From Trichinella spiralis (lineage: Eukaryota), in assembly GCF_000181795.1 (NCBI RefSeq), contig NW_003526940.1:1151527-1215526 (forward strand): a stretch of 64,000 bases of DNA, written 5' to 3'. The position numbers were made by a program, and so were the translations under genes. The notes beneath the pieces are model-generated. The model saw nothing but the letters and a program-made list of their open reading frames with translations. It did not search any database and had not been told where the DNA came from. The number at the start of each line of letters is the position of its first letter. Positions within the stretch are counted from its first letter, which is position 1. Shown here in pieces: positions 1 through 64,000 of this stretch.

Positions 1-2069
<2,069 letters not shown>

Positions 2070-2543
2070 TCTTGTTAAATTGTCATCCGAAATTTTCTCT
2101 TTCAATATAACATTTTAATCATTTAATTCACTACCATTGTTAGCTTTGTATGAATTTGTAAATTTTTAATACTTTCTTCAATAATCAACTGATCAAAACA
2201 AAATTCCTCCCCATATTTCAACTACCGTATGCTACCGTACTGTAAGCGTAATAAAGTTTGAAAGTTTCGAAAATTTTCCATTAACTAAACTTTATATTAA
2301 TTTTAAGAAAAATTTCTTTTTTTTTCAACTGATTTTAAAAGTAAAAGTCATTTGCTTCATTGTACATTGTTCATGGTTGGTCAAAAGTGTTACAAGATTT
2401 TATTGAAACAATTTTTCAAAAAGCAAAAATGACAACGTTCAGGTCAGTGAACGTGCAAAAAACGAAAAGGTAAAATAGTTTTTCAATAACAAAGCAAGCA
2501 ATAAAAAATTTTAAAAAATACAATAAACGTTGAATGGCAACGT

Positions 2544-4054
2544 CTAGGATGCGTTGTTGATTGTTGCTGAATCTTGACCGTCTGGTGAAGTCAACGTCGT
2601 GCTGAACGTGTCGGTATTTTTGTTCAAATGTTCAGCTGCCGGAAGTCGATTCAACGCGCAGTCGTCATTTGCTGTATTCAAATTGTCCGGTTTGGCATTT
2701 TTGTACGACGAAAGCCGTTGCAAACTTTCCATGTAACTCTGCAACAATAATTTTCATTAGTAGAAAAATCAGTTTCTTTTTCTCATTTATTTCGAAAAGA
2801 AAAAATCAAATCACTTGGCATATAACATCGCCGTGCATGCGTCTAGCCCGGTGAAGCAGTAAATAAGATTTCGGTTGGTAAGGTTTGGGGGTGACAGGAG
2901 GCGAGTGGACAGCCCTGGTCGGTACGACGTTGCTGTCGAATGATTGGTTCCTTTGTTGGAGACGACAATTGCGACTGAAATAATTTTTCGACGGCCTCTG
3001 TATAGTGCCTATGATGTGTCTAGAAATTGTAGCTCTAGATGGCAAATGCCACCAACCTGAAAAAGAAAAGTTAAAAAAAAATAATGAATGTCGCACAGTG
3101 AGATGAAACTGTCAGCACACCTTCCTTGTGGGTAAAGTTGGAGCCAGTCAGCAAAAACTGTACAAAACAGCCGATGATGAAAAATGACGGCCACAAAGCC
3201 AACACAAGCCAGTGATACCAGCAGAGTAGGGGTGTCGGACGGCTCTGGTCGTCGGCGGCGATGAGCGGCAACGCGCCGTGACTTTGATAAAGCATATTCA
3301 ACAACTGCGAAGCTAGATAAAGCTTCTCGACGAAATAATCCACGGCCAGGGTCAACAAGGCGCCACCGATGACGCCGGTGTCGGCGATGATCATCGGACG
3401 CTGCCATTTCAGGCTGGCCAAAGCGAAAAGCAGACCCTCTGAGAACACCACCAGTACTGTTAGCCAAACAGTGGACACCTGACTGAATGCGGACCAGACG
3501 AGCATGGTGGGAATTGAGAACAACAAGCCGGTCAAGAAGCCGGTCATGAACAAACCGACGTAGTGAACCAAAACGGTGATCAAGCCGAAAAGCAAGCCGG
3601 CTGCTATGCCGATGCTAACGTTGCCCCAAGTTGGCAACAAATTTTCCCGGTCGCATACCAAATACACCAAAACTGAGCCGAACAAAAATCCAGTCAAAAA
3701 AAATACCGCTTTGAAACAACGATATCCTTAAAAAATGAATAAATAAATAGAATTTTTACTAAAGAAGAAAAAAATTGCCTTACCAAAAACACAATAAACA
3801 ATGCCGATAAACAATGCGGCAGAGCTGACAATGGCAAATGAAATTTCGTAGTCGAATTTGAATCCCGAGCTGCAGTAGTTGAGCAAATCGTCCGGTAGTG
3901 GAGGAGATGCCGTTGTTGACAGGGTGGAATTTTCAACAAGTGTAGTAAAAGTGACGAGCAGATCATCCAAGGATGAATAATTATTATTCATTACACCTGA
4001 TGATTCATGAACAAATTCAGACGACATATTACTGCTGCTTTGCAAAATTTCCAT
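2544..4054 (-). CDS. TMEM198: Transmembrane protein 198-like (multi-pass membrane protein), multi-exon
   Basis: ALFIGIVYCVFG/YRCFK..FLTGFLFGS, GLLFGLITVLVHYVGLFMTGFLTG, LAVDYFVEK, LCWYHWLVLALWP match the TMEM198 family pattern. Start is uncertain; upstream exons are possible. Confidence 0.85.
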
Positions 4055-6010
4055 TTCTTTTTTATTTTTCACTTACAATAAACAACAATTTTCATTTCAC
4101 CAATACCATTATGCAGATGTTATAATGAAATTGGACTCTGAAATAAGATTTAAAGATTTGTCAAAAGTGAACAGTAGAAGATATAAGAGATGGAAGAGTA
4201 TAATTTTATTGAACGTCGAAAAAATGATTATTGAACAGCAATTGCCGGGTCAAAATCACGTGACGCGCTTAATTAGCCACGCTTGCATACAGTTGAAGCA
4301 TGTCAACAAAACAGTTCGCGATTGTATTTTTGCTCAACAACAAGTCGACAACGCAGTCATTGTTGACAAGCAAAAAATCTGCTACTTCAAAAAAAAAAAT
4401 TACAAGCTCCAGTGATAAACCTATTTGACTGTTTCATTATCATCTTTATTATTATTATTATTATGATCAATTTTTATATTTAAACTCAAACTGGTCGACC
4501 TTAATTTCAAGTCCCAATATCGACAGATGGAATATACAACACGCATATATACCAAATTATCAAGGTGGAATAATTTTTCGATGATCAACGACTGACGAGA
4601 AAGAGAAAGCAAAAAATCAACAACTGTACAATTTAATTATTGAAATTAGATTATTCAACAGAATGATAATTTATAAAAAAAAACTTTTCATTCAATCAAA
4701 CAATTTCACTTATTTTACTTTTATCCTTGAAGGGAAAATAAATTGATAATAGAATGAATATTTGCATTAAAAGCAAATAGAATTGTAACATTGTGAAATC
4801 GCTTTGCTTAAATAAGCTCGAAATGAACAACACACTGATCAAATGATTAATAAAATTGAATATTGATTAATAATTCCCTTCGAGTGATTATATATATATA
4901 TTGTAAATTTTTGAAAAATAAATTATAAACTTTAAAATAAAGTTGTGGAAAAAATTAATATCACCATTGGTTAATTGTTGAACAGATGCAGAAGATGTAG
5001 ATGCTGCGTATGATGTGGAGGAAAAATGGTTCACCCCGTCGAGCTTTCGATGCAACAATTGCAAAATTTGACTTTATTGAAAACGATTCTCACACAATGA
5101 ATGGAAAAGCTTTTTGATCAAGATGTGAACAAGGCAAGCAAGCAAGGTTAGAATTGATCATTTGCAAATAAAATACAATACAACACGCCAAACCGTACGA
5201 CCTTCATCGAATGCAATTGTACAAATTTCCATTGTTAAACAAATGACAAACAGCAAGCATTTCAAACAAATTGCATAAAAAAATTAAAATTAAAAAAAAT
5301 TTTATATTTGATAAGTTTTCAAGATGTTTTCAAAATAAAATTTACTATTACAGTAAAAAGTAAATACTGCTGACAATTTATTATACGGTATCGCTTTATT
5401 TTGCATTATTAGCAGATGGTTGATCAGTGTAGAAAAAGTAAAGAAGAAAAGATATTTCAACATACAAATAAATATAGAAATAAAATTAAAATTTCTACAT
5501 AAGATGATTATAAAAATTGAAATGCATATTTTAATTCTCGTCACAAATTATATAGATTAAAATGAATTACTTTTAATATAATTAAACAAAAGAAAAACGA
5601 ATGAATACACCAACCTCATTTTCCCCTCTGTGTGTGTGTGTGTGTTGGTTGATCGGTAGCAAAGAATAATAATTATTATGTTATATTAAATAAAAATAAA
5701 AAATTAAAATTAGGACAATATGACGTCGACAATAAATTAGAAAAGAAAAATGTTGAAGAAAATTGAAAATCCATTGTCAAAAGTTAACAAAATCAGAACA
5801 AACAAAAAACCATTTTTCAATAAAAAAACAAAAATAAGAATGTAAAAAATGTACTTTGTAGACGATTATGAATATGTCGAGTTTTTTTTGAGAAATTTCG
5901 ATGAAACCAACATTCACACTTTCGTGAATTTGATCAAAGAATAGGGAAGAAAAAAAAGATAGAATAAAAATTCCAATCCTGCATACAAGTATGAGTTGAT
6001 TGAAAGAAAA

Positions 6011-6042
<32 letters not shown>

Positions 6043-9000
6043 GGAAAAAAATTTTTTTTATACATACGCAAAAATGTATGGATGTTGAATTCAGCACAAC
6101 TGAGAAGAGAAATGTGCATAAGAATAAAAAGCAGAAGAACAACGTCCGTTGTCGAAAATGTTCAGGAACAGCTATGCAGTGCAGTGCAGTGCCTGGCAGC
6201 TGCTGTGCAGAGCAAATAGACGACGACGATTCAGAAGAGCATCCGGTGATGTAATCGATTCAAAGCAAAAGCCACTCACTGTTCCTGACTATGGATCTAC
6301 CTACGCCTGCCATCGTATCCAAGTGTTGAATTAATTCTTTCATCCACCTTCACCCTCATTCACTTATTCATTCATCAGGTGAAACTATATATATACATAT
6401 ATATTATTGAAATGCAATATTCAATCGATTAATAAATAGAAAAAAATGGATTTTTCTATTAATTGTGAATAATAATAATAATAATAATTAATTAAAAAAA
6501 AATAAACAAACAAAAACAAAAGACAATTTTCCAAAATGAACGTCGTTCGTTGTGTTGCTTTGAAATTTGAAATGAAATGCTTTTCCCCAATCAAAGCAGC
6601 TGCTGCTTGACAAAGAAATGCCATGCCTGCCACACGAAAAGACAGTTGTTTCTCAACTTTGGAAATTGGAATTCTTTTTCAAATAAAACTTCCTCCCTCA
6701 GACAACACTTTTGAAATGAAAAATATTTCTCATAAAATTTCTATATATAGAGAGAGAAAGAGAGAAACCAAATTTTTTTGTTTCAAAATTATAATTCCAA
6801 TTTCAACTCAGAGCACAAAGCAATAATGGATAGAAATGAAAATTGAATACAACAGCTTCATCTAATCTGCAATCGATGTTTGTCTACATCAAAATATTAC
6901 AAATGTATACGAAAATTAATAATAAAGAAATGCATTAAAATGAAAGATTTCAAATTATCAATATATTCTTCTTCATCATGATCGATTAATGGATAAATTT
7001 GGGAAAAATATTGAATTAATAATTCAATTAGTTGATAAATTTGAAAACTACTCACCAGAGAATAGAATCGAATAGATCATGTAGATGGTTGTTGTAGATT
7101 TTTCATGTGAAATCCAAATATATAATGGCTTATTGGCAAATTGTTCGTTCGCTTTACCAGAGTAGCAAGAGAAACAAGAAAATTCTTGTCAAATATACTG
7201 ATCAATAAACAATAATAATAATAATTGTTCAAAGTTGGAAAACAGCTTTGAAAAGCTTAATAATCTCAGTTCAATCCCGCAACTGGACGAACGACAGATT
7301 GAACTTCCTCAGAGAAGAGAAGAAAAAAAAACCAAAAGCAAATCACCATCGCCAAGGAGATTAAAGCTCGCATATTTCAATTTCGTGCCAGGCGGTGAAT
7401 TGTGCCCATCAGGAAGAAGCTCGTTTGAAAAATGGAACCACGTTGAAAGTGAGTTCAAAAGCGGCCGACGGTCAGCTGTGGTCAACGTTGAAGAGCGGCA
7501 GTTAATTCAAAATGGATGGGATCCACGCCAACGCTTCCAGCACAAAGTCGGATTCCGCATAGTATAATCAACAACAACAACAACACCACCACCAATAACG
7601 GCAGCTGGCCGTTCGTTGGACGGCTTGTTGATTGTGAAAAATTGACCACCGTCCATCCGACGGTGCAACGATTGGTCAGGTCAAAGCCGCGACACTACAA
7701 CAACCATGCACACAAATCGATCGAACGATTTGCAAATCGTATGCTTTTTTTTCCTCCTCTTCCTCTTTGTTTAATTTATTCACCTTGCATATGCAAATTT
7801 AAATTAATATTTTCAAAGAAATACCAAAGAAAAGCCAAACATGAACAAGAACAACATTACAAACGTTACACGTTAACCTATTATTGACTAACAAACATTA
7901 CACACGCAGACGCAGATAGAAATACACATAATTTCGATAAATTGGAAAAGCTGTTTATTCAGCTATTTGATTTTGTTTATTTTACAGTCGGAAAGGAAAT
8001 AATAATATTTTCACCACCGCAAATGGGACAACTCCAGCCTGCGGGATGTGGAATGAAACGAAAAATTGTCGCTTGTTCACTTCAATTTCACAATAGAACA
8101 TTCACAGCTTCTTCAGCACAAATTCTTTTTAAACCAAAAAGCAAAACGTGGAAAAACGGGAATATTTATTCATTTAAAGAAAAAATGAAAAAAAATATAT
8201 TTCCAAACACAAGACATGATCGTGTAAATTTGTCCTAATTTAGCTTTTTCACTTTACAAATTAACAATCATTGTGTGTGTATGTGTGTGTTTGCGCGATA
8301 AATGTGCTCTTAGAAAATAGAAAAATTAACATTTTAAATTATTGAAATATTCACGCTACACGTCACTGAGAACAGCTAATTTTTTCTCTCATTTTTTTAG
8401 ATTCAAAAAACACTGACTTCTCCGTAGATTAATATTTCTTTTCTTTTTCAACTTGCAATTTATAATACAAAAAATTATCGTATGCACATAAAGAAAATCA
8501 GGTTGTTTTGAACGATTAATTGCTGTTATCATATGTGCCCCATACTGATTCGTATCGAGATTAACCGCATTTGAATGATATTGAAAGATTTGTTGTACAA
8601 TTACTTTAAACCTGCACAGTGTAAATACAGCTTATTGACAAAACAGCAAGACAAATATGTGCAATTCAAACAGATTGCGTGTCATTTGAAGGTGTTCTCA
8701 TTCAACAATTTGATCATGCTTTTCAAAATCAAAATCTTTGTTTTTAGTGCTATACTTTGATGACTAATGCGTTTGCCGCAATACTTTACGATTTGTGCTC
8801 GCAAGCCAAGGCAAAGGCTTTTCATTTCACCAGCTAATATTGTTCAACAGTGCATTTGATGTTTTTCTACAGGCCAAAACCTTTTCAAACGTTGACAATT
8901 TTTTAAATATTTTAATAAAATTAAAAAAATTCAATCAGCATCAAAAAAGAATCATTTATTATTGAACATATAACATATTGTGAGGTTTCAGTTTTTGCAT

Positions 9001-9141
9001 GATGAAGCCACTCACACAGACAGAGAAGCGTTTCACTAATGCAAACACAACAAACATGAACAGCTAATTCGCGAGCTCGATTTGCTCGTTAATATTGGTC
9101 GACTTGCATCACAGCAACGAACAAATTCTACGTACAACAAA

Positions 9142-10700
9142 TTAACACAGCGGCCAAAAATATGGAATAATGACATATGAAAAGCATTGATTTTGTTGAG
9201 CTAATGCTCCCAGTTCAACAATGGTACAAAAACAGCACGTAAGGTATGAAAATGCAATAAATTCGATAACGGATAAGATATGAATCTGCACCCTTGCAAG
9301 AATAACTGATACAGAAATTTCTTCTGAGACAAAGGTGCTGTCGCGAAGCAGCTCAAAGAGCATGCCGCGTTCTCTAGCGAACTACGTATACTCAAGTGCT
9401 TATGCTGATTAGCATTAACTTTTCAAATAATACCGAGTTTAGAGAAAACTTGAAAGTGCTCATACAAAGCTGACTGTACTAATTCAATGACAATTTAATG
9501 ACAGCAGTTTGCAAATCTTGGAGGTTTCTTAGATCAGACTGACATTTTGATTTCGATTTACTGTTTCGAATTCCTTAGGCTGGGAAGTTTTCCGGATTCT
9601 TTTCATTCTAAATACCGTAGTAACATGGATGTTGGTGTAGTAGATTATACTGGACATCCATAAGTCTGAAATTCTTATTCCATCCTAAAGCAAGATAAAT
9701 ATTAATTATTAAGCAAAAAACATGCGTCTTCACTTGTTTTCACCTGCTTGTTTTAACGTAAATACTGTATCTGCATAATATGAACAAGAAGTTGTGCAGT
9801 ACCAAAATAATAACCAAGTACAACTGAGAAATAGCTGTAATTGTAGACGAAAAACACAGAAATGAAAAATATCGCCAGTATTCTGATCTTTGCCGCCAAC
9901 GTTCATTTGCTTCCATCTATTTCATTAAAAATGGTGCAGTTGAAATTATAGCTGCATATGAAACCAAATGCCTGACAAAAGCAAGTCATGCTCCAGAACA
10001 GAACATACTTCTAAAACTGTCATCTCATTTGTAATGCGGAAGACTGGTGCATAAAAGTAAGGCATTTCCAAGACCAACAAATGGCACGTTCTTTCCAGAC
10101 CTCGGAAGGAACAAATATTTAATTCTGAATCATCTTCTTTATGTACTTCAATTAAAGTACCCACCACTTCTTGACTTGCATTAACAGTATTATCGTAATT
10201 TATGGTGGATCTTGTTTCTAAGCCTGCATCTAAATCGTCACTTAGAGCCTTCACTGAATGAGTAGACAGAATTCCTTGAATTTCACAAAATGATGAATCT
10301 TCACTTGAGAAGCAATAACGAAATCATCTATTACATGAGTTTAGCGTAACGTATCCAAAACTTTTGCCATGGATGCCAATGAGACCGTTACTGGAGACGA
10401 TGCCAAATAAGTTAACCTTTCCATTAGTTTTTCACAGGACTTTTCGAAATAATTTCCATTAGTATCAAGTGTGATGAGTTTTCTTCGCTCATCAATTTTT
10501 CAGAAGTTCTCATTGTAGAAATGATTCACGTTTCCAACTTCATTTTTCAGTGCCTCCGTTACTGTATTGTATAACGACTCATTTTCTTTCGTTTTCTTTT
10601 CTCTTTTCTCGGCTAGTGAAAATAGAAAGTTTTCCATCATCATCTTCATTATCGGGAGCAAAACGTGCAGTTCATTCCTTAATCAGAAGTTTTTCAGCAT
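9142..10700 (-). pseudogene. Possible decayed coding/transposon-derived remnant, unidentified
   Basis: About 1.5 kb lacking the homopolymer-rich texture of the flanks, with broken minus-strand ORFs (9946-10254, 9142-9363). No recognisable motif. Confidence 0.25.
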
Positions 10701-11044
10701 ATTATCGAATCGAACTGCAGCATATCAGAAAACTGACTAGAATGCACAAGACGTACGCGTGTAACTAATACTAACGGAAATACAGTATTCTCAAAAATCT
10801 GGTATTAACTGATTTGATATTTTAATTACTGAGAATTTATATAAATTTTGTGATAATTTAATTATTAAAAATTTCACTATTATTTTTAAAAAGTGTTATA
10901 TATTGTATTATTTTAACAAATTTCATTTCTTATAAATTTAAAATAATATATTTTAACAATATCTAATATCAAATGTTAACAAATTTTAATATTATTTCAG
11001 CTTTATATTTACTATTGGGAATAGCTTACCTTGTTCAATCTAAC

Positions 11045-11308
11045 TGTTGAGTTTCGCTAACGGAGTTACTGGCTCTTCTCAGGCTTAGGAGCGCTAGCGA
11101 CAATTCGGGAACAACGGCACAGGGAAACAAAGCTTTATTCGGAATAATCGCACAAACCAATTACATGTCAACACAATACACACAAGACCAGGTTTTTACA
11201 CGCGTTCGCACTCGCCTCCGCACATGACTATTACGCATCACCACCGCCAATCGCCAGTTACGGTAGCGGATGCGGATGGTCAGGCTCAAACGAAGGCAGT
11301 TCTCAACA
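11045..11308 (-). mobile_element. Solo LTR of an LTR retrotransposon (264 bp)
   Basis: Starts TGTTGAG and ends CTCAACA (TG..CA, 7-bp terminal inverted repeat). GC-richer than the flanks. AATAAA on the minus strand (ctttatt near 11133). Flanks TAAC/TACC resemble a 4-bp TSD with one mismatch. Confidence 0.7.
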
Positions 11309-12656
11309 TACCTATTTACGTAATTGCACTTGTCAAATTTTGAGATGTTTTATAAATGATTGGTGGAGGCCTGGCTTTTTGAAATTTCGGACAAGAAAAC
11401 ACCGAAAAACAAGCAAAATTGAGTTAATGTTGCCATAGTAGTAGTTCATAGAGAACGGATGCTGTGCACGAGGCAAGTTAGTTTTCACCGTTCGTTGTTG
11501 TCATGATGATGGTAGAAGTGAAGTCGAGTTGTATGTGCATGCGTTTACCTGAGAAAATAAGTGCTGTTTTTCTTCAATGTGACTCGTCGCAGTTACTATT
11601 CATCGTGTGCGGATGTAAGTAAAGTTGTTGTTGTTGGAATCGTAGTCAACTCTAGCCGACCCGAGAATTGAAATCATCGTGACACATTCCATTCACTCTG
11701 TCGACATTTACTAGCTCCAGGCTGACAGAATAGGATTGCAAGGTTAATCCAAAAAATTTTTTGATTGACGCTCAAATCGACAAAGTTCATCTTTCAAAAT
11801 TATCATAAGCTTCTGTTGTTTACATATACCCCATCACATAAAGTACTTTTTTTAGGTAAAAGGCAACATTATCGATAATTCTTTTTTCAACTTTACCATA
11901 TACGTGTGATTTTCCATTGTAACATTTTTTATAAAAATATTTTACTGCTACATTTTTTACTGTTATTTACACATTTATCTTAAATTAAACAATATTTCAA
12001 TGAAAGTTGAATTTTTGTAATAAAAAGGTATACTTTACTTAAATTTTACCTGAATATCTTTTAACTTATACACTTTTGTAGTCCTTTAGTTAACAATCAA
12101 AAATTACTTACTGACAAATGTAGATCAAAAATTATTTTAAAAACTAAGTATGTTTTATTATTATTTTTTTGTTTTCATTGAATATTTTATGTTTTTAATG
12201 ATTTTTCCTTTGAAATGATTATCTTTTAGTTTTGCGAACAATCTTTATGATACATGTAATTTTTGAAATGATATATTTGTAAAAAAATGGCGAAATAATA
12301 AAAGTGTTTTATTTGCAGAATGATTTGCAACTGTATTGCAAAAAGGTGTACTTGCATTTCATGTTCTACTCACGGTTTCAAGATATCATGTGACCGTGGA
12401 AAAACTGTTTGCCAACTAACTGCAAAAGTTGGACAAACAGATAGTTTACATTAAAAAAAGCGCTTTCAAAATTCAGTTGCATTTCAATAATTGTTCATTC
12501 CCACATTTCATTTTGTATTTTTATTTTATTGCTGCAGAAAAATATTCAAGTATTGTTTTTGAAACTGATATGTTGTTGAGTTTGAATTTTCACAGTATAT
12601 TGTTGATATAGAAATTAAAATTTGTGCTTTCTGGTTTAATTTTTAAGCAGACAGCA

Positions 12657-14579
12657 ATGATCGAAGGACGTGTTGTCCAGTACGGCAGTGCAGGCGACGG
12701 TTCGCCGAGTGAAAGCCCCAGGGAGATTGCCGTGATGGCCGATTTGGACAGTCTGCTTATCAGTCAAACGGTTGCTGTGGATCCTTGGCACTCGTTGTCG
12801 GCAATAGAAGACGACTGCTTGATGCTGGTCGAGTTCAGCGAAGTGGAAGGTCCACGTCCGGCGTTTTCCGTACCGCCCAGTCCGGGGGTTCATTTCGACC
12901 AGGATGCGTTCGCGGTGTGGCTCATGACGGCCGACTACCAACGGTCCGGCTCCAACTGGGCCGGTGGTCGCCGGAGCCGGGGTGGTGTGGACAGCGACGC
13001 GTTCAGGGCCAAAGACACGCAGATGTTGTTGCGCAACGACGAGCAGGGCGTGTTCGCGTTCGTCCACCACTTCACGCTGTACGAGCTCGAAGCCCGGGGT
13101 TTCGTCAGGCCGTTCTGTTTGGCCTACGTGTGCCGGGACCAGCGCAAGTTGGTCTGTCTGTTCGACCAGTTGAGAGCCGACTTTGAGGAAAAGCTGATCG
13201 AGCCGGTCAAAGCTTGCAACAAGCGTCAGTTTTTGAAACAGCTCACCGAAGCGTTGGACGCGTTGAATACGATCCAAAGTCAGGCGGTGAGCGCCTATTA
13301 CGAACTCTGCTACGACTCGGACCGTGGGCCCAAGCCGGCCCAAAGCGACCAGTCGGTGCCGGCGCCGAAAATGATGCGCCACCGACGCTTGCACAGTGAA
13401 ATGCTGGCCGCCAGTAGGCTGGTTTCGGCCGAGCTCAGGGGCTGCGGTTCGGCCTGCTCGAATGTCCACCATTTGGTCGACGCGGACGCGTTCATCAACT
13501 CTCTGGACACTTCCGACCGTGGCGACTTGGGCGTGGCGGCGGCTGGTCAGAGCGGACGGCGCGACTGGACCACTTTGGCCCCGTGCGTGTTCGCCAACTC
13601 GACTGCCCGGCTCGTCTGCCGTCGTCTGTTGTCCAAATATTACAGCTGGTCGCCGTCGCTGCCGTTCCACTTGATGACTCATCTGGCCCAGTCGAGTGGG
13701 GTGCGTCTCGGCTCGGTGCCAGTGGTCTACTATCCCCACTGCGCCGGCCCCAGCGGCCGGCACGCCCATCCCGAGACCACGCTCAACGGTTCCAACGCTG
13801 AGTCGTTCCACCGGCTCCGGACCGACTGGTCGTGTTCCGAGCCGAAACTGACCAGATCGTTAGTCGCCGACTTGGGATCTAGCTTGGAACACGTCCTGTA
13901 CTCGCTGTTGACCGGCAAATTTGTGCTCGTCAGTGGCGCCGACCCGCTCCAAGCGAGCGTGCTCGGCTGGATCGACGCGTTGAAGCACTTCGTGCCGACG
14001 GTCTACAGCTCGCCGCCGGTCAAGCACTGGCACCAGGGTCGGCTGCCGGCGACCGCGTTGGTCGACTACAAGCTGTTCGGTCTGCGCGTGCCGAAGTCGC
14101 AGCCGGTTGACCAGCTGATCGCCGACAACGTGGTACCGTTCATTTCGCGCGTGGATTTGAATCGGCGCCAGCTGACCACGCACCGCTACCGCGGCCAGTT
14201 CCTGGGCCGCCTGGTCAGCCGGGCCCGCTTCCACGGCCGGTCGGACCGCACGTTCGTGCCGTACGCTGTGGGCGCCTTGGCCCAGCCGTTCGCTTTGGCC
14301 TACGTGTTGACGGCTTTTCTACGGGACCGCGCCCAAGCTGGCGACAAGCAGTGCCGGCTGAGGCATTTTTCGCGCGACTTCCAGTTGGAGATGAGCGATT
14401 TGAAAATTGTCCACTACATTGCCGACTTGCTCTGCTCGCAGACGGTCGACTGGAACTTGGCCGCCAACGCCCGTGGCCACGACCACGACAATGACGACTC
14501 GAGCGATTCTGGCAGTTTCAACGCCTTGCAGGCGTTGGTCTTCGACTACGAAGAACTGTACAATTACAAACTGCAGTAG
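12657..14579 (+). CDS. SMCR8: SMCR8 homolog (longin/DENN-like C9orf72 partner), single coding exon, 640 aa
   Basis: LVEFSEVEGPRP and AFVHHFTLYELEARGFVRPFCLAYV match the SMCR8 N-terminal signature; LEHVLYSLLTGK region downstream. ATG is preceded by a TTTTTAAGCAG acceptor-like site. Confidence 0.9.
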   Translation: MIEGRVVQYGSAGDGSPSESPREIAVMADLDSLLISQTVAVDPWHSLSAIEDDCLMLVEFSEVEGPRPAFSVPPSPGVHFDQDAFAVWLMTADYQRSGSNWAGGRRSRGGVDSDAFRAKDTQMLLRNDEQGVFAFVHHFTLYELEARGFVRPFCLAYVCRDQRKLVCLFDQLRADFEEKLIEPVKACNKRQFLKQLTEALDALNTIQSQAVSAYYELCYDSDRGPKPAQSDQSVPAPKMMRHRRLHSEMLAASRLVSAELRGCGSACSNVHHLVDADAFINSLDTSDRGDLGVAAAGQSGRRDWTTLAPCVFANSTARLVCRRLLSKYYSWSPSLPFHLMTHLAQSSGVRLGSVPVVYYPHCAGPSGRHAHPETTLNGSNAESFHRLRTDWSCSEPKLTRSLVADLGSSLEHVLYSLLTGKFVLVSGADPLQASVLGWIDALKHFVPTVYSSPPVKHWHQGRLPATALVDYKLFGLRVPKSQPVDQLIADNVVPFISRVDLNRRQLTTHRYRGQFLGRLVSRARFHGRSDRTFVPYAVGALAQPFALAYVLTAFLRDRAQAGDKQCRLRHFSRDFQLEMSDLKIVHYIADLLCSQTVDWNLAANARGHDHDNDDSSDSGSFNALQALVFDYEELYNYKLQ

Positions 14580-14679
14580 AGAAAAAAATTTTGTTTAAAT
14601 ATTTCAATTTATTATTATTATTAAACTGTGTAAAACAAGTTGAACAATGATGGAAAAAGCCGAGAACAACGGTGGCGTT

Positions 14680-15778
14680 TCAATCGACGAATGTCTTGGC
14701 AGTGATGTTGGAAAATCGAATCAGATCCACGTCGACCGTGTAATGTGGACATCGGTGGTGACGATAGGTGGCAGGAAGTTGAAATCGGACCTCGGCCAAC
14801 GCGTCGGCGACAATTCCCCAATCTTTTGCCTTCTTCATGATGTGCTATAGAATCAGAAGAAACAAACTGAAAACATCTATCTCATCAATCACACGTACTA
14901 CTACTACTACTTTAAAACGCATTCCACTACCAAATGACTCATCATTCATTCCATTGATTTATAAAATAATAATAATAACCTCGCGTGTCACTGTTTTGTG
15001 CATCGAATAAACGGATGTTTTTGCCATATTGATGGCACATTTTACAAATTCCACATCCACACCTGAAAAAGTAAGTGTTCGTGTTCTAATAATAAAATTG
15101 TTGTCATATACATATATCAGAAAACCTGAGTTTCGTTTCGTTCCAAACGGAGGATTCATAATCACCGTATCGAATGCTTTGGAAAAATAATAATTGTTTT
15201 GTTGCTTTTTGAACAACGCAGTGCAGTCGCATTGGACGAAATCTGCATATTCGGTTAATTGTAACGAATTGACGTTTCTCTTGCAAAGTTGTAATGCGTC
15301 GAAATCAACATCAAATCCTACGCAATAACTGGCAAAAAGACAACAACAATAAATGAATGAATGAATGAATGAATACTGTTGTATAAAGATGAGAAATTAA
15401 TTAATTAATTAATTAAAAAATATCCATTTACTCTGCTCCTTGTAACAAAGCTGCAATCATCAGCATCCCGGATCCGCAACCTAAGTCAGCGACAACTTTC
15501 CCTTGCAAATCGTTGAAATGATTATCAATCGTATAAATCATCGTAGCTGCAATTATAAAAACAAATTATAATTTTCCACATGTATATTTTTTTGAATAGT
15601 ACAGTTCAATTCGCTTTATTGACAACATTTCTTGTACTGTAGATTGTGAAGTATCAAAAGTAAGGAAAAGATTACCCGCCACTTCAGCTGTTGTCATGTA
15701 TTGTTCGAGTAGAACTTTGGGATTGTGAAACGATTCCACGTTGGTCAAAACTGATTCCAACTGTTTTCTCTTCATCAT
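14680..15778 (-). CDS. METTL5: 18S rRNA m6A methyltransferase METTL5, multi-exon
   Basis: FHNPKVLLEQYMT, VADLGCGSGML (motif I), DTVIMNPPFGTK (motif IV), VYSMHKTVTRE, last exon AEVRFQLPATYRHH..VDVDLIRF ending in TGA at 14680-14682. Confidence 0.93.
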
Positions 15779-16740
15779 TAAATTTCACAATTGATCATAA
15801 TATAAGCAAAAACTCGAAAACACTACAAAAAGCATATCTTGAACAGTGCCGGTTTGAACATTAAACAAATTATTTCACACGGTAAATTGCAGAACGAACA
15901 ATCCACGTCTGATAAAACAACAAGACAAGCGAAACAAACGTATAAAATAAAATAGCATAAATTTACTGATGTAAAAAGAAAACACAAGTAAACATAATAT
16001 CTACTTGCATTCAGGCAAAGTGAGATGGAGTGGATATTCTTGATTGAACAGAAAAAAGAAACAGTATGCTCAGTAAGAGCAGTAATAATAATAATAATAA
16101 TGATAATCACGATAAAGTTTCCACAAAGAATATATGAATTAAGTGAAATCAAAAAATGTATTTCTTTTTCTCATCACAAGTATAATATATATATATATAT
16201 ATATATGTAAATAAGATAAGGCAAATATTTTTAAAAAAAGACACAACGTCCTGCGGACACAATTTCATACTCATTCTGCATAATGGGATTTGAAATTGGA
16301 ATGAAACTTTGGTCGCAGAACAGATACAGATCTGCACGATAAGCTAAGGAAAATGAAGAAGAAAACCCGAGGAAAAGCAGCATCTCATCAAAAAGTAAAC
16401 ATAAACAAAACAAAACGCAAAAAAACCGTTAAGATGAGAAAAGGGTAAGGGGATTATGTACAAATTTTGTTTTTAAAAATAAATAAATAAATAAAAACTG
16501 TATTAAAACATTCGATGCAGTAAATAATAAATTGATCGATATAATCCCGATGAAAAGAAGAAGAAGAATGGAAAAAATTCACTTGCTTCATATGCAAAAC
16601 GAACAAGCAAACAATCACACTGCTCAAGTGACAAAAAATGGAATGGCTCTTTTTTCAAATCAAATAGCCAAACACGTTGAAGATCACAAATTAAAATAAT
16701 AATCAATAATAATAATAAGAAGAATGGAAAAGTAAAATTG

Positions 16741-19700
16741 TCAAACTTTCACTTTGAACAATTTCGAATGCTCTTTAAGCATGTATTCGACAATCTGACC
16801 GTGCATGATCATTGAAAAGGCGAGATGGGAATTGGACTGAATGACGTCCACGTGACCGGATGTAGACGGTTCGGAATATTTGCTTGCACTTTTTTTCATC
16901 ATCATCTTCTTGCGACGCTGTCCACCGCTTTCGGCTTTTTCCGGCTTCGGGCAAGAGCTGAACAACGTTGGACCAAATACGATTGCCAAATTGTGAATTT
17001 GCATACGATTGGTTGACGACTTTTCCGCAACTCTGAAATAAAATTTCAAAAAACCATACATATTGATAATAAATAAATAAAATTTTCGCTTTTCAATACT
17101 TCAACAAATGAATAAGCAACGCGTTCAAAGTGTCGTGGTGTGGAGGCGGCAGTCGTGCCACGAGATCTCTGAATGCACAGTATCGCAGTTTTGCATTTTG
17201 CAATTCTTAAAAATTTGTCAAATTTGTTCACACCAAACAAACAAACAAACAAACAAACAAACATACTTATTGCATTCATAAATTCTTTCATCAGAAAAGG
17301 CGGAAACAGTGGCTCTTGAAGTTCGCGGAAAAACAATTTCAAAGTTCCAGTAAGAACGTGGATATCGTTTTCATTCATGAGAACGTTGTATTTTTCTTGA
17401 ACAAAAAAAAAGAATCAAAATCAAATAAACAGCACACTTGATAATAATATTAATTATTATTGATAAACCTTGGTCGACGGAACAACGGATTTTTTGTATC
17501 TGAGACAAATTGCCGCTCATCCTGTACAGACCGTCGGTTTCCAAGCCGCGCTCTTCGATCAACGACATGCACACAGTAACAAACTTCGGTACAGTATTCT
17601 TTTCCCGCCGACATATTTCCGTCAAGCTGCTTCCAAAAACCGGCTCAGCTGAAGTAAATTATTTATTTATTAATTTATTTATTTAAAAAAGCACAGCTAA
17701 ACAACAAAATTGCATACGTTTGTATATGCCTCGTTCTTTCAAAAATTCAACCGACGGTCTGTTTCTGAAAAAGCGAACCAACTTTTCCAAAATCGACTGT
17801 TTGCTTGGAACACTGGCCTCCACTGAATCCGACGTCGGACCGTTAATATTTCGAGCTGCATGAAATAAAATAAAATAAAATTAAATTAAATTAATAGTAA
17901 TAATTTACATGTGCTCTGCTTTTCTTTGTAATCGTGCAAATTTTTCGCATCTTTTGCAATTTTCTGACCCGTCGTGGTGGAAACCCGTCGACTGCTCGTC
18001 TTGTACGACGACCTTTCAATAACTGGTGTGCGTTGAAAACCGGGATTTGGCTTAAAAATAATTTCAAAAAAAATTGAATATTAAAAATAAAAAAAAATTA
18101 AACCCACTTACTAATTCGTTCACAATTTTCTGCAATGCGTCGTACCAATCGATAATTTCATTATCCACTTCAGTATGAAACAAATAAGCCGTACCGTCGA
18201 CCAGTTCCAACTGAAATAATTCACATTAAAATGAAATAAAATAATAAAGCATTATTCAATAAAAGCCGGTGGTCATACTTGAAATAATCGTTTTCGTTTG
18301 TTTTTGTCGTCGACCAACCATTTGATCTTGGCGCCATGAAGATCGCAAACGCCCAACGGCGCGCAATACTGATTGCCTTGTTTCTGAAAAATTAAAATCA
18401 ATTGTTGCTATGCTAATATGCAATATTCAAAAAAGCAAATTAATAAACACTTTTTTCCTAATAAAAATAAAGTATGCTTTTCTCACCTCACTCGACTTTT
18501 TATCTTTATAAAAAATCATATGGGCGTTGGTCAAATAAACGAAACAAGTCGACCAGTGTTTTCTGAGAAGAAAAAGAAGAAGAAGAAAAGTGAAATTACA
18601 AAATCAAATCAAATTTACAAATGACCAACCACACCTTATTCGCTTTCCAGCTTCCATAACTTTGCATCTGTTCAAATTGCCGCATTTGATGACAGTCTGT
18701 AAAATGAATGAAAAATTAAAAGAGAAAAAAAAATTTTTTTTTCTTTAAATAAAAATTCTCCCCTCTTACTCCGGTGGACGAGTGAAAGGCGGAAAATTTC
18801 AAAGCACCATCCGAAGCTGACATGCACTGACCATACAGGGATGTGGACGTTGGTCTGGTCGCTGGATGCTGCTGCGAAGTTGAAAGCAACCGATTGAGGT
18901 CGGAAAAGTCGCGTATGCTAACTCTGACACAGTGCTCGCCACGCCCGTCGTCCACTTCCTCTCCAATTGAGAACCCGCTGCGCTGCAGCTGTTGTTGTTG
19001 TTGTTGTAGTTGATGCTGCTGTGGCTCCATATCTACATCCGTTCTTAGTTTGGATTTCGACCATCCGCAGTGGTCATTTTTCGGTTTGTTGAGCAACGAC
19101 GAAAGCCCAACGTCGTCGACAACTGCCCGCCGACGGTCAACTACTTCGGACAAATTGTCCAACACTGAAGATGACGACGAATCCAACATTGTGCGCGTCG
19201 ACGAAGCAACGCTGCACTGCTGATTTGTCGTGCTTGTCTGTATGTTTCACAAAAAAATTGAAAAAATAATAAATAATACACTCGAAGCTTATTGCTTAAC
19301 AAAATAAAAAACCAGTTAAAAAAACAGTGTTTAAATTGTTTAAAACGTTTTTTTTCTTTCTGTTCGTATTGGTAGAATAAAAAATTTTACGATCAATTAC
19401 CGAACTGCGAGGCGGTTTCCAAGATGAAATTTCAATTAAAGGGTGGTAAAAGAACGGTCGACCCGACTCGCTGATGTACTCTTGCCAACCGTTGGATAAT
19501 GTGCGTATTGGCTGCATGTCCGGTGTGATCGCCGGAATGGACATGTCGGTGCATTCTTCAATGTTCGCGTAAATGGGGCTGCGGCTTCTGGCATTAGCCA
19601 ACGCGTCTGACTGAACAACAAGAAAATATTACATCTAATCAATACAGGATATACTGGGGAAAATTGGAAATATGCTTGATTGAACAAGCAACTTACAACG

Positions 19701-20395
19701 GAAACAGAATCCATAGCTATGACGACGCTCGAAGAGGAACTGTTCCGACTGTTATTACGGCTATCGGTACTGCTGCTGCAGGTGGAGCTCATCGGCAGAT
19801 CGTTGTCCAACGACCGAGACTGAGCGCCAACGGTTCCAAAAGTGGAACACCGACCCGAAGATGAAGACGTCTCGACGCCGACCAAACCGTGGTCGCCGTT
19901 CAAAAGGGCACTCCTCTGGTCGGCCCTTTCCAAACAGTACATCTCCAAACCGACGGGAATGCTAGCCGACACTAGTCTTGACGAAGACAATTTCCCAGCT
20001 TTTCCGTTGGCAAGCATAGCCGGCCAACGGTCAGCTGGAAGGTTTTCTTCCGCTTCTTCCACTTCAGCGACGACAAACGGTCGATGACCATTAGCTACCG
20101 ACGTGCGAATCATTTCATCCTTGGAAGTTCCACTGCAGACGTCGTCGTCGTCGTCGTCACTGATCACCGCCGATGTCTGGTCAGACAAAATACGAGACTG
20201 AACGGACAAAACACGCAAGTAACTTTTTGGCAAATAAAATCCATCGATGTTCGACCAATCTTTGCACACGAACCACCAGTGTTCATCCGCATCCGAGACC
20301 AGGTAGAACTTTTCTCCGGCAAGAACGTGAACACGATGCCCCCGAGACGTGGTCGAATCATAATTGTACAACACCTCCACCAGTGACAAGCACAT
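16741..20395 (-). CDS. Rho GTPase-activating protein, ARHGAP12/27/9-type (SH3-WW-PH-RhoGAP), multi-exon
   Basis: SH3 (VLYNYD..DEHWW..FYLPKSYL), WW (LSNGWQEYISESGRPFFYHP..SSWKPPR), PH-like exons at 18.1-18.7 kb, GAP domain (IEERGLETDGLYRMSGNLSQIQK, DIHVLTGTLKLFFRELQEPLFP, NRMQIHNLAIVFGPTLF). Start approximate. Confidence 0.9.
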
Positions 20396-23183
20396 TCTAA
20401 AATCAAGCATACAACTACGATGACAAATTGCATCTGGTCTGCATAATGAAAATTCAAATAAATTCAATGATTCACATCACTGTTACAACATGCTTTACAA
20501 CTGCAAACACAAAAAAAGTGTGAATTGCAGAAATATGTAAAGTGCAACAACTATTATACCTGTACAATACTGGTTAACAATATCCGTACCTGCACAAATA
20601 TTGAAAGTGAGCAACAATTGCAATCAATTCAAAACTATCATATTTTAACAAATGGAAATGAAATTTTTTTTTCAAAATCAAAACTTAATTACATAACTTT
20701 ACAAATAATAATAATCTCAACCAAATGACAATTTAAATATTTTACAATGTGCAAACAATATTTTAAAAATTTTGTATATAGTATATATTTTATTATTTAA
20801 ATTACAATTCGCAAAAATCAACTGTTTCAGAAACAAAAGTATACTGTAACAGTGAAAACACAATTACTTAAAGGCAATTTATTGTTTCAATACAAATACC
20901 ACCAGAAATAGAATAATCGTGTACATAATAACTCTGCAAAAAAAAGACCTGCATAAGTATGGAAATTTCAAAATCTAAACTAAAGAAATATTAATATTTA
21001 AACTTTCAATAAATTCCCATTTAATCAATACATATATGTATATTGGAGTATGTTGATAAATCTATATCAAAAGATAAAAATGAAAATATAAAATTATAAA
21101 AGACTAATTTAATTATTAAAAAAATATAAATAAAAACATAAAAGAACAAACAAAACACCTGACTATCATTTACAGTACAACAGATTGTTTATTTTATAGA
21201 AGAAGGAAATTAAGCAAAAAAAATTAAACGCAATACAATGCTGAAATGCTCTCGTGTTTGTGCTCTCAACTATTTCAGTACGCAACCGAGTGACGTGCAC
21301 TTTTTTGTTTTTCCTTTGTGTCTACAAGTGGCCGTGCAATTTCAACAATGAAACAAAACAAAGTGAAAAAGCTTTATGAGGAACATCTTTTCACAGAAAG
21401 AGAAGCTTGATTTCGGTTCCCCGAATCATTTCACTGCTGAGTGTAAGGCGTGCGACACAATGACCCGAAAGCAATGCAGCACTTCGACTTAACTTTAATT
21501 CTGTCTTTTGTTTGCACGCCAACGCGAAATGACATGATCAACTCGCTTTTATTCATTCACCGTACTTTTTGATCGACTGAAAACAGCACACAGAGCCATT
21601 GATTCACACTTGATAGGACATAATCAAGTTCGCCCAATTTCAAGGTTTTATTGATGATTTTCTTTATTAAACATTTTCGAACTCCTCATTGCCCTTGAAT
21701 ATAACACTTCCGCATAAATACAGCAAACTCAGGTTAGCCATTATTCTGCGACGTGGGGGAAACTTCGACACCAAATTTGCAATCATTACAAACAGGAAAA
21801 AAATTTCATATTTATTTATTTTACAAAATTTATTCTTTTACACTGACATATTCGTAATAAATAGAAACATTATGGAAAAAAGTTTTCGCAACTGATTGAC
21901 AACCGTTCTCAAATACCGTATCAAAATTAAACTTTCGCTGAACAATCTCTACAGCTTAAAATGCTGATAGAATTAACAAATGATAAAAATAACTCAACTG
22001 AGGATACATATTAATTTGAAGTTTACAGACAAAAATAAAATTTTCTTTCAAATTGCTCTACGTAAACTGTGCAATACATTAAGTTGCACGCACCTGTTTA
22101 TTATTGCAATGTTATAATTATCATGTCAGTTCGTAACTTTCGACATTGGAACAATGATTCGAAAATTCAAACTCATAATGAAGAAAATATTAAATAATAA
22201 GAGCTTAAAAATATTTCACACTGAAGAAAAAATTTTTTTAAAATAGACTTACACATTAGTAATAAATAAGTGTCATTTGAATGTTGCTCAAGCATTAATT
22301 CAGAGAATTCTTCTGATCTTTGTTGCAGAAAGAAAAGCAAGATAACACACAACAAAATAATAAGTATAAATCTGATAAAACGCTCTTAAAACAGTTCAAT
22401 AAAAAATTAAATGGCAAAAACTATGCAATTTGGTCAGCGTCAGTAATGTTTATTGACGAATAGTAAGAAATGATTTTCAAGTCAAGTTGAGAAAATTGTA
22501 GTAATGTTTCAATTTTAGCTGCATATAAATTAAGTTTAGCTTTATATCACTTAGAATGTATTTATTATTAAATTCAAATATCATAAATAAAATTTTCATA
22601 TTGTCTCAGGTTATAAAAAAGAAAAAAAGTTATAAAGCAATTTTCCGCTGCTCTTTTTTCATGCTAATTTTTAAGCAAAAAATATTTTGTGATTCAAGTG
22701 CAAGTATGTATAATTTTAACTGCCAGTGATTTTATAATTGTATTAATAATACTGAAGCAACCAAGCGAACTTAAAATGTTGCAATATATAATACCGTTTG
22801 GCGATGAAAAACAATAATGTTTATTGATGAAACAAAAGATTACTTGTTTTACTGTACTGCCGCTTTAAAGAATGGCTTGAAAACAGAATCAATACGTTCT
22901 TAATGAATTTAACTTAAAGATAACGTTTGATTACGCAAAGTATTGCTGCTTCTTTTCATGGAATATTAGGACATTTATTTTTTTATGTAATTTGTAATTT
23001 TATTTATGTAATTTATGTAATTGATACATTCGCTAAAATTTTTCTAGACTATTATTATTCTAAGATTTCAGGGCAAGTAAAAAATAACATTTTTACTGTA
23101 AATATTTTTCTGAAATTTCAATTACACTTCTTGATAATTAAATTAACTTTCAAAAAATATTCCATATTTGCAATTATAATGAA

Positions 23184-23834
23184 TCATTCAAAAAAATCAC
23201 CAAATACATTGATCAATTTTTGTTTGTTAACCACTTCATAACCTTTTAAAGGTAAATAAAGATGAAACTTTGAATCAGAATAACGTCGAATTGCAGCATA
23301 AATATCACCAGGACAAAAGTTGACTTCAGAAAGTGGAGTCAAATCTTCCAGTGGAATTTCAACGTTACGTCTTGCTCCCCAAAATGTCAAATGACCAATG
23401 CGAATTACATTTCTACTCTCGTCTAAACTAACCACGCCAATCAAACGCCGGAATATGCTGGACATTACGCAGAGCATGAATAACGCAAAAACACATATGA
23501 AAACCAAAACGTATAGCTGATTCAGTGAAATCTGCTTGTCTTGATAAGCTAAATAAGCAACGGGAACGAAAATTACTGAAAGAACAGTTTGTGCAATTTT
23601 GATGCGGGATATGCTAGCTATAATGGGCATCCATTTAAAACGATACAATGGAAGCCAGTGAATGCCATCTTGTGTATAAACTGAACATCGACGAGTAGCT
23701 TGAAATAAAATATACTTCTGTTTTGAGTTCAGTGATGAATAAAATATAAATAATGCCTGACCGCTACGTGAAAATGTTTTCTTCAATTCTTTGCCAGCTA
23801 CGTGTAAAGAAAGCAGTCGAATTCCAAAAAACAT
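23184..23834 (-). CDS. TMEM186: Mitochondrial transmembrane protein 186-like
   Basis: WLPLYRFKWM..SRIKIAQT, two TM helices, RRLIGVVSLD..IRIGHLTFWGARRN. Basic amphipathic N-terminus. Likely contains an in-frame ~63-nt intron near 23700-23762. Confidence 0.8.
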   Translation of the reverse strand: MFFGIRLLSLHVAGKELKKTFSRSGQALFIFYSSLNSKQKYILFQATRRCSVYTQDGIHWLPLYRFKWMPIIASISRIKIAQTVLSVIFVPVAYLAYQDKQISLNQLYVLVFICVFALFMLCVMSSIFRRLIGVVSLDESRNVIRIGHLTFWGARRNVEIPLEDLTPLSEVNFCPGDIYAAIRRYSDSKFHLYLPLKGYEVVNKQKLINVFGDFFE

Positions 23835-24654
23835 GCCTTCATCAATTTATTTCAGTACAAAAAACTTGTCATTGATCTTTTATAAAATGAAAACCATCAA
23901 TATATGGATAGAAAAAAATACTTATTTTAGAAAAACTATACTTCAAATTTCATTCTTGCAATTCTACAATCCATGCTACAGTATTACAGAAATGTAAGTA
24001 ACGTTTATAAGTTTAATTTATTAATGTGACGTTTTTAATGAACATATATTAAATTCAAAATAATAAATAATGTAAAGAAAGAGCGTAAGTTATGTAGAAT
24101 ACTTTTTAATATATTTTTACTGTGCAAATGCAAATTCATTGCAAATGCATACTGCATGCACGTCAGATATGTATGTAAAAAGTTTGAGTTTTGATAATAC
24201 AGGCATATTTCATAGCTTTTTTGCAGGTGTGGCGGTTATGTTTGTTGAGTGAAATTTTGTTCAGTTGAGATTATTTATTCAGTAAAATTGAAAGTGAAGA
24301 ATTGATTTCTAATTGAGATTTTTAATGTTTAATGATATAAGGATAAATTATGCATTGAATTTAAAGTTTTGCAAGTTTGAATTTTTATCTATAAAAACTG
24401 AAAAATATTTCTACAAGCATTTTATTTAAGATTGTAATCTTATTTCATAATTTATTAATATTGATGCATTTTAACATATGTCACATTAATGTTTATCAGC
24501 ACTTCAAAATTTGCATTTTCAGTATTCTTATTTGTTTTGCATTTGCGAAGAAGTAAAACGTGAGATTTATTTACTTGTTTTCGTTTCGTGGAGATGTTTT
24601 ATGTATCGATGCAATTTATATAATATTTTTTAATGTTTTTTTTAGATTTTGAAA

Positions 24655-27600
24655 ATGCCAGGTACTCTTAGAGTACGCATAATTTCTGGTCGTGGTTTTC
24701 CTGTTATGGATCGTTCGAATGAAACAACAGACGCATTTGTCGAAGTTAAATTTGGTCAATCTGTTCATCGGACTGAGATTTATCCAAAATCGTTGAATCC
24801 AAAATGGGATACAGATTGGTTTTGCTTTGAAGCAGAAGAGGAAAATTTGCAAGATGAATGTCTCCAAATTAGGTAAATTTATTTATATACTGAAACTGCT
24901 TTGCATTCATATAATTATGAAATTTTTTCTTACATCTAAAGGCAACAGTTCTTTTTCTCGAAAGTTTCGGTGAAAAAATATTTTTGTTCTTTAAACTGAA
25001 TATTTTGACGTTTTACAGTACTTCGATGGTAAAGTAGTAATTTTGTAAGTTGATTTTAAACGTACCGCTTTATTTTCTTGAAACAATAATATTATTTTTT
25101 TAACCCAAGCAATATGGTAAACTGTTGTTGTAAAATTTGCGATTTCTACATTTATTTTCTGTGTGTATATTAAATTCAATCATATTTCAGAGTTATGGAC
25201 TATGATACGTATTCAGCGAATGATTCTATTGGACGTGTTTATGTAGATTTGACTCCATTACTTCATGCTAAAAAACGGGAAATTTCTGGCTGGTTTCCAA
25301 TTTACGATACCATGAACGGTGATGATGATCATTTTTGATTGAAAAAAATTATTTTTTGGGATAAGTTTTTTCTTGAATTTTAGGTGTTCGTGGAGAAATT
25401 TACGTTGTTATTGGAATTGATCTGTTTGCTGATGTAAATTGCTTTCGCAAATCTTCATTTAATATTAATGTTTTTGCAAGTATATATCTTTATTTTTTTT
25501 GAAAATGATCATATTTATAATTATAATTTTATCGATACTTCTTTTGCAATAATTCAAAATTTTATTATATTTTTTTGATAGCCTCAGCAATTCCTGTTGG
25601 ACAAGCTTTGATCAATATCCACGGATTTGTTGATGAATTGATCACCAGTTCTGATCCAGAATACGAATGGATTGATAAAATTCGCACACCCCGGGCAAGT
25701 AATGAAGTTAGACAAACTTTATTTTCCAAAATAGCAGGTAAGAAGTTATTTGAATATTAAAAATTTCAAATCGAACGTCGAATAAATGAAATTTAGGAGA
25801 ATTGACACGTCGAATTGGGAAAAAAGCCGCCGAAATGGGTGGAAATGCCATAATTGGTTATACGCAGTATTTCGATTTTGAAGGTGAACTTGGTATTGTT
25901 ATTCGTGGAAATGGTACTGTTGTCACCCTTGAAAAATGTACCGCCTGTTCGACATCACTGATCAAAGAAAAAAGAGAACGGTACGTTATTGGAATGGGAA
26001 AAATTAAATTAATAAAATAAACAAGTAAATAATTGTTTATTCTTTTCAAATTCATTCAAGATTGAGCAATTCGGCTGGCTTTGAACCGCACTTTCAGAAT
26101 GTTCAAAAATTTACCCCGAGTCGTCGTTATTCAAATCCTAAACACATGCAATCAAGGGATCATAATATTTTGAAAAGTGAAAATATTTGTGAAAAATCTG
26201 CGGCAATTCGACTTTACAAGCTGACCACTGTACCTGCTACACCGTCGGGCACGTCAGGCAGTTGCAAAACATATTTCAAAGCAATAACATTAATTAATTA
26301 ATAGATGTTTTGGTTTAAAGTGCGTTTTCTTTTCGTCTTTATTCAGGAATATCCATTTTTGACTGTTCGTTCATTGCCCACTGAACTGTTAGTCAGTCTG
26401 GGAGGTACTGTTGCGGCGCATTCAGTTAAATTGCTTCGAGGAAATGAAAGTGACTTGAAACAATGAATATTATTGAATATATGTGATGTGAAATATAATT
26501 TTTCAGAACCCGAAGATCGGCACGCCTGGTGGCGAGAATTGAGGTTAGAAATCTGCGGACACATGACCGCTTTGGGTTGCAATGCTGTCATTGGCTACCG
26601 AGAAGACGCTACCATTCGGTATTTTTTGTTTTAATTAAATTTCCATAAATTTTAAATGGATTTAAAAAAAAATATATATTTTTTTTGCAGAGATGACATT
26701 TGCGCAATGACTGTAATTGGCACGGCGGCAGTGATAAATTTTTCCCTCTGGCCGTCGTCAGTGTTGATCCACGCGGAAATGGGAAAATTTCACCGCGCCG
26801 TTTGCGCGGCTTCTTTTCACCAAGATTTTCCAAGCAGTTCTAAAATTTTGAAAAATTCCCTCTTCGAATTGACCAACACTGACCCCCTGATGGAAGGGAA
26901 ACAATTTTACCAAGTGGTCAACTTGTTGGCCAGATCTGTGGAAAAGCCTTGCACAATGTGTCACATATTGCCCAGAGCAGCCGAATTGCATTTGACCAAA
27001 GCTAGCAGCATTTGTCAAGTTTGTCTGTAAGATACAATTCTGCTCAGATGCAGTGGAATTATTTATTATAATTTTTTATTTTTCAGAGAAAAACCAGTGC
27101 CCAGTGTATTGCTCAGTACAACTGATCAGCCGCCGGAATTGACCGAAGAATTTAGTGGATCTTTGGTTCAAGCTCGTGTAATTCGTAAAAAATCAGGATA
27201 CAGCGGTGAACAATTGGCTCAGCATTTGACCAATGTGATGAACCAGTGTGGTTGTGTTGCTTGTGTGGTGAAAATGAAGAATATCCATTTTCAGATACTT
27301 CCATTTATTGAGCATGAAGCTCATAGTCAAGTTATATCACAAACCAGTGCATCAGGCAAAAATGCAGTATTTGGAATTCAACGTCAATTTTCAATTGGTG
27401 AAGAGATGGTTGTCCTGATTGTTACCGGAACAGCTGTATTTTTGCCTGCTCTTGCTAGTCCTAAGCAGAAAGTTGGTTGTATGTTTTGATTTTAATTATT
27501 ATTAATTAATAAATATTAATTTCAAGGAACCACTTGCAAGTGGAAAAGTTGAAGAAAATCCTATAGATTCGAAAGAACAACAACGTTCAGTGGTTTCGTT

Positions 27601-28822
27601 TGTGGAAAATTTGTCCAACAGCAGTGGATCGAATTCTGAATCGAACAGCAACGAGGAAGATAAATTTGACAAGAAAAAAAAATTGAAACGTTCAAAAAAT
27701 GCTATCTTAATTGCGGTATATTGAAATTGAACTGAACTGAAACAAACAAACAAAATGTTTTTCCTTGCAGGCAGATTGTTCTTTGAGACATCCGTTCAAG
27801 ACCCATTCGTCATATCCGATTGTGTGCACATTTTGCGACATGTCCAAATTTCCGAATATCGCAAAACGGGCACCGTATTTTCACAACACATTCACAAGAA
27901 TTGTTCGCTTCAATATTCACGAAATTGAATTGGATGAAAATTTTTTGAGCAACAAGTTGAACTGGATTGCTAAAGTAAGCTGGCGCATTCGTGCGAAAGA
28001 TGCAACGATTCAAGATTCGAAATTTTTTAGAGTACGGTATTTAAATTTCGAAAAATGGAACCGATCGTTTTTGCTGGTTTAATGTTTTCCGTGCATGTTG
28101 GTGAAGACAGTGAAATGCAGGTATCACTGCAATTTGTTATGATTGATTATGTTATGTTTGATTGGGGGGAAAAGAAAGGGAAACGGTTTTCATTTTGACA
28201 TTTTAGATATGTTCTTATGGTGTTGCTTTGACGGGAAAAAGCTTAGTTGGACAATTCAGACAAAAAGAAAAACAGAGAGATGATTTTGTCGAGGAGTGAA
28301 TATATATATACATATATAACAATTTTCATTGTTTTCAACAAAAAAAATGAATTATAAATTTTAAGATTTTCCAAAATTACGATAGCTGAAACTGCAGCTT
28401 CTTGCAGCAACATCAGCAGCGGTCGTTGGTCGAACCAGTCAAAGCTACCTTGGCAAAGCGCCTGCGAAGAGTTGGAAAAAGCACCAGTACCTTACCCGAT
28501 GACCGTGCCGGAGACGTTCATCACCGCCCTGCTGGAACCACCGCTTGGCATGCCGATCACCAGCTATTTGGGATATTATGATTTCTTCTTCATCCGTGAA
28601 ACGACGGCCGTTCGCGACATCGGTGGCTTGGAGGCGTTTGTCCAAATCGCGTTGGCTGAAATTTTGCACGTCGTCCAAGCGCACGTAACCGCCTTCGGCG
28701 GCCAAGGGATGGTCTCGTTCAAATTCAGCGTTACAGAACTTTCGTACGGGTTAAGTAGAAATCAAGTACAATTTTTGATCGGCATAAGCGGTGATATTGT
28801 CACCGTTTTGAAAACTAATTGA
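24655..28822 (+). CDS. C2CD5: C2 domain-containing protein 5 (KIAA0528-like), many exons
   Basis: MPGTLRVRIISGRGFPVMDRSNETTDAFVEVKFG, DPEYEWIDKIRTPRASNE, YLGYYDFFFIRETTAVRDIGG and the terminal ISGDIV match C2CD5. Confidence 0.92.
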
Positions 28823-29369
28823 AATTAAAATTTGCCGACAAGAATTTCCTTATTCAAAAAAAATTTTTTTTTCATCATTTTTTTTGCTTATATAATTTGA
28901 TTTATCTTTATTTACTTATTTTAAAGAGATAATTTTTTTTATTAAAAATAACGCTTATTCGTGAACTTTTTAGTTCCTTTATCAGTTCATGTCAGAGACG
29001 GAACTTATCGACGACAGTTTGTTAAAATGTCGTCGTGTGGAAAAGTCAAACTTTTTAATTCTTAATATCACTCTGATATGATTTAAAATCAAGCATGCCA
29101 AACGCAGATCATTCCGCCTAATAAAGCACGTATTTATATTTGTGCAGTAATATTTCAAATTAACTGAAACTTTTTGTTAACAACTTTGATGAGAATGTAA
29201 ATGAAGTTGATGAGAATGTGATAAAGTTGTCAATCATGAAAGTTTGATAAAATTTGGAAAATCCAATGGAAAAACAAAACGAAAATGATGGAAACGTTTA
29301 TTTATACAATAGCACTGCAGCAGTGGTTTGCTTATTTCAGTTAAAAATTTTTCAAATTTGTTCACCTGG

Positions 29370-30102
29370 ATGGATTTGCACAAAATTATTGCATGTTTTG
29401 CATTCATATTCGGCAATTTCATTTTCCACTTTGCAAATTGCAGTTGTCCGTATCTGAACGGAGTTGAGAAACAGTTATATTTTAAGGAATGCGATCAAAA
29501 TCCAAGTATTACTCCTTTTTAATTCATTACAATCATGCAGGTATTTTGAGTTTTGTTTTAGACAATCCTTTACCGTTTAAAATTTTGAAAGTCGAAGTGA
29601 AACTACCAAATGGCTCTATTTCCTATCCAGTTAATATCAGTACTCCACTTCATGTTCACGTCCATGTAAACAACACATTGAACAGACCCGTGAACAAAAT
29701 TTTATCAGATATGTCGCTGTACGTGTATGCAAATTTATTGTGGTTACGTTGTTCATGGATCCATATACCAACTTTCGATCACTTGTAAATATTTCATTCT
29801 ATTCTTTGGGTAATTTTATATTGGGAAAAAAATTTTCTTCTAGAAAAGACATTGATGAGTGTCAAAATTGCCCACTGTCCACAGGTTTATTGGAACTTCA
29901 AATAGCGTACGATTTCACCAAAGTACAATGCATCATGCCTTTCATTCAAACAGGAGTAAGTACATATTTTTGTTGGCAATTTTCCCCATTTTGACAATTC
30001 AATTTTCAGACACAGTATGGGTTGGACATTTCAGTCCGAGATGGTGAAAATCCAAAACAAAATTTAGCTTGTTTCCGTTTAGAAGCACTGCTGACTAAAT
30101 GA
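29370..30102 (+). CDS. Small secreted ML (MD-2/NPC2/GM2AP-like) lipid-recognition domain protein, 4 exons
   Basis: Signal-peptide-like MDLHKIIACFAFIFGNFIFHFANC, then CPYLNG..FKECD, YPVNISTPLHV, CSWIHIPTF, ECQNCPLSTG, and last exon YGLDISVRDG..NLACFRLEALLTK*. The Cys pattern resembles nematode ML-domain proteins. Confidence 0.65.
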
Positions 30103-30471
30103 ACAGCATCATCCATGATGAAAATAAAAATTTCTTTTCTACATTATTATCAATGAATAAATTACCAGCCAATTTTAATTCAAAAATAAATCACATTACA
30201 TAATTTACTTTGATAACTGCAGCATTTCTGCTGTGAAGAAATAAATAAATAAATATTAATATACTTGTATTTTTGCCTGAAAATGATTGCTGTCACCAAC
30301 ATCCGATGCCCGACAAATAAAAAATTCACACAATACAACAGCAACAAATAAATGAATATTCATGCTAATTATGCTTCATTCTGAAAAAAACATATCTGGA
30401 GAAATTTGAACGTTTTCATAACTCTCATTACTAATTAATTAATTTAAAAAAATTATAAATGCAAAATTTGA

Positions 30472-32411
30472 TCAATCACGAGAGCTACTTCTGCCACTTT
30501 TTTCAGAACGAGTACGAGATGGACTTCTCGAAAATGAACGTGTTCTGGAACGAGAATACGAAGCCGAATCACTGCGGGAACGAGAATGGCTTCTCGATGA
30601 ACGTGAATGATTTCTTGAACGCGAACGACTTCGACTACGGGAACGGCTGGGCGAACGCCTACGGTATCGTCGATCTTCCAAACTGCGTTCTCTAGGCGAA
30701 TCACTGTAACGTCTGTAGAAAATGTCAATTAATTAAAAAAAATAATACTGACATTTAAATAATAATAAATTCTTTTAAATTTAAATAAACTAAAACCCTG
30801 TTTGTTTTCTTTAAACATTACTGTAAAATATTTGCGAGAAAAAATCAAGATCAAATCATCATCATACCCTCACGCATTCGACAAAAAGAATAACAAACAA
30901 AAAAATACCGTTGATCGAAAAATACTGTGAGACTGACAGTTCACACTTTTCATACAGAATGGTGTGAAATAAATCACTTACTAGAATTCTACTACTATCA
31001 GATCACCGTTTACAACTGCAAGATCAGGTAGTCAGTCACTCTGGTGTAATTTGGGTTGACTTGAAAAAATAAAAATTGCTTCTGACGAAGTTAACAGGAA
31101 ATTTTTACATTACACACTGCGAACAAGTTCAAACTGACCGCCTGTCATGTTCGCTTTCTGGTATAGAAAAACACATACCATATACACGCATACATACGAC
31201 AAGTATGTATGCGTGTATAGGTTTTTGCGACTTCCGGCATTTCGCGGCCGATGAATTTCTAAACCGGCATCTACATGAAAAAAATCAGCATCTGCAGCAG
31301 GAAGCATGCCAACAGCAGGACGACTTCTGCGGCTCCAGCTCTGCTTAGCTGATATGTGTATACAGCTTCATCTTCAATAACATAACTTCAACAATTATTT
31401 TTATAACTTTCACGCAGTCGAGTCGCTGTTTAAATAAAATACAAGCACTGCTAACATAATGCTTGTGACTACTCCCAAAAAATTCTAATTTGATAACATG
31501 TCAATTAAACATTGAATTGGGAAAAAATTTTTTTTAATGAATACAATTTTTACACCATCATAAATGAAATGTTAAATGATCAAAGTTAACTTCCCCATGT
31601 ATAAAAGATATATGCGTTAATCGCGAGCCACTGATTAAATACAAATAATGTGATCACAACAGTGAAACGAAATATTCATGCGAAAATGCAGCGTTTCGCT
31701 CAATTTTCAAAGCATGAATACAATTATCTGAAAAAAACCGGTCAACACTATCTTTACCAACTTACCGGAAATAAATGCAGAATAAATTGAATAAAGATGA
31801 TAAAAAAATTATTTTTTTTAATGAAATTTAAAAACGTTTTAAAACCTTAAATTTGTTGATTTTAAATAAACTTTATTTGGCAGCTGCGTAAACATGCTCA
31901 ATCTGCGAATGAAACTGCAGCAACCAAAATGCTTCAGTGATTAAAAGCAGGAATAAGTTCAAATAGAAATATAAAAATAATAGAATAAATAAAACACTAA
32001 CCGGCGTCTGTAACTTTCACGTTCACGATCGTCAATCGGACGCCCATAGCGAGCCATAACAATGTGAACTTGCCTGCCGTCTACGCGACGACCATCCATT
32101 CGAGCCATTGCTTCTTCAGCGTCACGACGACTATGAAAACGTACAAATGCAAAACCACGACTATCTCTAGTCCAGCGATCGCGGGGTATGTGAATATCAC
32201 CAATCTCTCCAAACTTTTCGAACGCCCGACGCAATTCCGCAGGACCTGTACGCGCGGACAAATTATCTATCTATAAAAAAAATAAAAAGAAAAAAATTAA
32301 ACATAATCATACAATTCAAAACATCTTAAATGTGAAAAAAAATATTTAAAATACTTTCAGCGACGTCATTCCTTCAATTTTTGGAGGCGGAGCTCGACTT
32401 CTGGAAGACAT
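30472..32411 (-). CDS. SRSF2: SR splicing factor SC35/SRSF2 (rsp-4-like): single RRM plus RS domain, 3 constitutive coding exons
   Basis: [63 protein letters not shown], followed by an RS-rich exon. Splice phases are compatible (CG|A). Confidence 0.95.
30982..31059 (-). other. Putative poison cassette exon (78 nt) in the SRSF2 long intron
   Basis: Acceptor TTTTTATTTTTTCAAG and donor GTAAGT. In the incoming phase it reads [13 protein letters not shown]. Confidence 0.7.
31181..31219. repeat. Perfect 17-bp inverted repeat with 5-nt loop
   Basis: TATACACGCATACATAC-GACAA-GTATGTATGCGTGTATA; the arms are exact reverse complements. Confidence 0.95.
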
Positions 32412-35400
32412 CCTAAAACAACATTTACAGTCTGTTCACAAAAATAATAAATCAATGACATTTTCGACTTATGATGTAATGAAATGATACTGATAGTGTA
32501 AAAACGCTGTTTTACATTAGTAAAGGCTTAATAATTTAGAAGCAAGAAAAAAAGAAAATTTTGTTTTAAATGATAATCTATTAAATTGGATTGAAAACAG
32601 AAATAATTTTTTCATGAAATTAATGAAAAAATCTCAAAAGCATGAGTTACAGTATTAGATGTAATAACACAGGGAAACAAAAGAATTAACACTCACTTCA
32701 ATCCGACAAAACAAACGAAATGAACTGTCAAAATGACTAAATGTAGTGGATCATGTGTTAAAGAAAAGCAAGTTTAAATTAAAAATTATTATGCTACATT
32801 TGTTATTCATTCAAATCACATAAATAAAGTTAACTTTTAATTTAAAATAGATGTCCCTTTTTTAAATTCAGATCCAGTTTTTCAAGTAGATCCATTTTTT
32901 TAAATATTTGCTTATTATCATACTGTAAATGATTACTAACATTCGTTGTTACGGAAAGCATACTGTATTAAATAGCATTCAGGTATACATAATTAAGAAA
33001 AAAAAAATTTTATGGTAATTTGAAATTGTTTTAACGCATCGTAACGCACGTTTCAGACCAATGAGAATCAAAAACAACCAGAAATTTTGATAGCATTTCT
33101 TTAAACTGTCACTTACTTGTCTACCGTAATCTGAAATTTTATCCGTTTAAAACATTCCTGTTTAATCCAGAAATTCTCAGAAATTCTGTTTTTCAAATAT
33201 ACGTTACAAATAATTAATCAATTAATCAATAATTTTTATTGTAAGATAAATCACATAGTTCACAACATTGTGCACTACATTTATTCATGAAAATCATATT
33301 ATTTTACCAGCTTACTCTACTGTGTATTTGCCATGTCATCACACATGAGGTATAGAAATGCAATAGTGTGATCAAAGTAAAGTATATCTGTTGTTTTATT
33401 TTTAATTTCATTATGCTTATTTTTTCATGTTTTTTAGTTTTCCAGCAGAACAGGAACTTTGGATAAGCTGCCTTTCAGTAAATATGCCTGAAACCTGAAA
33501 TCTCTGTTAATGTTTTTAACGTCAGCATTGTCTTTCTACAGAAGCATTGGAAGTAGTATCTCTTTATTACGCTGAACTCTAAGCGGAATCATCAGTAGGA
33601 AGCACAAAAATAAATGGTTTGAAAGTGCCGTACATATAAAGGCTTTTGAAGGCGCTGCAGACTTTTGAAATGGCATTATGAATCATAGCGTTGCAGGCCA
33701 AGTCTAGTGAGGTTCAAGAGCAGAGAAGACGCGAAATCATTTCCTTTTTATTCACGAAATGTTACAAAAAGTAGAACAAGTGGAAGCCACTTTTATCAGT
33801 TCAAATTTCAAAAGTGAATGGATTCAAACATCGAAACAAGACGATGATGTTTCTGTGAAATTATACTTCCATTTACGTGAAAGTCGTTGGAAAAAAATCA
33901 TCATTGTTTCGTAAAGAAAACAGTGAACGTTCTTCAAAAGCTACAAAGATAAACGAAAATTACACCGAGTCGACACAGCATAAAGTGTTGTTGAATAAAC
34001 TTTGGAATCAGTTAAGTATTTTACAATCTATCTTCACTCAACAAAGTTACTTAGAAGACTTGCAAAATGTGGAGTATCTAGACAAAATGTATGACTGAAA
34101 ACGAAACCAATAGAGAAGTAACGAAATTTCTCCAATAAACCGATGGTAATACTGTCAATAGCACTTAATTTCATAATGCGCTTGATTTAATTAATTTCAT
34201 ATTTTGCAGATTCTAAACAATCAAGAAAAGTTACTATAGTATTGAAAGACTGAAAAATTGCAACCCCAAAGGATGTGATCCTTTTCGCCTATGCGAGCTT
34301 TATTTCAATTTACGATAATTTCCAATTTTATTGACAATCACGTCTTATTGATTTTTATAATATATCTGTTGCAGGCCAAGTCCATCGCAATTGGTGTACA
34401 CACAGGCGGCCATTCAGTTACTCTGTTAATTTTTGATTTATAATTTTGCTTTTTAAATAAAATTTTACTTCTGCACTGTTTGTTGTTACTAATATACTTT
34501 TAATTTCTACTTTAAAATTTTTTATATTCTGAAAAATAACTTTTATTGGTTTATACTTTATTCCACTATAATGCATAAGTGTTGTTCTTTTTGTTTTACT
34601 GGTGTATTTCAACTTGTATACGTTGCCACTATAAATAAGTTACTCAGTATGACAACAAGTTTTGCACAATCTGGTAGCATCACCCATTTAGAATAAATCA
34701 GATACAAAAGTAGAAAAAACAAAGCAGATGAAACAAAATTTTTTTCTTTCGTAACTTTAAATAGTGAAAATGCAAATTTGACCTTTTCATCACTTGTTTC
34801 TCAACACGAATTTGGCCTTTTCATGTATTGTGAATGAATTAAATCTTTTGCCGGCATACTGCTAATTATTCACGCAAATTCTTAACTTTCCCACACTTCA
34901 ACCTAGTATTTAAAAGTGAGTTCAACAATTGGCTGAAAGGCTGCATGAATATTGTACGGTTGGCAAAGCTTTTATTTGGAAATGGCGATGTCATGGAGAT
35001 TTCGCATAGCCTGTCACTTCTGCCATAAAATTTGTTTTTTCACCGATTGCCAAACCTATGTAATAAAATGGACTAAAAGAATGGAGCTTGAGTTATCAGG
35101 AACCACTAAAATATGGCGTTTTTATATAATAATATATTTTAAATTGCTTTTAAACTATTGTTGTGGTATAAAATTGTCTATTCAGACGGAAAACACACGA
35201 AAATTGACTAATAGTACAGTAATAGTAACAGATAATCAAGTTGAATAACACACGTATTCGCTGTCGGCAGAATTTTTTCATCAGATACATCGCGTAGATT
35301 ATTTGTTCAATAAAAGTCAAGTGATGTGGATATTTTATGCTAAACAATTGGAACAAGCAAAAGATAGAACTGAAAACCGTGGGAACTGCATTACATTTGA

Positions 35401-35743
35401 GATATAAAACCCAATTTGAAGCAGTTAAGTCTGGCAAATATTTCCTGTTCTATCAAGATACAAACTCACTTACTAATTTACCATTTTTTGTGTTCAATTT
35501 GTTAATTTTTAATTACCACATTTTATATTGTGTTTCACTTTGGTACAATAAAATACACAATAGCAATTGAAATTGTTCTTAAAAATGCTACTAATTAAAA
35601 AGCATAGAATGCGCAAGTTTATTGTATGCAAAAATTGAAATGCAATGTTTATTTGTACAAAATAATGAGAATATTTGAGCAATACGATACCTATTCATGA
35701 TGTTGTGTAATTATCATGTGACCATTTGTTCAACAAGTGTTTG

Positions 35744-37328
35744 TCAAAGTCGTCCGCTGTGCTTCAATAAAATACTCCAATATAAAAGGTTGAATACCAA
35801 AAAAATAGAAGGAAATATTATTCTTGCGTATTTATCAATGTCGCTAGAAGAGCAGCAATGATGGTTTCGGAATTTTTTTGTTGACAGTTTTTTAAATGAA
35901 TTCAAAGAATGCCGCTGAAATCTCGGATATTTCGGTATCGTTGTAGTGGACTGTGGAATTGCAAACGGATCTACCGGATGCATCCATGTTGATGCATTTA
36001 ACGACTGAAGAGAAACAAAATTATTATTTTATTTTCTAACCGAATAAATTGAATAAATAAATTTTACTCACCGTCGTGCTAGTCAGCTTGTCGCATTCAC
36101 ATGGCAGTTCCTCAGTTGTATTCAGTTGGCAAGATGTACTACCTAATTGCCATGGATTCGGAGATGTTTCATGCATTGGAGGTGGTAGACGATTCAGAGG
36201 TGTGAGCAATGAAGGACCTGCAGACATTTGAGCGTCTTCTTGTGCGACTTTTGCAAAAGCGTCTTCAATTTTTTTCTGTTTCTTTCTTTTGTCTTTGTAA
36301 GTGACAAAAGCATATTCAATAAGTGCACAAAATACCATTACGTAGCAGAAACCAAGATATATGTCTACAGCTTTGACGTAGCTTACTTTCGGCAACTGCC
36401 CATTAGTTGTGGTCATCAGTGTCGTCATAGTCAAAACTGTCATAATTCCTAATGTGACTCTAGCCGGAGCTGATTCACGACTTATCCAAAATGAAACCCA
36501 TGAGATCATTACTACCATAAGAGCTGGTTGATAAATTTGTACCCAGTAGAAACTTAAATTTCGAGAAAATGTCAAATGACAGGTTAACCTGGAATAATCG
36601 CCTAAAAAATAAAATGATTACTTTATAACATTTAATATTTAAAAAATCGTTACTTTTAGTTAAGCATATTTTAATATACACTGCATAATGCACAATTTTT
36701 AGATTATTGCTTGCAACAGGACTAATATTTAAACACATCACAATGAAAGCGTATTGATTATACAACATTACAAATAATGTTATCTTTAATACTGAATCAG
36801 AAATGGCAAATGAAATACGAATTATTAATCATGACACATTTGATAATTTAAGCCTGTTGATAAATGTCATATTGATGAACTTCATTTCTTATTAGTAGTT
36901 GTTGTTAGTTTCATAATATTTCTGTTGGTGATGGTGTCGCTTTCCATTCAAAAAACTACCAATAAATTGTTATTAAAAAAGAAAAGCAAAGATATAAATG
37001 AAAATGCTTCATTTCTTCAGAAACAAAATTGATTTAAATAGCAAAATTTCATTAAACTACTATTAAATTGTTCAACGTTACAAATAGATAAAAATTAGCA
37101 CCAATTTTTTAGCAGTAGTAAATTTTACGTGGTTAGCATTACATTAAGACTAAGCTATTTTTTTTTATTTTTGAATGCGCATATTACCTGTACTGAGCGT
37201 AATTTTTCGCTCAACTATGAATAAATCCTGTAGCTCAAACGTCGGTAGCTTACGAATTTCAGCATCAAATGTAACAGACTGGAATCCTTTCAGCCAAAAC
37301 AATCTTATATCAGCATCAGAGTAACCAT
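35744..37328 (-). CDS. unc-49: GABA-gated chloride channel C-terminal module 2 (UNC-49C-like), exons 37188-37328, 36072-36601, 35744-36004
   Basis: (Y)GYSDADIRLFW..LSTG/DYSRL, M1 [20 protein letters not shown]2 [18 protein letters not shown]3 AVDIYLGFCYVMVFCALIEY, M4 IDKYARIIFPSIFLVFNLLYW. It has no N-terminal or Cys-loop exon of its own. Confidence 0.85.
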
Positions 37329-37375
37329 CTATGAAAAAACTATTTTTTATACGCAATACAAAAAAATTGTAACTT

Positions 37376-37394
37376 TTTGTGAGCACCAGTTGAA
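37376..37394 (-). promoter_or_regulatory. Putative selector sequence upstream of the module-2 acceptor
   Basis: Plus-strand TTTGTGAGCACCAGTTGAA is complementary to 39552-39571 (12 perfect bp, 1-nt bulge, 7 bp). Confidence 0.6.
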
Positions 37395-37813
37395 AAAAGT
37401 ATCTCTTTGGCATTTTATCAAATTATTATATATTCAAGAAAGATGAGACAGTTTACATTATAGAATATGAAATGCAACTTGATTGCCTTGTTAAATAATA
37501 AAATGGGCACCTCGAATATTCGAATTCTATTTTTAAATTCTATTATGCCAGTAATGATAGTATTCAAGCTTTCTTTTTAAATAATTCAATGGAGTAAATT
37601 TTATAAAGATGAATAATAGATTCATATTCTACGGATTTAATCCCAATTTAGCACTTTTTCATAATATATAATACAGAAAAGTAAAACTTAGGCAATGAAG
37701 ATGATTGTTCTTCGCAATGACAATAAGCTCGATAATAAGGATGAATTTTTCACAATTTTTAACGTCCTGAAATATGTTGAAAAAGACATAATCGGTGGTG
37801 AAAAACTTCTGCT

Positions 37814-39305
37814 CTAAACTCTAGAAACTTTTTCATTAATTTCTTGTCGACTAATGAAAAAACATGAAATCCAGTAAACGGCGTTGAAAAACAAAAAAAA
37901 TAAAGGAAACATTATTCTTGAATATTTGTCGATGGATGACGGAGTGACGTGATGTAGCATGTGACGACGCAGTTTTGGTCGAGAGACAATTCGCATAGGC
38001 ACTGGGCGAATTTGATTCATGTCACAATCACATTCAAGCTGTGACATAGAGAGAGAAGGGCTCATATCGGCATTCGCAAAACGCTTAGCATTGGGTCGAT
38101 ATTGAGCTCTATTTTTTGCTGAAGAGGTATAAGGGTAATATGATGATCGGGGTGCAGATCCCTGTAAAGTGAAAAGGATTTATTAAAAAAATCAAATTAG
38201 TTATATTCATCAAGGAATAATCATGCGTGACACTTTCATATTAAAACATTTTGCTAATTCATAAGATTCATCATTTTATACTTTATTTGATTCATTAAGA
38301 AACAGATTTTTTTTCTGCTTGCTGGCTGATAAGATACGCTAAGCTTATATTAAGTGGACAATAAAAAACAAATTTATTTTATAAAATGTTGAAGCTTCTG
38401 CTTTTCATAAATCAAAATTACACATTTTCAAAAGTTATAAAAATATTTTGTAAACAATTTTTTTTCATTAAAAAGCAGCTAATTGTTTAAACGTTAATTA
38501 AGCAGTAACTATATATCGATTGTTGATAATTGTGAAAATAATAATGATAATAATTGAAGCAAATTATAAGAAGAAATAGATGAAGCAGCAACTTACAGAA
38601 GATACGAAAGATGCCATCATTGGATCGGCAGATGATAAAATCCCAGAAGAAGACAAAGGTGGAGGCATATGTTGAACAGTTTGTTGCTGCTTTCGGCGTT
38701 CTTGTTTCATTTTAACTTTTTTGTTCAAGTAACTAACGGCAGCATATTCAATCAATGAAGCAAAGACCATAACAAAACATGTCCCCAAATATATATCTAT
38801 AGCTTTTATGTAAGATACTTTTGGCAAGCTTGCATTAGTAGTGGTCATTAGTGTAGTCATTGTTAACACTGTTGTAACACCAAGAGCAACACGAGCAGGT
38901 GATGCATCACGATGAATCCAAAATGAGACCCAAGAAATGATGACAATCAGCATTGAAGGAATGTATATTTGCATCATATAAAATCCAATGTTACGCACGA
39001 AAACAAATTTTACATGGAGTCGGGAATAATTGCCTTAAATTAAAATTTTTGAAACAAACAAATTCACTATTTTATTGCTTTACATGATAAGTTTGTGTTA
39101 TTTTAAAGAAAACTATTACTATAATCTACATTTATTATTCATAGATGAATAAGTTAAAAGAAAAACATTTTACCTGTACTTAATGTTATTGTTCTATTCT
39201 TCATTGTAAAATGTGCCACATAAAATTGTGGTAAAAATACTTCGTCCATTGTTACAGTTTTGTTTTCAAGCCATCTATATTTTGTGTCTGCTTCAGAATA
39301 ACCGT
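37814..39305 (-). CDS. unc-49: GABA-gated chloride channel C-terminal module 1 (UNC-49A/B or Rdl-like), exons 39174-39305, 38597-39033, 37814-38161
   Basis: (Y)[21 protein letters not shown]1 [20 protein letters not shown]2 [18 protein letters not shown]3 [21 protein letters not shown]4 [21 protein letters not shown], with its own stop codon. Confidence 0.88.
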
Positions 39306-39551
39306 CTATAAAATGAGAACAGAAGTGTGTCACTGAAAAAATCTGATGCTACTTTGTTGCCAGCTTTTTTTGTGCTTCAACAATGTACAAAGCGAGCAGG
39401 GTGGAGGTAAACAAAAGTGAATACCGCGTTCAGCGGTTTACGAGCATTAAAAATGGGAAAAATATCATCACCAAAACTACCGTCTTACTGTAAACAGCGC
39501 TGAAACAGAACTAATTTTCTTATTCTCAGGATTTGACGTTACTGTGCAATA

Positions 39552-39573
39552 TTCAACTGGTGCACCACAAAGT
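39552..39573 (-). promoter_or_regulatory. Putative docking site about 50-70 nt downstream of the shared exon donor
   Basis: Plus-strand TTCAACTGGTGCACCACAAAGT pairs strongly with 37376-37394 and weakly with 39351-39365. Confidence 0.6.
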
Positions 39574-39625
39574 GATAAAATAAAAACGAAATCTACAATG
39601 CATGTGTCTAATTGTTTCTACTTAC

Positions 39626-39708
39626 AGCTTTCAATTTCCAAGGTGCATTCTTGGGAATCCAAAGGAAACAAATGTAGCAACATTGGACAAGATGCAGTTA
39701 CAGTTAAT
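39626..39708 (-). CDS. unc-49: Shared Cys-loop exon of the GABA receptor; upstream exons not visible (assembly gap follows)
   Basis: Encodes LTVTASCPMLLHLFPLDSQECTLEIES and ends in phase 1 (T|GTAAG). This joins either module as S-Y-G-Y (T|AC GGT or T|AT GGT). Confidence 0.9.
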
Positions 39709-39763
39709 CTTAAATATTAAATTGTAGTGTTGTTGATTTCACATAAAAATAAGAACAGATAAA

Positions 39764-39881
39764 NNNNNNNNNNNNNNNNNNNNNNNNNNNNNNNNNNNNN
39801 NNNNNNNNNNNNNNNNNNNNNNNNNNNNNNNNNNNNNNNNNNNNNNNNNNNNNNNNNNNNNNNNNNNNNNNNNNNNNNNNN
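39764..39881. other. Assembly gap (further gaps at 40849-40858 and 41383-41595)
   Basis: Runs of N. Confidence 1.
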
Positions 39882-39889
39882 AATGCTAA

Positions 39890-41198
39890 CGTTACGCGTT
39901 AGCTCGCAATTTCACTTAATTTTACGCATGATTTCTCGCATATGCCTTTGTCAAACATTGTTCGCGTTTCTCGTCACATCACATATGTTGGTAAAGGCGA
40001 TTTTAATACAAAGGAAAAATGCACAATTGACAAATTGTTCACAGTTGCAGCTTTCAAGCTAAACCAAGGAGTGACAAATACTAAATTGTTAGCATCTGAT
40101 TAATTTCTTGATTTTACTGGGAGTGTTCTATTTAAATCTTTCTTATTTCCAGTCCAAGAATTTTACTTTAATATTCACAAAGTTTCTTTCATTACGAAAC
40201 AATCAATATATGTATTTTTATACATGTCGATGAGGTTTGTGGTTTGTATGAAAAATCCTGCTTGACGTTCATACATTTCATATAAAATACAGTCCAACTT
40301 GATTAAGTGCATAAGATTTTGGCCGAAAAAAATTCCCTGTATTTAATTAAACGGTAAAATAATGGATAAGTGCACGGAAATTCTTTCGAAATTCCATGCT
40401 CAATTAACAAACTTAAAATGTAATTTGAAATGCAACATCAAACAGATCAGCTACATTATAGACGCTGTTTTTGATGCGGACAGTTTTAATATTTCGTTAT
40501 CATTGAAATATACATTGAAAGGTTGCAAATGGAAATGAAAACAGATGGCAATTTAAGTGTTCACCAACGCACTACCACCACTTTCATTCAGATGTTGAAA
40601 TAGAAAATTTACAATTTACACCAAATATATAAATAAATTTGTTTTTTGATTTGTAAATAATATTGCAGATTTTTAATTTTTTATTTAAATAAAATATACG
40701 AAGGAAAACAATAAATCTGTTGAACAGGAGCAAAAGAAACATTGGAAAGATTAAAGATAAAATTCGTTTGCAAACCAGAAAAATTTTCAGAGAACAGGCA
40801 GGAAAATCAGAAAAGTATTTCGGTGCTAACAAAAATTAGCAATTGCCANNNNNNNNNNGGAAGACCAATAAATCTGTTAGACAACGGAGCCAAAAGAAAC
40901 CCTTGGGAAGGATGAAAGGTACGTTTCCTTTGCAAACCAGAAAAATTTTTCAGAGGAACCGGGCAGGAAAATCAGAAAAAGTATTTCGGTGCTAACAAAA
41001 ATTAGCAATTGCCAATCTTAATTTTAACTGAGAACTGCACCTGTGGACAATTTATCACTTGTTAACTTTCCCTTTATATTAAAATTGCCATAACCAACAT
41101 ATGTGATTTGATGATGGGAAACGCGAACAATGTTTGACAAAGGCATATGCGTGAAATCATGCGTAAAATTCAGTGAAATTGCTAGCAAAAACGTAACG
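39890..41198. mobile_element. Non-autonomous long-TIR DNA transposon relic, probably Mutator-like (MULE)
   Basis: About 170-bp diverged inverted repeats (39890-~40063 vs ~41022-41198), e.g. GCATATGCCTTTGTCAAACATTGTTCGCGTTTC and its exact reverse complement. The interior has no intact ORF; a faint minus-strand FFGQNL..I.L fragment recalls the MULE FHFxQ region. No TSD seen. Confidence 0.75.
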
Positions 41199-41595
41199 CC
41201 TGGCTGTTCTTTATGTTGTTGTTGCTGCTATTGCCTACGAAAAATAAACATCACTACTTAACTTATCTTCTGTATCCTTTTTTCTGAACTATTACTATCG
41301 CATTCGATATCACCGTCACTTTCGCTCATTAAATTACATAGACATGACAAAAACTTACTATTGAAACGTGACTACTAAACTANNNNNNNNNNNNNNNNNN
41401 NNNNNNNNNNNNNNNNNNNNNNNNNNNNNNNNNNNNNNNNNNNNNNNNNNNNNNNNNNNNNNNNNNNNNNNNNNNNNNNNNNNNNNNNNNNNNNNNNNNN
41501 NNNNNNNNNNNNNNNNNNNNNNNNNNNNNNNNNNNNNNNNNNNNNNNNNNNNNNNNNNNNNNNNNNNNNNNNNNNNNNNNNNNNNNNNNNNNNNN

Positions 41596-59037: not shown

Positions 59038-60081
59038 CTAGAAATGTTCTCTTTTGTCATTGTCATCGTCATTGTATTCCTCCTGAAATGAAATCAAATG
59101 AAATATAATGCGACATGAATAAACGGCCAAACTATTTAAAAATAGCGCCAAATTTAATGCAAATTATTATAAAATTTAAATGTTGAAAAGTCATATTTGA
59201 AAAATTGCACAACCATAAACTTAAAATATTTGATTAACTCATGAAAGTGGCACTTTCTATTTTGACATGAATAAGAATTCAACCACGAAATAACTATACA
59301 GTGACATTTAGCAGGCCGCACTGCCTGGAAACTTCAAATTTGTCCTACTTAATTAATTCGTTCACTGAACAGAATGTATGCATGTATTTATTTATTATTT
59401 TTTAATTATAAACTTATTTATTAAGATAAAATGATCATACTAAATAGTCAATTCCATCAGTGATTCTTGCCAAATACATGTTGGATCTTGAATTAGTTTG
59501 AATTGGAAATAAGCATCTCTTGCCAAGCATCGTTTCACAGCACTTCCGAATCGACGGACAGTCGTAATCTACTTTGCATAAATCTTCGGCACCTCTTTCA
59601 CGAAGAATGGAACCAACAATTTCTGGGCATTGTCCAGATTTTTCTACTGGACAGCAGACAAGATCTTCACAAGCATAGCCGTCAGGACATTCGAGATTAT
59701 TACCACACAAACCGACAGGTTGTTTGTCATTGGTACAAGCAACTGTTAAAATTGAAAAATTATTATTTCAAAATTCAAACATTTCTTTTTAATAAATTAC
59801 ATCTGCTCGAATCCGGAAGCATGCATAAGCGTCCATTGACTGTTCTACAACATTTCATGTAGCCTGGACATTCAATATCTGACAAACAGCGGCTTATTGT
59901 TATCGTTGTTTCGTAAACTGGCAAGGGACAAAGTCCGAATTTTTCTGTTAGAGCATATTATTTTGTTTTCAATTAATAAAATTATTAGCATAAACAAAGG
60001 GAAGAAAAGAATACCGAAAGAGACGACCCGGACAGCAACATGCAACAACATCAACAACAAGGTGCCCCTTACCAATGACAT
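59038..60081 (-). CDS. Secreted cysteine-rich protein: signal peptide, WAP-like, CC-like, WAP-like, acidic tail; 4 exons
   Basis: EKFGLCP..CLSDIECPGYMKCCRTVNGRLC, CTNDKQPVGLCGNNLECPDGYACEDLVCC, EKSGQCP..CKVDYDCPSIRKCCETMLGKRC, last exon EEYNDDDNDKREHF*. All splice phases are compatible. Confidence 0.85.
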
Positions 60082-60987
60082 CTCTTTAACCCGTAACGTA
60101 TTTCAAGTATTCAATCTTTATTGTTGATGGAAACGTTGGGGAAATTTTCAGGACAACAGAAGCTGTCACAATGCTTTACAGCTGAACGACGAGAGAAATT
60201 ATTTCAAATAATCAAAATGTAGTTCAAAATTTTTTTTTGAAAAAATCTGAAGAACAAAAAACAAACATTGAACAATTTTAAAACGGAAAAACTATTTTAA
60301 AATTCAAACTTTTTAAAGAAAACATTAATGCATTAATTTATGTTATTAATTTTTTAAAATAATCTGTATAAATTTCAAAGTAAGCATTTGAAAAAGTTGA
60401 ATTTTGAACTCACATTAACTCTGACCAACTGTGAGATTTTGAAAAGTTGATGTAAAAAATATTTCATCAAACAATTTCAATAATGTGAATATTATGTAAG
60501 TGGAGAGCATTATTTTCAAACTGCAATATTTCAATAACAATATTTACATATAAAATTAGTCGTATTATTTAAAAATGATACAAAAATTTTAATGAACTTT
60601 AAGTACTGAAAAATAAAATCGCAAATTACAAGTTATTTACAAGCTATATAAAGTGAATAAAACAATATATGTTGCATTAATTGTAAATAAAAGTAAACTT
60701 AGGAATAAATTTTTAACTGCGATAAATTTGATCTTAATTGTTAATAAGTTTACTGTGCTTCTGATGATGAGTTTTTTTTGCAATAGCGAAGTTTTTTTAT
60801 TCCACAAATGTTGCTTTATCGTTTTCAATTATTTATAAATACTGGGAAAATAGTTTTAAATTCATATATTATTCATGTGAATGAAAAACATTAATTATTG
60901 TTCAATGAATTTACATTTTTTAATTTGTATTTTACAGATCACGTTAACAGATTAAGCTGCTTGATCAACCGAATAGTGACAATAAAG

Positions 60988-63900
60988 ATGAACGTAAGTT
61001 TTTTCGACATAATTGACACTTTGAATCAAATCTTAATTTTTGATTGGAAAATTTTGCTTATTTGTGAATTTGTTTTTGAAATGCTCATTTATCTGTCAGT
61101 TTTTTTAATTTGTACTGTTTTTAGCATTCTTTCACGAACAGTTCGTTTTCAAATGCATATACAACTCAAGAAATTTTGAGTGATTTAATTAAAACTGAAA
61201 CAGAATGTTACACAAGAAGATTTATGAATGAGGCCAACTGGTAAATATGTTACTTTTTTGACGACTTTATTTAAATTTTTCACTCAAATAAAATAAAGAT
61301 TTATAACATAAATGTATTGAAGTAAAGAAGCTGTGAAGTAATTAATATTATTTTTGAATAGTTGCATTTGAATGTTTCAAAAGTGGTCATTTATTTGCAT
61401 CTTAATGTTTAGGGCAAGAGAAATGATATTCCATTTAGCTGACAACATTTCCGACTTCGACATAAATGTACAGGTACGAAAATTTAACTTTCTTTTTCAA
61501 AATGGATACAGGCAATTTTCGTTGATAAAATTAATTTTTTAAAATAACATTCTAGTGGAAAAAATCAAATTCTTATTAATCGATTAGTGATTGTAAAATG
61601 AAATTTCCATTTTAGGGAGTGGAAGATGTTTCTTTGGATTCAACTTGTACGATGCTTCTTCATTTTTGTCAAGCTGCAATTGATGCAGGTGATTTTTATC
61701 GTGCTGTGCGAATTGCTGATCATCGCGAAAACCCCATGCATCCTGTATTTAAGACATTGGCACTCAATGCTAAACTTATGGTATGATTGAGTTGATTGAT
61801 TTAGTTGTTTTAAAAATGATGATGCTTGCAGATGTATGATGCAAATATGGAACAAATGTTAATTTGCAAAGAACCTGGTACTCGATTAGCCATTGCCAGT
61901 GGAATTTTTCATCGTATATATTTTTTTAAATTTTAGATTCTTTCATTGCTCAACAGAAAGCAGATTTGATCGATTTTATAAGTGAATTTGGTCCAAAAAG
62001 TTTAGAAAAAGAAAACTTCGATGATCCATATTTTCTTACTTTGTAAATAATTTGTTCAAGCAAGCTTATTGAATAAAAATGCAATGTACATTTGCATGTT
62101 TTCAAAGGTATGGGAAATTGTACATGCGGCTTAACTATAAAAGTAATGCTGAGAAATACTTCATCGACGCTATACGAATATTGCCCCGTTGCTGGCCTGC
62201 TTGGGTTTATCTGGTCGAATGTCAGGATAGTCCGATGAATGTGAGCTGTTTGTTCCAAGTAGTGATTTTATTTGTAATCAATTTGGATCGATTTCAGTTT
62301 ATGAAGCTTGCTCTGCCTGATCATTGGATGAAATTGTTCAGTTTTGTGAATTTATATTTGAAATTTCTTGACGGTTCTTCGGCAAAAGAAGTGCTCGACA
62401 AGTTCATCACACCTGAATTGGCAAACACTCCGTACATTATAAATCAAATTGCGACAATAAATGTTTATGCAAGAAGTATGTTAATTATTCTTATTTTTTC
62501 TTTAATTTAAATTCTAACAATATGTAGCTCAATTATTTTCTTTTTGAATTTAGAGTTTCCTACAGCGATAGATGAATATCGCAGGTTGATTGCAATTGAA
62601 CCGAACAGAGAAGAGGGTATGGACAGATTTTCGGATTGTCTATTTGTTATGGTAATTTAAAAGTTAAAATTTTCTTTAATTTTTAACTTTTTCCACGATT
62701 TTCTTTTAAAATTTAAATTTGTTTATCATTATCCAGGGTTTAAACGTAGAATTGAGCTATCTGGCGATAAAATGGTTTCACATCAACGTGCACTCACCGG
62801 TGACTTGTTGCATACTTGGTATTGAAGTTGCTTTTTTGTCGAAACTGTTCACTTTTCTTGAATATTCTTTTCGTTTATAGCGAATTATTACAGTTCAATG
62901 AGAAAACACGAAGAAGCAATGTCATGGTATACAAGGGCGGTGAAATTGGATCCAAATTCTTGCAACGCTTGGACACTACTCGGCCATGAGGGACTTGAAT
63001 TGCGCAATTATATTTCTTCATCCCACGCGTACAGTCGTGCTTTGGGTATTATTTTTTTAAAATTATTCTTGTCGAATACATATGTTATTAATAATTTGTA
63101 AGTAAATTAAACGAAATCATTCAGAAATTGATCCTCGTGATTATCGCGTTTGGTATTCGTTGGGTCAGTATTATGATGTGCTGCAGTGTCCTGCATTTGC
63201 GACGTTCTATTACGGCAGAGCTCACACGTTGAAGTCGGATTTCTAGAGCTATTTTTTTTCATTTTCTTCATTTGATTAATTGAGAAATTGATTTTTTTCG
63301 AATTTCAATTCAGAGATGATGATGGTCGAATGACAATTGCACTGGGGGATGTGTTTTTGAGGCAAAACGACGTTGAGCAGGCTGTACATTGTCTTTGGAA
63401 AAGTCACTGTATTGGCGACTTTGACAACAGTACTCTGATTCGACTTGGACAGTATGATGACGAATAGTGAAATTTTTAATATTTTGTGATTGTCATGTTC
63501 ATCTGTTTGGTTAGATGTTACGAAAAAGCGAACATGTTGGACGAAGCGGCGGAGATGTATTTGAAATTTTTGGATCGGGAAGAATCACCGAGAGTGCTGA
63601 TAATTAATTTTGAAGCGCATTTAATTTTTATTAATTATTTTGTTTTTTTTGAGAACCCATCACAATTGGCATTGAAAAATTGTCATAAATTTTTGGCAAA
63701 ATATTATTTTAACAAAAAGGATTTCAAGAAAGCCATTGATTACGCACATCCGTGTCTTGAAATTAACGCGGTAAGTTGTTATGATTAATTTGAATTTTTT
63801 TATTTGTTATTAGAAATTTAATAGCATTAAATAAAAAATTTATTTTTTGATTATTCAAGTTGCGGGAACCGATGAAGCGTTTGTTGAATGAAGTGAACAA

Positions 63901-64000
63901 GTTGAATCATGGTGCAAAGGATCGTCAACATTCGAAAAAAAATGTCTCGAAGGCTGATGTGACGGAGACGTCGGTGCTTGATTTGGTCGAGAACATCAAC
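60988..64000 (+). CDS. CDC23: Anaphase-promoting complex subunit CDC23/APC8 (mat-3-like), TPR protein, runs off window end
   Basis: ECYTRRFMNEANW/AREM N-terminus, LPDHWMKLF, TCCIL/ANYYSSMRKHEEA, AWTLLGHEGLEL, DPRDYRVWYSLGQYYDVL. Confidence 0.88.

Follow-up and report, generated by a model that had tools for sequence, protein, structure and literature searches.

The nematode gene unc-49 of C. elegans produces the UNC-49A, -B, and -C subunits out of a common N-terminus and three alternative C-terminal modules (as given in the portion of PMC8841521 available), and a two-module unc-49 locus, with B and C only, has been described in Dirofilaria immitis (bioRxiv 10.1101/2025.10.30.685166). Thus the shared-front, alternative-back layout is already known for unc-49, and a count of two modules is likewise not new. 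Related arrangements occur elsewhere in the superfamily. The nematode glutamate-gated chloride channel gene avr-14 has A and B splice isoforms with different C-terminal channel regions (accessible text of PMC8841521), and arthropod Rdl changes its loop F region through an alternative exon 6 (excerpted text of PMC2064938). The presence of unc-49 in Trichinella spiralis has also been reported (PMC3990606, in the part available, citing Williamson 2007), which limits the surprise of encountering the gene there. Our search for descriptions of clade I unc-49 isoforms covered openly accessible papers, with subscription papers outside it, and returned none.

The locus analyzed here is the Trichinella unc-49. 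It lies on the minus strand of a 64,000-nucleotide stretch of T. spiralis contig NW_003526940.1 (hereafter the window, to which all positions refer). Like C. elegans unc-49, it combines a common N-terminus with tandem C-terminal copies, is split in loop B, and has a putatively C-type copy with a 6' Met in last place. It differs in having two modules instead of three, in a module 1 that is neither clearly A nor clearly B, and in a module 2 that, unlike chromadorean UNC-49C, retains the PAR motif and 13' Thr. Trichinella and D. immitis share the production of two isoforms that have loops D, A, and E in common, along with part of loop B, while the remainder is module-specific. However, one D. immitis module is a true B and the other a derived C that has 6' Leu and confers no picrotoxin resistance, and they comprise six and five exons compared to three and three in Trichinella. 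The avr-14 gene resembles the Trichinella locus in its alternatively spliced C-terminal channel region but belongs to the glutamate-gated family, distant from both modules in our 80-row tree. Arthropod Rdl sequences are the nearest non-nematode relatives of the Trichinella modules, yet Rdl places short alternative exons on a single common pore and tail where Trichinella exchanges entire C-termini, and the CxC motif present in both Trichinella modules was missing from 4/5 RDL loops checked. The best PDB match was 9she_A (E 3.4e-106), apparently a honeybee-type RDL.

A single Cys-loop exon leads into two modules, both complete and made of three exons, and each reads in an open frame to a stop of its own. 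The shared exon (39708-39626, 83 nt) encodes the Cys-loop and the first half of binding loop B and matches Pfam Neur_chan_LBD (PF02931, E 4.6e-7). A 320-nt intron (39625-39306, GT..AG, phase 1) separates it from module 1, and this intron forms the first part of the 2297-nt intron to module 2 (39625-37329). Exon a of module 1 (39305-39174) encodes the remainder of loop B, loop F, and the start of loop C, and is 100% identical to the public Trichinella model P0001. Exon b (39033-38597) encodes loop C and M1-M3 and matches Neur_chan_memb (PF02932, E 2.9e-39), and exon c (38161-37814), which is spliced in RNA-like contigs, encodes the intracellular loop with CxC, M4, and the stop. In module 2, exon a (37328-37188) is joined to 39626 and again carries the remainder of loop B, loop F, and the start of loop C; exon b (36601-36072) encodes loop C, M1-M3, and the loop with CxC, also matches Neur_chan_memb (E 3e-36), and is 96-98% identical to Trichinella proteins; and exon c (36004-35744) encodes the remaining loop, M4, and the stop. 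The last exons of the two modules matched Neur_chan_memb at E 1.8e-5 and 3.1e-5, under the curated cut-off. Because hydropathy at a cut-off of 1.5 gave only three and two helices, the assignment of M1-M4 rests on Pfam and alignment.

All six introns are GT..AG. The shared exon meets either module at a phase 1 joint in the Tyr codon that follows the Glu-Ser of loop B, with loops D, A, and E on the shared side. The first intron inside each module is in phase 1 at the same codon, and the second is in phase 0 in both but at different positions within the M3-M4 loop. The spliced frames are open for 333 and 338 codons, each with a single terminal stop. Together, the phases, open frames, and Pfam matches bear out the first-pass annotation, which had described two three-exon modules with matching first introns and their own stops, both beginning in the phase that fits the shared exon. 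It had placed about 480 bp between them, and the spacer (37813-37329) measured ~485 nt and has stop codons in each of its three frames; it comprises the 3' UTR of isoform 1 and the 3' end of the long isoform 2 intron. There is no third module in the window, and a repeat search found likeness limited to the paralogous M4 and exon ends. We regard the architecture, one front half with two alternative complete modules, as real with near certainty.

The N-terminus that precedes the shared exon (158-172 aa) gave no match in the window, either by tblastn or by 6-mer peptides, an absence on which the first-pass annotation is silent. The expected site of the N-terminal exons is a 118-N assembly gap (39764-39881) that begins 55 nt upstream of the shared exon, and since a duplicated 150-nt piece lies close by and two further N gaps lie upstream (40849-40858 and 41383-41595), this gap is probably understated or mis-joined. 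RNA-like contigs extend from the shared exon to a loose end at 39710, which points to an upstream exon outside the window, and on its reverse strand the loose end matches the residues just preceding the shared exon in public models. As those exons lie outside the window, we used public Trichinella models for N-terminal comparison. Their identity was 68-71% to nine UNC-49 N-termini, 61-66% to seven rows that we assigned to RDL ourselves, and 57-64% to three rows that we take to be LGC-38-like. Identity and score both favored UNC-49 in all nine UNC-49 rows, and the N-terminal tree did not separate Trichinella between the UNC-49, RDL, and LGC-38-like rows. This N-terminal identity and the protein matches uphold the identification as unc-49 that was originally made from the DNA.

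Public gene models represent the locus in several ways. Some fuse it (P0001, P0007, P0012, and P0015), others are split or contain a module only (P0010, P0028, and P0210), and a third set (P0013 and P0374-P0377) is mis-spliced, with the N-terminus joined to module 2 and part of loop C missing. The expectation that automated annotation would fuse or split such a gene was therefore correct, and the present structure supplies correct isoforms for Trichinella and, by homology, for whipworms. Fused models with the same module pair were found in Trichuris suis, T. trichiura, and Soboliphyme. For Romanomermis, one model joins an N-terminus to a module-2-like end and another contains a module only, and no module-1-like Romanomermis model was seen in the searches made. 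There was no B-type module of a named clade I species among the best 120 of 1898 matches, and a 50%-cluster search gave no additional module-2-like sequence among the matches listed. Trichinella belongs to clade I, in line with the early-branching nematode host surmised at the outset.

Transcript evidence came from 8 of 24 listed runs that we compared with the locus. Five contig sets (X1, X2, X7, X8, and X9, from three studies with four organism labels) were RNA-like, a status inferred from exact intron loss, and two (X12 and X16) were DNA-like and unspliced. The alternative joints 39626>39305 and 39626>37328 both occurred in 5/5 RNA-like sets and in 0/2 DNA-like sets. In the contigs, each joint reached 29 nt into the shared exon, short of the 31-nt bar for bridging, an overhang that would be expected from a fork in the assembly graph. 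The joint to module 1 was also present in four raw reads of RNA run X18, with 62 nt on the short side, and the module 2 joint 36072>36004 was present in five raw X18 reads and in all five RNA-like contig runs. The joint 39626>37328 was absent among the 30 placed reads of X18, of which ~18% was scanned. First mates of X18 were almost all on the plus strand, consistent with minus-strand RNA. All five RNA-like runs also contained an unspliced 380-nt contig across the 320-nt intron, which fits slow splicing at the shared donor but may be plain pre-mRNA. One unspliced 8120-nt contig of the DNA-like run X12 covers this whole region, which rules out an assembly artefact as the source of the tandem layout. 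Separately, an apparent GC..TT joint at 36599-37186 was ruled out as a non-canonical intron or editing, with a SNP at 36600 in both DNA-like runs.

These joints support the proposal of one N-terminus that is spliced to either of two modules, both expressed. They also bear on whether module 2 could instead be a gene of its own with a truncated 5' end, a pseudogene, or a portion of a fused protein with two membrane domains. Fused and module-only public models exist, and a contig of one run continues past module 1, crosses the spacer, and reaches module 2, as such readings would have it. However, a direct joint of module 1 to module 2 was not listed in any of the eight runs, module 1 has its own stop, and all five RNA-like contig runs join the shared exon to module 2, which is conserved in Trichuris and Soboliphyme; this makes these readings very improbable.

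We consider it likely that one donor with a near or a far acceptor yields two subunits, the second probably of the UNC-49C lineage. Splicing from the donor after the shared exon to the near acceptor would give isoform 1, containing module 1, with the transcript ending in the spacer. Splicing of the same donor to the far acceptor, skipping all of module 1 (2297 nt) and requiring read-through of the spacer, would give isoform 2. Since isoform 2 needs this read-through, the two acceptors may compete with each other and with a weak spacer poly(A) site to set isoform choice. Such a site is weakly hinted at: module-1 contigs ended at 37651-37727 in 4/5 runs and continued to 37299, into module 2, in 1/5, and the spacer contains no AATAAA, with ATTAAA at 37641 and TATGAA at 37663 and 37626. 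Two AATAAA hexamers (35653-35618) follow module 2 and are likely poly(A) signals of isoform 2, and the furthest ends of module-2 contigs were at 35611 and 35642.

To place the modules, we aligned the region from loop B to M3 plus M4, excluding the intracellular loop. We assigned the A, B, and C labels by the order of the modules in fused models from Caenorhabditis that bear the name UNC-49; models from other Caenorhabditis species stand in for the C. elegans proteins, which are not in the trees. The B label was confirmed by P0171, which fits the published numbering of Haemonchus contortus UNC-49B (available part of PMC6287672). Both modules fell inside the RDL/UNC-49 group in the 54-row tree. 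Neither outcome that the first-pass annotation had named as fatal to its reading was observed: module 2 is spliced to the shared exon, and the modules do not group with unrelated channel families. Module 2 grouped with Romanomermis and UNC-49C in three data sets: at SH-aLRT 86 with 80 rows after 12 partial, chimeric, or redundant rows were dropped, at 96/93 (starred) in a careful tree of 54 chosen rows, and at 97 in a quick tree of 47 rows without the distant outgroups and three long rows.

Individual residues point the same way. Diagnostic columns shared by module 2 and C numbered six, the most of 21 group pairs, compared to two for modules 1 and 2. The 6' Met (codon 36443-36441) was present in 3/3 module-2 rows, 1/2 Romanomermis rows, 6/10 C rows, and 0/39 others, and module 2 and UNC-49C are both last in their locus. 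Orthology of module 2 to UNC-49C is therefore probable from these sequence comparisons. Under this orthology, the ancestor shared by clade I and chromadorean nematodes would already have had the multi-module layout, and with it the "one gene, several subunits" design of the nematode muscle GABA receptor. The M2 of module 2 has an intact PAR motif, -1' Ala, 2' Thr, and 13' Thr, and the 10 chromadorean C rows have PSR (-1' Ser) and 13' His or Tyr, so the order of events in UNC-49C would be 6' Met first and pore changes later.

An independent duplication of the C-terminal module in clade I, with convergence and long-branch pull accounting for the likeness of module 2 to UNC-49C, is disfavored and in our judgment improbable. 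It draws on several observations. The UNC-49C branch is long (1.3-1.9), a clade of modules 1 and 2 was not rejected on the full 54 rows (AU p 0.114), and the plain identity of module 2 was 58.5% to module 1 and 54% to A, with C at 49% ranking last of the nematode groups. The superfamily has further cases of tandem C-terminal parts, both in avr-14 (PMC8841521, as far as available) and in multi-core models (P0029, P0030, P0118, and P0135), and 6' Met can arise twice because it is also found in an unrelated rho-like subunit (P0293). The loop of module 2 is 133 aa compared to 63-68 aa in chromadorean C, and it scored at most z 2.1 against C loops, its best outside score being to a Plectus A (z 7.6). 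Against this, a clade of modules 1 and 2 was rejected (AU p 0.036) on a pruned set of 37 rows, 17 having been dropped after the trees were seen, in which module 2 with B was also rejected (p 0.036), and the grouping with C was recovered in all three data sets. The two loops of the Trichinella modules are unalike (z 1.3), and the split between the modules is old, since just 12/31 four-fold sites match.

The placement of module 1 is less firm. In M2 it has 2' Ala, 6' Thr, and 9' Leu, matching the majority of RDL and UNC-49A rows, with 2' Ala in place of the 2' Gly of UNC-49B. Its intracellular loop, which was outside the trees, reached scores of 92 with A and 77 with B, compared to at most 46 for C, 39 for RDL, and 35 for module 2. 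A loop resembling both A and B is what an undivided A/B ancestor would give, and it is also compatible with a slow B in a lineage that lost A. If module 2 is UNC-49C, we lean slightly toward module 1 standing for such an undivided A/B ancestor.

The same splicing and C orthology would also hold if the ancestor had A, B, and C and clade I lost one, so that two modules are a reduced state and module 1 is a slow true B (or A). This has the best trees behind it, which joined module 1 to B (support 47/28, and 48 in another tree) with no A+B clade in the free trees, as well as three diagnostic columns common to module 1 and B and none with A. Loss of A also has precedents in a Brugia malayi model with N-terminus, B, and C and in the B and C locus of D. 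immitis (bioRxiv 10.1101/2025.10.30.685166). However, support for module 1 with B is negligible, and module 1 with A, absent from the best tree (p 0.162), module 1 with A and B (p 0.123), and the A+B clade itself (p 0.306) were all unrejected, while the module-1 loop bears features of both. We therefore judge the loss of a module in clade I to be rather unlikely. The suggestion in the first-pass annotation that two modules are the ancestral state is plausible, and stops short of proof because module 1 mixes A- and B-like features and has no firm placement; we put it slightly below an even call.

Both isoforms are predicted from sequence to be subunits of a GABA-gated chloride channel. They have the RDL-like signature of Glu in loop B, Arg in loops C and D, Ser in loop E, the PAR motif before M2, and four membrane helices. 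The H. contortus UNC-49B residues E185, R87, D83, E131, H137, R159, Y239, and R241, reported as necessary for binding in the available part of PMC6287672, are kept. For this comparison with its table 2, loop D and E residues were taken from public models and the loop E Ser was aligned by eye. If the receptors of C. elegans and H. contortus are a guide, isoform 1 is predicted to form a picrotoxin-sensitive channel, and isoform 2 to co-assemble with isoform 1 and reduce picrotoxin block through its 6' Met. A 6' Thr to Met change has been suggested to underlie picrotoxin resistance (bioRxiv 10.1101/2025.10.30.685166).

The classical UNC-49C subunit gives no GABA response as a homomer and modulates UNC-49B within heteromers. 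The gate of module 2 is without the chromadorean C changes, so its subunit may work alone. UNC-49A is reported not to form a functional receptor (accessible text of PMC8841521), and our UNC-49A rows also carry standard pore motifs, which cautions against inferring stand-alone function of isoform 2. More speculatively, clade I may keep an ancestral two-module unc-49 consisting of an undivided A/B and an UNC-49C with 6' Met and an intact gate that works alone as a picrotoxin-resistant GABA channel. If so, UNC-49C began as an independent channel and became accessory only in chromadoreans. With correct isoforms in hand, the receptor becomes directly testable in oocytes. Nematode GABA receptors are a drug-target family on which piperazine acts (PMC8841521, portion available). 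The two isoforms diverge in loops F and C, in the pore, and in the intracellular loop, so their agonist sensitivity, blocker sensitivity, and localization could differ. In loop C, a Thr modeled as a GABA contact is Leu in both modules, a further caution on function.

Downstream of the shared Cys-loop exon (39708–39626, minus strand), an unspliced 380-nt contig spanning window positions 39276–39655 kept the intron 3' of that exon in all five RNA-like contig sets, those whose RNA status was inferred from exact intron loss. This contig may represent pre-mRNA or regulated retention. If translated, the retained intron would bring a stop after three codons and truncate the ectodomain. Other isolates carried a synonymous SNP at 36600, where exon b of module 2 (36601–36072, minus strand) begins, and for this reason the splice joint there seems non-canonical in the aligned contigs.

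Upstream of the shared exon, the region 39764–41595 contained three N gaps, and a stretch of ~150 nt was present as two diverged copies, one on each side of the 10-N gap at 40849–40858. This arrangement suggests a scaffold mis-join at the expected place of the unc-49 N-terminal exons.

Among public protein models from other nematodes, two from Romanomermis (P0031 and P0206) were both module-2-like, one with Met and the other with Thr at the 6' pore position of M2. Judging from these sequences, the Romanomermis lineage may have undergone an additional module duplication. In clade III and IV nematodes, a UNC-49A-like subunit was modelled as a separate gene (P0037, P0043, P0044, P0046, and P0202); it carries Leu at 6' and has an N-terminus of its own. 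In the M3-M4 loops compared, a CxC motif occurred in both window modules and most UNC-49 A, B, and C loops, and was not found in LGC-38-like loops or in 4/5 RDL loops.

Outside nematodes, the set P0118, P0135–P0137, and P0030 included RDL-like models from a psyllid and ticks with three M1-M3 cores in tandem and an annelid model with two. These tandem cores may be alternative pore exons.

Elsewhere in the window, a minus-strand dCMP deaminase-like ORF at 41598–42092 (Pfam PF00383, E = 2.1e-22) was intronless over that stretch and extended into an N gap. A protein kinase domain was detected in a minus-strand ORF of 542 uninterrupted codons (46230–47858), with Sir2, RRM, WAP, and APC8-like pieces among its neighbours.

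Follow-up and report, generated by a model that had tools for sequence, protein, structure and literature searches.

We observed, in the window (the whole stretch of 64,000 nucleotides of Trichinella spiralis DNA analysed here), a receptor gene laid out as one shared exon followed by two tandem C-terminal modules, splice joints in RNA from that exon to each module, and a complementarity positioned just past the shared donor and just before the second module. The shared exon is spliced to either module, and on balance it is probable that a long-range helix of 19 pairs loops out module 1 and favours module 2. In the best reading, this would be a single bridging helix, comparable to that of Drosophila Nmnat, which competes kinetically with default proximal splicing.

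The minus strand from 39708 to 35744 carries the 3′ portion of a gene for a Cys-loop receptor, a GABA receptor of the unc-49 type. One exon ending in loop B is followed by two three-exon modules in tandem, each of which completes the ligand-binding domain, adds TM1-TM3, and closes with a terminal exon that holds TM4 and the stop codon. The features, in window positions, are the following.

39626-39708, minus strand: last shared exon, Cys-loop to loop B region (Pfam PF02931; joints; a loose end at 39710)
39306-39625, minus strand: choice intron of 320 nt, from the shared donor to the module-1 acceptor (joint 39305/39626; spanning contigs)
39552-39573, minus strand: donor-side arm (dock), 52 nt past the donor (pair list, shuffles, fold)
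39351-39365, minus strand: weak proximal partner of the dock, 45 nt before the module-1 acceptor (-13.4 kcal/mol; chance-level)
39174-39305, minus strand: module 1 exon A1, end of the ligand-binding domain (translation, joints)
38597-39033, minus strand: module 1 exon B1, TM1-TM3 and start of the loop (PF02932, E 2.9e-39; joints)
37814-38161, minus strand: module 1 terminal exon C1, coding part with TM4 and stop (PF02932 C-terminal match; end of the open reading frame; joint)
37600-37813, minus strand: module 1 3′ UTR and inferred poly(A) region with AUUAAA at 37641 and UAUAAA at 37605 (contig ends at 37651 and 37685; hexamer scan)
37376-37394, minus strand: acceptor-side arm (distal selector), 47 nt upstream of the module-2 acceptor (forms 19 pairs with the dock)
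37188-37328, minus strand: module 2 exon A2 (joint 37328/39626 in X20 and X10; gene model P0142)
36072-36601, minus strand: module 2 exon B2, TM1-TM3 and loop (PF02932, E 3e-36; joints)
35744-36004, minus strand: module 2 terminal exon C2, coding part with TM4 and stop (PF02932; joint 36004/36072)

The shared donor has its GT at 39625, and the acceptors of modules 1 and 2 have their AG at 39307-39306 and 37330-37329, respectively. The hexamer scan also found AAUAAA at 35653 and 35623, downstream of the C2 coding part. All seven exon translations equal the T. spiralis proteins P0124 and P0129, with zero differences over the aligned lengths. In tblastn, a full N-terminus matched only the shared exon in the window; the upstream 5′ exons are absent from it, and an N gap lies upstream of the shared exon at 39764-39881. 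Pfam matches, homologues, the RNA joints and the D. immitis split point agree in identifying an unc-49 locus with a shared N-terminus and tandem modules from loop B through TM1-TM4. The gene model of the preliminary description, an unc-49-type gene with two C-terminal modules and these splice-site positions, is thereby borne out. Judged by homology, the modules presumably encode subunits of GABA-gated chloride channels.

In three alignments between the modules, the shared residues number 19 of 43, 70 of 110 and 20 of 37. The two-module layout also occurs in Trichuris suis, T. trichiura and Soboliphyme, while Caenorhabditis has three modules. The TM region was analysed in two trees, of 42 and 24 rows. 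In these, module 2 of clade I groups with UNC-49C at 98/95, a grouping flagged as long branches meeting, and module 1 is placed without resolution among UNC-49A, UNC-49B and Rdl. C. elegans makes a short UNC-49C transcript. The boundary of the exon equivalent to A1/A2 is the alternative-choice point in both arthropod Rdl and nematode unc-49; the arthropod alternative exon is presumably exon 6. Two Rdl-like loci hold two tandem copies of this exon (L041, 341-475 and 1709-1843; L047, 273-407 and 1683-1817), and the tick gene models P0001 and P0005 contain three tandem Rdl-type TM1-TM3 blocks, either tandem genes or another module array. Elsewhere in the window, an uninterrupted reading frame of the dCMP deaminase family runs up to an N gap (41598-42131; PF00383, E 2.6e-22), and a 542-codon uninterrupted reading frame with putative protein-kinase motifs lies at 46230-47858 in an otherwise intron-rich region.

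Joints and depths were read from four RNA runs out of 24 (X10, X20, X21 and X22), with X21 too shallow. The module-1 joint 39626>39305 is seen in four raw reads of X22 with two different starts, and in contigs of X20 and X10 at depths of 20.3 and 55.2, respectively. The module-2 joint 39626>37328 is present in two of the four runs, in contigs of X20 (depth 45.1) and X10 (depth 29.1), with 29 letters on the shorter side. The preliminary description would have been refuted by RNA in which module 2 is never spliced to the 39626 donor; since this joint is present, that refutation fails. No joint from module 1 to module 2 (C1>A2) was found among the six joints listed, and both modules join the common exon and not each other. 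Among 31 annotated clade I models inspected (Trichinella, Trichuris and Soboliphyme), 29 fuse modules 1 and 2 in one chain and none leads directly from the N-terminus to module 2; the T. spiralis model P0142, found separately, does so by joining the shared exon to A2. The fused annotations can be corrected, as the joint they imply (window 37814-37328) is absent from the RNA joints listed. The work of Williamson (2007) on T. spiralis channels may already describe the two modules.

Contigs span the whole choice intron at depths of 30.8 in X20 and 27.2 in X10, against 0 to 7.4 for the other introns, contig depth being a crude and poor measure of expression. This intron is preferentially retained in two of the three informative runs, and on translation the retained intron brings an in-frame stop two codons in. 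In X22 (30 reads), there were no retained-intron reads, no mid-intron depth and no module-2 joint above the listing threshold. The retention fits slow removal of this intron, which distal choice needs, and is a hint in that direction. Two further features of the RNA concern module 2. In X10, the contig depth on B2/C2 is 343.7, compared with about 113 on A2 and 29.1 at the feeding joint, while module 1 is flat at 55-67; this step (window 35700-37328) possibly reflects an extra module-2-only transcript or library bias. In three runs, the A2-B2 joint (window 36599-37186) deviates by two bases from the GT-AG positions, and a one-base difference at 36600 likely lets the joint slide.

In the distal helix, positions 39552-39563 face 37394-37383 in 12 Watson-Crick pairs, 39564 is bulged, and 39565-39571 face 37382-37376 in one G-U and six Watson-Crick pairs. 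This gives 19 pairs and -28.4 kcal/mol, and confirms the preliminary description in its coordinates, sequences and pair counts (12 Watson-Crick pairs, a bulge, then 7 with one G-U). The sole non-Watson-Crick pair is a G-U on the transcribed strand. As a null, dinucleotide shuffles of the first 100 nt of the intron were paired with those of the last 100 nt before A2. None of 2000 reached -28.4 kcal/mol (mean -13.2, sd 2.2, best -26.3), nor did any in separate sets of 300 and 1000, and at least 12 contiguous Watson-Crick pairs arose in 12 of 5000. The match of the dock to a site ahead of a cassette, namely the distal arm, thus exceeds chance, and the comparison of duplex energy with shuffled introns, put forward in advance as a check, favours the distal pairing.

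For an empirical comparison, we scored every seeded inverted pair in the window with a spacing of 100-3000 nt. The distal pair ranked 18th of 2145 over the whole window, the 17 stronger ones lying mostly in GC-richer parts including coding sequence, and 2nd of 3728 distinct seeded pairs in AT-rich context, where the only stronger pair is an arm of an inverted repeat of about 170 bp. It is also the strongest of the 18 donor/acceptor combinations in the gene (the next has -19.8), and it falls on the sole one of these that skips a module. The inverted repeat itself (window 39890-40056 and 41029-41198, 1 kb apart, with direct repeats of 38-44 bp) sits between N gaps in the intron preceding the shared exon and represents a mobile element or a misassembly. 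Another strong duplex in AT-rich context, of -27.5 kcal/mol, joins window positions 7274 and 8040, 766 nt apart.

When a 2521-nt pre-mRNA was folded at equilibrium, which at 2.5 kb ignores co-transcriptional order and proteins, the distal helix was part of the minimum free energy (MFE) structure, and 17.8 of its 19 pairs are expected in the ensemble. Local opening of the two arms costs 7.2 and 6.0 kcal/mol, leaving about -15 kcal/mol for the helix with loop closure not counted. On these calculations, the arms likely pair in RNA. The 12-mer core occurs in the 64 kb only at the two arm positions. An origin of the arms from a dispersed repeat was rejected, given that the core has only these two sites and that five matches with at most two mismatches were found against 5.0 expected. 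The core is absent from 79 metagenome loci, and a search of Rfam gave a single chance match (E 0.93). An inverted repeat beside the arms (37401-37420 with 39573-39592) was left uncounted, as it would cross the main helix.

The helix would enclose 2157 nt, comprising the skipped module-1 acceptor, three exons including the terminal exon, and the likely poly(A) site. Module-1 contigs end at 37651 and 37685, near the AUUAAA at 37641; therefore, the probable module-1 3′ end falls within the loop, some 250 nt ahead of the distal arm. Across the helix, the donor and the distal acceptor would be 52 + 47 = 99 nt apart, and the skipped form exists in two of the four runs. The predicted geometry thus agrees with the earlier proposal of a looped-out module 1 of about 2.2 kb and a donor brought near the distal acceptor.

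The sequence of events may be envisaged as follows. Early splicing of the 320-nt intron, or cleavage of the transcript some 250 nt ahead of the distal arm, would yield module 1 as the default. If the choice intron is removed slowly, the helix would gain time to form, which is predicted to happen once position 37376 has been transcribed with the choice intron intact. The closed helix would loop out module 1, and the A2 acceptor would be used. Given such a default and such slow removal, the competition would be kinetic, between the helix on one side and proximal splicing and 3′ cleavage on the other, rather than between two selectors, and its balance would determine the proportion of one subunit to the other.

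The relatives compared differ by 0.5-1.7% in introns. In the choice intron, X20 shows five differences and X10 two, none of them in the dock or the proximal site; the distal arm is covered in X10 only, where it is unchanged. For X20, the chance of finding none of five differences in 37 of 320 nt is P=0.54. With relatives about 1% apart and this value, the identity of the arms is therefore uninformative on conservation, and no covariation was seen at this divergence. None of the 79 metagenome loci scanned by tblastn had tandem TM modules of the unc-49 type. A search of relatives for translated traces of the intron found none, and a further one gave 10 matches, none of which extends as far as the distal arm; these scans yielded no diverged orthologous intron. 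Midway through the choice intron there is also a bulged hairpin of 13 pairs (window 39427-39504); one change at 39431, present in X10 and X20, is uncompensated, so the hairpin was not taken as support.

The preliminary description went further and proposed a docking site with two selectors, in which the weak proximal site would also bind the dock, activating module 1 in competition with the distal site. We regard this as unlikely. The proximal partner does exist: positions 39567-39573 face 39357-39351 in seven perfect pairs, followed by six more across a 6x2 internal loop, so that the same dock bases are engaged in both halves with 13 pairs in all, and its spacing is matched to that of the distal site (45 and 47 nt before the respective acceptors). 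Its stem of seven pairs closes the MFE structure of the isolated choice intron, with 2.36 pairs expected, and at the matched position, 40-50 nt before the acceptor, only 165 of 2000 shuffles are as strong. This site is transcribed 2 kb earlier than the distal arm, so a weak helix could still matter. The strength of the pairing, however, is at chance level, since 447 of 1000 and 173 of 300 shuffles do as well. Opening both proximal arms costs about 14 kcal/mol, which turns the net energy to about +1 kcal/mol, as against about -15 for the distal helix, and with the flanking exons folded in the pairing is lost (0.26 and 0.0 expected pairs). The proximal site is matched or exceeded in binding to the dock by at least 11 further sites in the 4.1-kb stretch, and 84 of 100 shuffles of the choice intron fold better than it does. 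The regions upstream of the two modules show no resemblance, as 1002 of 2000 and 880 of 2000 shuffles align equally well, whereas the selectors of PGRP-LC resemble each other. Of the original claim, the position, the seven perfect pairs and the shared dock bases therefore stand, while a second selector that competes for the dock is so far unsupported. With selector similarity lacking and the second selector unproven, the locus is not classed as a docking-site/selector system.

It is distinctly less probable that the distal match is a coincidence and that the choice is set by splice-site strength, RNA-binding proteins or alternative polyadenylation alone. A genome-wide scan will turn up some chance duplexes, and one -27.5 pair in the AT-rich part of this window is unexplained. 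In C. elegans, unc-49 figures in a list of genes with an abundance of splicing-factor motifs (PMC5697891). Against a coincidence, none of 2000 shuffles matched the helix, which sits on the one combination of 18 that must skip a whole module.

A more ambitious version of the switch is a long shot. Here, an ancient dock would pair with selectors before each module from clade I to C. elegans, fixing subunit ratio and pharmacology, with splicing of the choice intron delayed until the decision. Weak proximal selectors are conceivable, and an ancient switch, if true, would be the first dock/selector system shown in nematodes. Finally, it is very improbable that the arms are inverted copies of one DNA element, for example a transcription-factor site, acting as intronic enhancers or as an internal promoter from which a transcript of module 2 alone would start: a CANNTG box lies in the core, the dock also holds a 10-bp palindrome, and the X10 depths on the module-2 3′ exons exceed that of their feeding joint, but this step occurs in one run only, the core is found nowhere else in the window, both copies lie about 50 nt from the splice sites to be joined, and no loose end listed at 37328 or 36601 suggests a new 5′ end.

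A single bridging helix is thus the reading we retain. With one helix of 19 pairs at exact coordinates, the choice between unc-49 modules becomes testable, and, if true, long-range RNA control of 3′ cassette choice extends from flies to nematodes. In the open text of PubMed Central and bioRxiv, we found no mechanism that chooses among the tandem unc-49 modules and none based on RNA pairing for unc-49 or for nematode cassette choice. The class of mechanism is known, and the host gene and phylum appear to be new. Pairings in MRP genes of arthropods, annelids and chordates have reportedly been described by Yue in 2017. The subunits of unc-49 co-assemble and alter the sensitivity to GABA and blockers of the muscle receptor targeted by piperazine (PMC8841521).

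The loop-out in Nmnat has reportedly been tested by mutation in its primary paper, while the Trichinella helix is a prediction only. In both genes, one helix would loop out a terminal exon and its poly(A) signal and bring the distal acceptor near the donor; in the Drosophila long-range loop-out, about 350 nt are looped (PMC10790352), whereas 2157 nt and three exons would be looped here, and the alternatives here are duplicated modules. With respect to gene architecture, the locus is like unc-49 of C. elegans, H. contortus and D. immitis, where a shared N-terminus and tandem C-terminal modules, split in loop B, give co-assembling subunits (PMC8841521; bioRxiv 10.1101/2025.10.30.685166). It has two modules as in D. 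immitis, compared with three in Caenorhabditis. The accessible text of these two accounts, which together with PMC3990606 are the sources on unc-49 architecture and pharmacology, mentions no RNA-structure mechanism. As in exon 6 of Dscam1, intronic long-range complementarity is tied to exclusive exon choice; the Dscam1 case involves internal exon arrays and many selectors, unlike the terminal modules of Trichinella, which are exclusive because they have separate 3′ ends. A duplication model predicts a proximal relic (PMC6071210), and the sequences here are too old to test it. As in PGRP-LC, CG42235 and Pip of Drosophila, a common exon is joined to one of several tandem multi-exon 3′ cassettes, with a dock near the common donor and a partner upstream of a cassette acceptor (PMC6191721). 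Those genes have at least two conserved, mutually similar selectors validated by compensatory mutation, whereas one partner exceeds chance here, and Pan et al. regard pairings of this kind as possibly rarer at 3′ variable regions (PMC6191721). In its presumed mode of action, the Trichinella helix resembles the Nmnat loop-out and also the activation of a single cassette that was tested in CG42235 and Pip (PMC6191721).
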